A DNA stretch of 64,000 nt from Nitrososphaera sp. (GTDB lineage Archaea > Thermoproteota > Nitrososphaeria > Nitrososphaerales > Nitrosopumilaceae): the NCBI GenBank assembly GCA_039938575.1, contig JBDUUJ010000079.1:10067-74066 (forward strand), written 5' to 3'. Position 1 is the stretch's first letter. Each line of letters opens with the position of its first letter. Below the pieces are notes generated by a model. That model searched no databases and was not told the origin of the DNA. It was given only the letters and a program-made list of their open reading frames with translations. The position numbers and the translations under genes were made by a program. Positions 1 through 64,000 of this stretch are shown here, piece by piece.

Positions 1-297
1 ATAAAAATCGCAGCACATGCTTATCCAATACACACCAAGGTAAAACAAGTCATGTCATCACCCCTTATTCACATAAGTCCCAATGACGAGGCCTGGGTCG
101 CCGCAGATCTAATGTACACAAGAAAGATACGCAGGCTGCCAGTTATCGACGAAGATGAGTTGTTGGGAATAGTTACTGCTACAGATTTTATCAAACTTTA
201 CACTGTGTGCAACAGAGAAGATATGAGAAGGATGTACTACCATGCACTCACCAGAATCTTCGACGATCACAACGAAGAAACATTAGCAGCCTACTAG
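1..297 (+). CDS. CBS-domain protein (5'-partial)
   Basis: Frame open from position 1; 'MSSPLIHISPNDEAWVAADLMYTRKIRRLPVID..LLGIVTATD' is a typical CBS repeat. Confidence 0.8.
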   Translation: MKIAAHAYPIHTKVKQVMSSPLIHISPNDEAWVAADLMYTRKIRRLPVIDEDELLGIVTATDFIKLYTVCNREDMRRMYYHALTRIFDDHNEETLAAY

Positions 298-983
298 ACT
301 CGCACAATATTGCCAAGAAGATTTCCTACAAGATAAGCTACACTTGCAGCGATTGCTCCAATTAAGAGAGTCATCAGTCCTGATCTTAATAGAGGTTTTT
401 TGACGACTCTTCCTTTGATTATTCCGATTAAGAAGAATGCGATACTGGTAAAGACAATAGAATATGTAAAACTGTGTTGTGAATGATTGCCAAGTCCAAA
501 GGCATACATAATTACAAACGGTAGTATCGGAATTAATCCAATTGCGGTAAATCCCGAAATTGTGCTTATTGCTGCATGAATCGGTTTTTTGTCGTCTTCG
601 ACCAGTCCAAGCTCTTCTTTCATCATGGTATCAACCCACACTTTTTTTCTCGCAGTGATAACTTTGACTATCTCGTCGAGCAACTCACTCGTAAAACCTT
701 TTTTTGCGTAGATGTCTCGAATTTCTTGTTTTTCTGATTCTGCCATGTTATCTATTTCCCATTCCTCCCTTTTGCGTTCCTTTTCTACGAACTCGATTCT
801 GGCTTTTGTCGCCTGGTAGCTGCCTACTGCCATTGAAAAACCATCGGAAAACAGATTTGCAAACCCAAGTATGACTACGACTATTGGCGAAAGAGAGGCA
901 CCTATGGCTCCAGCAACTACCGCAAAGGTGGTCACAGAGCCGTCAAACGACCCATAAACAAAGTCTTCAAAGTACCACTTCAT
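294..983 (-). CDS. VIT1/CCC1 family Fe/Mn transporter
   Basis: Motifs VYGSFDGSVTTFAVVAG, ANLFSDGFSMA, Glu-rich cytoplasmic domain, 5 TM segments. Confidence 0.9.
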   Translation of the reverse strand: MKWYFEDFVYGSFDGSVTTFAVVAGAIGASLSPIVVVILGFANLFSDGFSMAVGSYQATKARIEFVEKERKREEWEIDNMAESEKQEIRDIYAKKGFTSELLDEIVKVITARKKVWVDTMMKEELGLVEDDKKPIHAAISTISGFTAIGLIPILPFVIMYAFGLGNHSQHSFTYSIVFTSIAFFLIGIIKGRVVKKPLLRSGLMTLLIGAIAASVAYLVGNLLGNIVRV

Positions 984-1001
984 GACAGACGCCGTGATTG
1001 T

Positions 1002-1018
1002 GTCAAATTAAAAGATCT
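1002..1018 (+). repeat. attL core (17-bp direct repeat)
   Basis: GTCAAATTAAAAGATCT, identical to 9011-9027. Confidence 0.85.
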
Positions 1019-1135
1019 TTGTCGAACGAAAATCGAAGGAAAATTTTAACCAAACTAGATTTAGGCACGATATGTTCAAAAGATCGCAAAAAAAGGTTCG
1101 ATTCCTTAAATGAAAAACCCATCCAAAATGAAAGT

Positions 1136-2221
1136 ATGAGTCAAATCTTACAGAATTTCGATTGCATGTCAGTATTTGAAGAGTATATCACAAACAAACA
1201 TACCCGAAAGCTGTATCTTGGAAGCTTTGATAGGTTCATGCGTTATTTCAAAATCACAGATCCGAGCTACTTTTTGAAGCTAACAAATGAGGAAATATAC
1301 GATATTCTCAAAAGATATCTCTTACATCTAAGGCAGAGAACAGAAAAAGGCACACTCAAAGTAAACACCATTCGAATAGAGCTTGCAGGAATTGTTCACT
1401 TTTTTACGTACAACGATAGAGTAGTGAATTGGAAAAAACTCTACAAAACCATACCTCAAAACGTCAAAAACGGGGGTGAAAAGGCGTACACTAAAGACCA
1501 AATTGGAGCACTGTTGGCAGCTACCACAAAGACAAGAAACAAGCTTTTAGTTTTATTCATGGCTTCGACTGGTGCGAGAGTAGGATCACTACCAGAACTA
1601 AAACTCAAGCATGTCAAACAAATTGAAAATTGTTACTATGTTGTCCTGTACAACGAAGAAAAGGAAGAATATGTCTCTTTTATGACTCCAGAGTGCTCAA
1701 GACTATACGAGCAATATCTCCAAATAAGAAAATCAGAAGGCGAGGTATTAACACAGGAAAGCTATCTATTCAGGCATGATTATGCGTATGGTAGAAAAAC
1801 AAACCAGCCCATAGTGCAAGATGCTGTTTACCACATTATCTCTAGAATGGTCAAAAAGTCAGGTATTGGCAGAATAAAGAAGGGCCGTAGATATGACATT
1901 CCTATTGATCATGGTTTTAGAAAGTTCTTTGCAACACAAATTAAATCAAATCCCCAACTGTCGCACAGTGTAACAGAAAGGCTCTTGGGGCATCAAGAAT
2001 ACCTGGAAAGCTCGTATTTTCTGCCAGAAATCGAGAAGCTCTTTAAAGAATACAAAAAGGCAATACCGGACCTCACAATAAACGACATTGAGGCTAAAAA
2101 CGCAGAAATAAAGCAGCTTCAGGCTCAAATCAATGAGAGAATTATGCTTGAGGATAAGATAGAACGTCAGAACCAAATAATTCGGGCTATGGCTAAGAAA
2201 CTAGGTATGGAAATTTCCTAA
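1136..2221 (+). CDS. int: Tyrosine recombinase/integrase
   Basis: Catalytic motifs STGARVGSL (R), HGFRKFF (HxxR), LLGH, SSY(F); N-terminal SAM-like core-binding region. ORF-track start 998 overlaps attL; ATG 1136 (or 1166) is more plausible. Confidence 0.92.
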   Translation: MSQILQNFDCMSVFEEYITNKHTRKLYLGSFDRFMRYFKITDPSYFLKLTNEEIYDILKRYLLHLRQRTEKGTLKVNTIRIELAGIVHFFTYNDRVVNWKKLYKTIPQNVKNGGEKAYTKDQIGALLAATTKTRNKLLVLFMASTGARVGSLPELKLKHVKQIENCYYVVLYNEEKEEYVSFMTPECSRLYEQYLQIRKSEGEVLTQESYLFRHDYAYGRKTNQPIVQDAVYHIISRMVKKSGIGRIKKGRRYDIPIDHGFRKFFATQIKSNPQLSHSVTERLLGHQEYLESSYFLPEIEKLFKEYKKAIPDLTINDIEAKNAEIKQLQAQINERIMLEDKIERQNQIIRAMAKKLGMEIS

Positions 2222-2425
2222 TACATCCACCAATTGTTCTCTCTCAGTAAACTAATTAAAATCGTCATGAACCCTAAACCATATCTACGAAATACTGCAA
2301 GATTTTAACGATCTGGGTTTGGTGGTGTTTTCTTGGTTTTATATTCTAGGGAACTTATTCCTGTAAGAATATTACAAAAATTTCATTTTTGAGTAGAACT
2401 TACTGTGTGAGAGAAAATCAACGTT

Positions 2426-3286
2426 TTACCGTCGGAGTGAGGGTTGTCCAAACACCGCAATATGTAACGAGTCTTCTAGAATATTATAATATTCATAAAT
2501 CAATTCCTCAGGAAAAAAACCCATAAAATGAAAAATTGTTTTAATTAAATCATAATCGTTATCTGACATTGCAAATTCAAATAAAATATGATCCCAAACC
2601 ATACTAAATAGCATATTATAAAACACATCATAAGAAATTATACTAGAAGAAGTCTCAAAAGGACTATAATTCACAGTTACAGATTTTTCCTTCAATGTGA
2701 ATGAATATATCGGTATGGAAATATCACGTGGAAGCTTAGGTGTAAAATGGACAAGAACTTCATTCTCTATTTGATTTATAGTTATGCATGCTATTGCATT
2801 GGTCGCGGCATTTATCAATGTTTGAATCGGTAACGATGGTAACTTTGATTTTATATCTTGCAGTATTTCGTTATAGAAAGTTTCACTGCGTTCTATGAAG
2901 GCTTTTTTTAAATTTTCATTTCCTATTTTAGGTGTAAATTTTTTGAAACGATCCATTTCAAGCTTTGAAGCATACTGCCAGAACCAAGTCAATTCTTTTT
3001 TATTGAGTTGAGTATTTTGAAAATAATACATCACACCTAAAGGTGTAATTTTATAAAATTTATCGCGTTTACCCTTCTTTCTGTCGATATATTCAATCAG
3101 TCTTAGCTTCAAAAATCGCTTCTTTCTTGAATTGAAAATCCTTCTACTACAATTTTGAAATTTATCAAAATCTGATTCTCTTAAACCCATTCCGACCTTT
3201 TTATTGCCCCATCCTCTCACTTCGGACGCATCGTAGAGTAGGCGCTGTAATACCGCCAAGTCACCTTCTATTCGTGATCTGTACAA
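2426..3286 (-). CDS. Hypothetical protein with N-terminal winged-HTH-like region (element regulator?)
   Basis: 286 aa, TTG start; 'KRFLKLRLIEYIDRKKGKRDKFYKITPLG' resembles a wHTH wing; divergent from the replication operon. Confidence 0.55.
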   Translation of the reverse strand: MYRSRIEGDLAVLQRLLYDASEVRGWGNKKVGMGLRESDFDKFQNCSRRIFNSRKKRFLKLRLIEYIDRKKGKRDKFYKITPLGVMYYFQNTQLNKKELTWFWQYASKLEMDRFKKFTPKIGNENLKKAFIERSETFYNEILQDIKSKLPSLPIQTLINAATNAIACITINQIENEVLVHFTPKLPRDISIPIYSFTLKEKSVTVNYSPFETSSSIISYDVFYNMLFSMVWDHILFEFAMSDNDYDLIKTIFHFMGFFPEELIYEYYNILEDSLHIAVFGQPSLRR

Positions 3287-3343
3287 AGCTTTGAATAGAA
3301 TAGTGCATGAACTTTATCCTTATAAAACTTGTTAAGAAGTTTC

Positions 3344-3472
3344 ATGAAAACCGTAATTGGTTTATCGCTCGAAAAAAGTATAGTGCAAAAAATCGACAGC
3401 ATGAGAGGGTTAATTCCACGATCCAGATTCGTTGAGGAATTAATCAAACAAAAGTTTGGTGATACTCAATGA
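3344..3472 (+). CDS. Ribbon-helix-helix (CopG-like) protein, 42 aa (not in ORF track)
   Basis: MKTVIGLSLEKSIVQKIDSMRGLIPRSRFVEELIKQKFGDTQ: strand-helix-turn-helix pattern; TTATAAAA at 3320-3327; ATGA overlap with the next ORF. Confidence 0.7.
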   Translation: MKTVIGLSLEKSIVQKIDSMRGLIPRSRFVEELIKQKFGDTQ

Positions 3473-3609
3473 AACAATTCTTACGATGCTGTGATAATCA
3501 ACCAAGCTCCAAGATAACCTACGCTACCGGCGAAACGTTCCTAGTGTGTAAAAATTGCAAGTCCTTACCATATTGGTCCAGATTTATTCAAAAGGAGGAA
3601 TTGATCTGA
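3469..3609 (+). CDS. Small Cys-rich putative Zn-binding protein, 46 aa (not in ORF track)
   Basis: MKQFLRCCDNQPSSKITYATGETFLVCKNCKSLPYWSRFIQKEELI; CC..CxxC; coupled to both neighbours. Confidence 0.55.
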   Translation: MKQFLRCCDNQPSSKITYATGETFLVCKNCKSLPYWSRFIQKEELI

Positions 3610-3701
3610 TGATCTATCTCATAGAATCCTTGGAAGAGAAGCTTCAGGTAACTTTCTGTAAGCTAAGACTACAGAATTTAGAAAAGGTGATAATAGGTTG
3701 A
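3609..3701 (+). CDS. 30-aa coupled micro-ORF
   Basis: MIYLIESLEEKLQVTFCKLRLQNLEKVIIG; TGATG overlap upstream, TTGA overlap with the ATPase start. Confidence 0.35.
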   Translation: MIYLIESLEEKLQVTFCKLRLQNLEKVIIG

Positions 3702-5446
3702 GTGAGCAAATTGAATGGTATTGTGAGAAATGTCCAGCGAATGAAAACCAAAACTGTGGACCATTTCCAGAAAACAACCAATTATTTCCACAAGTTAAGC
3801 AGCTCCACATTACACACAGAGGATGGAAGAAGGGAAGACAACCATCCATTTTAGAGCTTGGCGATAATTGGCCTAAAGAAAACTCGGCAGGGTTAATGAA
3901 TAATGTCATGGAATGGTGTAAAAGACAAAAGAAATTGAATTTTGAAAGCATTCAAAATTATCTGAATAATGTAATCAAAAACGATCCTAAGCTTGTCAAA
4001 AAAATACCTTACGCTTTCTTTTCTGCATACACCAATAACCCAATTAACCTAGGAATAATGGCGGACACGTCAGAAGGGAAAACATACGCTGTTATCAAAG
4101 TCGCAGAAATATTCCCAAAAAATGACATTATTATAGTTGGCAGAATGTCTCCAACGGCATTAATCCACCAACGAGGGATTTTAGTTGATCCTAATGGAAA
4201 CCCTATTGAAGAAAAAATACATGATTTGGAATCACAATTATCACAAGTCAAAACACCTGCAGAAAAACTCGTAATAAAAAACGAAATTAAGGCTCTTCTT
4301 AGAACCGCAAAAAACCTAATCGATTTGAGTGATAAGATTCTTTTATTCCTAGAACCACCAAATCCACAACTTTGGGATATTCTAAAGCCAATTCTTTCTC
4401 ACGATAAATACGAAATTGAGTACAAGACGACCCAAACAGATGGGTCTCTGAAGGTAAAAGAGTCCATAATCCGAGGTTTTCCTGCTGTTGTTTTTTGTTC
4501 AGCTAAAAACGAAGCTAGTAACCCGATCTGGAAGGAGATTGAGACTAGATTCGATATTGTAAGTCCTAACACAGAGGTGACAAAGTACAAAGAAGCTAAC
4601 AAATTCACAGCACAAAGGCTAAGCATTCCAGACTTTGCAAGATCTATGATAGAGAATCCCGATGAGAAAGAACTTGCAAAAGACTCTGTAAAAGAAATTA
4701 AAGTCTGTATTCAAAGCTATTGCAAAAATACAAAAAATCCAATCTGGAATCCTTTTGACCGTATAATTGGAGAATGTTTTCCATCAAATCAAGGAATAAC
4801 GATGAGACAGTGTGATAGGTTTCTGAGGTATTGTAATCTATCAACACTCATCAATTCTAAAGACCGTTTCAGAATAGAATTTGAAACAAAAAACGGAGAT
4901 GTAGAATCCTATCTGATATCAACCATATCAGATATTGATGTGGCAATAGATCTTACTGGTGCTGTTAGTCCGATTCCGCCAGAACGCCTCAAGTTTCTAA
5001 AAGACATCTTTGAGCCTGCCTTGGCAGAGATACTTGATGATTCAGGTATAACCACAGAGAAACTTGCCTTAAAGTACACTGAGATATATAAAAAGGAGAC
5101 AACTCCAAAGAAGATTCTAGAAAACTATGTCAGACCTTTGATGGATTATGGCATTCTGGAAGCTTTAGAAGATCTATATGACAGAAGGAGACGCTTATAC
5201 AGGTATGCAGCTAAGCCCCATACTAACAATCTGGAAATTATTCGACAACGCATAATCGAACAATCGAATAATGATGATTTATTCATATGGTCTTATATAG
5301 ATGAGCTTGAAAAAAATTCGATTGGTCGGGGTAAAATCAGAGCTATTTTGGATCCAAAAGGAAGACCTGAAGGCTGGAACCTGATACAAAAACAGATAGT
5401 GAAAACCTCTTCTGAATCGAATAATTTACAGGTGATTCACGCGTGA
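3698..5446 (+). CDS. AAA+/P-loop ATPase, putative replication helicase (N-terminal Zn finger, C-terminal wHTH)
   Basis: CEKC..H..H N-terminus; Walker A-like ADTSEGKT, Walker B-like ILLFLE, Arg-finger-like ETRF; MCM-like spacing. Confidence 0.7.
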   Translation: MSEQIEWYCEKCPANENQNCGPFPENNQLFPQVKQLHITHRGWKKGRQPSILELGDNWPKENSAGLMNNVMEWCKRQKKLNFESIQNYLNNVIKNDPKLVKKIPYAFFSAYTNNPINLGIMADTSEGKTYAVIKVAEIFPKNDIIIVGRMSPTALIHQRGILVDPNGNPIEEKIHDLESQLSQVKTPAEKLVIKNEIKALLRTAKNLIDLSDKILLFLEPPNPQLWDILKPILSHDKYEIEYKTTQTDGSLKVKESIIRGFPAVVFCSAKNEASNPIWKEIETRFDIVSPNTEVTKYKEANKFTAQRLSIPDFARSMIENPDEKELAKDSVKEIKVCIQSYCKNTKNPIWNPFDRIIGECFPSNQGITMRQCDRFLRYCNLSTLINSKDRFRIEFETKNGDVESYLISTISDIDVAIDLTGAVSPIPPERLKFLKDIFEPALAEILDDSGITTEKLALKYTEIYKKETTPKKILENYVRPLMDYGILEALEDLYDRRRRLYRYAAKPHTNNLEIIRQRIIEQSNNDDLFIWSYIDELEKNSIGRGKIRAILDPKGRPEGWNLIQKQIVKTSSESNNLQVIHA

Positions 5447-5463
5447 TTTTACGCACAGATCAA

Positions 5464-5499
5464 AATATTCGATTGTGCGATTTTGAGGAATCGAATATT
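5464..5499. repeat. 11-bp perfect inverted repeat (AATATTCGATT-N14-AATCGAATATT)
   Basis: Read directly from the sequence, immediately downstream of the ATPase. Confidence 0.75.
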
Positions 5500-5582
5500 C
5501 TACACCAAGAAATGATTTCAGACACCAAAAAAGAAAAAGGAATCCTCACCTACGAGCAGTTCTTCAGGAAACTATTGAAGAT

Positions 5583-6119
5583 TTGATTCCAGAATCCCCT
5601 ATTGACCTCTTCTTCCATCCTGATGACTACCTTCCAAAGTGGATCAAAGACTTTGTTGAAAAAAAGGGGAGTCCTCAGCTACGTAGAGACTTTCGGGAAC
5701 TTTTTGGCGATATGTACCCTGAGGATCAGAGACCCAAGGATCAGAGACCAGAGGATCAAAGTCCGCAGGATCAGAATCAAACCGGACCAGAAATTCAGAG
5801 AAAGCGTGGCGGACCGTATTCAAAACATGTAAGAGAAGTACGAAGAAAGATCATTCAAGAACACATAAAATTCAATCCCAGAACAAATGAGTATTATGTG
5901 GAGAATAAATCAGAACTGGCACGACTGCTTGGCGTTAACCGCCACACCATAGAGGCTGACATCAAGGCAATCGAAGAAGAGAGACTCGCCAGATTCGAGG
6001 AAGCATTGAGAAGAGATATGGAAGCAAGGAGAGAGGCATACAGGAGATTGAAACAGGAGGACATAAACGATATTGATTGGGGTGAGGTCTATTACGGACC
6101 TCAGGGTGGTGAGGACTGA
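5583..6119 (+). CDS. HTH-domain protein with pentapeptide tandem repeat
   Basis: 'NKSELARLLGVNRHTIEADIKAI' HTH; (P-E/K/Q-D-Q-R/S/N)x4; TTG start overlaps the stop of a 24-aa ORF (5512-5586). Confidence 0.65.
   Translation: MIPESPIDLFFHPDDYLPKWIKDFVEKKGSPQLRRDFRELFGDMYPEDQRPKDQRPEDQSPQDQNQTGPEIQRKRGGPYSKHVREVRRKIIQEHIKFNPRTNEYYVENKSELARLLGVNRHTIEADIKAIEEERLARFEEALRRDMEARREAYRRLKQEDINDIDWGEVYYGPQGGED
5718..5777 (+). repeat. 4 x 15-bp tandem repeat (CCN SAG/AAG GAT CAR ANN) in coding sequence
   Basis: cctgaggatcagaga/cccaaggatcagaga/ccagaggatcaaagt/ccgcaggatcagaat. Confidence 0.85.
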
Positions 6120-6305
6120 CTGTCTAGTTATTTTTTCCAAACTGCCCTAATTTCGTTCGTGATTTTCCGAAAAATTCTAGTATTTTGTCTAGTTTGGGTA
6201 TTCCCACAATGATGCAGCTTTCTGAGATCAAGACACTATAATTAAAGGGAATTATACAACAACCTCGATAGATTATAAATGTGCTAATTAAAAGTTCTGT
6301 TAAGA

Positions 6306-7256
6306 TTGAATCTTAAGATAACGGTTTGCATCTTCCTTGTTTTTGCCATCTCTTTTTCCTCGTTTGCAGTTTTTGCCAATACATTTCCCACGGGGTTAGA
6401 TTTTTCACAAAAGAATTTTTTTGCTAAAGAGTTTAGTGATAAGAAAAAGATCATTTTACTTGGTTCTAGCCACGTAGGACAATTGAATACAACTTACATT
6501 ACAAATTACCTAAATAAAAATGATATTGAAGTGTTTAACCTAGCTTATAATAGTGATACTCCTGAACGAAGAAGTCGCTTTCTTAATGAAATGATTGCAC
6601 TAAAACCAACTGTGGTAATATATGGAGTTTCATACAGAGATTTTCAAACCCCGTTTAATGAAAGTCCTCTTCCAGATCCAAAGTATTTTTTTAACAATTT
6701 ATCAAACGAACTAATGAAGAATGATATTACAACTAATCCAAAATTAATAACTCTAAATTTTATTAGAAATGTTCAGAACTCTTTTGTGGTGTTAAGGACG
6801 GAAGAGAAAATATTAACTTTTGATAACACACCATTTTTTTCATACAATATAGAAACACAGACACAAATAGCAAACGAAATTGAGTTGAAAAAACAGTCAC
6901 AAAGATCAGAAGCATCAAAGTTTAGTCTTGAAGCGCCAGATAAAAATAAACAAGCTGAGGCACTAATTAATTTGATTAATGAATTTGAACAAAACAATAT
7001 AAAAGTTGTATTGTTCCTTACACCACTGAATAAATATTATCTTGCGGAGATTCCTGATTCACAACACATAATTTTTAATTCCATAATTAACCATGTAATA
7101 AATGAAACAGGTGTATCGGTTTATGATTTAAGATACAAGTATAGCGAAATGCCAATCTGGGCAAACATTAGTCATGTTGCATTTAATAAGGATTCTTTGA
7201 TCTACAGTGAAGATATTGCAAAAATTATTGAAAAAGAGATCTTAGATGCTATTTAA
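6306..7256 (+). CDS. Secreted SGNH/GDSL-like (AlgJ/DltD-type) protein
   Basis: Signal peptide; block I LLGSSH, FNLAYNS, C-terminal 'WANISHVAFN'; overlaps the MBOAT start. Confidence 0.65.
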   Translation: MNLKITVCIFLVFAISFSSFAVFANTFPTGLDFSQKNFFAKEFSDKKKIILLGSSHVGQLNTTYITNYLNKNDIEVFNLAYNSDTPERRSRFLNEMIALKPTVVIYGVSYRDFQTPFNESPLPDPKYFFNNLSNELMKNDITTNPKLITLNFIRNVQNSFVVLRTEEKILTFDNTPFFSYNIETQTQIANEIELKKQSQRSEASKFSLEAPDKNKQAEALINLINEFEQNNIKVVLFLTPLNKYYLAEIPDSQHIIFNSIINHVINETGVSVYDLRYKYSEMPIWANISHVAFNKDSLIYSEDIAKIIEKEILDAI

Positions 7257-8709
7257 CACAATAGATTTTGTGATTTTCTTTATAATTGTTTTAACAACAT
7301 TAACCGTTATTAAAAAAAGAAGATTTCAGCATCTATTTCTTCTAATAGCAAGTTACTTTTTTTTCTATTATTCCAGCAATTATTTGATAGTTCTTTTGTT
7401 GATAACCACCATATGGGATTTTTACTTTGGTGAAATAATTTATAATGCAAAAACTGTAAAAACTAAAAAATTAGCTCTGGTAACAAGTTTAGCGGGGAAT
7501 TTAGGTCTGTTAGGCTTTTTTAAATATGCGGATTTTGCCATAACTCAGTTTAATTTTCTTGGGAGTTATTTTGAACTGGAGCATATTCCCCATCTGAATT
7601 TGGCATTACCAATTGCAATTTCGTTTTATACGTTTCATTCCATTACATACACTGTAAGCATATATCGTGGTCAGCTAAGACCGGTAAAATCATTTACAGA
7701 CTATGCTATCTTTGTTGCATTTTTCCCGCAGCTGGTTGCAGGGCCAATTCTCCGTGCCAAAGAATTTCTCCCACAATTAAGAGAAAAACTAGATGTTGAG
7801 GTAGGTATACGCCTGCGACAGATAATAATTCACAATCAAAATCTCAAATACGGAATAACAATGATGGCGCTTGGATTTTTCAAAAAGATGTTTTTTGCAG
7901 ATAATATCTCTCCTTTTGTAAACGAGGTTTTTGCAAATCCATTAGGGTTAGATTCATTTGCTATTGTCTTGGCCACGATAGGATTTGGAATTCAGATTTA
8001 TTGTGATTTTTCAGGCTATTCAGATATAGCTATTGGTGCAGCTTTGATTATGGGTTTTAAGATTCCCATAAATTTTAACAAACCGTACTTTGCTACTTCA
8101 CCAGCTGATTTTTGGAGAAGGTGGCACATTTCACTGTCTACGTGGCTTCGTGATTACCTGTACATACCACTTGGTGGTAACAAAAAATCCAAACTACGGA
8201 CTTATCTTAACTTGATGATTGTAATGTTTCTTGGTGGTCTGTGGCATGGGGCTGCATGGAATTTTGTACTCTGGGGCATTCTACATGGAGTCTATCTTGC
8301 CTGCCATAGATTTATTGTAAACAAGTTTCCTCATTTAACTTCAAACCAGTTCTTTAAAAGTAATTTAGGCAAAATAATTACGATCCTGATTACACAATAT
8401 CTGGTATTTTTAGCGTGGATACCATTTAGAATTGAAAATACGCAGCATATGCTTTATACAATGCAAAAGTTTGTGATTTTAGATATCCACACACATGAGA
8501 TAACTTCGTTTATACTTTCACATAAATTACCGGTTCTTTTTATGATGTTATTTGTGATACTTCACATTTATTCATACAAAAAAAATATTTTAGATAGATT
8601 TGCTTCATTACATCTTCATTGGTGGACAATCTTTTTGCTTGTAATAATGCTGCTAATAATTTTCTTTTATGATGGAAATCCTGAAGACTTTGTATATTTC
8701 AGATTCTAA
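7246..8709 (+). CDS. MBOAT family O-acyltransferase (AlgI/DltB/PatA-like)
   Basis: LPIAISFYTF, FFPQLVAGPI, DFSGYSDIAIG, NFNKPY, DFWRRWHISLS, GLWHGA. Confidence 0.95.
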   Translation: MLFNTIDFVIFFIIVLTTLTVIKKRRFQHLFLLIASYFFFYYSSNYLIVLLLITTIWDFYFGEIIYNAKTVKTKKLALVTSLAGNLGLLGFFKYADFAITQFNFLGSYFELEHIPHLNLALPIAISFYTFHSITYTVSIYRGQLRPVKSFTDYAIFVAFFPQLVAGPILRAKEFLPQLREKLDVEVGIRLRQIIIHNQNLKYGITMMALGFFKKMFFADNISPFVNEVFANPLGLDSFAIVLATIGFGIQIYCDFSGYSDIAIGAALIMGFKIPINFNKPYFATSPADFWRRWHISLSTWLRDYLYIPLGGNKKSKLRTYLNLMIVMFLGGLWHGAAWNFVLWGILHGVYLACHRFIVNKFPHLTSNQFFKSNLGKIITILITQYLVFLAWIPFRIENTQHMLYTMQKFVILDIHTHEITSFILSHKLPVLFMMLFVILHIYSYKKNILDRFASLHLHWWTIFLLVIMLLIIFFYDGNPEDFVYFRF

Positions 8710-9010
8710 TGTTGTTTGCTCATAATGACAAATTTTGTTGCTGATTCCTCACACAATACGTTCATTGACGAGTTTATTTAGCAAGATTCTACATTATGAC
8801 ACTAGTTTAAACCACGTTTCGCATAATTAAAACCCATTTAGTTGATAATAGACCTTTTGCGCAATTAACGAAAATTTACGTACAATACGGGGAACCATAT
8901 CTGAATACGCTTGCAGGCATGCTTTTTTACCCAAACCAAAAAGCAAAAAAGGCGCTAACGAGATAATAAATCTATGACTAGATCTGATTTAAAAAATTCT
9001 CTCGAAACTA

Positions 9011-9027
9011 GTCAAATTAAAAGATCT
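9011..9027 (+). repeat. attR core (17-bp direct repeat)
   Basis: GTCAAATTAAAAGATCT, identical to 1002-1018. Confidence 0.85.
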
Positions 9028-9058
9028 ATAACCGAAATGTGAAAAAACTGACTGGTTT

Positions 9059-9574
9059 TCATGGTTTCATTCTATGACCCATTTGTGAGCCCATCTTGGT
9101 CTTGTTCTCCATCATTTGCTTCATTTGTTCTAGATGTTGAGGATCATCGATCATCATTTGGTGCATTTGCTGCATCATCTGTGGATCGGCCATCATTTGC
9201 TGCATCATTTGATGCATATGATCGGAATCACTCATCATCATTTGCATCATTTTTTCCATGTGTTGAGGGTTGTCTGCCATCATTTGGTGCATTTGCTCCA
9301 CATGATTAGGATCATTCATCATGATGTCATGCATCTGACTCATCAGTTGTGGATCGGCCATCATCTGGTTCATCCAGTCGTTCATAGTTTGTGGATTTTG
9401 TCTCCATTGAGCCATCATTTGTTGCCTGAAGCTCGGATCGTTCATCATGGCCTGCATTTGTTGCGGATTCATGTGTATGTTTGTTGACATTCCTTGGAAA
9501 ACTGAATATCCTATTCCTACTCCGGCAAAAAATACGCCCACTATAATTCCTATCCAGACAGCTTGTTTTGCCAT
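9059..9574 (-). CDS. Membrane-anchored Met/His/Gln-rich repeat protein
   Basis: N-terminal TM (AVWIGIIVGVFFAGVGIG) then ~7 imperfect 'MMxDPQxMxQMHQM' repeats; likely start ATG 9574. Confidence 0.85.
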   Translation of the reverse strand: MAKQAVWIGIIVGVFFAGVGIGYSVFQGMSTNIHMNPQQMQAMMNDPSFRQQMMAQWRQNPQTMNDWMNQMMADPQLMSQMHDIMMNDPNHVEQMHQMMADNPQHMEKMMQMMMSDSDHMHQMMQQMMADPQMMQQMHQMMIDDPQHLEQMKQMMENKTKMGSQMGHRMKP

Positions 9575-9701
9575 TGATTGTGTGGTGAATCTAATTGTAT
9601 ATACCACATGCAGTCAATTTTCAATTCTGATAAGCTGCCTAAATTCTCAAAGTTGAGATTTAACTTCATTCCATAAATACAATTTTTTCTCCTCTTATGC
9701 A

Positions 9702-11342
9702 GTGTCAACCATACAAACCACCTCTGAAGGCATTCCGGTAATAGTTCTAAAGGAAGGCTCAAAACAATCAAGAGGGCGCGATGCACAGAAAAACAATATC
9801 AATGCAGCAAAAATCATTGCAGAGATAATCGCATCAAGTCTAGGACCACGAGGCATGGACAAGATGCTAGTTGACTCTATTGGCGACATCACCATTACAA
9901 ACGACGGTGCAACTATTTTAAAGGAGATCGATGTACAGCATCCTGCAGCCAAGATGATGGTCGAGGTTGCAAAGGCCACTGACAGTGAAGTCGGAGACGG
10001 CACCACATCTGCAGTTGTAATTGCAGGTTCGCTTCTGGAAAAGGCCGAAGAACTAATTGACAACGAGATTCATCCAGTAATAATCGCAGACGGCTACAAA
10101 AAGGCTTCAAAGAAGGCAATATCGTTTCTTTCCGAAATCGCAAAAAAAATCGATGTAAATGACAAGCAAACATTGGAAAAAATAGCACGCACCTCAATGC
10201 TTACGAAACTCGTTGCAGTAGAGGCAGCAGACCTTGCAAAAATAGTAGTTGAAGCAGTTCATGCAGTTATGGAAAAAAAGGATGGAGAAAACAGAGTCAC
10301 AATAAGCAATGTCAAGGTGGAAAAAAAGACTGGTGGCTCCATCTCAGACAGCAGTCTTATCAACGGCATAGTGCTTGACAAAGAAGTAGTCAATAACAAC
10401 ATGCCAAAAAAAATTCAGAATGCCAAAATCGCGTTAATTTCGGCTCCACTCGAAATAGAAAAGACCGAATTCGATGCCAAAATAAACATCTCCACTCCAA
10501 ACCAGATAAAATCGTTCATGGAGGAAGAAAATCAGATTCTGCGAGAGATGGTTGACAAGATAACGAAGACAGGTGCAAACGTAGTTCTATGTCAAAAGGG
10601 AATTGACGACATTGTACAGCATTACTTGGCAAAAGCTGGAATTTTGGCGGTTCGTAGAATCAAAGAAAGCGACATGGCAAAGCTTGCAAAGGCTACAGGC
10701 GGCAGGATAGTCGGCAATGTGGAGGATCTTACAGACAAAGACTTGGGTCTTGCACAAAATGTTGAGGAAAAACAGATTGAAGAGGACAACTGGACGTTTG
10801 TTGAGGGTTGTAAGAATCCAAAGGCTGTAACTTTTCTTATTAGAGGCGGTTCGCAGAGGGTCGTAGATGAAGTAGACAGAGCTGTCCACGATGCGCTCAT
10901 GGTGGTCAAAGATGTGATAGAGAGACCTTACTTTGTGCCTGGCGGAGGAGCCCCGGAGGCATACATTGCAACAAAACTCAGGATGTGGGCGCAGTCATTA
11001 TCTGGAAGGGAGCAGCTCGCGGTTGAAAAGTTTGCAGGAGCTCTTGAGGCAATACCTATTTCTCTTGCAAGAAACGCCGGTATGAACCCAATTGATGCGA
11101 TAACACAGATTAGGGCAAAGCAGAGCGCCGGTGAGAAATATACTGGAGTTGATGTCATAAATGGCACCATAGGGGACATAGAAAAAATAGATGTGTTTGA
11201 GCCGGTTCGCGTAAAAGAACAGGTGATCAAATCTGCAACAGAAACCGCAAACATGATACTTCGAATCGATAATGTTGTAGCAGTATCAAGAGCGCCTGCC
11301 CCGTCTGGACAAACGCCTAATCAACCACCACCTATGTATTAG
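9702..11342 (+). CDS. ths: Thermosome (group II chaperonin) subunit
   Basis: [32 protein letters not shown] motifs. Confidence 0.97.
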
Positions 11343-11347
11343 AGGCA

Positions 11348-12160
11348 TTGAAAAAAATCCTAATTACAAAGGCCAATGGTCAAAAGGTGCCATTCGATCC
11401 AAGAAAGGTTGAGTTTACCTCCATAAGGGCAGGAGCAGACCCAAGGGTTGCACGAGAGATTTCAAGACAGATCCATTCCAGAATCCACTACGGAACAACC
11501 ACCAAAGAGATCTATTCGATGGTCCTGCAGCTTTTGTCAAAGCGTGGTGGTGTCGCAATAAAGCAGAGGTACCGCCTCAAGGAGTCAATTATGCGTCTTG
11601 GCCCGGCCGGTTTTTCGTTTGAGATCTATGTGAGTCAGATTCTTGAAAATTTCGGTTACAAGACAAAATCAACTGGTAAGGAATTTCAAGGGAGGTGCAT
11701 CAAACATGAAATAGACCTTGACATGGAACATCTTGGAAAGAGATGGCTTGTCGAGTGCAAGTACCACAACATGCCTGGCAGGTATACTGGGATCAAGGAA
11801 TCACTTTACACGCATGCGAGATTTTTGGATCTTGTGGACAGCTTTGATGTCGAGATGCTTGTTTGCAACACAAAGGTATCAGACGACGTAATTACCTACT
11901 CTACCTGCATAGGTCAGAAAGTTCTATCATGGAAGTATCCCACTGGTGCAGGACTGGAAAAGATGATCGAAGACAAAAAACTTTATCCCATTACCATACT
12001 TGGACCCACGAAGTTTGAGCTGGAGGTATTTGCTAGATCCAAGACGATGTTAGCTAAAGATCTGATTGATGTGGACGTTGATGAATTTGCCAGAACCACT
12101 AGGATCCCACTTAAGCGCATCATTGCGTTGCAGAAATTGTCTAATCAAATTATTTCCTAG
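11348..12160 (+). CDS. ATP-cone + Mrr-like PD-(D/E)XK nuclease domain protein
   Basis: N-terminal 'ITKANGQKVPFDPRKV' ATP-cone; FEIYVSQIL, EID..VECK nuclease motif. Confidence 0.8.
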   Translation: MKKILITKANGQKVPFDPRKVEFTSIRAGADPRVAREISRQIHSRIHYGTTTKEIYSMVLQLLSKRGGVAIKQRYRLKESIMRLGPAGFSFEIYVSQILENFGYKTKSTGKEFQGRCIKHEIDLDMEHLGKRWLVECKYHNMPGRYTGIKESLYTHARFLDLVDSFDVEMLVCNTKVSDDVITYSTCIGQKVLSWKYPTGAGLEKMIEDKKLYPITILGPTKFELEVFARSKTMLAKDLIDVDVDEFARTTRIPLKRIIALQKLSNQIIS

Positions 12161-13076
12161 CTTGTAAAAACTCCAATACTTTGTTTATGTTGCTTCTTAC
12201 AACTGATGCCGATTTGTGCAATGAGTTCTCTTCATCTTTGCTGATTTTTATTTGGTTGATCTGCGCAACGCCATTTTTGTTTATGCAAAGTGGCACTCCT
12301 ACGCACACATCAGACAAACCATATTGACCAGACAATAGTGTGGAAGCCGGAACTGCAAGTGTGTCATTTTTTATTATGCATTTTACGACATCAAAGGTAT
12401 TTCTGGCAATGCCGAACACAGAATGACCTTTGTAGTCACGAAGGTACTTCCAGTAGTTTCTTGTCATAGAGGCAATTCTTGCTTTTTTTTGTTCATCAAG
12501 AATCTCAGTTACAGGTTTACCTACGAATTTTGCATGTGAAAAGATCGGTACCATCGAGTCATCGTGCTCACCTAGCACAAATGCATCTGTGATCTGCGAC
12601 TGGTCTGCTCCAAACTCCTCAGCTAAGAGGTACCTAAATCTGGCAGAGTCCAAACTTGATGCGACACCTATTACGCTTGTTGGTGGCAGGTTTGAGTCTT
12701 TTTGTAAAACATATGTCATCACATCGACTGGGTTTGTGACTACTAGCACTTTGGAATCAGGTGCGTATTTTGCAATCTCTTTTGCCATTCCGCGTATCAT
12801 GATGGCCTGTTCATACATTATCTCACTCCTGCTTTGCATGTGCACCATCGTACTTGCGGTAACTACAATTACTTTAGAGTCTTTGATTTTTGAGTAATCG
12901 CTAGTTCCTTTGATTGATATTGCAGATGACGGTGGAATTGCATTTGTGATGTCTAGTGCTTCACCTACTGCCTTTTTTTCTGTGCGGTTTACCAAAATGA
13001 TGTCATCTAGGCCAAAAGAGGCGCATAGAAACGCAACCGCTGAGCCCACTTTGCCACTGCCGATAATTGATATCAA
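12150..13076 (-). CDS. mdh: Malate/lactate dehydrogenase family protein
   Basis: GSGKVG, VVTNPVDVMT, LDSARFR, LGEHDDSMVP. Confidence 0.9.
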   Translation of the reverse strand: MISIIGSGKVGSAVAFLCASFGLDDIILVNRTEKKAVGEALDITNAIPPSSAISIKGTSDYSKIKDSKVIVVTASTMVHMQSRSEIMYEQAIMIRGMAKEIAKYAPDSKVLVVTNPVDVMTYVLQKDSNLPPTSVIGVASSLDSARFRYLLAEEFGADQSQITDAFVLGEHDDSMVPIFSHAKFVGKPVTEILDEQKKARIASMTRNYWKYLRDYKGHSVFGIARNTFDVVKCIIKNDTLAVPASTLLSGQYGLSDVCVGVPLCINKNGVAQINQIKISKDEENSLHKSASVVRSNINKVLEFLQARK

Positions 13077-13089
13077 TACACATCCGTCC

Positions 13090-13548
13090 TTATTCAGTCA
13101 AAGTTACACGTATTGCACGAATTGTTCCAAGAAGTTCCTTGCCGTTTGCGACATCATAGTAATTGAAGGTCTCCTCTTTTTTACTGATTATGGTTATTGT
13201 GTCGATATCAGATGGCTCCAGCAATTTTGTTTTTAACTCAACGCCGTCAACATAAAGTTGGTGCGGTTTTGTGTCCTTGTTTATCACGGTAATTATGTAT
13301 GAATAGTCACCTGCCCTCATGATGAGCTCCGGGTTTGTGCCTCCATTTCCTTCCGTACCCACCACAACTGTGTGGCCATCAAGTGTTTGAAATTCGAGTG
13401 TTTGTCTTACTACTTCTGGCCAGAATATGTTAAACTGCCTTACATAGCCTTGGCTGGCATAGCCAAATATTGCAATCAGTGCGACCCCGCCTGTGATTAG
13501 CGCAATTATGACGAATCTTTTTTCACTGTTCACGCATCTAGTTGTCAT
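13090..13548 (-). CDS. Membrane-anchored cupredoxin-like protein
   Basis: TM anchor, then 'NPELIMRAGD..ITVINKDTKPHQLYVD' beta-sandwich pattern; no Cys ligand. Confidence 0.5.
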   Translation of the reverse strand: MTTRCVNSEKRFVIIALITGGVALIAIFGYASQGYVRQFNIFWPEVVRQTLEFQTLDGHTVVVGTEGNGGTNPELIMRAGDYSYIITVINKDTKPHQLYVDGVELKTKLLEPSDIDTITIISKKEETFNYYDVANGKELLGTIRAIRVTLTE

Positions 13549-13655
13549 TTAACGTATATGTACGGCCAAGATAATTTTCATGTTTGATACCAAAGTGGTT
13601 ACTACCATCTAAAGCTCGTGGCTTCCTGCTTGACTGCATTACGATCCACTCATGC

Positions 13656-13840
13656 TTAATGCATCTTTAAGACAATTATCGCTACACCAAAATACATTGC
13701 GATTGTAGTGATGTCGCTAATAATTGTAGCAAGAGGTCCTGAAGCTATTGCTGGATCTTTTTTGAATTTGACAAGCATGATTGAAAAATAGGCTGCAAAA
13801 ACGCCTGAAATGCCATACTTAAAAATACCGCACATCCGAC
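13656..13840 (-). pseudogene. MgtE transporter C-terminal fragment
   Basis: 'KDPAIASGPLATIISDITTIAMYFGVA' is the MgtE C-terminal signature; the upstream part of the 123-aa ORF is unrelated. Confidence 0.65.
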
Positions 13841-14105
13841 TACGATTCCAAGCTTTATTTGTTGCCAACCTCGGTACTTTTTCGTTATTTTTGTGTCCAC
13901 TAGATATTCGTGACCATTTGTGTGGTTGGTTTTTGACTTCATGTCTCGTTTTTGTGAAATGGTTTTTCCAGGTTCCGTGAGGGACTAATCTGCTTTTTGG
14001 TTTAATAATACACAGTAGAAATTTCAATATCGATAATCACATGTAACATGTTAATGGTTGAAATTCTCATCTTTGATTTGTGGAAATAAAAAATCAAGTA
14101 CAGCT

Positions 14106-14366
14106 TTAATAGCTGCACTTTCTTGCAGAAGTGCCTCTGTTTGTGACGCAGACTAGGCTCTCTATGTGAGGTTTGGGCCTTGGTGGTGGAAGATCTTTTA
14201 TGTTAAGTGTTTTTTCTCCGCGGCCCAACACCAGCGTAAGGTTTCTTTCTATCTTTGCGAGTCGTTCTTGCTGCACCTTTCTGTAGCTGTCTCCTGCCCA
14301 GTTCTGTGCACCGACTTCGGTCTTTCTCCTTCCGGTTCCTCGGCCTGTAACTTTGATTACTTGCAT
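14106..14366 (-). CDS. Basic hypothetical protein, 86 aa
   Basis: TTTAAATA box ~25 bp upstream of ATG (leaderless geometry); no recognisable family. Confidence 0.5.
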   Translation of the reverse strand: MQVIKVTGRGTGRRKTEVGAQNWAGDSYRKVQQERLAKIERNLTLVLGRGEKTLNIKDLPPPRPKPHIESLVCVTNRGTSARKCSY

Positions 14367-14393
14367 AAAGTAATGTTGCTATAATTATTATTT

Positions 14394-14486
14394 AAAAAGC
14401 TAGCACACACTGTCTTGCAGAGAGAAGACTGGAAGGAGGTTAGGGAGCGTTGGGGGGAAACATAAGCAGTTGCCTTCCTTCCACTG
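14394..14486 (-). ncRNA. Candidate small structured RNA (~90 nt)
   Basis: TTAAATA box at 14507-14513, purine stem TGGAAGGAAGG pairing with CCTCCTTCCA around a pyrimidine-rich loop, second hairpin GTCTT..AAGAC, then T5. Confidence 0.4.
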
Positions 14487-14605
14487 GGTTGATTATGGTG
14501 TTTTTGTATTTAACAAGAATCGTAATTATCAGCTGTGAAAATAACTCGATTATCAACTCTGAATGACACACTACAAGTAAAATAATTCAGAACTGTACGA
14601 GCAAC

Positions 14606-15895
14606 ATGGTGGCGCTTCGCAGGCAGTTGGGACTGTTTCAGACCACCATATACGGAGTGGGACTGATCCTTGGTGCAGGCATCTATGCCTTGATAGGTGA
14701 CGCAGCTGGAGAGGCGGGGAACTCATTATGGCTCTCATTTGTTCTTGGTGCATTTGCGGCCGTATTTACCGGATTGAGCTATGCTGAATTGTCATCTATG
14801 TATCCGAAGGCGGCCGCAGAATACATATTTGTAAAAAACGCATTCAAGAATAATTTTGTCGCATTCATAGTTGGTTGGTTGACGCTTTTTACTGCAATAA
14901 TTTCTGCTTCTGCGATCGCACTCGGCTTTGGCGGATACTTTATGACCATTTCAGGTGTCCCGATCGTTGTTGCAGCCGTTATGGCAGTCATTGGATTGTC
15001 ATTTTTGAATTTCATTGGCATCCGAGAATCATCGTCGATAAATATTGTATTTACAATAATTGAGGCTGCCGGCCTTGCCTTGGTAATCTGGTTAGGCCTA
15101 GTCGTCTTTGGGAATGTGGATGTGGATTATTATGAAATGCCATTTGGGTTTTCCGGAGTGTTTGCTGCATTTACGCTTGTGTTTTTTGCATACATTGGAT
15201 TTGAAAACATTGCAAACATAGCTGAGGAGATAAAGAACCCAAGAAAGGTGCTGCCAAGGGCAATCGTACTTGCCATTTCAATTACAGCAGTCATATACAT
15301 CCTGGTTTCTTTGTCTGCAGTCAGGATTCTCAGCTGGCAGGAGCTTGATGCGTCAGTGGCGCCGCTAGCAGATGTCATAAAAAAGGCACTTGGGCAACAG
15401 TGGCAGACTGTCATCCTGTTTATTGCGTTATTTGCCACGACCAACACGATCCTCATAATGTTGGTATCAGGGTCCAGAATACTGTACGGCATTGCACGCG
15501 ACAAGTCCCTTCCCCCAATTCTTGGTACGATACACCAGAAAAGAAAGACGCCATGGTTGGCAGTAATTATCATAGGTGCCATGTCATGTGTATTTATTTT
15601 CGCAGGCGAGATTTCCACCGTTGCAAACATCTCCGTGTTTGCCATAATCATGGTCTTCATTTTTGTTAACATTTCTCTGATTTGGTTGCGCTTCAAGGAA
15701 CCAAACACTGAAAGGCCGTTCAAGGTTCCTTTGAATGTAAAATGGTTTCCTATTCTTCCAGCACTGGGAATAATCACTCCAATTCTTGGTGTCATCCAGT
15801 TTGACTCATACATCATATTGATGGGCTTTGGTGTTGTAGTAAGCGGTATTGTGTTTTATCTTGCTTACAATAAAATCAAAAGCAAAAAGTTGTGA
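14606..15895 (+). CDS. APC family amino acid permease
   Basis: GLILGAGIY, YAELSSMYPKAAAEY, FAYIGFE, EEIKNP; 12 TM. Confidence 0.95.
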   Translation: MVALRRQLGLFQTTIYGVGLILGAGIYALIGDAAGEAGNSLWLSFVLGAFAAVFTGLSYAELSSMYPKAAAEYIFVKNAFKNNFVAFIVGWLTLFTAIISASAIALGFGGYFMTISGVPIVVAAVMAVIGLSFLNFIGIRESSSINIVFTIIEAAGLALVIWLGLVVFGNVDVDYYEMPFGFSGVFAAFTLVFFAYIGFENIANIAEEIKNPRKVLPRAIVLAISITAVIYILVSLSAVRILSWQELDASVAPLADVIKKALGQQWQTVILFIALFATTNTILIMLVSGSRILYGIARDKSLPPILGTIHQKRKTPWLAVIIIGAMSCVFIFAGEISTVANISVFAIIMVFIFVNISLIWLRFKEPNTERPFKVPLNVKWFPILPALGIITPILGVIQFDSYIILMGFGVVVSGIVFYLAYNKIKSKKL

Positions 15896-15905
15896 TTTGA
15901 TATTG

Positions 15906-16148
15906 CTATCTTCCACCTTGTGATATGATGGCAGTCAGTGTGTTTGTTTCACGCAGGTGTGGTATTTTGCGGATCTTTGAGACTATCTCTTCGATTTCTT
16001 CTCTGGAATCTGCCTGGATCTTGGCAAATATGTCAAAGACGCCAAGTGTGCCGCGCACTTCTTTTATTTGATTTATCTGCATGAGTTGTTTTATTATAGC
16101 GTCTTCGTATCCAAGATCACATTGTATGAGTACGTATGCTATTTCCAT
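15906..16148 (-). CDS. Lrp/AsnC ligand-binding (RAM) domain protein
   Basis: AYVLIQC..EVRGTLGVFDIFAKI..ETNT. Confidence 0.9.
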   Translation of the reverse strand: MEIAYVLIQCDLGYEDAIIKQLMQINQIKEVRGTLGVFDIFAKIQADSREEIEEIVSKIRKIPHLRETNTLTAIISQGGR

Positions 16149-16604
16149 ATGTTAACTGAGAAGTGGGTATAATTAAATCTAAAATTATTGGTTGATGTAT
16201 CTTTTCCAGAAAGTGCCGAATTGTAACTTGATATCGTGATAAAAGATAACTAAAAACCGCATACTGCACACAAAAAATTTTAGGTATAGTCTTGATTTGA
16301 TGTTAGCTGTTTGTGTGTATTTTTACGAAAATATTTCTGAAGATGGAAACATCTGAATCTGTCTATTCTGATGCAATTGCCACAGACAAGATACTTGTGG
16401 ATCCGTGGATGAATGAGAGGACGAAATAATTTACGGAAAGAACACTCGTTTAACAGACCCTAAATCAACAAGATATATCTGGAATTAAGAATCATGTTTT
16501 TTGTTTGAGCTTCTGTAGCAAGCACCTACATGCTCATTTTAATGTTGGTTGCGATTACTAATTTTTGATAATTAGAGATTCCTTTATTGCAACACCGAGT
16601 TTGC

Positions 16605-16757
16605 CTAGATCTCTTCTATTGTGATCTTGATCTGCTTTCCATCATAATTTTTGATTACTTCTTTTACTTTGTCTGTTGGGATGATGATTATTCGCCTTTC
16701 TTTGCCGTTTGAATTGCATCCAGATTTGGCAAGCTTGGTGACAAACGTTATCTGCAT
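16605..16757 (-). CDS. AbrB/MazE-like small DNA-binding protein, 50 aa
   Basis: MQITFVTKLAKSG..RRIIIIPTDKVKEV..DGKQIKITIEEI; TATA ~25 bp upstream; the ORF-track N-terminal extension is promoter DNA. Confidence 0.5.
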   Translation of the reverse strand: MQITFVTKLAKSGCNSNGKERRIIIIPTDKVKEVIKNYDGKQIKITIEEI

Positions 16758-16780
16758 GTCGATATTAGCTTGCTGTAGTA

Positions 16781-16817
16781 TATATTTATATACTATTATA
16801 CACAATATATAAATATA
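16781..16817. promoter_or_regulatory. Back-to-back TATA elements forming a 12-bp inverted repeat
   Basis: TATATTTATATA (16781-16792) / TATATAAATATA (16806-16817) between divergent genes. Confidence 0.55.
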
Positions 16818-16824
16818 CATTATT

Positions 16825-17760
16825 ATGTATAATAGTATACTGAAAAATTTGGAAAAACACGCTAATAAAAAATTGGATGGTTGTAGAGAACACATTCTTG
16901 TCTGTGACGAAGAACATGGTGAAATGATTTGTGCAAGGTGCGGCTGCGTAGTTCAAGAAAAGATCGAAGATGAAGGACCTGAATGGCGTGCACTCGACTC
17001 GAAGATAAACAAGAGTAGAATTGGTGACGGCAGCTCGCTTACCAAACATGACATGGGCCTCTCAACTGTGATAGGTTCAGCAAACAAAGATGTCACTGGA
17101 AAGCCATTATCTGCAATTATGCGAAGCACTATTGAAAGACTCAGGATGTGGGATAGCAGAAGCCAGGCACATACTGCAGCTGATAGAAATCTCCGAAAGG
17201 CATTCTCTGAATTATCCGCACTAAAAGAAAAATTAGGATTAACTGAGGCTATTGCAGAAAAAACTGCTTACATCTACAGAAAGGCTCATGAAAAAAAACT
17301 TGTTCGTGGAAGACCCATATCGGCATTTATTTGTGCAGCCCTGTATGCTGCGTGTAGAGACAGCGAAACTCCACGTACAATAAAAGACATTCAAAAAGCA
17401 AGTGCTGTGAAATCAAAGCAGATCAACAAGTGTTACCGACAACTCGTAGAGGGCCTCGACATGAAAATGCCAGTAGTTGATCCAGTACAGTGTGTTTCAT
17501 TGATAGCAAACAAAGTAGGAGCATCAGAAAAAACAAAACGTCTTGCAGCTTCAATCTTTGTTGAATATGAAAAGACCGGTAATGCTTCCGGAAAGAGTCC
17601 GATGGCTGTTGCTGCAACCGCCGTATATTTGGCAGCAGTCAAGAACAACGAAAATTTTACACAACGGCAGGTAGCACGTGCTGCAAATATCACCGAAGTG
17701 ACAATTAGAAATAGGACACATTCGATGAGAAATAGTATCAAGTCTTTGAATACCCAGTAG
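16825..17760 (+). CDS. tfb: Transcription initiation factor IIB paralog
   Basis: Zn ribbon (DEEHGEMICARCG), GPEWR, cyclin repeats, TEVTIRNR. Confidence 0.96.
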   Translation: MYNSILKNLEKHANKKLDGCREHILVCDEEHGEMICARCGCVVQEKIEDEGPEWRALDSKINKSRIGDGSSLTKHDMGLSTVIGSANKDVTGKPLSAIMRSTIERLRMWDSRSQAHTAADRNLRKAFSELSALKEKLGLTEAIAEKTAYIYRKAHEKKLVRGRPISAFICAALYAACRDSETPRTIKDIQKASAVKSKQINKCYRQLVEGLDMKMPVVDPVQCVSLIANKVGASEKTKRLAASIFVEYEKTGNASGKSPMAVAATAVYLAAVKNNENFTQRQVARAANITEVTIRNRTHSMRNSIKSLNTQ

Positions 17761-17780
17761 GCTCTCGCAAGTACTGTGGC

Positions 17781-18125
17781 TTAGAGTATATGCGTGCCAC
17801 TTTGTTTTGTTGCAATATCAAACGCTTCTTCTACATTTGAGACAAATATTTTACCGTCGCCGGCAGTTCCCGTGTGGGCCACGTTCATTATTGCCTTGAC
17901 GACTTTATCTACTTTGGAATCATCCACTATTGTCATTATTGATTCAAGTCTGTTGTACATGGCAACAAACTTTGCAGTGCCCCTTGATCCCCTCAGTATG
18001 GGCCTTTCTCCTGTTCCGATGCCTCTTGACTGTGTGATGGTGATGCCAGTTACGCCTATTTCTTTTAGCGCGTCAGTGACTACAGCTAGCTTGTCTTCCT
18101 GTATTATTGCGTCTATTTTTTTCAT
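17781..18125 (-). CDS. glnB: Nitrogen regulatory protein P-II
   Basis: MKKIDAII, GTAGDGKIFVS, T-loop with RGSRG. Confidence 0.92.
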   Translation of the reverse strand: MKKIDAIIQEDKLAVVTDALKEIGVTGITITQSRGIGTGERPILRGSRGTAKFVAMYNRLESIMTIVDDSKVDKVVKAIMNVAHTGTAGDGKIFVSNVEEAFDIATKQSGTHIL

Positions 18126-18429
18126 GATTAGACATCACATTGTTCACTTAAAAGACAAGCCGACAATTATCAAACAAGATAGTGACATGGTGCGTTGGAA
18201 AAAGGGTAACAACTTCTCAAGATTCAGATCGTAGTAATCCTGTGGTTACCCGTTGTCTTAAAATCACAACTCCACGTAGGTTTTATGATTTTTCTTGAGT
18301 GTTATTACCCTAGTTATTAATAGCAATCATTAGATAAAAAACCTCATTTGAATATCAGTATTGATAATGTTTTCTCAAAAGTGATAATTTACATCATTAC
18401 TATAATATAAGAAATACACATACAAAACA

Positions 18430-18657
18430 ATGGAAAAAACAGCTCTCTGCCTTAACAATAACTGCTATAATGTCATACACCAGCTGACAAAGACTCTTGG
18501 TTTCCTATCTCGTGTAGACCAGTACATAGCCGATGCACAAAAAGTTGGCGACAAGGAATCTGAAAAAGTGTGGAATGCCATAAAATCAGACAGACAAAAA
18601 CATGCGGAATTATTGAGAAACTTGGTAATTAATGAAATAAAGAACACCAAGTTCTAA
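18430..18657 (+). CDS. Small helical hypothetical protein
   Basis: 75-aa ORF with TATA-like box upstream; ferritin-like half pattern (DRQKHAELL). Confidence 0.65.
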   Translation: MEKTALCLNNNCYNVIHQLTKTLGFLSRVDQYIADAQKVGDKESEKVWNAIKSDRQKHAELLRNLVINEIKNTKF

Positions 18658-18812
18658 CTTCATTTTTTAGGACCACCCAGTTTGTATTTCAGCTATAACA
18701 GGTGTCTTTAATCCTATTTCTAGTACAGTGACATACTATTTTCACATATTGGACGGCTTGTTTTTGTCGGACCAGTTGATAAAAATCGATCTGATTTTGA
18801 GTAAAATATTCA

Positions 18813-18977
18813 TCATGATCTTTTGAACAATTTCTTGACACTATGGATTGCTGTGTCTATTGGACACCATGTACAATATACATGGTGATTTTGTTTGTGT
18901 TTTTTGAGTTCATTTTCTGTGTTGAAGTTAATTTTGCATTCACCGCATACAAATCCAGAATCTTTTTGCGCAGTCAT
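18813..18977 (-). CDS. C2H2 zinc-finger micro-protein, 54 aa (not in ORF track)
   Basis: MTAQKDSGFVCGECKINFNTENELKKHKQNHHVYCTWCPID..; F-x-C-x2-C-x3-F-x5-L-x2-H-x3-H. Confidence 0.7.
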   Translation of the reverse strand: MTAQKDSGFVCGECKINFNTENELKKHKQNHHVYCTWCPIDTAIHSVKKLFKRS

Positions 18978-19125
18978 ACTTCAAGTTAGAACCACAGAAG
19001 CTAGATATAAACAGATTCTAAAATCGTTAAATTTTTTCTTGATTAATGATCAATCTTTTATGACTCCAATCTAATTATCATCATGAACCCTTTTTATTTT
19101 ACGATTTTAAAAAAGGTGGTGTCCC

Positions 19126-20364
19126 TTACTGGAAGGGATCTATGAATGGACAGTTAACAATGTGATCTTTATCCATCGGTCTTGCTAGGTTGACATCAAT
19201 CAGTCCTGCTTTTTTGTATGTGTTGATGTCATCTATAGTTTCAAGTACTGACGCAGATGACGGATCTTTCCAGCCGATCATGAAGATTCTCCACATCGGA
19301 CTGTAGTTTGGATCGCCTGGAGCGCCTACTGCAATCCCAGGCTGGAATCCCATTGGGCCAGTTCCTTTGATTCCATTCATGAACTGGAACAGATCGACTG
19401 CGGCCGAGTTTGCAATTAGCTTTGCCGACATTGGCGAGTTTGCAACACCCATCATTGTCGCAGGCATTTCAGGAGTAGCGTCAGTTACGATATAGTAGAC
19501 CGTTCTTCCATCTGGACCCCATCCTCTGTGTGCTACAAAGGTAACTGTCATTTTTTTGGTATCAATATCAAGAACTTGACCTCCTCCGTATTCAGTGCTG
19601 TCTGTGAGTGTTTTGTCTGCACGTATTTGGAGCTGACCTCCAGGCCACATAATTTGCGGCATGTTAATTACGGCCGGCAGCTCGGCAAGAGTCACCAAGC
19701 CTTCTTTCTGCGCCGCAAGTATGTCATCTTCTGATTTAAGCAGTTTTGCTTGTGCAGCATTATTCCACGTGACGTGAATGTGCGATGTCAATGCACTGTA
19801 CACTGTGGATTGTGCAGGAGTGCTAGTAAAGACCTCGCCTTGGAATCCATGTATGCCATCGCCTTTGATGCCATTGGTAAAGATGTATGTTTTTGATAGT
19901 GCGCTTTTTGGTGCATTTGCAAGAAGTGGTGCAAGCTCTACTTTCCATCCTTGTTGTTTGGTTATTATGTCTGCATGGGTTTGGTCGCTAGAGTCGGTTA
20001 TTATAAAGTAGACTGTTTCGCCATTATACCAACCCTTATGAAGTGGAATCGTTGCAGGAACATTAGCGCGTGACAGTCGTAACTTCATTTCGTCTTGAAC
20101 TTCGCTTGTTTGTTGTTGGGATTGTTTTGATTTTGCAGTAGATTGTTTGTTTATCGGTAATGGTTGGCTTGCATCTCTGGCCTCAGAACATAATCTGTCG
20201 CCACAAATTTTGTTTGCTGTCTTTGAACCATACTGATCTGTTCCAAGTCTTCCCGGCGCTTTGTTTCCCATGCTTTTAGCTGCGTCTGCTTCCACTGGAA
20301 GGTTAACTAATGCTAGGGTAATTAGCGGCAACATCAACAACAACGCCAAATATTTTGCATTCAT
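19126..20364 (-). CDS. Secreted protein with two internal repeat domains (DUF7482-like)
   Basis: Signal peptide; repeats 'HKGWYNGETVYFIITDSS..YSAL' and 'HRGWGPDGRTVYYIVTDAT..YSPM'. Confidence 0.75.
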   Translation of the reverse strand: MNAKYLALLLMLPLITLALVNLPVEADAAKSMGNKAPGRLGTDQYGSKTANKICGDRLCSEARDASQPLPINKQSTAKSKQSQQQTSEVQDEMKLRLSRANVPATIPLHKGWYNGETVYFIITDSSDQTHADIITKQQGWKVELAPLLANAPKSALSKTYIFTNGIKGDGIHGFQGEVFTSTPAQSTVYSALTSHIHVTWNNAAQAKLLKSEDDILAAQKEGLVTLAELPAVINMPQIMWPGGQLQIRADKTLTDSTEYGGGQVLDIDTKKMTVTFVAHRGWGPDGRTVYYIVTDATPEMPATMMGVANSPMSAKLIANSAAVDLFQFMNGIKGTGPMGFQPGIAVGAPGDPNYSPMWRIFMIGWKDPSSASVLETIDDINTYKKAGLIDVNLARPMDKDHIVNCPFIDPFQ

Positions 20365-20832
20365 TAGAAAACGATTGACGTTGCTTGTTTAAATGATTTT
20401 TTCCAGATCTGGGCAAATCTTTTTTTGTTGTCGAAAGATATTGTGTGCGATTCGATTCACGACTCTAGACATAAGCTCCCAGTTGTAAATCGGATCAACA
20501 ATTTTAAATTGTTAAAGAAATTTGTCAACTGTTTAATTTTTTCTTGATTGAATTTGTATGGTTTGGAAAAATCTTTTTATAAAAATCTTTTTGATGTCAT
20601 TGTTGACACGCAAATCAAAGAAACAAACATTGTTTAATGATAATTATCAGACCCTAGAATACATTAATCTCATATTGTGTCCCACGACATTTACAATGTG
20701 AATTATGAAACGCACAGATTGTAGATGTTTAACTACAGAATGTAGAGTAATCAAGTCACTTTTTGGTTGCTGCAATTGTACAGTGTTATTGCTGGTACGA
20801 AATCAATTTGTCTTAACACATAAATTAAATCG

Positions 20833-21486
20833 TTATTTTGTAGAGATGAGCATTTTTCCAAGTGTGTTAAGAGTTATCTTTGAACGTCCTCTTTCGAGCC
20901 GTTCAACATCTACTAGTCCCAGATGCACCAGCCCTTTTCCTTCCTCGTTGCCATGAATATGGTAGCTTAGGAGTGGCTTTCCAAAACCGGTTAATTTTGT
21001 GAGTTCTTCAAGACTCTCAGTTGTTCCACCTGCCTTGTCTAGAGCCTGTAGGATCTTGATTTTTGCTTCAGAGATTATTTCATTGTAGCTAAGCTTCAGT
21101 ATTGGTAGAAGCATCGGTCTTCCTTCTTCGTCTGTTCCAAATGCCTTGATCCCGTTTACAAAGGCGCACGATAGGGCGGCACAACCAATCATTTTGTCAC
21201 CTGCACTCACATTTATGAGCACTTGTTCAAAATTTCCTGCTTCTTTTTTTATGATGTCTGCAACATGTTCCATGGCGCTTCTTATGATGTCTGGTTTGGC
21301 TATCATCCTCAATGATACTGGCACTCCCAACGTAGTCTTAATGTTACGTGCAAACTCGTCAACTTCCTTGCTGTCATCCTCGTAATGAAGCAAGATTAGT
21401 TTGTGTATTGGAAAATTTCGAATTCCTGTGAGAATTCCTTCCCTGTCTTGTCCAAATGTAGCAATCTGCAGAGTTTGTTGAACCAT
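20833..21486 (-). CDS. CARF-like (Csa3/HFX_2341-type) domain + wHTH transcriptional regulator
   Basis: Rossmann-like N-terminus (IATFG, LILLH, LINVSAGDKMIGCAAL) and C-terminal 'SLEELTKLTGFGKPLLSYHI..LVDVERLERGRSKITLNTLG'. Confidence 0.8.
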   Translation of the reverse strand: MVQQTLQIATFGQDREGILTGIRNFPIHKLILLHYEDDSKEVDEFARNIKTTLGVPVSLRMIAKPDIIRSAMEHVADIIKKEAGNFEQVLINVSAGDKMIGCAALSCAFVNGIKAFGTDEEGRPMLLPILKLSYNEIISEAKIKILQALDKAGGTTESLEELTKLTGFGKPLLSYHIHGNEEGKGLVHLGLVDVERLERGRSKITLNTLGKMLISTK

Positions 21487-21522
21487 GTGTTCTGTAGCAG
21501 CGCACTATACTAAAGTGTTAAT

Positions 21523-21535
21523 TTGAACGATTCAA
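21523..21535. promoter_or_regulatory. Palindromic box TTGAA-N3-TTCAA
   Basis: TTGAACGATTCAA in the regulator/dsbA divergent region. Confidence 0.6.
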
Positions 21536-21628
21536 TTTTTACTTGAATTAAAGTAATTCGTGAATTGTTTTACAAAATCTTTAGAAATTTGGAAGAAATT
21601 TTTTATGTAATAAAAATCCGATGTTTGC

Positions 21629-22291
21629 GTGAAAAAACCGATCGTTGGAGTCATAGCAGCTGCCATAATCATCTCAATAGGTGTAGTTTATTCTAGCAAT
21701 CAGATAAATTTCAATCCTTCAGAATCCAACACCCAAAAAACATACCGTGCTATTGATACCACGTTAGGATCACCACTCTTTGGTTCAAGTACTGCTCCAG
21801 TCACAATCATAGAGTTTGGCGATTATCAGTGTCCGCAGTGTGATAAATGGTTCAAAACAGTTAGGCCGGACATTGAAGAACAATACATCAATTCAGGAAA
21901 GGCCAACCTTTACTTTGTTGACCTTGCATTTTTTGGGCCAGATTCCACAAAAGCAGCTGAGGCAACATATTGTGCGGCAGATCAAGGAAAATATTGGGAA
22001 TTTCACAACATATTGTACTCTAATCAAAAAGGAATCAATGATGGCTGGGCAAGTTCTGATAACCTCAAATCATTTGCATCTCAATTGAGTCTGGACAGAA
22101 CTCTCTTTGATAGTTGTCTTGATTCTGATAAATACAAGAAAAGAGTTGAGAAAAATGTACTGGAAGCAAAAAGAAATGGAGTCAGCAGCACTCCAACGTT
22201 CATCATAATCGGGCCAGATGGTTCACAGAAAATCGTTGAAGGTGCACAACCATTTTCAGTGTTCAAGCAGACTATAGATTCGATGATATGA
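21629..22291 (+). CDS. DsbA-family thioredoxin-fold protein, membrane anchored
   Basis: EFGDYQCPQC, cis-Pro STPTF, GAQPF. Confidence 0.93.
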   Translation: MKKPIVGVIAAAIIISIGVVYSSNQINFNPSESNTQKTYRAIDTTLGSPLFGSSTAPVTIIEFGDYQCPQCDKWFKTVRPDIEEQYINSGKANLYFVDLAFFGPDSTKAAEATYCAADQGKYWEFHNILYSNQKGINDGWASSDNLKSFASQLSLDRTLFDSCLDSDKYKKRVEKNVLEAKRNGVSSTPTFIIIGPDGSQKIVEGAQPFSVFKQTIDSMI

Positions 22292-22773
22292 TCAAAGCTG
22301 CACTTAAACTAGTCTACTCAGATCGTAGGTACATCGTAATTTCTGCAATAATTAGCATTGTGTTTTTTGTTCCACTTGCCATACTTGCAGAATACATCTT
22401 TACAACCCCATATCTTGTGCTGCATGTTACTTTTGATAATTTGCTTGGATTTGCACTGATTCTGATTGTATCAGCGATGTCGGGACTTGTAATTGGCATG
22501 AACGTGTACCGGATAAGACTGCTCCAACAGAGCCGAGCAAAAATGGGCGGAGGTTTACTAGGATCCATAATTGGTGCTTCCGCAGGTGCGTGTAGTTGTG
22601 GATCAGTGGGTTTTGCGGTAATCTCCACATTTGGAACTGTTGGCGGAATCGCAACGGCCTTTCTTTCAAATTATGAAATCCCACTCAGACTATTGGCAAT
22701 TGCAATACTTGGGTATACCTATTTCGCTACAACCAAGTCATTAATAGTAGAGTGTAAAATTAAAAAATCTTGA
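22288..22773 (+). CDS. 4-TM membrane protein with intramembrane C-S-C motif
   Basis: GACSCGSVG within hydrophobic segments; ATGA overlap with dsbA. Confidence 0.75.
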   Translation: MIKAALKLVYSDRRYIVISAIISIVFFVPLAILAEYIFTTPYLVLHVTFDNLLGFALILIVSAMSGLVIGMNVYRIRLLQQSRAKMGGGLLGSIIGASAGACSCGSVGFAVISTFGTVGGIATAFLSNYEIPLRLLAIAILGYTYFATTKSLIVECKIKKS

Positions 22774-22783
22774 ATTGTTCAAG
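22769..22783. promoter_or_regulatory. Palindromic box CTTGAA-TTG-TTCAAG
   Basis: 41 bp before TTTAATA (22811), upstream of the DUF3179 gene. Confidence 0.65.
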
Positions 22784-22833
22784 AAAAAATTTCAAGAATT
22801 GGAACAAGTCTTTAATATTTTCAAAGCGAATTT

Positions 22834-23949
22834 TTGGCGTTGAATCTCAAGTACACAATTGCGACTGTTGGTGGAGGAACAATCGTTGCATGGTTGGTTT
22901 TAGCTCTGTACATACCTCCAATGTTGCACTCATTAGAAGAAACTCGGCTTAGCAGTCAGATTGTTACAGATGTCAACTCGGAGCAGATACAGATTACAAA
23001 TGGCATCAGACATCTAGTGCCACTCGATGACATCAAAAGTGGCGGCCCTCCAAAAGATGGTATACCGTCAATCGATAACCCAGAATTTATCAATGCACAA
23101 GATGCCCAGTTTCTATCTGATGATGAGATTATCATAGGCCTGAACATCAATGGCGAAACAAAAGCTTATCCCTTAATCATTTTGGTTTGGCATGAAATAG
23201 TAAACGACAGAGTCGGGGATCTTCCAGTGGCTGTAACATACTGTCCCCTATGCTTTACAACACAAGTTTTTGAAAGGGTGATCGATGGTAAAGAAACAGA
23301 ATTTGGAACCTCTGGTAAGTTATACAACAGTAATTTGGTGATGTATGACAGAAACACTGATTCTATGTGGAGTCAAGCACTCGGAAAGGCAATAGTTGGT
23401 GAATTGACCGGTTTTGAGCTGAAACGAGTTCCATTTGATTTAGCGCGATGGTCTGACTGGAAAAAGCTTCATCCAGATACGTTGGTGCTTTCAACCCATA
23501 CTGGCTTTTCAAGGCCGTATGGCACTGATCCTTATGGTGATTATTATACAGATTCCAGAGTCATCTTTCCTGTAAAAAATGCCGATGATAGAATGCATCC
23601 AAAGGAGATAATTGTGGGCTTTGAAAACGAAAACTCTTACAAGGCATACAAACTCTCGGATATAGAATCACAAAAAATAGTAAATGATGTAATTAACGAA
23701 CAAAATCTCGTACTTGTATCAATTGCACCATTTAACGTAAGAGCATATGATGGTATGGTCGACGGCCAAGTCTTGGAGTTCACATTAGAAAGCCAGAAGA
23801 TTAAAGATGTGCAAACATCTTCAGAATGGAACTTTGATGGCCTTGCAATTTCAGGACCATTGAAGGGGAAACAGTTGAACAGATTACCGTTAAGTCCAGG
23901 ATTTTGGTTCGAATGGTTTGCATTTCATCCTGAAACCGAGGTCTACTAG
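22834..23949 (+). CDS. DUF3179-family protein
   Basis: GGPPKDGIPSID, WHEIVND, YCPLC, FGTSGKLYNSNLVMYDRNT, WFEWFAFHPET. Confidence 0.9.
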   Translation: MALNLKYTIATVGGGTIVAWLVLALYIPPMLHSLEETRLSSQIVTDVNSEQIQITNGIRHLVPLDDIKSGGPPKDGIPSIDNPEFINAQDAQFLSDDEIIIGLNINGETKAYPLIILVWHEIVNDRVGDLPVAVTYCPLCFTTQVFERVIDGKETEFGTSGKLYNSNLVMYDRNTDSMWSQALGKAIVGELTGFELKRVPFDLARWSDWKKLHPDTLVLSTHTGFSRPYGTDPYGDYYTDSRVIFPVKNADDRMHPKEIIVGFENENSYKAYKLSDIESQKIVNDVINEQNLVLVSIAPFNVRAYDGMVDGQVLEFTLESQKIKDVQTSSEWNFDGLAISGPLKGKQLNRLPLSPGFWFEWFAFHPETEVY

Positions 23950-23952
23950 TCA

Positions 23953-24435
23953 TTGAGATCGTTGATCAAAGCGATCTTATTTGGAAGTGTTACCATTTTG
24001 ACATATCTTTTGGTGGTGATAGTCACAACGCCTGCCCTCGATCCAGTAAGTGCAGTTTCGGCTGCCATCCAGCTAAATTCACCCATCATATTTGGAATGG
24101 GCCTGGGAGTAGGACTGCAGTTATTTCTATCCGACCAGTCCAAAAAATTTGGGTGTAGTATTGCTAAAAGAAGAGTGACGGGAGGTAATTCTGGCACTAC
24201 GGCGCTTACATCATTTTTTTCTTTTTTTTCACTTGTGCCTCTTGGCTGTTGCAGTTGGTGGCTGTATGTGATTTCGTTTTTGCCAAGCGTATTTGGTGTT
24301 GGTGTGTCTGCCAGTTTGATAAATTATAGTCAACCGTTATCTTATGTTGGACTAACCATCATTTTTGGGTACAACTTGACGATATTTTATAAAATCAAAC
24401 AGAAGCAAAGACAGACAAAACAATTGAAAACTTGA
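23953..24435 (+). CDS. Membrane protein with intramembrane CC motif
   Basis: 4 TM; PLGCCSWW; MerT/MerC-like Cys placement. Confidence 0.7.
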   Translation: MRSLIKAILFGSVTILTYLLVVIVTTPALDPVSAVSAAIQLNSPIIFGMGLGVGLQLFLSDQSKKFGCSIAKRRVTGGNSGTTALTSFFSFFSLVPLGCCSWWLYVISFLPSVFGVGVSASLINYSQPLSYVGLTIIFGYNLTIFYKIKQKQRQTKQLKT

Positions 24436-24609
24436 ACAGCCGGTAGGAGACATGCATTATGTGAACCGGCTGGCCAAGCTTTGGGTCGTCAGAGGCGTTA
24501 CAGTACGCTGTTTTTGATAGCCTTGAAACTATGCCAATCTTTGATATTAAAAAACAATATCTGCAATTTCCCAAGTTATTTTTTAACAGTTAAATCCCAG
24601 TTACGACTT

Positions 24610-24623
24610 TTGAATTGTTCAAG
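24610..24623. promoter_or_regulatory. Palindromic box TTGAA-TTG-TTCAAG
   Basis: 14 bp identical to 22770-22783; 41 bp before TTATAGA (24651). Confidence 0.65.
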
Positions 24624-24681
24624 TTGAATTTGAATTATTTCAGATCAAACTTATAGACTTTGAAAAGATTATGTCTCTTCA

Positions 24682-25932
24682 ATGAAACCACAAAAAATAA
24701 TGTTGTTTGCATTGGCTGCAGTTTCTTTGATGTTGTTGCCATTGCTTGTATGGTTTCCAGAACACGACGACCATTTAGCGTTGGCACAAAAGACACCAGC
24801 CACTAAAAACGAGCCACTTTCAGATGCTTCCAATAACGTTCAGGTCGATTTTGAGGTACCAAGTACAGTCTACGTCAACGAGCTGACTACACTCAAAATG
24901 AGAATAACTGATAAAGAATCCGGGGCACCGCTTTCCCACGTAGATTGGGCAATAGCTGTAAAGGATCCTTTTGGCAATGTCGTCTACAAGACCACAACTG
25001 CACATTCACACGCAGGACAAATGGACATCAATGTAGCGTTTCCAATAGCAGGAACAAACATCGTGTCTCTTACAGCTTCTTCAATAGGATTCAAAATGAT
25101 GGGCATGGATGTGCCAGCAATGGCGCGTACGCACACAGTTCTTTCAGGGGATATCATGGGAGGATGGAAGACAGATCCCGACAATAACTTTGGTACAAGA
25201 ACATATGAGTTTCCAGTGACAGTTCTGAGTGAAAAACAACTCAATACGATCAAGAGCTCAGAGGGCAACATGCTCAACTTTGAGATGGCAATAAATGCAG
25301 ACCAAATAGTTGCTGGACAGCCAGTAACTTTGGTATTTACTTTGACCAACGCCGATGATGGTTCCATGATAACACACCCAGACATGCAATTAAAGGTAAG
25401 AACCGGTAGTTTGGTGATATCGCAATCTGCCCCAGTCGATGGAATGATGGGAATGAACGGCATATACCATGGCCATACCGGTGTGTACACACTAACGACT
25501 ACATTTCCAAGGCCTGGCCTCTATCTCCTAAATGCGGATCTGAATTCGCTGCCGGTTTCAAACGTGCAGTTTGGACAGGCAAGCACTAGATTCGTGTTAC
25601 AGGTAGCAGATTCTACCAGCCCATCAGAGGTTGTTTCAACCCAGTCTACACCCGGTTTAAACACTGTCAACATAGTTGGAATCGAGTCGCCGTTCTTTGA
25701 GCCGAATTCGATAAATGTCAAAGCAGGAACGACTCTCACATTTGCCAATGTTGATGGCAACATACACACGGTTACCTCCGTAAAGAGCGGAACGATAGAA
25801 CCTGATGGTAGCTTTGACAGCGGATTAATGAAAGCAGGAGACACATTTACAGTAAAACTTGACAAGCCCGGTACATACGAGTATGTCTGTGTAATTCACA
25901 CAGGAATGAAAGGAACTGTGAATGTATCCTGA
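24682..25932 (+). CDS. Secreted multidomain protein with C-terminal type-1 blue-copper (plastocyanin/azurin) domain
   Basis: C-terminal H(TVTS)..C-x2-H-x2-M; two N-terminal Ig-like domains with His/Met patches (AHSHAG, MMGMNGIYHGH). Confidence 0.88.
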   Translation: MKPQKIMLFALAAVSLMLLPLLVWFPEHDDHLALAQKTPATKNEPLSDASNNVQVDFEVPSTVYVNELTTLKMRITDKESGAPLSHVDWAIAVKDPFGNVVYKTTTAHSHAGQMDINVAFPIAGTNIVSLTASSIGFKMMGMDVPAMARTHTVLSGDIMGGWKTDPDNNFGTRTYEFPVTVLSEKQLNTIKSSEGNMLNFEMAINADQIVAGQPVTLVFTLTNADDGSMITHPDMQLKVRTGSLVISQSAPVDGMMGMNGIYHGHTGVYTLTTTFPRPGLYLLNADLNSLPVSNVQFGQASTRFVLQVADSTSPSEVVSTQSTPGLNTVNIVGIESPFFEPNSINVKAGTTLTFANVDGNIHTVTSVKSGTIEPDGSFDSGLMKAGDTFTVKLDKPGTYEYVCVIHTGMKGTVNVS

Positions 25933-26110
25933 CCTTTTTTATTATCAAGATATTGCCCTGGTTTGAATTTAGTGATTTGCAACGCAAGCTAGCAAGTAAA
26001 AAATTCTAAAACCCAGCAGTGAACGGCAAAAAATTTGTAATATTTTGTACGATCCTCCAATTCAATAAAAAGATTTTTAACAAGTCTTCAAACGTTTTTC
26101 GCGTAAGGGG

Positions 26111-26473
26111 ATGCACAAGCAGCTTAGTCCAATAGAGATATGCAAACATGTCTTGAGTTTGGATGATTCGATTAGATTTGTAGGCAGGATAAAGGAGCGA
26201 AAAGTCATTGCGTTTGCCAGACACCCGAACAAAAAACCACTTTTGGATACGGAACTTGGGAACCTGGCACACTACCAAGCATCGGTAAAAGCAAGCATGG
26301 AAGAAATGTTTGATGATGCGTTAGGAAAGACGAATTGGATGATAACTGCAAAAGAAAAAGTCAAACTAGTCACCATGTTTTTGGATGATGGTCTTCTCAT
26401 ATTCTCACTTGAAGTAGACTCAGACCATGACAGGATAATAAAACAGATCCAAAATCTTAACATGCCGTTATAA
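26111..26473 (+). CDS. Thaumarchaeal sensor-fold (DUF6659-like) protein
   Basis: LSLDDSIRFVGRI..LG..W..KVKLVT pattern. Confidence 0.6.
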   Translation: MHKQLSPIEICKHVLSLDDSIRFVGRIKERKVIAFARHPNKKPLLDTELGNLAHYQASVKASMEEMFDDALGKTNWMITAKEKVKLVTMFLDDGLLIFSLEVDSDHDRIIKQIQNLNMPL

Positions 26474-26530
26474 AAAAGAGATCATCCAGAATAATACTGC
26501 CAGCCAAACAAAGTTCTGCTGAACGGTTAA

Positions 26531-26773
26531 TCAGACCGTAAAGTCGCTATCAAACATTCTCATGTGTATATCCGGCATCATAGATATGCCAATCAAAATC
26601 GGAATGAAAAATATTGCAAATCCTATGGCAACAAGTATTATTCCCAAAAGCAGACAGTTTTTTGCCCTTTTTGGGTCATCCTCTTTGATTATAAAATACG
26701 CAATGACTCCGCCTATCACATTAAACAAAATAGGTAGCAGAAACCACCAGGCACTACGCCTTCTAACTTCCAT
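26531..26773 (-). CDS. Small 2-TM membrane protein
   Basis: MEVRRRSAWWFLLPILFNVIGGVIAY..DPKRAKNCLLLG; ORF-track start lies inside ubiD. Confidence 0.75.
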   Translation of the reverse strand: MEVRRRSAWWFLLPILFNVIGGVIAYFIIKEDDPKRAKNCLLLGIILVAIGFAIFFIPILIGISMMPDIHMRMFDSDFTV

Positions 26774-26804
26774 GATATGATTTGGTTCATTGAGGTAAAA
26801 AACC

Positions 26805-28142
26805 TCACTTAACTGAGAGATATTTTTTGAGTGTAATATTTTCTTGCCCTGGTATACGGGCAATCTCAAATCCTTCCTTTCTTTTTGAAAGTGACTTTGT
26901 TGCATCAACTCCAAGCTTTGCAGTCAAAAGATTTTTTTGATCACTTGATGGGTCAAGGCTTGAGCCTCGTACCTTTTCAATTACCGTAAGGCCCCTGTCT
27001 GCCTGAAACCTTGTTGCCATTGCGTATTCTACCTGGACTGGATCCGAGGGGTCAATATCGTCGTCCACTACCGTGACCATTTTGAGGGAACGGTGTGACG
27101 CAAATGTCTTTTCAATTGCTTTTTTTGCATCAGACTCTTTTTTCTTTGATATCTGCACAACTGCGTGCAGCCAGTTGCATCCGCCGTCGCTCATCACAAC
27201 TCGTCTTGTCTGTGGCACAGCTTTTTTGAGTTCATAGTTGAGCTTTGCCTCAATTGGCATGCCCATAAGCAGCCTGTGCTCTGAGTATCCGGACAAGATA
27301 TCATGGAAGATGGCGTTGTTTCTGTAGTAGAGTTTTTGAAGCTCAAATACCGGCTGCTCCCTTGCAAAGTCGTATGTTCTGAGCATTTCGACCATCCATT
27401 CCTTGTGTGTTCTGTCTGCAAGTATTCGGCCCTCCATGACTATTTCTGCACCGGAAGGAACCGACATAGATGAATATGGTATCTTTGTGAGCGTGAGCTT
27501 GCCACCAAGAAGGCTGTTTGCTATCTCGAGTTCGTCTTGACCCCATTCTGCCTGGTATGCACCTGCAATGGAAATTGCCGGGTGCACGCCTACGGTTATT
27601 GCCACTTTGAGATCCTCGCCGTGCTCCTTTGCATCCACAAACGTTCTGTGCAGGTGCCGGCCCTCCACCATGCGTACAGAAAAATGCGTTTTATCAAGTG
27701 GCATAAGCCTGTGAAACGAAGAGTTTTGTGTCTTTTTTTCTGGATTCTTGGCATAAATTATGGACGAGGTAACAAATGGTCCTGGTTCTTTTTCAAAATG
27801 AGTCACAATAGGCAAATCTAAAAGATTCTTTGAGCTGTTCTCAAAGAATTTTGCATCAGATACTATTTTGGGCCTCTTTTTGTTTTTTATTGCCAGAATC
27901 ATTTTGTCGTGTATCTTTGGCTCAGTTGCACCGATTGCCTTTGCGAATCTATTTCTTGTTCCGACCAAGTTTGCGACAAGACGCAGCCTGCTTTCTTTGA
28001 TGTTCTCAAACAATAGTGCATTTGAGCCGTCTACTTTGGCAGTGACTGCAGCGATCTCATATTTAGTTGAGACTCTTTTTTTGATGATGGAAAGCTGGCC
28101 TGATTTTTTTATCTGATCAATGTAAGTTCGTATGTCTGTCAA
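26805..28142 (-). CDS. ubiD: UbiD family decarboxylase
   Basis: KYEIAA, VVDDDID, VEYAMATRFQAD, SLDPS. Confidence 0.92.
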   Translation of the reverse strand: MTDIRTYIDQIKKSGQLSIIKKRVSTKYEIAAVTAKVDGSNALLFENIKESRLRLVANLVGTRNRFAKAIGATEPKIHDKMILAIKNKKRPKIVSDAKFFENSSKNLLDLPIVTHFEKEPGPFVTSSIIYAKNPEKKTQNSSFHRLMPLDKTHFSVRMVEGRHLHRTFVDAKEHGEDLKVAITVGVHPAISIAGAYQAEWGQDELEIANSLLGGKLTLTKIPYSSMSVPSGAEIVMEGRILADRTHKEWMVEMLRTYDFAREQPVFELQKLYYRNNAIFHDILSGYSEHRLLMGMPIEAKLNYELKKAVPQTRRVVMSDGGCNWLHAVVQISKKKESDAKKAIEKTFASHRSLKMVTVVDDDIDPSDPVQVEYAMATRFQADRGLTVIEKVRGSSLDPSSDQKNLLTAKLGVDATKSLSKRKEGFEIARIPGQENITLKKYLSVK

Positions 28143-28474
28143 TTCCTGACTGCCTCCGTTATCTTCTCAATTAGAACCTTGCTTGCATCTTTTCCAAGCT
28201 CTCCCTTTGCCGATAGTGAAACTATGCAGACACCACGCGCCTCCGATGCTAGCTTTTGAGAAATTAGTTTCAAAAAAAGAGAATCATGGCGAATCGGTAT
28301 GATTTCAGACGAGCTGGGAGACGGCCCAATTGCAACTGAGATCATCGTTGCACCTAATTTTTTGGCACCTTCGGTAATAGAGATAAAAAAACCGTTATCG
28401 TACTTTAAGATGGAAACATCAAATTTCCGATTATCTGTTTCCACAGATATTACTCTGTGGTCAGAACTTGACAT
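28139..28474 (-). CDS. Proteasome assembly chaperone (PAC4-like) protein
   Basis: 111 aa, ILKYDNGFFISITEG..LGA beta-rich pattern. Confidence 0.5.
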   Translation of the reverse strand: MSSSDHRVISVETDNRKFDVSILKYDNGFFISITEGAKKLGATMISVAIGPSPSSSEIIPIRHDSLFLKLISQKLASEARGVCIVSLSAKGELGKDASKVLIEKITEAVRN

Positions 28475-28491
28475 TAATTGCTTGGATAGAC

Positions 28492-28734
28492 TTATGCCTT
28501 TATTGCTATTGCTTCTGCTTCTTGAGCTTCAGCTTCAACTCTGGCACGCAGCTTGGCTTTGTACTTGAGATTTCGTGGTTTTGTTCTCAGTCTGTAACCA
28601 CAGCATGGGCACCACAGTCCTTCCCATTTGATGAAGATTTCACAAATCTGACAACGTCTCTGTCCTGAAGCATAACGTCCAGTTCCTACTGGCTTTTGTG
28701 CCTTGTATCTGGAGCAGATTCCCTTACATGTCAT
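28492..28734 (-). CDS. Conserved Cys-rich Zn-binding protein
   Basis: CKGIC, RCQICE, CPCCGYRLRTKPR. Confidence 0.8.
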   Translation of the reverse strand: MTCKGICSRYKAQKPVGTGRYASGQRRCQICEIFIKWEGLWCPCCGYRLRTKPRNLKYKAKLRARVEAEAQEAEAIAIKA

Positions 28735-28990
28735 GTTTTGTCATTATGTTATAGGATTCGCAAATATTTAAGGATGGATCTAAAATTTCTAGATGTTTTT
28801 TTTAAAAAAATTGTAAAAATTTTTTGGCGGTTGCGTGATTAGCTCGATCAATTTGAAAAAACCTTGAAAAGTTGTATAAATATCTAACGATTTTTTTCCA
28901 ATGGTATATTATGCCCCTAGAAAGGCGAATTTCGCGGTTTTTTGGGTCATTTTTGAACGATTTTTGCTGGATTTCTGGATTTTTATGGAC

Positions 28991-29653
28991 CTATCCCGTC
29001 CTCGAAAGCGGCAAAACAAAGTGCCTGTATCCTTGGCGCTGCGCTATGTATTTTGCTGACATCATGTCCCGTTCGCCCCGCTTGTTGTAGTTTTTTATCT
29101 TTCTTGTTGTTTTTTGCTCGTCTACAAACTCCAGCTCAAAGTGCGAGCAGAATTTCAGATTCAACAGACTTGTGATCTGTTTTGCAACTTGCATATTGCC
29201 GTTTCCAATTTTGACTATTTTTTTCTCTGCTCTGAGGCCGCCCAGTATTTTTGCTACGTGTGAGGCAAGCTCATCTGGCGACGTATACAAACCACGTTCT
29301 ATTTCCTTGCCAAGATACATTACGACAAGGCCGATTCTCTGGCCTGGGTCGATTCCGATTATGAGCTCGTGCTGGTTTAGTCCTGAATCCAGCTTCTCAA
29401 TTATTATTCCCTGAATGACAGTAGGATCCTCTTTGAGTATGTCCTCGTTTAAAATGAGCTGGTTTGCAGATTTTGGAGATTCGAGTGCCGTCGTAAATAT
29501 TAGATTTCCAGGATAGTTTGGTATTTCATTAGGTAGCAGCGAGTCATACTTGAGATTTAAAAACTTGAGTGCTTTGACGAACTGGAAGTAGGATTTACCG
29601 TAGGTGGTGGCAATCCCAATGCGGCAATCATCTAATGCGCTGATACCATTCAT
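28991..29653 (-). CDS. Hypothetical protein with RNase H-like (IGIDPG) domain
   Basis: IIGIDPGQRIG..VKIGNG..FVDE..D motifs, YqgF/RuvC-like. Confidence 0.55.
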   Translation of the reverse strand: MNGISALDDCRIGIATTYGKSYFQFVKALKFLNLKYDSLLPNEIPNYPGNLIFTTALESPKSANQLILNEDILKEDPTVIQGIIIEKLDSGLNQHELIIGIDPGQRIGLVVMYLGKEIERGLYTSPDELASHVAKILGGLRAEKKIVKIGNGNMQVAKQITSLLNLKFCSHFELEFVDEQKTTRKIKNYNKRGERDMMSAKYIAQRQGYRHFVLPLSRTG

Positions 29654-29676
29654 TGTAAATTTGCCGATTTAAGGGT

Positions 29677-30027
29677 TTACGGCTTCAAAATTGTTGACAC
29701 GACGCTGTCTACTGCCTCATCAAACTTGGAGTCAATTGTGGACTTGAGCTTGTCCAGTTTTGCTGCCCCGTCGGATGCTATCTTTTTTGCCTGTTGCTCT
29801 GCCTTGGATTTAGTCTCCGCAATTATCGCCTCTGCCTCCTTTATGGCCATTTGTGTGACCTTTTCTTTGAGCAATTCGAGTTCTTTTTGGGCCTTGGAAT
29901 TGAGTGCTTTTTTCATGTCTGCTACCTTGGAGTTTAGCGAGTCAAGGTCATTTTCAAGTTCTGCTAGAGACTTGATGATTTTGCTTACCTTGGAGTCTGC
30001 TACGGCGGTTTGGGCTACTTCCTTCAT
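29677..30027 (-). CDS. Coiled-coil protein, A/V-ATPase subunit H/G-like
   Basis: All-helical, AIKEAEAIIAETKSKAEQQAKKI. Confidence 0.5.
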   Translation of the reverse strand: MKEVAQTAVADSKVSKIIKSLAELENDLDSLNSKVADMKKALNSKAQKELELLKEKVTQMAIKEAEAIIAETKSKAEQQAKKIASDGAAKLDKLKSTIDSKFDEAVDSVVSTILKP

Positions 30028-30061
30028 ATCTGAAGACCGCCGACATCCATAATTAAAGCCT

Positions 30062-30403
30062 TCATTTGGTACTCAAAAGCAGGATCGCCCTTGCAAGATC
30101 GCCACCTGTTTCCTTTAGGGCGTTTGTAGCAACTTCAGGGGTGACATTTGCTTGCTGGCACACAAGCATTATGTCTTCTTCTGAAAAGACTGGTGTTTCC
30201 AGTTCTTTTTCTTCGTAGCTGTTTGCAATTACCTGAAAAATAGAATTATCTTTTGACCTCATTTCAGTGACTGCCGGTTTGGTGATTATGATCTCTTTTT
30301 TGTCGGTCTTGATTATTACCTCCTGGACATTTGTGACCTCTTTCATATCAAAGCCCATCCTGTCCAGCATTCGCCGCATTTCGCGGTTTCCGCCGCGCAT
30401 CAT
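30062..30403 (-). CDS. nac: Nascent polypeptide-associated complex protein
   Basis: EMRRMLDRMG, VQEVIIK, C-terminal UBA (GDLARAILLL). Confidence 0.93.
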   Translation of the reverse strand: MMRGGNREMRRMLDRMGFDMKEVTNVQEVIIKTDKKEIIITKPAVTEMRSKDNSIFQVIANSYEEKELETPVFSEEDIMLVCQQANVTPEVATNALKETGGDLARAILLLSTK

Positions 30404-30873
30404 GCCTGTTTTTCCACCACCGTAGGTTTTAAACTATGCCTGATTTTCACTGCTACGCCTCGTTTTAACGACATCATCATATCAGAATTCACCATGGCGC
30501 GCCCTACTGCGATCACCTTATCTTGGTACAAAACAGGCACATCAGCTCCAATTAGCACCCTTTTCCCTGCTCGGACTACATGTTTGCAAAAGACGGATTT
30601 TCCTTCCTCCACAAACGGCTTTGATTCATCGTTTATTTCGATGCAGTTCTCTCTGAATTTTTTACCCTTCAGCAAGATTTGTGCAAAATATGGAGTTATT
30701 GCAAGACCTCCATCTATTCTCAGTGTGCAAAGGAGTTTTTTGTCGCAGTACACTTCACGAATTCTGCCTGTTTTTTTAGAGAATGTGATCTCTATGTCTT
30801 TTGGAAGATATCTTGATGTGCCACTACCAAACAATGCGTCAAGGGTATGCCTTAGCTTCAGAATATGATCCAT
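30400..30873 (-). CDS. PUA-domain protein (archaeosine TGT/ArcS C-terminal-like)
   Basis: SKKTGRIREVY, GKSVFCKHV, IAVGRA, GVAVKIRH. Confidence 0.85.
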   Translation of the reverse strand: MDHILKLRHTLDALFGSGTSRYLPKDIEITFSKKTGRIREVYCDKKLLCTLRIDGGLAITPYFAQILLKGKKFRENCIEINDESKPFVEEGKSVFCKHVVRAGKRVLIGADVPVLYQDKVIAVGRAMVNSDMMMSLKRGVAVKIRHSLKPTVVEKQA

Positions 30874-30990
30874 GATGACAGTTTGAGGTCTTGTGGGTTT
30901 AATATGTCAAAAGTGGACTAATCTGCCGGATGGAGAACCAGATTTTACAATTGTAAACTATACTACATATTAATCCACAAAACCAATCAC

Positions 30991-31383
30991 GTGTTGATGA
31001 ATACCACCCAATTTACTACAGCGATTCTAGGCATGTTAATTGTCGGTGCCAGCATACAGTATGTATTGGCCGCAAACGGCGATACGGCAAAAACCAATAA
31101 AATTACACCGAAAACCAATGTAAACCTCGGAGAACTTGCAAAAAATCTCCAATTTGTTAAAACTATGATTGCATATATGAAAAAAGATCACTCGTTCACT
31201 CAAGACATCATAACTGCGATGCTAAAAGATCCCATGTTACGGCTGCAATTAATTGGACACATGACAGAAAACAAGGACGCTATGAAACAGATGACGGAGA
31301 TGATTGGTCATGGTGCAAAAGCTAACAAAATGAAGAACATGGATCATTCCAAAATGTGGATAAAAAAGAATTCCACAGATTAG
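30991..31383 (+). CDS. Secreted Met-rich hypothetical protein
   Basis: Signal peptide; AMLKDPMLR..MKQMTEM..MKNMDHSKM. Confidence 0.65.
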   Translation: MLMNTTQFTTAILGMLIVGASIQYVLAANGDTAKTNKITPKTNVNLGELAKNLQFVKTMIAYMKKDHSFTQDIITAMLKDPMLRLQLIGHMTENKDAMKQMTEMIGHGAKANKMKNMDHSKMWIKKNSTD

Positions 31384-31520
31384 GCACTTGTTTTGAAGCT
31401 ATTGAAATATCGTTTCCATTAGTGCAAGAGTGCAGCAGCTAGTTTCTTCTTGCATGCTTGTAAGACATAGATTGCATACCGACTTTATAATCTATATAGA
31501 AGTTTGATTCACTACATGGT

Positions 31521-32570
31521 ATGTCGGAGCGTGAGGAGACACGGAGACTCCAGTTCACAGGCAAGTCATCGTATATAGTTTCATTGCCAAAGCAGTGGGT
31601 CATGGATTTGGGCCTAAAGCAGGGAGACCAGATAGTAATTACCCGAGAAGGCAAGTCTTCACTCAAAATACTACCTGCAAAAGACCAGACAAAATCTGCA
31701 CAAATAGAAGACGCAGTTTTGGAAATAGCAAGAGATGATGATAACGCATCGATTATTCGAAAGCTCATCTCGCTTTACTTTCTTGGGTATAAAACTATAC
31801 AGATAAAACCGAAAGCAGACAGGCTGCAGCCAGGACAGCGCAATGCCATAAAATCTGCAGTCAAGGGCATGCTGATGGGGGCAGAGATAATTTCTGATTC
31901 GGTAGACGGAATCACCATACAGGTCCTCGTAAATCTGCTTGAGCTCTCAGTTGATGGCGCCTTTAAGCGGATGCTTCACTTGGCAAAATCGATGTTAAGA
32001 GATGCGCTCTTAGCAGTAAGGGAGGGAAATCTGGATCTGGCAAGAGAAGTAATTGACTCTGATGACGAAGTTGACAGATTTGGTTTTTACATAATCAGGC
32101 AGCTAAAGATCGCAATTCAAAACGAGTTTATGTTAAAAGAAATGGGGTTCACCAATCCAAGACAGTGCCTCGGTTACAGACTTATTGTCAAACATATAGA
32201 AAGAACAGGCGACCATGCAGTCCTCATATCGAAGGACCTCCTCGAATTCAAAAAGTCGGTAAGAAAGGAAGCAATGGAAAAGATTGACGATCTCTGCGAG
32301 TTTGCCATTTCTGTTCTGGACGAATCATGCCTTGCTCTCTTTAAGGAAGATTTTGCGCAAGCAGAACACGCAATTGAAAAGGCTTCAGAGATATCCAAGT
32401 ACGAAAAAAAGATACTAGAGTCCATAAAATCCATCAAAGACGAGGAAGAAGCATACAGAATACGAAGAATGTCAGAAAACATTACAAGAATTGCTGAATA
32501 CGCAAGCGATATTGCGGAAATCGTACTAAACATGAATATAGAAAAGATGCTAAGCAGGCCTAGATTCTAA
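31521..32570 (+). CDS. phoU: Phosphate uptake regulator (AbrB + PhoU domains)
   Basis: [33 protein letters not shown]. Confidence 0.9.
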
Positions 32571-32581
32571 AGAGCCTTGCC

Positions 32582-33709
32582 ATGACACAAACTGCAATTC
32601 TGATTACTTATGACAACGACGACTCTGTAAAAGAGGCATTGGGCCTGTGCGAAGCAGCAAACTACAAAGTGGCAAAAATACTAAGGCAAAAGTTTCTCAA
32701 CAAGACAAAATATGGAATCGGTGAGGGAAAGCTCGAAGAGCTCAGAGAGCTTGTTGCAAAGATAAAACCCGATGTTATAATTTATGACGAAGTACTCAAG
32801 CCGAGCCAGAGCTACAACTTGGCATCAAAGCTGAAAATGAATATACTGGATCGAGAGTCTTTGATTTTGGAGATATTTGAAAAAAGATCGTCAAGTTACG
32901 AGTCACATCTTCAGATCAAGCTAGCACAGCTTCGATATGAAATGTCAAGGGCAAAAGAAAAGGTTCGACTCGCGAAGATGGGCGAGCAGCCAGGCTTTAT
33001 GGGAATTGGCATGTACGAAGTCGACACATACTACAACGACATACAAAACAGAATGAAGAGCGTCAAATCAAAGCTTGCAAAGACCGGAAAGCAGAGGGCG
33101 TTGCACAGAGAAGCGCGGAGACGAGTAGGCCTCAAAACGATTTCACTTGCAGGCTACACGTCGGCTGGCAAGACCACCTTATTCAACACCCTGACTGGCG
33201 AGACTAAGGAGGAGAGCCCGGAGTTATTTACTACTCTTTCCACTACAACAAGAAAGATTCTGATTGACAAAAAGCCGGTTCTGATATCAGATACTGTTGG
33301 CTTTATCAGCAAGCTTCCTGCATACATGATTGAGGCTTTCAAGTCCACACTTGAGGAGCTTCGCTATGCAGATGTCGTAATCGTCGTAGTTGATGTAAGC
33401 GATTCTGAACTGGAACTAAAGAAAAAGTTTCAAAGCTGCCTCAAGACGCTATCGGATCTTGACGTGGACCAAGAACGCGTCATTTTTGCGCTCAACAAGT
33501 CCGATTTGATAGGCCCAGAAGACATAGTAAGGAGGGCCGAGCTTGTAGGATTGAGTGAAAGTAGAAAGTGGGTTCCAATTTCTGCAACCACTGGTGAGAA
33601 CATCTCAAAGCTGCTTGAGCTTGTAAGCAGGATGCTTGAAACATCAAAGCAGCAAATAAAAGAGATTCCGCCAAAGCAGGATCTGGCAAAGTTCTATGAA
33701 GAAGATTGA
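32582..33709 (+). CDS. hflX: GTPase HflX
   Basis: [27 protein letters not shown]. Confidence 0.95.
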
Positions 33710-34223
33710 GGTGCTAAGAATCGGCCAACGTCTAGTCAGAGATGACAGGGTGACTACCCATGTTGCGCTTGTCGCAAGGGCGTTTGGCGCATCAAAAATA
33801 TTTATGAACGAAGTAAACCCGGAAATCAAAGATACACTTGATAAGGTAAACAGATCGTGGGGGGGCGGATTTGAATTAGAGTTTATTGATGATTGGAAAA
33901 AGCTCCTCAAGTCAAAGAAAAAATCCGCAAAGATCGTTCACCTTACTATGTACGGTGAAAGCGTAAACGACGTACAAGAAAAGTTGAGAAAAGAAGATGA
34001 GCTCCTAGTCGTCGTTGGCGCAGAAAAGGTTCCTCGTGAAGTCTATGACTATGCAGACTACAATGTTGCTGTAGGAAACCAGCCGCACTCCGAAGTAAGC
34101 GCACTTGCAATAATTCTCGATAGGATTCAAAATGGAAAACAGTTTGATATCAAGCACAGTAACGCACGACTGGAGATAGTACCAAGTAAGAAAGGCAAAA
34201 AAGTCATCATAAAAAGCGATTGA
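33696..34223 (+). CDS. trm56: tRNA (cytidine(56)-2'-O)-methyltransferase
   Basis: [38 protein letters not shown]. Confidence 0.95.
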
Positions 34224-34229
34224 TTAATT

Positions 34230-34769
34230 ATGTCCGAAACTCAACCAAAGTTATTGGTCGAGTCATACGAAGATCCGTTTGTTAGGATCGCTGCAATGAT
34301 TGGTGGAGACGAATACCTCAAAGTGGCCCGTGCGCTGCTCAAAGCAGAAGACGCAACAGACGAAGAAATTGCCAGCTCAACTGGACTTAGGATAAACATG
34401 GTAAGAAAGGTGCTTTACGATCTTTTTGGAAAAGCCCTCATCACAGGAATTCGCGTAAAGGACGAACGAAAAGGCTGGTTTGTCTACAGGTGGCGCTCAA
34501 GAAAAGATGAGGTAGAGAACTTTATCGAGAACCAGAAAAAAAAGATTGCGGACAGATTGCAGCAAAGACTTGACTATGAGAACTCGTCACAGTTCTATCA
34601 TTGCGGCAACGAAGACTGTCCTAGGATCACCTTTGAGACTGCACTTGAGATGTTCTTCAAATGCCCAAGGTGCGGTGGCGTTGTGAATCTCAAGAAAAAT
34701 GACAAGCTCAAAAAGGCACTAGAGTCAAAAATCACAGAAATAAGAAACGACATGCGTCGTCATCTCTGA
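34230..34769 (+). CDS. tfe: Transcription factor E (TFE alpha)
   Basis: wHTH (TDEEIA..VRKVLYDL, GWFVYRW) + Zn ribbon (CGNEDC..CPRCG). Confidence 0.95.
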   Translation: MSETQPKLLVESYEDPFVRIAAMIGGDEYLKVARALLKAEDATDEEIASSTGLRINMVRKVLYDLFGKALITGIRVKDERKGWFVYRWRSRKDEVENFIENQKKKIADRLQQRLDYENSSQFYHCGNEDCPRITFETALEMFFKCPRCGGVVNLKKNDKLKKALESKITEIRNDMRRHL

Positions 34770-35413
34770 TAGTGCAACACGATTTCACTATCATAACGCA
34801 CGGCTTTTTTCAGCTTCAGTTTTAATGAATCTGCAATATTTGCAAATCCAGCTCCTTCTACTAGGGTGGTTGCAGCTGTTCCGCCGACCAGACATGGCGA
34901 TATAGTGACTATGACTTCATCTACAAGTCCTTTGCTTACGAAATCCCAGTTGGTTGTCCCCCCACCTTCAAGTAAGATGGTTCTGATTCCTTGTTTGTAG
35001 AGAATCTTGAGGAGTTTTTTTATCTCTACTTTAGTTTTTCCTGCAGTTATCATCTTGATTGGATATCTTGCAAGCTTTGAGAGATTCTTCTTTGGTGCTG
35101 TTTTTGAGACTGCAATGATTGTTGGAATTAGATGGGATGTTTTTATTATCTTTGAGCATGTGGAGATTTCTGCACGTGAATCAAGAATTATTCTTGTTGG
35201 GTTTTTTCCCTTTACGTATCGCACAGTAAGTAGTGGATCGTCTTTTTTGACTGTGTTTTTGCCCACCAGTATTGCGTCGGAGCTGGCACGCAGTCTGTGC
35301 ACTCGTACTTTGTCGTGCTTTGAGGATATCTCCGAGTTACCTGTCTTTGTGGCGATTTTGCCGTCCAACGAGACTGCCGCGCTCAGAATTATGTGTGGTC
35401 TAGATTTTGCCAT
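34760..35413 (-). CDS. ribD: 2,5-diamino-6-ribosylamino-pyrimidinone 5'-phosphate reductase (RibD C-terminal/ArfC)
   Basis: SLDGKIA, DAILVG, DDPLLTVR, LLEGGG. Confidence 0.92.
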   Translation of the reverse strand: MAKSRPHIILSAAVSLDGKIATKTGNSEISSKHDKVRVHRLRASSDAILVGKNTVKKDDPLLTVRYVKGKNPTRIILDSRAEISTCSKIIKTSHLIPTIIAVSKTAPKKNLSKLARYPIKMITAGKTKVEIKKLLKILYKQGIRTILLEGGGTTNWDFVSKGLVDEVIVTISPCLVGGTAATTLVEGAGFANIADSLKLKLKKAVRYDSEIVLHYQR

Positions 35414-36572
35414 GAACTATTTTGCCTCCAACCATGACTGCCCTTATTGTGGATTCAGATGCCCTGTGCACTATTGCGGCGTACGGGTTGAACATCGGCT
35501 CAAAATCAAGCGCATGCCTCTCAAAGAATATTCCATCTGCGAAATATCCTGGCTCAATTGAGCCGATTTTTCTTCCAAGTAGCACGCCACCGTTTACTGT
35601 AGCCATTTTTAGTATCTGTTTTGGGTCTAGTCTTTTTTTGTTCAGACCCATATACACCTTCCATGCGTAATCCATCTCCTTGAACATGTCTGGTGAGTTT
35701 ATCATGACATTGTCTGTTCCTATTGCGACAATGCAGCCGTTTTGTTGCATGTATACAAAATCTGGAATTCCTTCTGCAAGCGATGCGTTTGCTCTTGGAC
35801 ACACCACTATTCCGCGTGTCTTTTTTGCAGCTACACTCAGATCGGATCTTGATGCATACGTCATGTGCACAAGAAAATGTGGCTTTGCAAGAAGCGCTCT
35901 TGCAGTTTCTGATCTTTTTGTAGTTTTCATGGAGACGGTAGAGCTTTCTTGAGTTTCTGCGCTATGTATGGCCCGAATTTTTTTTGTTCTAGAATATGCA
36001 CGCAAAACAGAATCGCTGTTTTCATTTGGCCCGCTGATGCCGATGCCGTCACAGTATTTTAGTATTGATTCAAGCTCTTTTTTTCTGTCAGTCGGCAGTG
36101 GTGTGTTTTTTTTGATCTGGTTTTTGTCTTGATAATACTCTACTCTGCCAAGAATCACTCCCCGAATCGGCACCTCTTCTAGTACACTTTTTAACAACAT
36201 GATACCTTCCAGGCCGCCTTCTCTGAAATCAACAAAAGTTGTAATTCCTTTTTTGAGCATGGAGTAGCAAGTGTTTTTCATAAAATGTGTAAGGTGCTCA
36301 GGGTTTGAGTTGTTCAGGATTTTTCTTTTTGCGCCCAACATTGGATGTATTTTGCTATCCACTGATCCTTTCAATGCGGCGTCTTTTCCTATAGAATCGC
36401 CTATATGGGTGTGCATGTTTACAAAACCTGGCACAAGCAAAAGCCCTTGGCAGTCAACAATATCTTTGCTGTCAGACTGTTTTACAAAAAGACCGTTTGA
36501 TGTCTGCAGGGTGGTAGATGAAACATATTCTAGGTCTTTGCCGTACAGAACGCTGACATTTTTTAAAAGCAT
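35400..36572 (-). CDS. Metal-dependent amidohydrolase
   Basis: PGFVNMHTHIGD, HSAE, LVHMT, VAIGTDN. Confidence 0.88.
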   Translation of the reverse strand: MLLKNVSVLYGKDLEYVSSTTLQTSNGLFVKQSDSKDIVDCQGLLLVPGFVNMHTHIGDSIGKDAALKGSVDSKIHPMLGAKRKILNNSNPEHLTHFMKNTCYSMLKKGITTFVDFREGGLEGIMLLKSVLEEVPIRGVILGRVEYYQDKNQIKKNTPLPTDRKKELESILKYCDGIGISGPNENSDSVLRAYSRTKKIRAIHSAETQESSTVSMKTTKRSETARALLAKPHFLVHMTYASRSDLSVAAKKTRGIVVCPRANASLAEGIPDFVYMQQNGCIVAIGTDNVMINSPDMFKEMDYAWKVYMGLNKKRLDPKQILKMATVNGGVLLGRKIGSIEPGYFADGIFFERHALDFEPMFNPYAAIVHRASESTIRAVMVGGKIVHGKI

Positions 36573-37318
36573 GACATTTCGTATATGGCAGGTTTTTCTT
36601 TTCCTGCCTTCCTGATTTCTCTAATTGTGTCAAGCGAGTTGGTTGCAAGCTTGACTGCTTCTCTTGCTGTTTTTGCCGTTCCTATGCCGCAGTTGAATGT
36701 AATGCCGAACTCTTTTTTTGCTAGTTCCAAGAATTCCTGTGCATCTTTTTTTGCATTATCGGTTCCCACCACCATAAAGTTGTCTCCCCCCATGAAAAAC
36801 GCAAGAGATTTTTTTGCCATAAAAAATTCAGACATTCTTGCATACAGCTTAAAGATGATTGAAGAGATCTCGTAAGGAGATTTTGTTTTTCTTGTTGATG
36901 TGATGTTTTCAACATCAAAATGCATTATCGTCACTTTCTGGTTTGCGGTGCCGTTGACAAATCCATAAACTGTGTTTTTCTGATCCAAGACGACTTGCTT
37001 CATCTTTGCTTCATATGCCTTTAGATTCGCATCAAAGGGATTGTCGGCATACCCAATTGACATAGACATCTTGAGGCTTGACGCTTTTGCTAACTTTTGC
37101 TGGATTTCAATGTGGTCATCAAGCCCAAGACCGTTTGTGATGACAAAAAACTCGTCAAACCGGTTGGAGAATACAAGGCAGTTTTTCTCTGAGAAGAGTT
37201 TTTGCAGCTCTCTGTACAGGTTTGCCTGCAGCATCTGCAACTCATGCTCTCTGTCTGAGCCAAGCGTCAGTGTCCACGGTCCGTACTCTGTTATTTTTAC
37301 TATAGTAAGCTGGATCAT
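36563..37318 (-). CDS. gch3: GTP cyclohydrolase IIa/III
   Basis: YGPWTLTLGSDREHELQMLQA, RFDE, FMGGDN. Confidence 0.93.
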   Translation of the reverse strand: MIQLTIVKITEYGPWTLTLGSDREHELQMLQANLYRELQKLFSEKNCLVFSNRFDEFFVITNGLGLDDHIEIQQKLAKASSLKMSMSIGYADNPFDANLKAYEAKMKQVVLDQKNTVYGFVNGTANQKVTIMHFDVENITSTRKTKSPYEISSIIFKLYARMSEFFMAKKSLAFFMGGDNFMVVGTDNAKKDAQEFLELAKKEFGITFNCGIGTAKTAREAVKLATNSLDTIREIRKAGKEKPAIYEMSCF

Positions 37319-37728
37319 CGAATCTTTTCAAGCTCCTTTGATATCTTGAACACTGCTTCAACGGCACGTTCTGCTACGGGTCTGATTCTAGCGTGGGCAT
37401 GCCTTTGCTGCATTCCGGGTCCTGATATTCCAAGTGAGACTGGTTTTTGGTACTTTATGGATAGTTCTGTAAGTGATTTTGCCGTCGAATTTGCGATTGT
37501 TTCGTCGTGCTTTGTTTGCCCCTTTATGATGGCGCCAAGCGTGACTACGCCGTCTACGTCCTTTTTTTGCAATAATGCGTCAACTATTAGCGGCATATCA
37601 TAAGCCCCAGGAGCCTTGCACGAATATTTGACTTCCAGTTTGAGAGCCCTTGCTTTTTCCAACGCAACTTGAAGCATTCTTGATGTTATCTCTTCGTTGA
37701 ACTCCGCCGTCACTATTGCAATATTCAA
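37315..37728 (-). CDS. ribH: 6,7-dimethyl-8-ribityllumazine synthase
   Basis: IAIVTAEFN, PGAYDMP, LGAIIKGQTKHD; TTG start 37728. Confidence 0.95.
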   Translation of the reverse strand: MNIAIVTAEFNEEITSRMLQVALEKARALKLEVKYSCKAPGAYDMPLIVDALLQKKDVDGVVTLGAIIKGQTKHDETIANSTAKSLTELSIKYQKPVSLGISGPGMQQRHAHARIRPVAERAVEAVFKISKELEKIR

Positions 37729-37729
37729 A

Positions 37730-38404
37730 TTAGTGCACCTTTGAGAATTCGAGGAGTTCTTTGCCATCGACAAACGGGATGGCGTTTTCCTTTGCAAATT
37801 TCTGTGCCTTTTCTACCGTCAGCGCAGAATAGGTTTGCGAGTCCATCATCTCGCAGATTGCAGTCATTGGTGTGAGCTTTGCAAGCTCTGCCAGATATAC
37901 AGACATTTCTGTGTGTCCCTGTCTGCTTGCAAGAAGGCCGTTTGATGCCAAAAGCAGCGGTACGTGTCCAGGTGTAGTAAATGATGAGACGAACTCTTTT
38001 TTTGGATCATCTGTGTGGTAGATGTTTGCCATCTCTTTGATTGTCATGGCCCTGTCCCTGTCGGTGATCCCAGTGTAGGTTTGTTTGTGGTTTATTGAGA
38101 TCGAAAATGTAGGGTGGTCTCCATATGGCGCTGTACCCATGATCATCTGTTTGATGTCAGCATCCAAATCGGCAGAGCCGGAAAGTATGTTGTGCATGTA
38201 TTTTAGGTTAAGAGATTTTGCAAAAGAGTCCTTTATTGCAAGACAAATGAGCCCGCCTGCATTCTGGCGCATCCTTGAGATGTGTTCTGGTGTCACAAAC
38301 TGTGCGGCCACTACCATATCCACCTCGTTTTCACGGCCACCTGAATCGTACAGAAGCACAAACTCACCGCGCTTTAGGGAGGATATTGCGTCTTGAAGAC
38401 TCAT
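37730..38404 (-). CDS. ribB: 3,4-dihydroxy-2-butanone-4-phosphate synthase
   Basis: RENEVD, GLICLA, TGITDRDR, PGHV, RQGHTE, ICEM. Confidence 0.95.
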   Translation of the reverse strand: MSLQDAISSLKRGEFVLLYDSGGRENEVDMVVAAQFVTPEHISRMRQNAGGLICLAIKDSFAKSLNLKYMHNILSGSADLDADIKQMIMGTAPYGDHPTFSISINHKQTYTGITDRDRAMTIKEMANIYHTDDPKKEFVSSFTTPGHVPLLLASNGLLASRQGHTEMSVYLAELAKLTPMTAICEMMDSQTYSALTVEKAQKFAKENAIPFVDGKELLEFSKVH

Positions 38405-38476
38405 GTTCAAAATTGGTTTTGCATGAATAATAAAGGTTACTCAAAAATTAGTAATTACCACTAAATTGGTAGTAGT

Positions 38477-39067
38477 TCATTCGTGTTTTAAAAGATATTT
38501 GCCTAAAATATCGGTTTCAATATTAACCTTATCGCCAACTTGTTTTGTTTGAAAGTTTGTCACTTCAACTGTATGTGGAATAAGGCATACTGATGCCAGA
38601 TTTTTTTTGATGTCTACTACAGTTAGACTTATTCCATCTATTGCGATCGAGCCTTTTTGCACTACAAATCTAGAGAGATGTTTTGGTATCTCAAACCACA
38701 CTTTGATCTCTTTTGGCCTTTTTTCAATTTTTTTTATGGTGCCGACTCCGTCTACGTGTCCAAGAACAAAGTGGCCCTCCATCCTGTCCCCCACCTTAAG
38801 ACTCCTTTCTATGTTGACAATGCTGCCCACCTTGAGGTTTCCAAGGTCGGTCTTCTTTGTTGTTTCGTCTATCATCTCAAAGTCGCATTTTGATTTTGAG
38901 ATCCCAGTTACCGTAAGGCAGACCCCGTTGAGTGCCACGCTTTGGCCTATCTTGAGACCCTTTGCGTTCTTGCCAAGATCCACAGTCATCTTTACTGCGC
39001 TTCTTCTATTGGTGTTTTTGCTCAGCGAGAGCACCTTGCCTACACCTTCGACTATGCCTGTAAACAA
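38477..39067 (-). CDS. ribE: Riboflavin synthase (bacterial-type alpha chain)
   Basis: MFTGIV N-terminus, NGVCLTV, GHFVLGHVDG, KGSIAIDGISLTV. Confidence 0.95.
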   Translation of the reverse strand: MFTGIVEGVGKVLSLSKNTNRRSAVKMTVDLGKNAKGLKIGQSVALNGVCLTVTGISKSKCDFEMIDETTKKTDLGNLKVGSIVNIERSLKVGDRMEGHFVLGHVDGVGTIKKIEKRPKEIKVWFEIPKHLSRFVVQKGSIAIDGISLTVVDIKKNLASVCLIPHTVEVTNFQTKQVGDKVNIETDILGKYLLKHE

Positions 39068-39175
39068 TTTCAGCTAGCAAAGTGCAGACATGGTATAAAT
39101 TGATTCTTTTTGGATAATAGATTCAACGTTGATAATCATGGATTGTTTTAATAGAAATTCTCGCACCGGTATTGT

Positions 39176-39295
39176 ATGATGAGTAAGAGATGTGATTGTG
39201 GCAGCTGTGGCCACGAAATGGTAGATGAGTGTTACAAAAAAGAATGCAGGTGTTGCCTAAGTGATCATCAAGGTCCGTTTGGGAAAAACCGGTGA
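39176..39295 (+). CDS. Metallothionein-like Cys/His-rich micro-protein, 39 aa (not in ORF track)
   Basis: MMSKRCDCGSCGHEMVDECYKKECRCCLSDHQGPFGKNR: 7 Cys + 2 His. Confidence 0.65.
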   Translation: MMSKRCDCGSCGHEMVDECYKKECRCCLSDHQGPFGKNR

Positions 39296-39430
39296 TCTGG
39301 TGTACCACAATGCTAACAAGTCTACTTAGAATTAGGAAAAATTTGCCTACCAACAAATGCACGATAGATTTTTCAAGTTTTTGTTTTCCATAGTCTTGCT
39401 CAAATATACCAAAATGCAAGTAATTTTTTG

Positions 39431-40018
39431 TTATAATGTCTTTGGGAATTCAGATGGTGGATTTATCGATCCCAACTCTTCGGCTCTAGCAAGGTTGCCT
39501 TCAAAGAGGCCTTTTCCTATGTGGATATTGTCTATGTGTGAAGACAGCGACTTTTTGTCATCAAATATCGAAGAGCAGTACGGGCACTTGATCTTGTTAG
39601 GAATTTCAAGTTCGGGTAAAACTACTGCTTGTCTTGCAATATTTCCTACCAAGACCTTCTGTGACGCGATACCAATAGGCACTTTATTGTCCATGACGAC
39701 GACTCTGCGAACATTGTTTTTGCTCATCATAGCTATGGCGTCTTTTACTGCGGCGTTTTTGTTTATAGTGACAAGAGGTGTTCGCATGATTTCTTTTAGT
39801 TTTGTCTTTGTAGGATCTTTTCCTTTTGCCACAACATCAAATAGAATGTCCCGGTGTGTAACAATGCCATTTATGTCGTTGTTATTCATAATCAGCAGGC
39901 TGTCTATTCCGTGCTCCTCCATTTTTTTTACACCTTCAGACACACTCTGGTTTCCATCCTGAATTACAAATGACTTGTCTGTGAAATTTGAAATGGGTTG
40001 TTCGAGTGCATTTCCCAT
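39431..40018 (-). CDS. CBS-pair protein with C2H2 zinc finger
   Basis: Two CBS repeats + KCPYCSSIFDDKKSLSSHIDNIH. Confidence 0.88.
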   Translation of the reverse strand: MGNALEQPISNFTDKSFVIQDGNQSVSEGVKKMEEHGIDSLLIMNNNDINGIVTHRDILFDVVAKGKDPTKTKLKEIMRTPLVTINKNAAVKDAIAMMSKNNVRRVVVMDNKVPIGIASQKVLVGNIARQAVVLPELEIPNKIKCPYCSSIFDDKKSLSSHIDNIHIGKGLFEGNLARAEELGSINPPSEFPKTL

Positions 40019-40241
40019 ACTTTTTTCTTGGTTAGCATCGATTTAAGCCACAGATCGATTCTCAACTCTGAGAACTGTCCTTCTTGTTCTGTGTTTGGAG
40101 AAAATAGTTGCCTGATGGATTTTAAGACAAACAAACTAGAATCATTTTTTTGTCAAGTCATCACTAATCAACCCGGCAGAATCGTCTTTCTCAATATTTT
40201 TACAGCAGTAATGCAAATGGCCTGCATTGACATCAACCTTA

Positions 40242-41108
40242 ATGGAAAAGATTTTGTTTGGTATTGCAAAGCAATGGATTGCCGGTGATACAATCTCTGA
40301 CGCACTGTCTGCTGCGCAGGACTCTTACAGAAACGGCATGGGTGTGATCATCAACAAGCTGGGTGAATACCAGACCTCAAAACAAGCCATAGAAAGAACA
40401 ATCGACGAGTACAAGACAATCATGCAGTCATTTAGGAAATGGCGCATCCATGCAGGCATCTCAGTCAAACCCACACAGGTCGGCATGTCAAGAAGCAAAA
40501 ATGAGTGCCTGCAGAACTTTGAGGCCCTCATCAAGGCTGCCGCCTCCTCGCAAACTTTTGTGTGGATAGACATGGAATCATCTGAGCACACAGACGAGAC
40601 TATCCAGTTGTACGAAAATCTATTTGCAAGATACGAAAGACTTGGCCTAGCTTTGCAGGCAAACCTCAAAAGAACCCAAGGAGACCTCGTAGACCTACTT
40701 TCAATTGGTGCAAAAATTCGGCTGGTCAAAGGCGCCTATAAGGAGAATGGCAATATTGCATTTAAGACAAAACATGACATTGATCAAAATTACCTGAAGT
40801 TGCTGAAGGTTTTGTTTCAAAAGGGCAACGAGTTTGGAGTGGCCACGCATGACTCCAAAATGATCGGTACTGCAATCAAGCTGGCAAGAAAATACGAGCG
40901 TAAATTTGAATTCCAGATGCTTCGAGGCATCAGAGATGAGCTGAAACCCTATCTTCTCAAAAAAGGATTCTCTCTTTCAGAATACATCCCGTATGGCACA
41001 AACTGGCTTCCGTATTCCATTCGCAGGCTCAAGGAACGAAAGCGAAACATCTTGCTTCTTGGAAGCTCATTTATTTCCAAGTACAAAATCCCAAGAAGGC
41101 ATTCGTAG
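40242..41108 (+). CDS. Proline dehydrogenase (monofunctional)
   Basis: ISVKPTQVG, WIDME, RLVKGAY, ATHD, EFQMLRG, YIPYG..YSIRRL. Confidence 0.92.
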   Translation: MEKILFGIAKQWIAGDTISDALSAAQDSYRNGMGVIINKLGEYQTSKQAIERTIDEYKTIMQSFRKWRIHAGISVKPTQVGMSRSKNECLQNFEALIKAAASSQTFVWIDMESSEHTDETIQLYENLFARYERLGLALQANLKRTQGDLVDLLSIGAKIRLVKGAYKENGNIAFKTKHDIDQNYLKLLKVLFQKGNEFGVATHDSKMIGTAIKLARKYERKFEFQMLRGIRDELKPYLLKKGFSLSEYIPYGTNWLPYSIRRLKERKRNILLLGSSFISKYKIPRRHS

Positions 41109-41154
41109 AATTTCTACTTGAACATTATAAGGTAAAGAGTGAAGCTTTTGCTCA

Positions 41155-42282
41155 ATGAAGATAGCTGGAATCACACTGATTCTACTTGTAGCAACACTTG
41201 CAGTTCCATTGGAGCATGCGTTGGCACAGACTGCAATCTCGTCTCCACCAACAGGCCTTAGCGCCAAAGCTGTATCTGGCTCTCAGATCAATTTGAGCTG
41301 GACTGCACCTCAAAACAGTACTATAAACGGCGTAAACGGATACAGAATAGAGCAAGACATAGGCTGCATTGGAATATTTTCAGTTCTTGTTGAAAATACC
41401 ACATCAGCTAGCACTACATTCTCAAGTACAGGTCTGTTAAGCGACTTTTGCTATTCATACCGGGTATCTGCACTTAATTCGGCAGGCGCAAGCGCCACAT
41501 CCAACATAGCTTCTGCCACCACTTACGGAACACCAAATGCACCTACAGGGCTGATAGTGACTGCAATATCTAGCTCCTCATTAAAGCTGAGCTGGAATCC
41601 ACCATCCGACGATGGAGGAAGTGCGGTAACTGGATACCAAATTCAAAGAAACGGCACGATTCTTGTGACAAACACAGGTAACAACCAAACTACGTATCTG
41701 GACACAGGTCTATCACCACAACATCAACAGACCTATCGCGTAGCTGCATGGAATGTCGTAGGACTTGGAGCCTTCTCGGCAAACGTAACCAAGGCGACAA
41801 ACCAGACCAATACTCAACCCACACCCAAGGATAACCTGGGACAGGCAGTCTCCGATTTTGTACAAAAAAGAAACGAATTGTTCAAAAAACAGCGTGAAGA
41901 GACACTAAAGATAATCAGAGAATGCACTGAAAAAGTGAAAAATGCAAACGCCACGCAGATAAAGGAAATAAAAGATGACTGCCGCGAGGCACTCCATTCA
42001 ATTAAGGAAAAATACAAAGAGGCACGAAAGCAGTTCCAGCAGGATTTCAAAACATTCAGAGAGAGTACCAAGTTGTTGCTCAAAGAGGCAAAGAAGGCCG
42101 ATTTAGTAGAAAAACACGATGTAAAAGAGATCAAGCGTGAAATCAAGTCACTTGAAAATGAGACAAAGCAAGCTGAAAAACAATTAAAACACGACATCAA
42201 AGAATTCAAAAAAGAAGTAAAAAAACAGAAAAAAGAAGTAAAAAAGGAAAAGAAAAGCGACCGAGATGACGAAGAGGACTAA
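41155..42282 (+). CDS. Secreted protein: two fibronectin type III domains + charged coiled-coil tail
   Basis: PTGL..INLSWTAP..YRVSALN; LSWNPPSDDGGSAVTGY..YRVAAWN; K/E-rich C-terminus. Confidence 0.9.
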   Translation: MKIAGITLILLVATLAVPLEHALAQTAISSPPTGLSAKAVSGSQINLSWTAPQNSTINGVNGYRIEQDIGCIGIFSVLVENTTSASTTFSSTGLLSDFCYSYRVSALNSAGASATSNIASATTYGTPNAPTGLIVTAISSSSLKLSWNPPSDDGGSAVTGYQIQRNGTILVTNTGNNQTTYLDTGLSPQHQQTYRVAAWNVVGLGAFSANVTKATNQTNTQPTPKDNLGQAVSDFVQKRNELFKKQREETLKIIRECTEKVKNANATQIKEIKDDCREALHSIKEKYKEARKQFQQDFKTFRESTKLLLKEAKKADLVEKHDVKEIKREIKSLENETKQAEKQLKHDIKEFKKEVKKQKKEVKKEKKSDRDDEED

Positions 42283-42515
42283 CGTTAGATCTCCCCAAAC
42301 CCTCTTTTTGTGAATTATTCATGCGACCTACCACAGAAGACTGGATTACACAAAAAGACAAAAGCGCGGAAAAGGATTCCTCAAGATACTTGTAGACGTC
42401 GTAGCTGCAGAGTCTTGCAGTAAGGAAATAGCTCAGCACGTATGATTCAATTCATTTGAAATATTCGGGCAGAATCTGCAAGGTTTTGAAATCTTTACAC
42501 AGGATTGATTTTACG

Positions 42516-43319
42516 TTAAAATTCCTTTAGCTTACTTTCCTGGAACGGCTCTGATTCATACCAGCAGTACCTAAAATAATCAAGACACCATTCATGAAAC
42601 ATTGGATCCGTGCTGTAGAACGCTTCTGTTATGTCATACTCCCCGTTGATGTTTGGGAATGATATTGTTGCTTCTTTTTCATTGAGAACGATCGAAGTCT
42701 GAATCGTCTTTGTCATCTTTCTTTCGATTAAACCCTTTTCGATTAGCTTGTTGTAGTTGAGCTTTTGCAGCAGCTTCTTTCGTCCCTTTGGCACTATTGT
42801 AGATTCTGCAAGAATATAGTTGAACTTGATACCTTTTTCGATTCTTTTTACCTTTGGCTCGATTATGTCGAGTGGTATTTCAGCTAGCATCTCGTAAATG
42901 TACTCGTTTGCGTTCTTGTATACGGACTTCCATTGCTCAAGTACCTTGGTGACACCTTTGATATAATGCGAGTTTGCAAGCTGGCCTATTCTCATTATGA
43001 ACTTTGGTGGAATGTCGCCAAAGTTGTGATCCTCAAAGTATTTTCTGTTCTCAGAGAGAAAAATTATTGACGGTATTTGAGAACAGATAGTTTTTCCGTA
43101 GGTGGTGAGCGCGTAATAGCCGTCTAGGTCTTTTGTGATAAAACCACCGTCTTCGAGTCGCGCAAAGTTTCTGTGTACCTCCTGTGCCGTAGCACCTATT
43201 TCCTTTGCCATCGTAGTAACTTTGGATTTTTTCTCAAGAAGCTTGAATATGATCTGCAACCTCTGCTGACTTGATAACTCCAAGAAATTGTTCGCAGCCT
43301 CTTCATACAGGTTTACCAT
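42516..43319 (-). CDS. ArsR-like wHTH regulator with C-terminal effector domain (thaumarchaeal family)
   Basis: RLQIIFKL..EVHRNFARL..YALTTYG; C-terminal LNEKEA..FHEWCLDYF. Confidence 0.85.
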   Translation of the reverse strand: MVNLYEEAANNFLELSSQQRLQIIFKLLEKKSKVTTMAKEIGATAQEVHRNFARLEDGGFITKDLDGYYALTTYGKTICSQIPSIIFLSENRKYFEDHNFGDIPPKFIMRIGQLANSHYIKGVTKVLEQWKSVYKNANEYIYEMLAEIPLDIIEPKVKRIEKGIKFNYILAESTIVPKGRKKLLQKLNYNKLIEKGLIERKMTKTIQTSIVLNEKEATISFPNINGEYDITEAFYSTDPMFHEWCLDYFRYCWYESEPFQESKLKEF

Positions 43320-43443
43320 TTTACAACAGATCTAATTTGTTGCCATAAAAAAACGATTGGGATCTACAATTTACACTCGTTTGTAGTTGGCACTAGGCTC
43401 AATTATTAGCATTATTTATTAATTTAATTTGCTCAGAATCAAT

Positions 43444-44277
43444 GTGGTATATCTGCGTACCAAAACAGTCAAAGGTGAGAAATATGCTTATTTGGTTCGA
43501 AGCGTCTGGGATCCAAAGAAAGGTACGTCAAAGCAAGAAACAATCAAGTACCTTGGAAAGGCATCGGAGATAACAAAGGAAGACATTCCTGTAGAGTACA
43601 GAAACGAGCCAAGTGTGATTTCATTCCTTGCATCAGATGAAACAATGGATTTGAAGAAAAAAGAAGAGATGCTATCAAAGCTAAGAGAACAGCTGTTTCG
43701 ATTTTTCATGCAAGGCGACATCGAAGGTGCAAAGAAGCTTTATGAAAATTACAGGACAAATTCTGGCACTTCCAGTTTTTTTGAGAAGATCCTCACGCCG
43801 ACCATGTACCACGTAGGGGATCTTTGGGCAAAAAACAAGATAAGTATCGCAGACGAGCATGTGTGTAGTAATGTAGCAACAACCCTAGTCAAGATAATTT
43901 TTGGTAGAAACACGACTCAGCCTAAGAAAAAAACCGTTCTGATTTGTACGCCGGAAGGGGAACAGCACTGCCTTGGAGCCAACATCTTGGAGTCATATCT
44001 TTCATGCAATGGGTTTAAAATCTATAATTTATCACCATCAGAGCCTCACGAATCAATTGTAAAGTTTGTCGAGTCTACAAAGCCAGATGCGGTGTTCGTT
44101 TCAGTGACGCTTTCGGACAACATCAAACCAGCACAAAGACTCATTCGAAAAATCAAAACTAGATCCACTGTGCCTATTTTTGTGGGTGGACAGGCAGTAA
44201 AATATGATGGTGCTGATTTTGACGCCAGGGTGATACGCGACACGAGTCTGAAAAATCTCTCAAAACTGCTTAACTAG
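43444..44277 (+). CDS. Cobalamin-binding (CarH/LitR-like) protein with atypical N-terminal DNA-binding-like domain
   Basis: W-x9-EH (WAKNKISIADEH) and ExHxxG (EQHCLG) motifs; N-terminus YLRTKTVKGEKYAYLVRSVWDPKKGTSKQETIKYLG. Confidence 0.85.
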   Translation: MVYLRTKTVKGEKYAYLVRSVWDPKKGTSKQETIKYLGKASEITKEDIPVEYRNEPSVISFLASDETMDLKKKEEMLSKLREQLFRFFMQGDIEGAKKLYENYRTNSGTSSFFEKILTPTMYHVGDLWAKNKISIADEHVCSNVATTLVKIIFGRNTTQPKKKTVLICTPEGEQHCLGANILESYLSCNGFKIYNLSPSEPHESIVKFVESTKPDAVFVSVTLSDNIKPAQRLIRKIKTRSTVPIFVGGQAVKYDGADFDARVIRDTSLKNLSKLLN

Positions 44278-44346
44278 TTTCCAAGGCTTAAAAAAATTAG
44301 CACTAGGCAATATAATTATCACTAGTTTATATAATAAAATCACGAA

Positions 44347-45099
44347 TTGAACTCAATGAAACACAAACAAAACACATCCTGCGATGCGACCAAAATCAAG
44401 ATACTTGCATTGGTTGTTGCAGCCTCGCTGCTCTTTAGTATGACTGCAGTGCAGGTTGCCCATGCTGACCACACTAAAGAAAAAAAACAGATCAAAAAAG
44501 AATCCAAAGACAAAAAGATTAATGAAAAAAAGATAAAAAAAGAAATCAAAAAGCCAAGTCAGAAAAAACCTGTTGTTATCACAGAGACAAGAACATCTGC
44601 AAACACTATCGAATCACAACTAAAAGCTTGCAAAGAAAAACAAACAGAGCGTGAGCAGTACGAATGTGAAAAACAAATCAAAACACAACAAGAGCTTGAA
44701 ACATTCAAACAAAAATCAACAAAATACCAAGTAGGGCCGATTACTTTCTATTATGCAGGTGCAAAGGTTGAAAAAAGCGGCGGAAAAGACATTGTAAACC
44801 TCAGATTCCTGGTGGAAAACACCGGCTCAAAGGACAACGTGACGTTGTACTGCACAGGCCCTGCAGTGTGTAATTATGATGTATCCGACGGTAAGACCAT
44901 CTACAAGTACTCATCACAGGACTTTACCAACGGTCAAGTTGTGCTAAAGCCAGGACAGTCAAGATACATCAACATGTTGTTTGGTCCTGCTATAGGTTAT
45001 GGAAGCTACGTTGATTTCAAGTTTGACCCAACAAAACAGTACACATTCAATATAAGGGAGCCATGGGGCTCTGCCAGCATACCACTCAACCTACAGTGA
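44347..45099 (+). CDS. Secreted protein, Lys-rich linker + C-terminal beta-sandwich
   Basis: Signal peptide (VQVAHA); C-x12-C pair; C-terminal Ig-like domain. Confidence 0.7.
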   Translation: MNSMKHKQNTSCDATKIKILALVVAASLLFSMTAVQVAHADHTKEKKQIKKESKDKKINEKKIKKEIKKPSQKKPVVITETRTSANTIESQLKACKEKQTEREQYECEKQIKTQQELETFKQKSTKYQVGPITFYYAGAKVEKSGGKDIVNLRFLVENTGSKDNVTLYCTGPAVCNYDVSDGKTIYKYSSQDFTNGQVVLKPGQSRYINMLFGPAIGYGSYVDFKFDPTKQYTFNIREPWGSASIPLNLQ

Positions 45100-46152
45100 C
45101 TGGATCCGCACTAACCCCCATATTTTTTGCGAAAATCTTACTGCGAATATTCCAGATATTGTACCTACAAGGCTCAAAATCGGCGCAACAATTGGAACCA
45201 TTTCAAAATAGATGTGCGACGTAATGCTTGGCCATATTATCTTGTGATATAGAATCTCGTTGTACGTGTATGTGATTATAGGGTAGTACATAAAAAACCA
45301 GGTGCTCCCACAGATACCACCTGCAACATACAGGCTTTTTGCGCCTTTTGTTTTGGATATTAGCATGTCTGCTAGAATAATTGGAATTAAAGCAAGCAGG
45401 TAAAATGGAATTGTGTGGACAAGCGAGTTGTTTGGAATTATTGCAGTAAGAGTCATCATACCAAGAAACGACGCACCGATGATGCTTACAACTCCAAATC
45501 GATTTTGTGCGAGCAGCGCCGCAAAAATGAAAACCGTCGTGATCAAAAAGGGATACGAAAAAGCGGCAAATGAAGCTGCAAACACAGGATGGGGATTGAA
45601 ATCAAAATAATCCGTATCTGAAAATGGAAGTGAAAATGAGTAGAGCAGGCCGGTAATGGAGAACCATACTGGTACAAGCGAGATCACAATAAAAAGCCTA
45701 GCAAACTTTGAGTTCGAAATATGTTTAACCAAATTCACCAGTGCACCAATGCTAGATAGTATCATGCCAGATATCAGAACAAGATGCGGGGGGCTGAGCA
45801 GGCCATCTAAGCCGAAATTAGAATGCCAAACAAAATCTGCTGGACCTGCAGTCAAGAGAAGCGCTATACCGGTGCCACATACTTTGACGCCGTCACTGAG
45901 GTTTTCCGGTTTTTTTAATTTGAACCAACTTTGAAGTGACAGCAAAAATCCGCAAAGTGCGATTCCAACACCAGTATAGAGTACCAGGTGTGGTGGGGCA
46001 AAAAACGTTTCTGGTTTGTTGAGTATGTGGTTTGTGATATCCCAGCTTCCTCCACTTGTGACCAGAATTATCCCAAGGCTGACAACAATGTTGCTTGCAA
46101 GCATAAGTTTTGAGTAATCCATGCAGCCTTGTGCCACCAGTTGTCTTTTCAT
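45091..46152 (-). CDS. Polytopic membrane protein with two D-x3-H-x12-H motifs (PmoC/AmoC-like metal sites)
   Basis: WDITNHILNKPETFFAPPH and ADFVWHSNFGLDGLLSPPH; ~9-10 TM. Confidence 0.8.
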   Translation of the reverse strand: MKRQLVAQGCMDYSKLMLASNIVVSLGIILVTSGGSWDITNHILNKPETFFAPPHLVLYTGVGIALCGFLLSLQSWFKLKKPENLSDGVKVCGTGIALLLTAGPADFVWHSNFGLDGLLSPPHLVLISGMILSSIGALVNLVKHISNSKFARLFIVISLVPVWFSITGLLYSFSLPFSDTDYFDFNPHPVFAASFAAFSYPFLITTVFIFAALLAQNRFGVVSIIGASFLGMMTLTAIIPNNSLVHTIPFYLLALIPIILADMLISKTKGAKSLYVAGGICGSTWFFMYYPIITYTYNEILYHKIIWPSITSHIYFEMVPIVAPILSLVGTISGIFAVRFSQKIWGLVRIQSL

Positions 46153-46724
46153 TATTTTACAACTTCTACTGTGTGTTCCTGCACAAATTCATTTTGCTGA
46201 TCTTGCAGGCCGTATGTAGGAAAATGTGATTGGTTGTCAACGTGTGGCATCGCGACGGTCTTTGCATATAGTTTGAAAGTGCCTGTTTCCTTTGGTGTTA
46301 TTTGCAGTACCATTTTGAAGGTCTCGCCGTTTTTTGATGGTCTGCTGTATGCCTCAATGAATGGGTATTTTGCAAGAATCGTCTTTTGGCCGGCGCTATA
46401 CTCCGAGCTCACTTCTTGTCCCTTTTGTATCATTCTTGGTGACTGTAAAAAATTGTATGATATCACCTTGACATTTTCCAGATCACTGTTTTGCGGAAAG
46501 GCGATCGTCACTGTCTGCAAGTCTGCCGCATCACCATTGTTGTATGCTGTGATTTCCGCTTCAAACGATTCGCCAAGTGTTATTTGCTGTGCACTCAAAG
46601 TAATGTTAAGCGTCGGTCGAGGGTGGACAACTGTGACGCTTTGATATGTTTGTGGGAACACAAATATCACCAGAACAAAGTATGTTGTCATAACAGTAGC
46701 TGCAACAAGATAGATTTTTTGCAA
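46152..46724 (-). CDS. Membrane-anchored Ig-like (CARDB-type) protein
   Basis: N-terminal TM; EITAYNNGDAAD..; 1-bp overlap with the downstream membrane protein. Confidence 0.65.
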   Translation of the reverse strand: MQKIYLVAATVMTTYFVLVIFVFPQTYQSVTVVHPRPTLNITLSAQQITLGESFEAEITAYNNGDAADLQTVTIAFPQNSDLENVKVISYNFLQSPRMIQKGQEVSSEYSAGQKTILAKYPFIEAYSRPSKNGETFKMVLQITPKETGTFKLYAKTVAMPHVDNQSHFPTYGLQDQQNEFVQEHTVEVVK

Positions 46725-46824
46725 TTGTTGACGTATTTTTCTTTCTTTATTTACAGATTGGGGTTAGCACTAGAGTTTTAATTTTGGCGTGTTTTATATA
46801 TTGAAACTTGGAACAGATCTTCAA

Positions 46825-47154
46825 ATGCGCGTTTGGGATGTGTCCCCAAGTATTTTATGTAAAAACCATTTGTTGGGCGAACATCGCGAGATACACGCAA
46901 TTTGGTCGATTCTCACTACAGACAAAAAAGGTTATTTGCATCATCCAGAGACAATTAGGTGGAAAGGCAGACTAAATGCGTTGTACCACAGACACAACAT
47001 GCTCGCTACCGAAATGAGCCGGCGTGGATATAAACACCAAAGCCCACTAGACAGAAAATTTGCAAATGGTAGTAAGATACAAACAGAATTCGTCGATTCG
47101 CCACAAAAACAAATCAAGATATTAAAGCGGAAAAACTGTGATTGTCGAATTTAA
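46825..47154 (+). CDS. Pyrimidine dimer DNA glycosylase/endonuclease V family
   Basis: MRVWD..LCKNHLLGEHREIH..HPETIRW..RHNMLATEMSRRGYKHQSP. Confidence 0.85.
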   Translation: MRVWDVSPSILCKNHLLGEHREIHAIWSILTTDKKGYLHHPETIRWKGRLNALYHRHNMLATEMSRRGYKHQSPLDRKFANGSKIQTEFVDSPQKQIKILKRKNCDCRI

Positions 47155-47155
47155 T

Positions 47156-48013
47156 TTATTTTTTTGCAAGCTCCAATAGTGCTTTGGCCCTTTTGTAATG
47201 AACCTCATCTACCATCTTTCCTTCCACCACCGTTGCACCCCTACCCCTCTTGGTTGATTCAAGATATGTATCGCAGACTTTTTTTGCCCACTCCAGTTCC
47301 GCTTCGTTTGGTGCAAACACTTCATGCGCAGTTTGAATTTGGTCTGGATGAATGATGCTTTTTCCTACATAACCTAAGCTCTTTCCTATTATGCAGTCTT
47401 GTTTTAAGCCGTCCACATCCTTTAGATCCTGCCAGATTGCATCTATTGCATACACTCCTGCCGCCTTTGCATCAAGTGGTATCTTGGCCCTTGCATATTT
47501 TGCTCCCTCCGGCTGCTTTGTGTACTCGATACCCATGTCATTTAGGAGGTCGAATACTCCAAATACGACTGCTTCAACCCTGTTGCTGCAGGAGGCAATT
47601 TCATACGTGTTGACTACGCCCTGCGCTGACTCGATTGAAGGCATCAATGGAATTTTCCCAAGCTTTCGTTTCTTTTCAAGGCCTGCGACAATCTTTTGGA
47701 TTTTGAGCAGTTGGCCTGCGTCATTTACCTTGGGAATGACTATGCCGTCGAGCCCCTTTTGCACTATTTCTTGTAGGTCATCAGGGATCCTGCCTGACGC
47801 AGGAGAATTCGTCCGCACGTAAATGTCAGCAGCATAAGACGATCTTTGCTTGAGTGCGTCCTTGATTAGGCTTCGAGCAGTTTTTTTCTCTGCATCTGGC
47901 ACAGAGTCCTCCAGATCAAAACACACAATATCTGCCGGAACGGTCTTTGCCTTTTCTAAAAATCTTGGGTTGTTTCCTGGGACAAATAAAAGGCTGCGAA
48001 AAAGCCTCGACAT
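47156..48013 (-). CDS. citE: CitE/HpcH family CoA-ester lyase
   Basis: RSLLFVPG, DLEDSV, VFGVFD, GKSIIHPDQI, GKMVDEVH. Confidence 0.9.
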   Translation of the reverse strand: MSRLFRSLLFVPGNNPRFLEKAKTVPADIVCFDLEDSVPDAEKKTARSLIKDALKQRSSYAADIYVRTNSPASGRIPDDLQEIVQKGLDGIVIPKVNDAGQLLKIQKIVAGLEKKRKLGKIPLMPSIESAQGVVNTYEIASCSNRVEAVVFGVFDLLNDMGIEYTKQPEGAKYARAKIPLDAKAAGVYAIDAIWQDLKDVDGLKQDCIIGKSLGYVGKSIIHPDQIQTAHEVFAPNEAELEWAKKVCDTYLESTKRGRGATVVEGKMVDEVHYKRAKALLELAKK

Positions 48014-48022
48014 AGAAAAGAC

Positions 48023-49102
48023 TTAGGCGCCTTCAGGTTTCATCAAGATTTTGCCAAAGAGTCCTTTGCCTGTCAGCATCTTGGTGTGAGCTTGTGCTGC
48101 TTGCTCAAAGCTCCACACAGAATCAATTACTGCCTTTATCTTTCCTTTGCCCATCCAGTACAATCCGTCTTCTAGCTCTGCTCTCGTTCCCTGAGTTGAG
48201 CCCAGGATGTTTGTTCCCTTAAAGAAGATGTGCCTGAGATCTGTCTTTGCATCGTATCCGGTTGTCGCCCCACATGTAACCAGTGTTGCACCGTACTTGA
48301 GTAATGTGAGTTGTGGGTTCCAGTGGGTCTGGCCGATGTGGTCGAACGTTACATCAACGCCGGGTGCTCCACCCGTAGATTTTGCTATCTCTTTGGTGAT
48401 TTTGAATACTTCTTTGCTCCAGTCCTCCTTTCTGTGGTCCACTGCGTAGTCTGCACCAAGCTTGAGGCATTTGTCTAGCTTGTCACCGCTTGCAGTAGCG
48501 ATGACTGTACATCCATATAGCTTTGCAATCTGGATTCCAAATGTGCCTACTCCTGAGCCTCCGCCCATGATGAGCACTGTTTGGCCTGGCTTTATCTTGG
48601 CCCTTCCTACCAGCATATGCCATGCCGTCAAAATAGTCATTGAAGCTGCTGCGGCCTCGTCATATGAGACGCCGTCTGGTATCTTGACGACGTTTACTTC
48701 GGGCAGATGAGTCATCTCAGAATAAGCACCCCACGTAGGACCTGTCTGGAATCCCCAGATGGTTCTTTTTGTACAATCGTATTCGCGTCCGTCGGTGCAC
48801 GCTTTGCATACGCGACATGACATGTTAGAATGAGAGACTACTCTGTCGCCGACCTTGATCGTCGTCACATCTTCTCCTACCGCAATTACGTCTCCTGCAG
48901 CATCAGAGCCTGAGACGTGTGGTAGTGGTACTGCAACTGGTTGCCCACGCATTCCCCAGATGTCGTTATAGTTTAAGGCGGCTGCTCTTACTTTGAAAAC
49001 AACTTCGTTTGGTTTCGGTTTTGGATCAGCAATTTCTTTTACTTTGAGGATTTTAGCATAATTATCATCCGGCGCATATTCTTCATAAACTACGGCCTTC
49101 AT
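48023..49102 (-). CDS. Zinc-binding MDR dehydrogenase (candidate acryloyl-CoA reductase of the 3HP/4HB cycle)
   Basis: ALNYNDIW, GSDAAG, CRVCKAC..C, GGGSGVG; the specific function is inference. Confidence 0.85.
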   Translation of the reverse strand: MKAVVYEEYAPDDNYAKILKVKEIADPKPKPNEVVFKVRAAALNYNDIWGMRGQPVAVPLPHVSGSDAAGDVIAVGEDVTTIKVGDRVVSHSNMSCRVCKACTDGREYDCTKRTIWGFQTGPTWGAYSEMTHLPEVNVVKIPDGVSYDEAAAASMTILTAWHMLVGRAKIKPGQTVLIMGGGSGVGTFGIQIAKLYGCTVIATASGDKLDKCLKLGADYAVDHRKEDWSKEVFKITKEIAKSTGGAPGVDVTFDHIGQTHWNPQLTLLKYGATLVTCGATTGYDAKTDLRHIFFKGTNILGSTQGTRAELEDGLYWMGKGKIKAVIDSVWSFEQAAQAHTKMLTGKGLFGKILMKPEGA

Positions 49103-49232
49103 GATTTGGTTTCAATAACAACCCCTAATTATATTTTGTTTGATCAGGTTCTGTTAACTTAGCGGGCGTTTGTTCTTCGTGTTAACTGTCAGGCGCTGAC
49201 TGGCATTTTGAATTAATGTGATCCATTTGTTA

Positions 49233-49508
49233 TCATCTTCTGTTTATTTTGAAATCTCGTTTTGGTTGTTGGATCGACATCAGTATTTGTTTTAGCTGTT
49301 CATCTGAGAGTTGGGTGCTGATCCTTCCTTGCGAGGCCATTCCGATCAGATAGTTTTCAACCAGTGCAGCTAGGTCCGGTTTTACCATCTTGATGTTGTT
49401 TAGCCGCAGTCTTGCCTCAGATGAGAGAAGCTGTTTTAATATGAGCTCTTTTTGCGCTGCAATCTGGGCGTCACGTTGAGAATTTGACTCGTCTGGCTCA
49501 TAGCTCAT
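49233..49508 (-). CDS. PDCD5-family DNA-binding protein
   Basis: LSSEARLRLNNIKMVKPDLA..VENYLI. Confidence 0.92.
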   Translation of the reverse strand: MSYEPDESNSQRDAQIAAQKELILKQLLSSEARLRLNNIKMVKPDLAALVENYLIGMASQGRISTQLSDEQLKQILMSIQQPKRDFKINRR

Positions 49509-49517
49509 AGTGTATCA

Positions 49518-49970
49518 CTATGAATATATTTTCAGAATCGGGTTTTGTGCTGCAAGTTCGTTCAGTATTTCTGATGCTAGTCTGTCAAGTTTTTTCATTC
49601 CCTGGTGCGTCACCACTCTGCCTTTTCCTTGGACTTTTTCGACATAGCCTAACTTTTCGAGCTCGTGTACGGCGTTTCTAATTATTGCACCTCCTGCATC
49701 CCTGTGGTGAGAAAGTGCATAACCCACAGCCTTTGAACCACCATACTCGGTTCTCAGGTCATTTATGCCGATTGGGCCGTGAAGGTATATCTTTCGAAAA
49801 ATGGAAGCGCAACGCTTGTACCACCAATCCCTTTCGTGTGGAGGTCTTTGTTTGTGCGAGCCGGTCTTGACAAACGATGCCCACTCCGGCTTGGCAATAT
49901 TTTCACTTTTTAGTATCTCAGCCAGTCTTGATATGAGAATGTCTGCTGGTACATCGTATACTTTTGCCAT
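49518..49970 (-). CDS. rps19e: 30S ribosomal protein S19e
   Basis: PEWASFVKTG, WWYKRCAS, YGG, LEKLGYV. Confidence 0.97.
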   Translation of the reverse strand: MAKVYDVPADILISRLAEILKSENIAKPEWASFVKTGSHKQRPPHERDWWYKRCASIFRKIYLHGPIGINDLRTEYGGSKAVGYALSHHRDAGGAIIRNAVHELEKLGYVEKVQGKGRVVTHQGMKKLDRLASEILNELAAQNPILKIYS

Positions 49971-50001
49971 GTGAAAGACAAACTTGTAAGAGGTCTTATA
50001 A

Positions 50002-50310
50002 TCATTTGGGACTTGAAATGACTTTGCGGTACGTGTGGTGGCAGAACCGGCAGGTTATTCGTACCGACTTGAGTGTGGATCGGCCCACTCGGATCTTAGA
50101 GTCAACGCCTGGCGCAATGAAAGATTTGCATTTTTTGCAGAACTGCATCCTGATCTCATATGGGAGTCTTATTTTGTGTTTGGTGCTGATTTTTCTTGCG
50201 AGGCTTGCCTGCCTTTGGGCAAGCTCTGGATTTTTTTTAGCATTGTGCTGTGCCTCCCTTAGCAGAGTTTGGATTCTCTCAAGTGCTATTTTTTTGAGAT
50301 CCGCCTTCAT
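50002..50310 (-). CDS. rnp4: RNase P protein component 4 (Rpp21)
   Basis: IALERI, FCKKC, ITCRFC. Confidence 0.92.
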   Translation of the reverse strand: MKADLKKIALERIQTLLREAQHNAKKNPELAQRQASLARKISTKHKIRLPYEIRMQFCKKCKSFIAPGVDSKIRVGRSTLKSVRITCRFCHHTYRKVISSPK

Positions 50311-50400
50311 TAACTGATGGACAGTCTGGTCGACTTAAAAATTCGATCTTGAGGTTTGTTGATTAATATGGCTGCATGATTTGTTTTCTAAAATCGGACA

Positions 50401-51438
50401 ATGCGTACCAGAATAGTCAAAGTCAATCCAAAAAAGCCCTCCCCCCAAAAAATAAGAGAGGCCGCAAAACTCATCAGGCGTGGAAAGTTAGTGGCGTTTC
50501 CCACCGAAACTGTGTACGGGATTGGTGCAAATGCGCTAAACTCTGCAGCAGTCAAAAAGATCTTTGAAGTAAAGGGGAGGCCTCCAGACAACCCCCTCAT
50601 AATTCACATTTATGACAAAGATGACATTTTATTTTTGACAAAGAATGTTCCGAGGACAGCTCAGAAATTGATAGACATGTTTTGGCCTGGGCCACTGACC
50701 ATAGTTTTAAAAAAATCAGAGATTGTTCCCCAAGCAGTTACAGGCGGCCTCGATACAGTCGCAGTTCGTATGCCTGCAAATAAAATTGCGCAGCTTTTGA
50801 TCAAAGAAGCAGGTGTGCCAATTGCCGCACCGTCGGCAAACCTAGCTGGAAGGCCGAGTCCCACTGTGGCAAGACACGTCTTTGATGATTTAGGTGGCAA
50901 AGTGGATTTGATAATAGATGGCGGTAAAACAAAAATTGGAATAGAATCTACCGTAATTGACGTCACTGGGAAAAGGCCTATGTTACTAAGACCTGGCGGT
51001 GTTACACTTGAGCAGCTTCAAAAGGCAATAGGGAAGGTGGTGATTCATCCAGTCGTCAGGGGAAAGACCACCAAACAAGTTCACAGATCACCGGGGATGA
51101 AGTACAGACATTATTCTCCAAAGGCAAGGATAATTCTCATCGAAGGTCCAGTCTTTAAAGTAAATGCAGCGATTTCTAAACTGCTTAGGTCATTTAAGAA
51201 ACAACGAAAGCGTGTCGGCATACTTGCAACCCAGAAAAACTACTCTCAAAGCTCGGATCTCACCAAGTATCTTGGTTCAAGTCACGCCGATATTGCAGCA
51301 AATCTTTTTGAAGCATTCAGAGAATTTGATGCAAAGAAGATCGATGTCATACTTGCTCAAGGAATCAGTAGAGCTGGCCTGGGCCTTGGCATCATGAATA
51401 GATTAAGCAAGGCAGCATACAAAAAAATTCAAGTTTAA
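50401..51438 (+). CDS. sua5: Threonylcarbamoyl-AMP synthase Sua5/TsaC
   Basis: FPTETVYG, KGRPPDNPLI, PSANLAGRPSPT, PGMKYRHY. Confidence 0.96.
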   Translation: MRTRIVKVNPKKPSPQKIREAAKLIRRGKLVAFPTETVYGIGANALNSAAVKKIFEVKGRPPDNPLIIHIYDKDDILFLTKNVPRTAQKLIDMFWPGPLTIVLKKSEIVPQAVTGGLDTVAVRMPANKIAQLLIKEAGVPIAAPSANLAGRPSPTVARHVFDDLGGKVDLIIDGGKTKIGIESTVIDVTGKRPMLLRPGGVTLEQLQKAIGKVVIHPVVRGKTTKQVHRSPGMKYRHYSPKARIILIEGPVFKVNAAISKLLRSFKKQRKRVGILATQKNYSQSSDLTKYLGSSHADIAANLFEAFREFDAKKIDVILAQGISRAGLGLGIMNRLSKAAYKKIQV

Positions 51439-51546
51439 GAGACTCTTGAAGGTAGCATATGATTCTGTACTAAACTCCAGCTCTTGACTTTCATGTCTGA
51501 TAATCTTTGGTGTGTTTTTAAGCAAAAATTATCAAGTGGTGTCATA

Positions 51547-52428
51547 ATGGAGACTTCAACTCATCGTAGCATTTCCGAATTAACACTTGATGAATTATTT
51601 CCCAAGACACTTACTGATTCACCCTGTGTCTACATCGATAAAGACAGAGAGGTGTGGGTTGCAACAGAGATGTGTGCGCAATATTTGGAATCTGTAGTAG
51701 ACTCGATAGTGGTTGTGGATGGCGATGGCATTCCGATCGGCATAGTTGGAGGTTACGACTTGCTTGATAATCTACGCAAGAACTCTACACGAGATTTTCA
51801 GTACAAGTTCAACGTAGAGCAAATAATGTTTCGTGACGTACCAGAAGTAGAAAAGCAAACAAAACTCAAAGACCTGATAGCAAAATGGCAAGATACGAGG
51901 CGGGCGTTTGCGATTCTTAGCAACGGCTCCGACGCATATTCTGCCATTTCCGCAAGAAAAATGCTGGATGTTGGAATGCGATGCAAGACCGACCTTACCG
52001 CCTCGTCAATGCCAAAAAGCAAGATCATTACTTTTCATCCAGACGACACATTGGACAAATTAGTTAACATTATGTTTGAAAACAAGACAAGAAAACTCGT
52101 TTTGGAGAACTCAAACCAATTTATCAGCGACAGATTGATTCTAGCAGAAATCTCCCGAGTACTGAAATTTGAAAAAACTGTTGAATCACTTTTGGACATT
52201 CCAGCAAAACAGATCAGATTAGATTATGCGAAAACGATTACAGAGGATCTGCCATTTGATTATCTTTGTTCACTTATGAACAAGATGGAGCATCCTTATG
52301 TGCTCTACAAAGATACAGCCATCAGTCCATGGGATGTTTGCCTTGCATTAAAGTCAGATGAGATGAAAGGACCACTCACGACTGGAATGCAAAAGAAATG
52401 CCCCCACTGTGGTAAAGATATTGTATAA
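51547..52428 (+). CDS. Degenerate multi-CBS protein with C-terminal Zn ribbon
   Basis: PIGIVGGYDLL CBS-type segments; KKCPHCGKD. Confidence 0.7.
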   Translation: METSTHRSISELTLDELFPKTLTDSPCVYIDKDREVWVATEMCAQYLESVVDSIVVVDGDGIPIGIVGGYDLLDNLRKNSTRDFQYKFNVEQIMFRDVPEVEKQTKLKDLIAKWQDTRRAFAILSNGSDAYSAISARKMLDVGMRCKTDLTASSMPKSKIITFHPDDTLDKLVNIMFENKTRKLVLENSNQFISDRLILAEISRVLKFEKTVESLLDIPAKQIRLDYAKTITEDLPFDYLCSLMNKMEHPYVLYKDTAISPWDVCLALKSDEMKGPLTTGMQKKCPHCGKDIV

Positions 52429-52903
52429 CCTATCACCAAAGTTTTGCCCGCTTTTTGTGTGTCTGTTTCGATGGAGTCTGGGTTTGGAGTGAAGATTTTG
52501 CACTTTGTGTTAGCTTTTTTGTGTTATCATGATCGGTTCTGTGGTTCTTATCGACTACTACCTCTTAACAACCAACTTGCTTCCATCGACTCAGGATTAG
52601 TGGCTGGAAAAAATCCACATTCCCCTTCACTGCTTCAAAGCCCTCTGATGGCAAAACCTGCTCCACCCATTGTATGTGATGTTCATTGATGCTACTAGTT
52701 AAACAGTTACATTCAATACATACAACACAATTTGCCACTCAAATCTATCAGGCAAAAATTCACACCAAACACAGGACAGCTACAAATGATGTAGTTTGTT
52801 GCAAGCGGTGTTGACCTTGATATAACTTGTAAGCTCATTTTTTGGTAGCACCCGATAAGTTGGCCACAGAACATCATGATCTATTGATCTAACATATTCT
52901 AAG

Positions 52904-52976
52904 TGCGGCCGCCGGGATTTGAACCCGGGTAACGGGCTTGGAAGGCCAGCGTACTACCAGACTATACTACGGCCGC
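52904..52976 (-). tRNA. tRNA-Gly (TCC)
   Basis: GCGGCCG acceptor stem, anticodon loop CTTCCAA, T-arm CCGGG TTCAAAT CCCGG, discriminator A, no encoded CCA. Confidence 0.95.
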
Positions 52977-52998
52977 ACAAAACACAAGCATTTTGCGC

Positions 52999-53667
52999 CT
53001 ACATAAAAATGGTTTTCTCGTATTCATAGAGAATACGGGCCACGACGACGTGAGCCTCAAGTGGCCGCTGCTCGACTTTGTATATGAAATCCATCTTGTT
53101 TTTGACTTGCTCAGAAAAATCTCCTTTTGGAAATCCTCCCACGACAAGGCACGTTCCGTCATTGCATAATTTGGCGATACCTTCATAGCTGTTTTTTTGT
53201 CCATCAGATGAGAGTCCAATTACCTGTTTTGGCTTTATTTTGTCAATCAGCTCAGAAAATGTCATCTCCTTTAACTCAAAGAGTTTCTTGTCTGTACTTT
53301 TGATTATTTTTTCAGAAAATAGCTGTTCCATTATTCCTGCGAACCTGTGATACGATTTTGGAAGTCTGACGCCGGAACCCACAGATATGACCTTGTCGTC
53401 AATTGTGTGGACGAATACCGTGATTTCGTCTTCTTCATACAACGGTATGCTGCATGCTTCAAGGAGGCAAAAATGCACTATATCCGGCCTGCCCCTCTTT
53501 ATCTCGTTGTCAAGTCCCTTCATGGCGGCAAAGTGCCATGAGTTGTCAAGCAGTACTTGCGATGGAGTTTTCCCGAACCTTTTGCAGTAAGAAACAACGG
53601 AGTTGTGGTGCCACAACTCCTTTGGCACCAATTCAAGAGATGATTCTGCAATCACAAGGTAAAGCAT
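52999..53667 (-). CDS. nep1: Nep1/Emg1 SSU rRNA pseudouridine N1-methyltransferase
   Basis: LLDNSWH, RGRPDIVH, RLPKSY.RF.G, VGGFPKG. Confidence 0.93.
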   Translation of the reverse strand: MLYLVIAESSLELVPKELWHHNSVVSYCKRFGKTPSQVLLDNSWHFAAMKGLDNEIKRGRPDIVHFCLLEACSIPLYEEDEITVFVHTIDDKVISVGSGVRLPKSYHRFAGIMEQLFSEKIIKSTDKKLFELKEMTFSELIDKIKPKQVIGLSSDGQKNSYEGIAKLCNDGTCLVVGGFPKGDFSEQVKNKMDFIYKVEQRPLEAHVVVARILYEYEKTIFM

Positions 53668-53678
53668 TCAAAGAATTG

Positions 53679-54782
53679 CTAGCTTGACTGTATTTGTTTT
53701 TTGAGCTCGTCCCAGGCAGGCTTTGGCGTATTGTCTACTTTGATTAGGCCTGCGCTGCATGTATAGCTTCCCAGTCTCTCTCTTACGTACTGGTCGCCGG
53801 CTATTGCTACTGTTGATTCTGGGAACTCTTCTTGTATTGTGCAGCTTCCTTGGGGCCTGTCAAACTGCCTGTACCAGTTGAGGAACTCGATCTTTGAGCT
53901 GTTTTTCCTGTAAAACTCGTACGCTACTTTAACAAATTCGGCCTGATCTTCTTCACTTCCCAACACGTAATCATCTGTGCCCCAGCTTACCTCAAAGAAT
54001 GCGACTTGCTTGCCAGGCACCATCTCAAGTGCCTTTTGCAGATCCGCCTGCGCTTCCTGCGGCGTCTTGGATATCTCGTTTAGTCTGTCCACTGGAAGAT
54101 AGGTAAACGCCACAAAGTCTCCCTGAGACCCAACATCAGAAACATAGTGCTCAAGTTTTTTGTTTAGTACGTTGTTTAGTGAAAAGGCGTTGCCAAATTT
54201 GACGTTTGGATGCTTTTGTTTTAGTTCGGAATATACATTACCAAAGAACTCTTTGTACAGACCCACGCTCCCTTCTGCGTCATCAAAGTAAGAGTCTAGG
54301 CTTCCACCTATTATGACGTAGTCTATTGCGCCATCATACCTTGAGAGTATGGCGTCAAGTACCTTGACTGTTTTTTGCTCAAGGTTGGTGCCAAAGCTAG
54401 GCGTGCCCATCCACTCCGGGTACGGGCCGACGATTCTACCGTTTACCACAGAAAAATACAGTGTGGTTTGCAGTCCATTGTTTTTGTTAAAGCTCATCAA
54501 AATGTCTGTGTCCTTCCAGTTGTACTGGTTTTGTTGTGGCTCGATGTGGTTCCAGAACAGATACAGATTCGTCCTTCCTGCTCCAGTAAGTGATGCTTCG
54601 CCGTAAACCTTCTTTAGCTGGTCTAGTGTGACCTGTGATGTTGGGGTGTTAATGACGAGGCCGAGTTTTTGGTTTTTCAGTGTCTCAGTTGGTTTTTGGG
54701 ATCCCGTTGTCGGAATCAACACAAGTACGGCCATTGCTATAGCTATTGCCACTCCGATTGCAACAAAGACTTTTTTGTCCAT
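53679..54782 (-). CDS. Membrane-anchored glycoside-hydrolase-like TIM-barrel protein
   Basis: FWNHIEPQQNQYNW, AFTYLP, AFFEVSW, GLIKVDNTPKPAW. Confidence 0.65.
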   Translation of the reverse strand: MDKKVFVAIGVAIAIAMAVLVLIPTTGSQKPTETLKNQKLGLVINTPTSQVTLDQLKKVYGEASLTGAGRTNLYLFWNHIEPQQNQYNWKDTDILMSFNKNNGLQTTLYFSVVNGRIVGPYPEWMGTPSFGTNLEQKTVKVLDAILSRYDGAIDYVIIGGSLDSYFDDAEGSVGLYKEFFGNVYSELKQKHPNVKFGNAFSLNNVLNKKLEHYVSDVGSQGDFVAFTYLPVDRLNEISKTPQEAQADLQKALEMVPGKQVAFFEVSWGTDDYVLGSEEDQAEFVKVAYEFYRKNSSKIEFLNWYRQFDRPQGSCTIQEEFPESTVAIAGDQYVRERLGSYTCSAGLIKVDNTPKPAWDELKKQIQSS

Positions 54783-54885
54783 AGATTTGCCAGTAGAAAA
54801 GAAGGTAAAAGAGTTGCGCTGGTTGGTTCTGTGGTTCTGTTGACGGGTGCTGGTTCTAGTCGGATCTTACGCTTTTCCGGAGATT

Positions 54886-57800
54886 TCATCCTGATGTGCA
54901 ACCAGAGAATCCGCACTCGATGCAGATGCTGCATCCTTCAACGAAGACGAGGTTGTTCTTGCATGATGGGCACAACAGCTCCTCGCTTACCTCTTCTTTG
55001 ATCTGGCTTTCCTTGAGTGGCTCCTCTGGTATCTTGAGTGCCAGCGCGTTGTTTACCTGTGTTCTGATGTACGGGTTTTTGATGTTCTTTGCAATAAAGT
55101 CGCGCAGGTATGTGCTTGGCTCCACCTCAAATGTCTTTTCTGCGTTTTCGCTTGTCATATGCAATACTTGGGTGTGTCTTGAGCCGTCACGGTACACAGT
55201 GATTCCTTTGAGCCCAAGCTCGTGAGCCAAAAGATATGCTGCTTTTACGTCGTCTGCTGAGACATCGTGTGGCATGTTGATCGTCTTTGCGATTGCATTT
55301 CCGATCCATTCTTGCCAGACTGCCTGCGCCATGAGGTGATCGGACCAGTGTATGTCCATTGCGGTGACAAAGATATTTTGGATCCATTCTGGGATTTCCG
55401 GCAGCCCCCTCACTGAGCCGTAGTTGTCAGCTATTTTGGCAAGAATCTCGTCAGAGTAGAGTCCATTTTCGCGCAGTACCTGTTCGAAGATCTTGTTTGT
55501 GTAAAAGAACCTTCCAACTGTTACGCGCTTTTCAAAGACCAGTGCAAATGTTGGTTCCATGCCGTTTGAGCAGTCGGCAATCATGGAAAGCGTTCCGGTT
55601 GGAGCAACGGTGGTTGTGAGTACGTTTCTGATGCCATTCTTTTTGATTTTGGCAATTAGGGCGTCCCAGTCGTAATAGTGCTCGCTTTTTGGCTTTTCAT
55701 AGTATCCTGCAATTGGTATCTTTCCTTCAGGATATTCGGTCTTTGGACACAGATCGAATTCGCCTCTTGAGCGAGCAAGAGCCACACTTTCTTCCATGGA
55801 GTAATATGTGAGTGCTTCTGCAAGCTTTGATTGGAACTCGTATCCTTCCTTGGAATTGTATGGGATTCTAAGCTTGTACAGCAGATCTGCCACTCCCATA
55901 ACACCTAGTCCTATTCTTCTTGATTCTTTTGATGCCTTGTCGATTTCCGGAACCGGATAATTATTCATGTCGATTACGTTGTCCAAGAATCGTGTTGTCT
56001 TTCGTATTGTCTCTTCATATCTTTGCCAGTCAAACTCGTATTGGCCGTCAGCCTTCCTTTTCACAAGGTTTGCCAAGTTGATCGAGCCAAGGTTGCATGA
56101 CTCGTATGGATACAAGCTTTGTTCTCCACAGTTGTGAACTACAATCCCATTTGCCACGAAGGCATTGATGCCTGGTACTTGTGCATCATACACAACCTCC
56201 GTACCGTCTTCGATTAGTTCAGAAAACACTGCTGTTTGTTTCTGCAAGACGATGTAGTTTTTGCCCTCTGTTTCAGTATGTGCCAAAATGATGCTATCGC
56301 CAGCTTTGAGCTGTCCAGCTTCTTTCCACTCAAACGACAGTCCGTTTTGTTTTACTGCCACTTTGTGATCCTTAGTTAATCTAAGTTCGTATCCTTCTTT
56401 GGTTCTTAATTTGTATACTGGTTTTACTCCGGTGACAAAGAAGCCATCTGATCGCCACACAGTACCGTTTACAACTGCTTCAAAAGGAGTTCCGATTAGA
56501 TCTCTGACCATTCTTGGCCCTTCTGATGTTGCAATCCAGGTATCAGCTGTGACGCATGGGTTGGTGGCCCTCAGTGGCATGCCCCTTGCCTTTGCAAATA
56601 CGTTGTACTTGTTGATGTTATCAAAGAAGATCAGTCCCGGCTCTGCGCTCTTCCAAGCTGACAGTGCAATAATGTCGATGAGTTGGTGGGCGTTGACCTC
56701 TTTTACTGGAGATCTGTCGCGCGGGCTGCGAAGGGTGTACTTGCCGTCTGGGCTGTCAACCAATGCGGCCCAAAAGTCCTCCCAGATTCCCACACTTACG
56801 TTAAAGTTCTCCAGAATTCCTGGCTGCGTCTTGTTTGTGATGAATTTTTCAATGTCGGGGTGCCAGACCTCCAGGATTCCCATGTTTGCACCTCTTCGCT
56901 TGCCTCCCTGCTTGACCACCTCGGTTACGGTATTTATGATGTTCATAAACGAGACAGGTCCTGATGCCACGCCCGATGTCGAGGCCACAATGTCTCCTTC
57001 GTGCCTCAGATCTGAGTAATTGATTCCGACTCCTCCGCCTGACTTGAAGATTAGTGCTGCGTCTGATGTAGACTTCATGATGTCGTTCATATCGTCTGGC
57101 ATTCCAAGCACGAAGCAGGCCGACAGCTGTCCTAGTCGCGCCCCTGCGTTCATCATGGTAGGAGAGTTTGGCAAAAAGTCCTGCTCGGTCATCAAAGTAT
57201 AGTATTCGTTGATTCTTTCCGCATAGCTATCAAACTTTTTAGCTGCAATGAGTGTCAGAACCTCTTTGAAGCTCTTCTTCATCTGGCCACGCTTTGCCAA
57301 GTAGATGTAGTGGTTGATCAAGCCGCGGAAGTGGTATTTGTTAAGATAGTACTGGCCTATCTTGAACTTGTAATCAAAGTCGTCAAGCTTTGCAAGATAC
57401 TTTCTTGCTTCCTCGATATCCTGTGGGATGTTTCCTTCTTTTGAGAAGAGTTCAGAGTCATACAGGAGGTCACCTATTCCTACTAGGATCGCTACCCTCT
57501 CGAACATCTGGCTTGGGCTCTCAATTATCTCGTTTTTGTTGTTGCGTAGAAGGTACCTTGATGCTAGAACCCGCAGGCAGTTGAGGTCAAATGATTTTGC
57601 TACAGGGTCAAGTGATTTTGTATTTAGAACCTTCATTTTGTCTTCACGGATTTTGCGGCGCTCGTGTCTGTACAAAATGTAAGACTTGGCAATTTCGCCG
57701 TAGCCCATCTCGATCAGAGTTGATTCCACCATATCCTGCACGTCTTCGACACTTGGCGGACTGGAAGCTGAAAATCCCTGCTGGATTAGCTTCGATAAAA

Positions 57801-57966
57801 CTCCTCCAGTCAGCTCCTCTGCTATTTTGCGGTCTGGCTGGCCGTTTGCCACCAGAGCCTTGTAGATCGCATTAGTGATCTTTTCTTTGTTAAATGCTGT
57901 AATCCGACCGTCTCTTTTCTTAACGTCGACGATCGAACTTTCTATTTGAGAAAAATCTGTTGTCAT
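54886..57966 (-). CDS. nrdJ: Adenosylcobalamin-dependent ribonucleotide reductase (class II) with ATP-cone, intein-containing
   Basis: ATP-cone VKKRDG; PNSPT, QLSACF, GGKRRGANM, TNP/CGE, ESCNLGS, VAPTGT; ATG 57966 with upstream GAGGG. Confidence 0.96.
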   Translation of the reverse strand: MTTDFSQIESSIVDVKKRDGRITAFNKEKITNAIYKALVANGQPDRKIAEELTGGVLSKLIQQGFSASSPPSVEDVQDMVESTLIEMGYGEIAKSYILYRHERRKIREDKMKVLNTKSLDPVAKSFDLNCLRVLASRYLLRNNKNEIIESPSQMFERVAILVGIGDLLYDSELFSKEGNIPQDIEEARKYLAKLDDFDYKFKIGQYYLNKYHFRGLINHYIYLAKRGQMKKSFKEVLTLIAAKKFDSYAERINEYYTLMTEQDFLPNSPTMMNAGARLGQLSACFVLGMPDDMNDIMKSTSDAALIFKSGGGVGINYSDLRHEGDIVASTSGVASGPVSFMNIINTVTEVVKQGGKRRGANMGILEVWHPDIEKFITNKTQPGILENFNVSVGIWEDFWAALVDSPDGKYTLRSPRDRSPVKEVNAHQLIDIIALSAWKSAEPGLIFFDNINKYNVFAKARGMPLRATNPCVTADTWIATSEGPRMVRDLIGTPFEAVVNGTVWRSDGFFVTGVKPVYKLRTKEGYELRLTKDHKVAVKQNGLSFEWKEAGQLKAGDSIILAHTETEGKNYIVLQKQTAVFSELIEDGTEVVYDAQVPGINAFVANGIVVHNCGEQSLYPYESCNLGSINLANLVKRKADGQYEFDWQRYEETIRKTTRFLDNVIDMNNYPVPEIDKASKESRRIGLGVMGVADLLYKLRIPYNSKEGYEFQSKLAEALTYYSMEESVALARSRGEFDLCPKTEYPEGKIPIAGYYEKPKSEHYYDWDALIAKIKKNGIRNVLTTTVAPTGTLSMIADCSNGMEPTFALVFEKRVTVGRFFYTNKIFEQVLRENGLYSDEILAKIADNYGSVRGLPEIPEWIQNIFVTAMDIHWSDHLMAQAVWQEWIGNAIAKTINMPHDVSADDVKAAYLLAHELGLKGITVYRDGSRHTQVLHMTSENAEKTFEVEPSTYLRDFIAKNIKNPYIRTQVNNALALKIPEEPLKESQIKEEVSEELLCPSCKNNLVFVEGCSICIECGFSGCTSG
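56131..56556 (-). mobile_element. Mini-intein (142 aa, no homing endonuclease) in NrdJ
   Basis: Starts CVTADTWIAT, block B LRLTKDH, block F VYDAQV, ends VVHN followed by C+1; removal restores ..ATNP-CGEQ.. Confidence 0.95.
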
Positions 57967-58179
57967 AATGTCTCCCCTCACTAGGTAAAACCATATTGGA
58001 TATAACCCTGACTGCCAAAGATTTCAGATTTTAGCTCAACAATGTTTACACCATTCCAAGAAATTTTGGAAAGGTTGTTCCTAAACCCACATACGAATTT
58101 AGTTAATTTCAAAGTGGATCCATTCTCTGATACTGATTAATTTTTATCCCACAAAAATAGATGTTGCGAATTTCGATTT

Positions 58180-60282
58180 TTAGCTAAGTATGAACGGCGA
58201 TTTACATGCAGGGCATTTGTCAAAGAGTTTTTCATCCTTGAAGCCGCAGTTGCCGCAGATCGGCACCTCTTTGCTTGGCCTAAATGAGCCTACCAGATCG
58301 CCGGCTTTCTCTATTGCCTTCCTGATATCGTCTGTTTTGGAGTCCTTCTCAAAGCGGAGTCTGACTAAAAGCCCGCCGTTGAGGAGTTTGGCTACCTTGT
58401 TTGTCTCGGCAACCTTTTCTGCCTTGGGGCTCAAAGAGTCGATCTCAGACGATAAAATGACTACACCTTCCGAATAACTTTCCCCTTCGAGGGATTTTAG
58501 AACCGACATTTTACCATATTTTTCTCCGTCAAGGGAGCCAAACCTTGCTGTTCCGTCGCTCTCAGTCATGCAGACTACCACTGTGTCGCCCATCTCTTTG
58601 CCCTTCTTTTCTGCCACATCTACTGCAGTTTGGATCACTTTGTGGATCACGTCACGGCCTTCCTTGTCGTCGTTGTATCCAAGTATGCTAAAGACTGCTT
58701 CTTTGAGGCCTACCAAATTTACTACAAGGCAGATTGAGCTTCGTTGCATGTACTGCGTGTTTGCCGCCAGGACCGGGTTTAGTCCCCTTCTTGTGAGATC
58801 GGAGATGTCTTTTTTGCGCAACGACATTGCTGCAAGGGCAGGCTTCATCAGCAATGCAAGTCTGGCCCTAAAATAAGTCTCGTCCTTGTTTGACTCAAAC
58901 GCAAGTCTTGGCAGGTTGATCGTAAGTGACTGCAAGTTGATCGATGACGTACTGTTTTTTCCTTTGATCCTCAAGACGCCACTGTACGAAGACTCGTCCT
59001 TTGAGAAGAGGACTTTGCCTCCAAGCGAAATTATCTCTGCAACTGTCTGAGACACATCTGCGATCTTACCTGATGCGTAATCGATTATGATGCCCACTTG
59101 GGGCGCCGGAGTCATCTTGACATAAGTCTTGTATGCGTTCAGTATTGCTTGCACCACCTTTGGTTCTGCGCTAAGCTGGAGCCTAAATGAGACTAGAGTT
59201 GGCTCTTTTGTATACTTGGATGATACAGAGGAGGTGGCAAATGCACCCACTAGTTTTTCTTCAAGCTCAGAGAGGTTCTTTGCATACTTTGAGCAAAGTT
59301 GTACGAGGCCGTCAAGAACCACTTCCTTTGAGGCTTCCTTTGAGACAAGCGAGATCATCATAGAAAGAGATGACATGAGGTTGTCAAGTGTCTTTACTGT
59401 TGGAATTCTTGTGACGCCTAGATATTTGCCTTTGAGATCAAGTCCGTCCTCGATGAGCTCCTTTATGTTAAAGAAGATCGTGTCTGGCAAAAGCGACCAT
59501 ATGCCTGGATTTGAGATGTGAATGTCGCCTGAGAGGTGCGAGTCTGCCACATCCTTTGGAAGGGTATTTAAAAGGAGGTTTTCTGCAAATACTGCCTGGC
59601 CTGCCTTAAAGAAGAGGCCCTGTGAACCATTATCAATATTGTCTACGTTTGTGAGCATCTCTTGGACGTCAAATACTGGCATCCCGAGCCTGGCAAGTTT
59701 GTTTCTGTACTCTTCGTGGCCGTGCTCAAGGAGTACAGAGTTTACCATTTCTCGGATAAGTGAGCCTGTAAGGTAGGTGGTCTGGTATTTGTAGATGCGG
59801 TTTTCCACCTCTTCTGTGATTTTTTGGGCAAGTTCCAGAGGAAGGCTGCCTTCTCGAACCAGTGACTGGATTATCTTGTGCGAGTTGAACTCTTCGATGG
59901 ATTCGTGCGAGGTTCTCACATACATCTTGCCGCTTTCGATGATTGAACGCTCCTCGATCTGCCTTGCAAGACTCAGTACTAGCTTGCCAAGATTTGTGAT
60001 TGTGTACCTGCGCTCCGATTTGTTTAGTGCAACAAGTGATTGTCTGAGAAGCTTTCTTAGGTGGTACGCAAATTTCCCACTTTCTTTTTTTGACTTGAAG
60101 CCTGCAAGTGATTTAAGCTCGGAATAAGTAAGTGGCCCCTTTGAGTTGAGGATCCGCAAAATGTCGATCCTGTTGGGGCTTGCCATTACGGAGAAGATCA
60201 TCCTGACACGCTTTGATGTGGATTGTAAAATGCCACCGCTCTTCTTGGGATCTACTGTCCCAGTGGCCACTTCGATGCTCAT
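58180..60282 (-). CDS. ArsR-HTH + ATP-cone + NrdD-like (class III RNR-derived) protein, apparently catalytically inactive
   Basis: HTH (NRIDILRIL..TYSEL..FAYHLRKL), ATP-cone, HLSGDIHI, TINLPRLA, NLVGLKEA, C-terminal CxxC..CxxC; no RxxGY glycyl motif. Confidence 0.85.
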   Translation of the reverse strand: MSIEVATGTVDPKKSGGILQSTSKRVRMIFSVMASPNRIDILRILNSKGPLTYSELKSLAGFKSKKESGKFAYHLRKLLRQSLVALNKSERRYTITNLGKLVLSLARQIEERSIIESGKMYVRTSHESIEEFNSHKIIQSLVREGSLPLELAQKITEEVENRIYKYQTTYLTGSLIREMVNSVLLEHGHEEYRNKLARLGMPVFDVQEMLTNVDNIDNGSQGLFFKAGQAVFAENLLLNTLPKDVADSHLSGDIHISNPGIWSLLPDTIFFNIKELIEDGLDLKGKYLGVTRIPTVKTLDNLMSSLSMMISLVSKEASKEVVLDGLVQLCSKYAKNLSELEEKLVGAFATSSVSSKYTKEPTLVSFRLQLSAEPKVVQAILNAYKTYVKMTPAPQVGIIIDYASGKIADVSQTVAEIISLGGKVLFSKDESSYSGVLRIKGKNSTSSINLQSLTINLPRLAFESNKDETYFRARLALLMKPALAAMSLRKKDISDLTRRGLNPVLAANTQYMQRSSICLVVNLVGLKEAVFSILGYNDDKEGRDVIHKVIQTAVDVAEKKGKEMGDTVVVCMTESDGTARFGSLDGEKYGKMSVLKSLEGESYSEGVVILSSEIDSLSPKAEKVAETNKVAKLLNGGLLVRLRFEKDSKTDDIRKAIEKAGDLVGSFRPSKEVPICGNCGFKDEKLFDKCPACKSPFILS

Positions 60283-60345
60283 TGGTATGCCTAAAGATCA
60301 GTAGTAAATAAGATTTGTGCTGTAATTTGCAACAACCTTTTTTGA

Positions 60346-60507
60346 TCAGTTCTTGTTTACTTCGACTGAAAATTCTGATGTCGAAAGTGTTTGTCCACAT
60401 GAAGGACATTTGTTGTTGTAGTGTTTCATTACATCTTTGATCGACTTGAGCATCTTCATGTTGGAGATCTTTGCTCCACACTTTCCGCAAATTACTTCAA
60501 CAGACAA
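60346..60507 (-). CDS. Zn-ribbon micro-protein, 53 aa (not in ORF track)
   Basis: MSVEVICGKCGAKIS..NNKCPSCGQTL; TTG start. Confidence 0.7.
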   Translation of the reverse strand: MSVEVICGKCGAKISNMKMLKSIKDVMKHYNNKCPSCGQTLSTSEFSVEVNKN

Positions 60508-60579
60508 CGAACAAAGTCTTTTTCTTGAAACTATTAAGAATCTTTTTTGAAATTTGTTAATTAATTCGCTAAAATTGAT

Positions 60580-60945
60580 TTACTGTTTTTCCAAAAGTAT
60601 GCCGCGGTCGTCGTATCCTATTATCTTGATCTTTGAGCCCACGGGCAATTGGTCTGGCGAGCTGATCCCGCCAAGGAATCCGGATATTCTAAGATCGTAT
60701 CCGTCCAGATTCATTACCACCCAGGCGTAAGGCGTGTACTTTTCAAAGCCAGCAGGTGGTACCGTGATTATGGTATACGTGGCAACCGTGCCTATTCCCT
60801 CAAGAAATTTGTTCTCAAAGCCCTTGTTGCCGCAGTTTTGACAAAAGTATACTGTTGCAAGATGGAGGTGGCCGCACTTTGTGCATTTTTTCGTGAGGAC
60901 TCTACCAGATTTGAGGGCATCTATGAATTCTTGCTTAATTGACAA
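60580..60945 (-). CDS. DUF35 family Zn-ribbon/OB-fold protein (thiolase partner)
   Basis: KCTKCG..FCQNCG, GTVATYTII, PYAWVV. Confidence 0.92.
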   Translation of the reverse strand: MSIKQEFIDALKSGRVLTKKCTKCGHLHLATVYFCQNCGNKGFENKFLEGIGTVATYTIITVPPAGFEKYTPYAWVVMNLDGYDLRISGFLGGISSPDQLPVGSKIKIIGYDDRGILLEKQ

Positions 60946-60949
60946 GGTC

Positions 60950-62104
60950 TTACACGCTTTTGAAGATGTGGACTGCGCAGCTTGCCCCCGTTGCGCCAAA
61001 ATTGTGGGTAAGGCCTATGTGGGCGTCTTTGACTGTCCTTTCTCCTGCCTTTCCTGTTAACTGCTCAAAAACCTCAACTACCTGTCCTACGCCGGTTGCT
61101 CCGATCGGGTGGCCTTTTGCCTTTAGGCCGCCAGATGGATTTATTGGGATGTCACCATTGCGTGCTGTCCTTCCTTCTCTTACTGCCTGTACTCCTTTAC
61201 CTTTTTCAAAGAACCCTAGGTCTTCTGTATCCACTATCTCTGCTATTGTAAAGCAGTCGTGGACCTCAGCAAAGTCAATGTCTTTTGGAGTTATGCCGGC
61301 CATCTTGTACGCTGCTTGCGCTGCAATCTTTGTACTTGGGATAGTCGTCATATGATCCCTGCCTTGCAGGGTTGCCGGTGATCCTCCCCTTCCTGATCCA
61401 ATAACTTCGATGTAGTTTTTAGAGTGAGCCTTTGCGAATTTTTCGTTACAAAGAATGACTGCACTTGCACCGTCTGAAAACGGGCAGCAGTCGTAAAGCT
61501 TGAGTGGGCTTGCTACAACCGCAGACTTCATCACATCGTCCACTGTGATCTTTTTTCTGAGATGTGCTTTTGGGTTGAGCAGACCGTTGTCGTGGTTCTT
61601 TACTGCGACAAGAGCTAAATCTTCCTCAGTTGCTTTGAATTCAGTCATATAAGCTCGTGCCATTGATGCAAAGAGTCCGGGGAACGATGCACCTGCACCA
61701 CCCTCATAGAAGAAATCAGAACAGTAAGAAAAGTAAGTCGTGGTCCATTCAGTGCCAGTATGTGTTACTTTTTCCACACCCGTGACCAAAACTGCGTCGT
61801 AAAATCCTGCTGCCACATTTGCAAATGCCTCTCTGAATGATACTGAGCCGCTTCCACATGCAGACTCGATTGACAGTGAAGGTTTTTCTGGAATGCCAAG
61901 ATTGCTCATGATTACTGGTCCTAGGTGGACTTGCTTGTCTGCTATCCCAAAGACGTTTGAGATGTAGCCTGCCTGGATCTCTTTTGGATCGATTCCTGCA
62001 CTTTCGATTGCCCCGACTGATGCTTCAATAGTGATATCTGTGATGCTGTCTTGTAATTTTCCATATTTGGTGCTGCCTGCACCAAGAACGCAAACCTTTT
62101 CCAC
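60950..62104 (-). CDS. Archaeal thiolase (acetyl-CoA acetyltransferase)
   Basis: ESACGSG, KNHDNG, SDGASA, AEVHDCF, NPSGGLKAKGHPIGATG. Confidence 0.95.
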   Translation of the reverse strand: MEKVCVLGAGSTKYGKLQDSITDITIEASVGAIESAGIDPKEIQAGYISNVFGIADKQVHLGPVIMSNLGIPEKPSLSIESACGSGSVSFREAFANVAAGFYDAVLVTGVEKVTHTGTEWTTTYFSYCSDFFYEGGAGASFPGLFASMARAYMTEFKATEEDLALVAVKNHDNGLLNPKAHLRKKITVDDVMKSAVVASPLKLYDCCPFSDGASAVILCNEKFAKAHSKNYIEVIGSGRGGSPATLQGRDHMTTIPSTKIAAQAAYKMAGITPKDIDFAEVHDCFTIAEIVDTEDLGFFEKGKGVQAVREGRTARNGDIPINPSGGLKAKGHPIGATGVGQVVEVFEQLTGKAGERTVKDAHIGLTHNFGATGASCAVHIFKSV

Positions 62105-62157
62105 AACACTACCTGACCCAATCCATATAAAAATTCTTCAACCAATTATTCATTGAG

Positions 62158-62607
62158 ATGCGTCGTCCAGCTGGAGCGATTCTGATTACCAAATCTGCAA
62201 GAAACAAGATAAGGATCACTGCTAACAAAGTCAACTTGCTCAGATCCGAGATACGGCAGTATTTTGATAAAAACAGCTATCTGTCGTGGTCTGCAAGCAA
62301 AAAAAAGTACGTCGTTTTGGGTTCAAATGAGCCAAAAAACGGCCTTGTTGTGTGTCCAAGCTGCAAGGTTGGAAAGCTCATGGTGATACGCTCCAGGTCT
62401 ACAAAAAAACGCTTCATTGGATGTTCCAACTATTACAACGGATGCAGGGCCTCATCTCCTCTCCTCCAAAAGGCCATGCTCTGTGTGACAAAGATACCGT
62501 GCGAGCGCTGTCTGTGGCCCCAGCTGCTGTTTCGCTATTCCAGAAGGCAAAAGTGGAAAAAACAGTGCGCAAACATCAACTGTCCCAGTCGGGGCCCTAA
62601 AGCCTGA
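62158..62607 (+). CDS. Topoisomerase-type C4 Zn-ribbon protein
   Basis: CPSCKVGKL..RFIGCSNYYNGC; CERC..CANINC. Confidence 0.75.
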   Translation: MRRPAGAILITKSARNKIRITANKVNLLRSEIRQYFDKNSYLSWSASKKKYVVLGSNEPKNGLVVCPSCKVGKLMVIRSRSTKKRFIGCSNYYNGCRASSPLLQKAMLCVTKIPCERCLWPQLLFRYSRRQKWKKQCANINCPSRGPKA

Positions 62608-63406
62608 GATCAGAGTAAACGTCGGTTCTTCTGTTTTTCAAAAGGGGCAGGGTCTGCCTTGTCTTTCTTACCTTGGCAGATTCTATTTCTGCATATCCTA
62701 TTCCTTGTTTTTTTTTCATATCGAGAAGGATATTGCCAAAAGGATCTACTACCAGGCTTCTGCCGCAGTATATGTTTCCCACCTGATCTGGCGCTATCAC
62801 ATAGCACCCGTTTTCAATTGCACGGCTTTTGTTCATCGTGAGCCAGTGATCTACTTTGTTTTTGCCTTTGACCCAGGCAGACGGCACAACAAGAATCTCA
62901 GAGCCGGATGTTGCAAGAATGCGCGACATCTCCGGAAAGCGCAGATCATAACATATGAGCATGCCAAGTTTGCCTGCACCGGTATTGACAGGCTTTGAGA
63001 TTTTCGAGCCGGCTGCCAGTTTTGCAGATTCTTTGAATCCAAGTGCATCATAAAGGTGGAGCTTGCGATATTTTGAGACAAGTTTGCCGGCCTTGTTTAT
63101 GACAAAGGCGGTATCATAAACTCTGTTTTTGAGTTTGCTTTTTTCATACATCGTGCCGACCACGAATATAGAATGTTTTTTTGCGGCCGCTGAAATTGCC
63201 TTTACAAAATCTCCATTAATTGTTTCCGCAAGTGTGGCAAGTTCTCTTGGTGACTGTTTTGAATTTGTATAAAGCATCATAAATTCCGGAAATGCGCAAA
63301 GCTTTGCGTCGTTGTTTGCAGCTTGTTTGATGTAATTGAGAATTTTTTTTAGATTTTCTTGTTTGTTTGTAGATGCGGTAAACTGTACAACTGCTATCTT
63401 TGTCAT
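62597..63406 (-). CDS. Carbon-nitrogen hydrolase (Nit1-like)
   Basis: FPE, YRKLHLYD, ICYDLRFPE triad. Confidence 0.93.
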   Translation of the reverse strand: MTKIAVVQFTASTNKQENLKKILNYIKQAANNDAKLCAFPEFMMLYTNSKQSPRELATLAETINGDFVKAISAAAKKHSIFVVGTMYEKSKLKNRVYDTAFVINKAGKLVSKYRKLHLYDALGFKESAKLAAGSKISKPVNTGAGKLGMLICYDLRFPEMSRILATSGSEILVVPSAWVKGKNKVDHWLTMNKSRAIENGCYVIAPDQVGNIYCGRSLVVDPFGNILLDMKKKQGIGYAEIESAKVRKTRQTLPLLKNRRTDVYSDLRL

Positions 63407-63442
63407 ACTATGAATAAAAATTGTGAAAATAAAAAGTGATGC

Positions 63443-63619
63443 TTAGAGTGGATTGCCTGCCATGTACCAATTCTCTTTTGGATTGTCCTCAAAGACAACT
63501 ATTACGTGGCTTTCCTTTGTCTTGAGGATCTCAACTGCAGATTTTGTGATTGCTTTTGCAAATTCTTCTTTTTGCTGTTGAGTCCTTCCAGGATACATCG
63601 ACACAGTGATTATTGGCAT
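63443..63619 (-). CDS. 4-oxalocrotonate tautomerase family protein, 58 aa (not in ORF track)
   Basis: M-P1 start; PIITVSMYPGRTQQQKEEFAKAIT..VIVVFEDNPKENW. Confidence 0.88.
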   Translation of the reverse strand: MPIITVSMYPGRTQQQKEEFAKAITKSAVEILKTKESHVIVVFEDNPKENWYMAGNPL

Positions 63620-63650
63620 GAGGGCGTGTTTTTCTTACTTGATTTATTCT

Positions 63651-63998
63651 TTAGTCTCCCCTCCAGCCATACCTTGAGCCGTACATGAATTCTGATTGGT
63701 GTGTCTTTTTGTACAGAAAGCCTGTCGCAAGGCCGATGAGAAAACCTCCTATGTGTGCCAAGTAGGCCACTCCACCAGCACCAAAACCAAATCCTCCAAT
63801 CAAAAAGGGTATTATATTCTGGAAGATGAGCCAGAAAGGCAAGAACCATTTTGCTGGTACATGCGCCATCCTCCAAAAGAACCCCATCATAATGAAGGTA
63901 GTGATCCTTGCGCGTGAAAACATCACAAGATAGGCACCAAGAACACCGGATATTGCGCCTGATGCACCAACGGCCGGAACTGGGCTGCTTGGATCTCC
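63651..63998 (-). CDS. Rhomboid intramembrane serine protease (5'-partial)
   Basis: VGASGAISGVLGAY and AHIGG motifs; frame runs off the window end. Confidence 0.92.
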   Translation of the reverse strand, partial: GDPSSPVPAVGASGAISGVLGAYLVMFSRARITTFIMMGFFWRMAHVPAKWFLPFWLIFQNIIPFLIGGFGFGAGGVAYLAHIGGFLIGLATGFLYKKTHQSEFMYGSRYGWRGD

Positions 63999-64000
63999 AG

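What the first reader, a model, noticed from the sequence alone, without database searches (positions are those of the whole stretch)
58180..60282. Dead class III RNR repurposed as an HTH transcription factor next to nrdJ
An ArsR-type wHTH plus ATP-cone is fused to a full NrdD-like barrel and Zn ribbon. The finger loop before 'NLQSLTINLPRLA' reads YSGVLR where NrdD has (M)GCR. The protein ends right after the Zn ribbon with no RxxGY glycyl-radical loop, and no NrdG activase is nearby. It retains potential allosteric and substrate nucleotide sites and lies immediately upstream of the real RNR. It is plausibly an archaeal functional analogue of NrdR that reads (d)NTP pools. Automatic annotation as 'anaerobic RNR' would be wrong.
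Basis: partly seen in the sequence, partly recalled or inferred. Interest (0 to 1): 0.8.

Follow-up and report, generated by a model that had tools for sequence, protein, structure and literature searches.

The report
Dead RNR fused to DNA-binding domain
This archaeal gene encodes a class III ribonucleotide reductase that has lost every catalytic radical residue and gained a DNA-binding domain, so it is most likely a nucleotide-sensing gene regulator placed next to the real reductase gene, and databases wrongly label it as an enzyme.

Summary
ORF 58180-60282 (-) encodes a 700-aa protein: ArsR-type winged helix, ATP-cone, NrdD-fold barrel, and Cys4 zinc ribbon. AlphaFold gives pLDDT 89, and the best PDB fold matches are all NrdD.

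The catalytic parts are missing:
- Both active-site cysteines are absent, in 0 of 51 family members.
- The protein stops 7 residues after the zinc ribbon, so there is no glycyl-radical domain.
- The NxN substrate flap is deleted in 51 of 51.
- The HxHD triphosphate motif reads HISN.

No radical-SAM motif occurs anywhere in the 64-kb window.

The gene is under strong purifying selection (dN/dS about 0.035; near 0 for the HTH and cone). The family occurs in at least 597 GTDB species genomes, spanning Nitrososphaeria, Aigarchaeota, Bathyarchaeia and Asgard archaea. Bathyarchaeal members still carry a vestigial Gly-less radical domain.

An RNR gene lies next to it in 6 of 11 lineages sampled, class II in some and class III in others, while the other neighbours differ.

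The regulatory role is inferred, not shown. A conserved inverted repeat upstream of the nrdJ TATA box is a candidate operator. It is absent in Nitrososphaeraceae, whose recognition helix is identical to the window's. I found no publication on this family.

The parts
58180..60282 (-). Gene for the 700-aa wHTH + ATP-cone + dead NrdD + Zn-ribbon protein.
   Evidence: ORF; Pfam and NCBIfam hits; AF2 model; Foldseek matches.
59938..60210 (-). ArsR/SmtB-type winged helix-turn-helix, aa 25-115. The recognition helix includes GKFAYHLRKL (aa 69-78). A long helix (aa 97-116) follows, then a low-confidence hinge (aa 111-120).
   Evidence: Pfam HTH_20 and DUF7347. The family profile hits the ArsR-family structures HlyU and NolR at E about 3e-3. 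AF2 secondary structure. dN/dS is 0-0.008.
59683..59929 (-). ATP-cone, aa 118-200, of the 'VRTS' type. V122 and R123 are invariant. T124-S125 stand where canonical cones have Lys-Arg.
   Evidence: Pfam ATP-cone 35.9 bits. Column counts. It is 37% identical to the cone and linker of a catalytically complete bathyarchaeal NrdD. This is the most conserved part of the protein.
58288..59682 (-). NrdD-type alpha/beta barrel core, aa 201-665, without catalytic residues. T268 stands at the E. coli C175 column. The finger loop reads Y433-S-G-V-L-R438, with V436 at the C384 column. H255-I-S-N258 stands where HxHD would be. The NxN flap is deleted. N456 of the NLPR motif is kept.
   Evidence: fold confirmed.
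58183..58287 (-). C-terminal Cys4 zinc ribbon (C676, C679, C690, C693). The protein ends 7 residues after the last Cys, so there is no glycyl-radical domain.
   Evidence: The Cys4 columns are invariant in 51 of 51 members. C-terminal tails listed.
58036..58051 (-). Candidate operator GTGTAAACATTGTTGA, an imperfect inverted repeat (family form GTGTnAA-N5-TTGA). Its centre lies about 41 nt upstream of the nrdJ TATA box.
   Evidence: Present within 1 mismatch in 68 of 76 Nitrosopumilaceae regulator-nrdJ spacers, always 68-83 nt before the nrdJ start. A perfect TTGTCAA-N6-TTGACAA lies upstream of nrdJ in a Conexivisphaerales contig. Assigning it to this protein is inference.
58054..58071 (-). Second palindrome, TTCCAA-N6-TTGGAA, 2 nt upstream of the GTGT box (gap 58052-58053).
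   Evidence: Sequence read. Nitrosopumilus has a different palindrome (TATGA-N3-TCATA, 41 of 76) at the same place.
58000..58005 (-). TATA box (TTATAT) of a separate nrdJ promoter.
   Evidence: The block GTTATATCC is at least 90% conserved in the alignment of 68 spacers.
54886..57966 (-). nrdJ, the class II (B12-dependent) RNR. It has a canonical ATP-cone and a mini-intein. The likely start is ATG 57966, though the ORF also opens at GTG 57981.
   Evidence: TIGR02504 715 bits against cut-off 400; Pfam Ribonuc_red_lgC, ATP-cone and Intein_splicing. A conserved GGGGAG lies upstream of the ATG.
60283..60345 (-). The regulator's own promoter region, with the conserved block GTCAcAAaTCTTATTTA (BRE/TATA-like) about 30-35 nt before the ATG.
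   Evidence: Alignment of 78 upstream regions. The GTGT-box motif is absent here, found in 1 of 78.

Best explanation
The protein is a one-component transcription regulator built from a duplicated class III ribonucleotide reductase.

**Shown**
- It keeps the NrdD fold, the N-terminal ATP-cone and the zinc ribbon.
- It has lost everything needed for radical chemistry: both active-site cysteines, the glycyl-radical domain, the NxN substrate flap and the HxHD triphosphate motif.
- It has gained an N-terminal ArsR-type winged helix, joined by a flexible hinge.
- All parts are under strong purifying selection.
- Its gene lies beside an RNR gene in many distant archaeal lineages, class II in some and class III in others.

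**Inferred**
- The dead barrel serves as the dimer scaffold, as in NrdD. It would hold two winged helices so that they bind an inverted repeat upstream of the nrdJ promoter.
- The ATP-cone, and possibly the relic specificity site at the dimer interface, binds adenine or deoxy-nucleotides. This would change the position of the cone and HTH, or the oligomeric state.
- nrdJ transcription would then follow the dNTP/ATP pool. That is the job NrdR does in bacteria, done here with a different DNA-binding domain and a different origin.
- The site lies upstream of the TATA box, which fits activation or recruitment as well as repression. I cannot tell the sign of the regulation.
For: **Domain architecture and fold:**

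**Loss of the catalytic apparatus across 51 diverse members**
- Cys at the E. coli C175 column: 0 of 51.
- Cys at the C384 column: 0 of 51.
- Gly at the G681 column: 2 of 51; the window protein is truncated before it.
- NxN flap deleted: 51 of 51.
- Second His of HxHD: not among the six commonest residues at that column, which cover 41 of 51.

**No activase:** no radical-SAM motif in the window.

**Not a decaying gene**
- dN/dS is 0.035 overall, at most 0.008 for the HTH and cone, and 0.05 for the barrel.
- At least 597 GTDB species genomes carry a relative.
- 181 clusters at 50% identity score E below 1e-30.

**Origin by duplication of an archaeal NrdD**
- The window protein is 37% identical (E 2e-27) over cone plus linker to a complete bathyarchaeal NrdD. 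That NrdD lies directly downstream of a family member.
- NrdD equivalog scores fall in steps: 514 bits for the real NrdD, 186-274 for bathyarchaeal long forms, and 46-79 for thaumarchaeal forms.

**Linkage to RNR genes while other flanks change**
- Nitrosopumilaceae: 75 of 75 loci.
- Nitrososphaeraceae: 57 of 63 loci.
- Conexivisphaerales, convergent orientation.
- Bathyarchaeota, class II and class III.
- Baldrarchaeia, a complete class III gene plus glutaredoxin.

**Candidate operator**
- A phylogenetic footprint upstream of the nrdJ TATA box.
- A matching perfect palindrome in Conexivisphaerales.

**Other points**
- NrdR is reported as rare in archaea (PMC9110341), so the regulatory role is not known to be filled.
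- Ammonia-oxidising archaea are aerobes, in which an oxygen-sensitive glycyl-radical enzyme would be of no use (established knowledge).
Against: - No experiment or direct computation here shows DNA binding or nucleotide binding.
- The cone lacks the canonical Lys-Arg phosphate ligands; it has T124-S125 instead. Nucleotide binding therefore cannot be read from homology alone. The complete NrdDs next to family members do carry the same cone type.
- The candidate operator is not found in Nitrososphaeraceae spacers or loci: 2 exact hits against 2.2 expected. Yet the recognition helix there is identical to the window's.
- The candidate operator is absent from the regulator's own promoter.
- It has one other exact match in the window, inside a coding region.
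- Five of 11 lineages sampled have no RNR gene beside the regulator. One Nitrososphaeraceae subgroup also lacks it.
- Within Nitrosopumilaceae the whole neighbourhood is syntenic, so the adjacency there is weak evidence on its own.
Confidence: 0.55

Rival explanations
1. It is a DNA-binding regulator with a ligand-sensing dead-NrdD module, but its regulon is not centred on nrdJ. It might instead control pyrimidine or nucleotide synthesis, or a wider growth programme. On this view the adjacency to nrdJ in ammonia oxidisers is mostly inherited gene order.
For: - pyrB (OTCace) flanks the gene in Baldrarchaeia, Aigarchaeota and Nitrososphaeraceae.
- Thiolase plus DUF35 flank it in Nitrosopumilaceae and in Odinarchaeia.
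- NAC, PUA, HflX and HTH_3 genes flank it in four lineages.
- No RNR gene is adjacent in 5 of 11 lineages sampled.
- The candidate operator is missing in Nitrososphaeraceae.
Against: - RNR genes of two different classes recur next to it across phylum-level distances, with different flanks and orientations.
- No other gene family recurs as often.
- The sensor module itself derives from an RNR.
Confidence: 0.2
2. It does not act on transcription. The dead NrdD body works at the protein level, for example as a nucleotide buffer or sensor, or as a partner that modulates another enzyme. The winged helix would then serve protein contacts or non-specific nucleic-acid binding.
For: - The cone and the first part of the barrel are the most conserved parts.
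- No operator could be established across lineages.
- Winged helices can mediate protein-protein contacts (general knowledge).
Against: - The HTH matches ArsR/SmtB DNA-binding models and carries the family's H-L-[RK]-x-L recognition-helix signature.
- A direct partner role is hard to square with adjacency to two unrelated-looking RNR classes.
- A conserved inverted repeat lies at a fixed distance from the nrdJ start.
Confidence: 0.15
3. It is still an active ribonucleotide reductase that uses an unconventional radical route. A possible precedent is T. maritima NrdD, whose crystal shows Ile rather than Cys at the finger-loop tip.
For: - The barrel, the zinc ribbon and the Asn of the NLPR motif are kept.
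- T. maritima NrdD shows that a hydrophobic residue at the loop tip does not by itself prove inactivity (PMC4493059).
Against: - T. maritima NrdD keeps an SCCR motif just upstream, a glycyl-radical domain, HYHD and Cys125 (PMC4493059). The window protein has none of these.
- It has no Cys between aa 331 and 517, no C-terminal domain, HISN in place of HxHD, and a deleted flap.
- There is no radical-SAM gene in the window.
- Its NrdD equivalog score is 78.7 bits against a cut-off of 326.
- A complete class II RNR is encoded next door.
Confidence: 0.02
4. It is a decaying pseudogene, a relic of a lost anaerobic RNR.
For: The catalytic residues and the C-terminal domain are lost.
Against: - The 700-codon frame is intact.
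- dN/dS is 0.035, and every domain is constrained.
- The family is conserved in hundreds of species across phyla.
Confidence: 0.01

Closest known systems
NrdD, the catalytic subunit of class III (anaerobic, glycyl-radical) ribonucleotide reductase. Closest are archaeal NrdDs with a 'VRT[ST]' ATP-cone and a CCR finger loop, such as those encoded at L085 9358-11454 (+) and L170 8285-10513 (-).
   Same: - Same fold, with Foldseek TM 0.5-0.67 and E down to 7e-21.
- Same N-terminal ATP-cone type and the same cone-to-barrel linker (RLGMPVxDV).
- The same DAHxSGxIH strand, NLPR motif and Cys4 zinc ribbon.
- 37% identity over cone plus linker.
   Different: - No thiyl-radical Cys and no second active-site Cys.
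- No glycyl-radical domain.
- NxN flap deleted and HxHD degenerate.
- An extra N-terminal winged helix.
- Equivalog score far below the cut-off.
- Found in an aerobe, with no activase gene nearby.
NrdR, the bacterial repressor of RNR operons (Zn-ribbon plus ATP-cone).
   Same: - A DNA-binding domain fused to an ATP-cone.
- Encoded in genomes, often near RNR genes, whose expression should follow ATP/dATP levels.
- The proposed logic is the same: a nucleotide-dependent change in DNA binding.
   Different: - The DNA-binding domain is an ArsR-type wHTH, not an N-terminal zinc ribbon.
- It carries a 470-aa dead RNR body.
- The cone lacks the canonical Lys-Arg pair.
- No NrdR-box-like sequence lies near nrdJ (the consensus is recalled from memory).
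- The origin is independent.
ArsR/SmtB-family winged-helix regulators, such as HlyU and NolR.
   Same: The N-terminal 90 aa match HTH_20, HTH_5 and ArsR models. They share the recognition-helix signature and a beta-hairpin wing.
   Different: - There are no metal-sensing sites of the ArsR/SmtB kind.
- The sensor is a 600-aa RNR-derived module rather than the HTH dimer itself.
- It scores below the NCBIfam ArsR/SmtB cut-off (23.5 against 55).
Enzyme-derived one-component regulators, such as MocR/GabR (an aminotransferase fold fused to an HTH) and ROK-family repressors (a sugar-kinase fold). These examples are from general knowledge.
   Same: The design principle is the same. An enzyme fold that has lost or reduced its catalysis is kept as the ligand-sensing and dimerising module of a DNA-binding protein.
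   Different: The donor enzyme here is a radical enzyme of nucleotide metabolism. I found no earlier example based on an RNR.

Membership tests
Class III RNR catalytic subunit (NrdD) | Ten-stranded alpha/beta barrel with a central finger loop (NrdD fold). | tested here: met
   AF2 model with pLDDT 89.4. The top 36 Foldseek PDB matches are NrdD structures. The family profile matches NrdD chains at E 2e-38 to 6e-32.
Class III RNR catalytic subunit (NrdD) | Thiyl-radical Cys on the finger loop (E. coli C384, T4 C290). | tested here: not met
   V436 stands at that column, and 0 of 51 family members have Cys there. The window protein has no Cys between aa 331 and 517.
Class III RNR catalytic subunit (NrdD) | Second active-site Cys (E. 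coli C175, T4 C79, Tm C125). | tested here: not met
   T268 stands at that column, and 0 of 51 members have Cys there.
Class III RNR catalytic subunit (NrdD) | C-terminal glycyl-radical domain with the RxxGY motif. | tested here: not met
   The protein ends 7 aa after the zinc ribbon and has no RxxGY anywhere. In longer relatives the Gly column holds Gly in only 2 of 51.
Class III RNR catalytic subunit (NrdD) | HxHD triphosphate-binding motif and the NxN flap over the substrate (PMC11226230, PMC4493059). | tested here: not met
   H255-I-S-N258 stands in place of HxHD. The flap columns are gaps in 51 of 51 members.
Class III RNR catalytic subunit (NrdD) | Cys4 zinc ribbon before the radical loop. 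| tested here: met
   C676, C679, C690 and C693 are invariant in 51 of 51 members.
Class III RNR catalytic subunit (NrdD) | Score above the curated equivalog cut-off (TIGR02487). | tested here: not met
   78.7 bits against a cut-off of 326.35. A real bathyarchaeal NrdD scores 514.5.
Class III RNR catalytic subunit (NrdD) | Cognate radical-SAM activase NrdG in the genome, usually adjacent. | tested here: not met
   No CxxxCxxC motif in any ORF of 80 aa or more in the 64-kb window. The rest of the genome could not be searched.
NrdR | N-terminal zinc-ribbon DNA-binding domain. | tested here: not met
   The N-terminus is an ArsR-type wHTH. The only zinc ribbon is C-terminal and of NrdD origin.
NrdR | ATP-cone that binds ATP/dATP. 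| tested here: inconclusive
   The ATP-cone is present at 35.9 bits, above the 25.8 cut-off. However, the canonical Lys-Arg pair is replaced by T124-S125. Binding is not testable here.
NrdR | NrdR boxes upstream of RNR genes. | tested here: not met
   No match to ACACWATATATWGTGT within 3 mismatches near nrdJ. The consensus is recalled from memory.
ArsR/SmtB-type wHTH transcription factors | Winged helix-turn-helix with a recognition helix and a beta-hairpin wing. | tested here: met
   Pfam HTH_20 at 32.7 bits (cut-off 27) and DUF7347 at 40.8 bits (cut-off 27.6). AF2 predicts helices 24-32, 36-48, 53-59 and 65-80, and strands 84-87 and 92-95. The profile hits HlyU and NolR.
ArsR/SmtB-type wHTH transcription factors | Sequence-specific DNA binding to an inverted repeat. 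| not testable with these tools
   Only a candidate site exists, at 58036-58051. It is conserved in 68 of 76 Nitrosopumilaceae spacers and absent in Nitrososphaeraceae.

The most novel reading that the evidence does not exclude
An ancient archaeal regulator of dNTP supply, shared by TACK and Asgard lineages, arose by duplication of the class III RNR gene. The copy lost its radical chemistry and gained a winged helix. It now reads the nucleotide pool through the enzyme's own allosteric sites (the ATP-cone and possibly the specificity site) and sets transcription of whichever RNR class the organism uses. That would make it the archaeal counterpart of bacterial NrdR, invented independently. The bathyarchaeal forms with a Gly-less radical domain would be evolutionary intermediates.
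Probability: 0.45. Interest if true: 0.8.

Novelty: new variant of a known kind. Interest (0 to 1): 0.7.

Why it matters
**An open question about archaeal RNR control.** How archaea control RNR transcription is largely unknown, and NrdR is reported as rare in them (PMC9110341). This family gives a concrete, testable candidate in ammonia-oxidising archaea, Bathyarchaeia, Aigarchaeota and Asgard archaea.

**A new kind of pseudoenzyme.** It would be the first case I know of a ribonucleotide reductase turned into a non-catalytic sensor. Graded intermediates still exist in nature.

**An annotation error with consequences.** Hundreds of genomes label this protein 'anaerobic ribonucleoside-triphosphate reductase'. 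That label wrongly suggests that aerobic ammonia oxidisers have an anaerobic route to dNTPs. It can mislead metabolic reconstructions and RNR-based marker surveys.

Tried and rejected
- **Operator across lineages.** The GTGTnAA-N5-TTGA repeat is a clear footprint in Nitrosopumilaceae, and a Conexivisphaerales contig has a matching palindrome. It is not enriched in 81 Nitrososphaeraceae loci (2 exact hits against 2.2 expected). It is also absent from the bathyarchaeal, L087-L089 and window-wide scans. I therefore keep it only as a candidate.
- **Second exact match in the window.** The match at 29685-29700 lies inside the end of a coding region, upstream of a protein with no Pfam match. I judged it to be chance.
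- **k-mer search seeded from the window's own spacer.** It found nothing, because Nitrosotenuis differs from the family consensus.
- **Palindrome enumeration.** It found no enriched palindrome in Nitrososphaeraceae spacers.
- **Autoregulation through the same site.** Rejected: the motif occurs in 1 of 78 regulator promoters.
- **Riboswitch or known RNA in the spacers.** No Rfam match at E up to 1.
- **NrdR boxes.** None near nrdJ.
- **A T. maritima-like hidden SCCR motif.** Checked and absent.
- **Literature.** Nine full-text searches and six papers read turned up no description of this family. Subscription journals are not covered.
- **Whole-genome absence of nrdG and nrdR.** This could not be tested, because only the 64-kb window is available.
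Full report
**1. What is in the sequence**

The ORF at 58180-60282 on the minus strand is real: 700 aa with an ATG start.

Pfam finds these domains:
- An N-terminal helix-turn-helix: HTH_20 at aa 33-85 and DUF7347 at aa 29-103.
- An ATP-cone at aa 120-192 (35.9 bits, cut-off 25.8).
- The anaerobic RNR family NRDD (86.9 bits).

NCBIfam's NrdD equivalog model gives only 78.7 bits against a cut-off of 326.

An AlphaFold2 model built on 51 diverse relatives is confident, with pLDDT 89.4 and pTM 0.80. It shows:
- a winged helix (four helices and a beta hairpin, aa 24-95);
- a long helix;
- a low-confidence hinge at aa 111-120;
- the cone and then a large barrel.

The 36 best Foldseek matches in the PDB are all class III RNRs, from S. 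thermophilus, T. maritima, P. copri and phage T4. E-values reach 7e-21 and TM-scores 0.5-0.67. Class I enzymes and pyruvate formate-lyase relatives score far lower.

The gene directly downstream on the same strand is a genuine B12-dependent class II RNR. It scores 715 bits against NrdJ_Z (cut-off 400), has a canonical KRDG ATP-cone, and carries a mini-intein.

Homologues at 96% identity come from Candidatus Nitrosotenuis, so the window is from an ammonia-oxidising archaeon.

**2. Is it catalytically dead?**

I aligned 51 family members that share 21-62% identity with the window protein. I added E. coli NrdD and a complete bathyarchaeal NrdD, and cross-checked against profile alignments to solved NrdD chains.

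| Feature (E. coli numbering) | Window protein | Family (n = 51) |
|---|---|---|
| Thiyl-radical Cys, C384 | V436; the Gly of MGCR is kept as G435 | Cys in 0 |
| Second active-site Cys, C175 | T268 | Cys in 0 |
| Glycyl-radical Gly, G681 | protein ends 7 aa after the last zinc Cys | Gly in 2 |
| NxN flap over the substrate | deleted | deleted in 51 |
| HxHD triphosphate motif | H255-I-S-N258 | second His not among the six commonest residues (41 of 51) |

The roles of these motifs are from PMC11226230 and PMC4493059.

One caveat from the literature was checked. In T. maritima NrdD an Ile sits at the finger-loop tip, and the real SCCR motif lies in a loop just upstream (PMC4493059). The window protein has no cysteine at all between residues 331 and 517, so it has no such hidden motif.

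No ORF of 80 aa or more in the window carries the CxxxCxxC radical-SAM signature of an activase.

These features are kept:
- the Asn of the NLPR motif (51 of 51);
- the four zinc cysteines (51 of 51);
- the strand DxHxSGxIH;
- the cone.

Its remark that the substrate site is retained does not.

**3. It is not a relic**

Compared with orthologues, dN/dS is about 0.035 for the whole gene. It is 0-0.008 for the winged helix and the cone, and about 0.05 for the barrel.

The family is large:
- 1168 representatives at 50% clustering, 181 of them with E below 1e-30.
- Relatives in at least 597 GTDB species genomes.

Names attached to members place them in these groups:
- Nitrosopumilaceae
- Nitrososphaeraceae
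- Conexivisphaerales
- Aigarchaeota/Caldarchaeum
- Bathyarchaeota
- the Asgard groups Odinarchaeia and Baldrarchaeia

The most conserved parts across all of these are the recognition helix (GKFAYHL), the cone (V122 and R123 invariant, about 25 positions at 90% or more) and the first part of the barrel.

**4. Where it came from**

In one bathyarchaeal contig a family member is followed directly by a complete NrdD. That NrdD scores 514 bits against TIGR02487 and has a QCCR finger loop, HIHD, a NENAN flap and RVTGY. Its cone begins VRTS, like the family's.

The window protein is 37% identical to that enzyme over cone and linker (E 2e-27).

A Baldrarchaeon has the same pairing with a complete NrdD plus a glutaredoxin.

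Bathyarchaeal family members (740-800 aa) still carry the segment after the zinc ribbon that corresponds to the radical loop, but with the Gly replaced. They score 186-274 bits on the NrdD model. Thaumarchaeal forms end at the zinc ribbon and score 46-79 bits. Aigarchaeal and Asgard forms have lost the ribbon too.

This graded series points to duplication of an archaeal nrdD, gain of the winged helix, and then stepwise loss of catalytic parts.

**5. Gene neighbourhood**

| Lineage | RNR gene beside the regulator |
|---|---|
| Nitrosopumilaceae | nrdJ about 200 nt downstream, same strand, in all 75 loci with enough DNA |
| Nitrososphaeraceae | nrdJ downstream in 57 of 63 loci, with different flanks |
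| Conexivisphaerales | nrdJ adjacent, convergent |
| Bathyarchaeota (1) | class II RNR downstream |
| Bathyarchaeota (2) | class III RNR downstream |
| Baldrarchaeia | class III RNR adjacent, convergent |
| Five other lineages | none adjacent |

Within Nitrosopumilaceae the whole neighbourhood (thiolase, DUF35, nrdJ, a glycosidase-like gene) is syntenic, so that adjacency alone says little.

In the five lineages without an RNR neighbour, the neighbours are NAC, PUA, HflX and HTH_3 genes, pyrB, or thiolase plus DUF35. One Nitrososphaeraceae subgroup also lacks the RNR neighbour.

The recurrence of RNR genes of two classes, in both orientations, is the strongest argument for a functional link. 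It is not universal.

**6. Candidate DNA site**

I aligned 68 Nitrosopumilaceae spacers between the regulator and nrdJ. Three blocks are about 90% conserved in an otherwise roughly 50% conserved region:
- a TATA box (window 58000-58005);
- GGGGAG just before the nrdJ ATG at 57966;
- GGTGTnAA-N5-TTGA (window 58036-58051).

The third block is an imperfect inverted repeat. It is present within one mismatch in 68 of 76 spacers, always 68-83 nt before the nrdJ start.

A Conexivisphaerales contig has a perfect TTGTCAA-N6-TTGACAA upstream of its nrdJ.

The evidence against this site being the regulator's operator:
- It is absent from the regulator's own promoter (1 of 78).
- It is not enriched in 81 Nitrososphaeraceae loci (2 hits against 2.2 expected), even though their recognition helix is identical to the window's.
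- I found it in no other lineage.

I therefore report it as a candidate operator only. No Rfam family matches the spacers, and there are no NrdR-box-like sequences.

**7. Most likely mechanism**

*Shown:* a winged helix of the ArsR/SmtB type is tethered by a flexible hinge to an ATP-cone and a dead NrdD body. All of these are under strong constraint, and the gene is often beside an RNR gene.

*Inferred:*
- The barrel keeps NrdD's dimer interface and presents two winged helices to an inverted repeat.
- The cone, and possibly the relic specificity site at the dimer interface, binds ATP/dATP or dNTPs and alters DNA binding or oligomeric state.
- RNR transcription then tracks the nucleotide pool, as with bacterial NrdR (PMC9110341).

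*Weak points:*
- The cone has Thr-Ser where canonical cones have the phosphate-binding Lys-Arg. The same cone type does occur in the complete archaeal NrdDs next door.
- The operator is unproven.
- The sign of regulation is unknown. The site lies about 41 nt upstream of the TATA box, a position compatible with activation.

I put about 0.95 on 'dead NrdD fused to a wHTH, not an enzyme'. I put about 0.7 on 'DNA-binding regulator'. I put about 0.55 on 'nucleotide-responsive regulator of the RNR gene'.

**8. Comparison with what is known**

By descent it is an NrdD homologue, but it fails every catalytic membership test. It should not be filed as an RNR.

It works like NrdR in concept but is not a member of that family. 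It has a different DNA-binding domain, an independent origin and no NrdR boxes.

It belongs to the general class of enzyme-derived one-component regulators, such as MocR/GabR and ROK repressors.

Nine full-text searches and six papers read, among them RNR phylogeny and RNRdb papers, gave no description of it. Subscription literature was not searchable. I therefore rate it a new variant of a known kind.

**9. Annotation**

Public records name this protein 'anaerobic ribonucleoside-triphosphate reductase' in most genomes. A few call it 'ArsR family transcriptional regulator'. The first name is wrong as a statement of function.

Noticed in passing
window 60346-60507 (-): An unlisted 53-codon ORF encodes a small zinc-ribbon protein (CGKCG...CPSCG) with a TTG start. 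It ends 63 nt upstream of the regulator's ATG. tblastn finds it at the same place in 80 of 81 sequences (80 Nitrosopumilaceae loci plus the window), with 66-98% identity.
   Followed up: partly
window 58054-58071 (-): A TTCCAA-N6-TTGGAA palindrome lies 2 nt upstream of the GTGT box. Nitrosopumilus has a different palindrome (TATGA-N3-TCATA, 41 of 76 spacers) at the same position. Palindromy is kept while the sequence changes, which suggests a co-evolving binding site or a hairpin.
   Followed up: partly
window 54886-57981 (-), aa 515-617 of NrdJ: The class II RNR carries a mini-intein at the NPC/GEQ active-site motif. Orthologues have no intein or a longer one: nrdJ spans about 2.65, 3.09 or 3.75 kb in related loci. 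The real start is probably ATG 57966, preceded by a conserved GGGGAG, rather than GTG 57981.
   Followed up: partly
window 60580-62104 (-); L172/L173 (Odinarchaeia); L082: A thiolase plus DUF35 (OB-fold/zinc-ribbon) gene pair sits next to the regulator in Nitrosopumilaceae and also in Odinarchaeia. It lies beyond nrdJ in Nitrososphaeraceae. This gene order is conserved between TACK and Asgard archaea.
   Followed up: no
L170 (Baldrarchaeia), L174 (Aigarchaeota), L082 (Nitrososphaeraceae): An aspartate/ornithine carbamoyltransferase-family gene (pyrB-like, with pyrI in L170) lies directly beside or near the regulator in three distant lineages. This hints that pyrimidine synthesis may belong to the same regulon.
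   Followed up: no
L083, L088, L089, L174; window 30400-30873 (-): In four lineages the regulator is flanked by a conserved NAC, PUA/TGT_C2, HflX-type GTPase and HTH_3 block. In the window the PUA/TGT_C2 gene lies about 28 kb away, so this older arrangement has been broken up in Nitrosotenuis.
   Followed up: no
L085 9358-11454 (+); L170 8285-10513 (-): Catalytically complete archaeal NrdDs carry an ATP-cone that starts VRT[ST] instead of the canonical KRDG. Whether this cone type binds ATP/dATP appears to be untested, and it bears directly on the regulator.
   Followed up: partly
window 58163-58178 (-), just after the regulator's stop codon: The conserved block TGAAATTCGTAAAT contains the palindrome CGAA-A-TTCG and is followed by a T-run. 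It may be the transcription terminator of the regulator gene. The bacterial-type terminator scan found nothing.
   Followed up: no
L021-L063 regulator-nrdJ spacers (Nitrosopumilus): Several GATC-containing boxes (CCGATCATTTT, TTTGATCAG, GCGATCATCG) recur in Nitrosopumilus spacers, and CTGATC occurs twice upstream of the regulator in the window. Their function is unknown.
   Followed up: no
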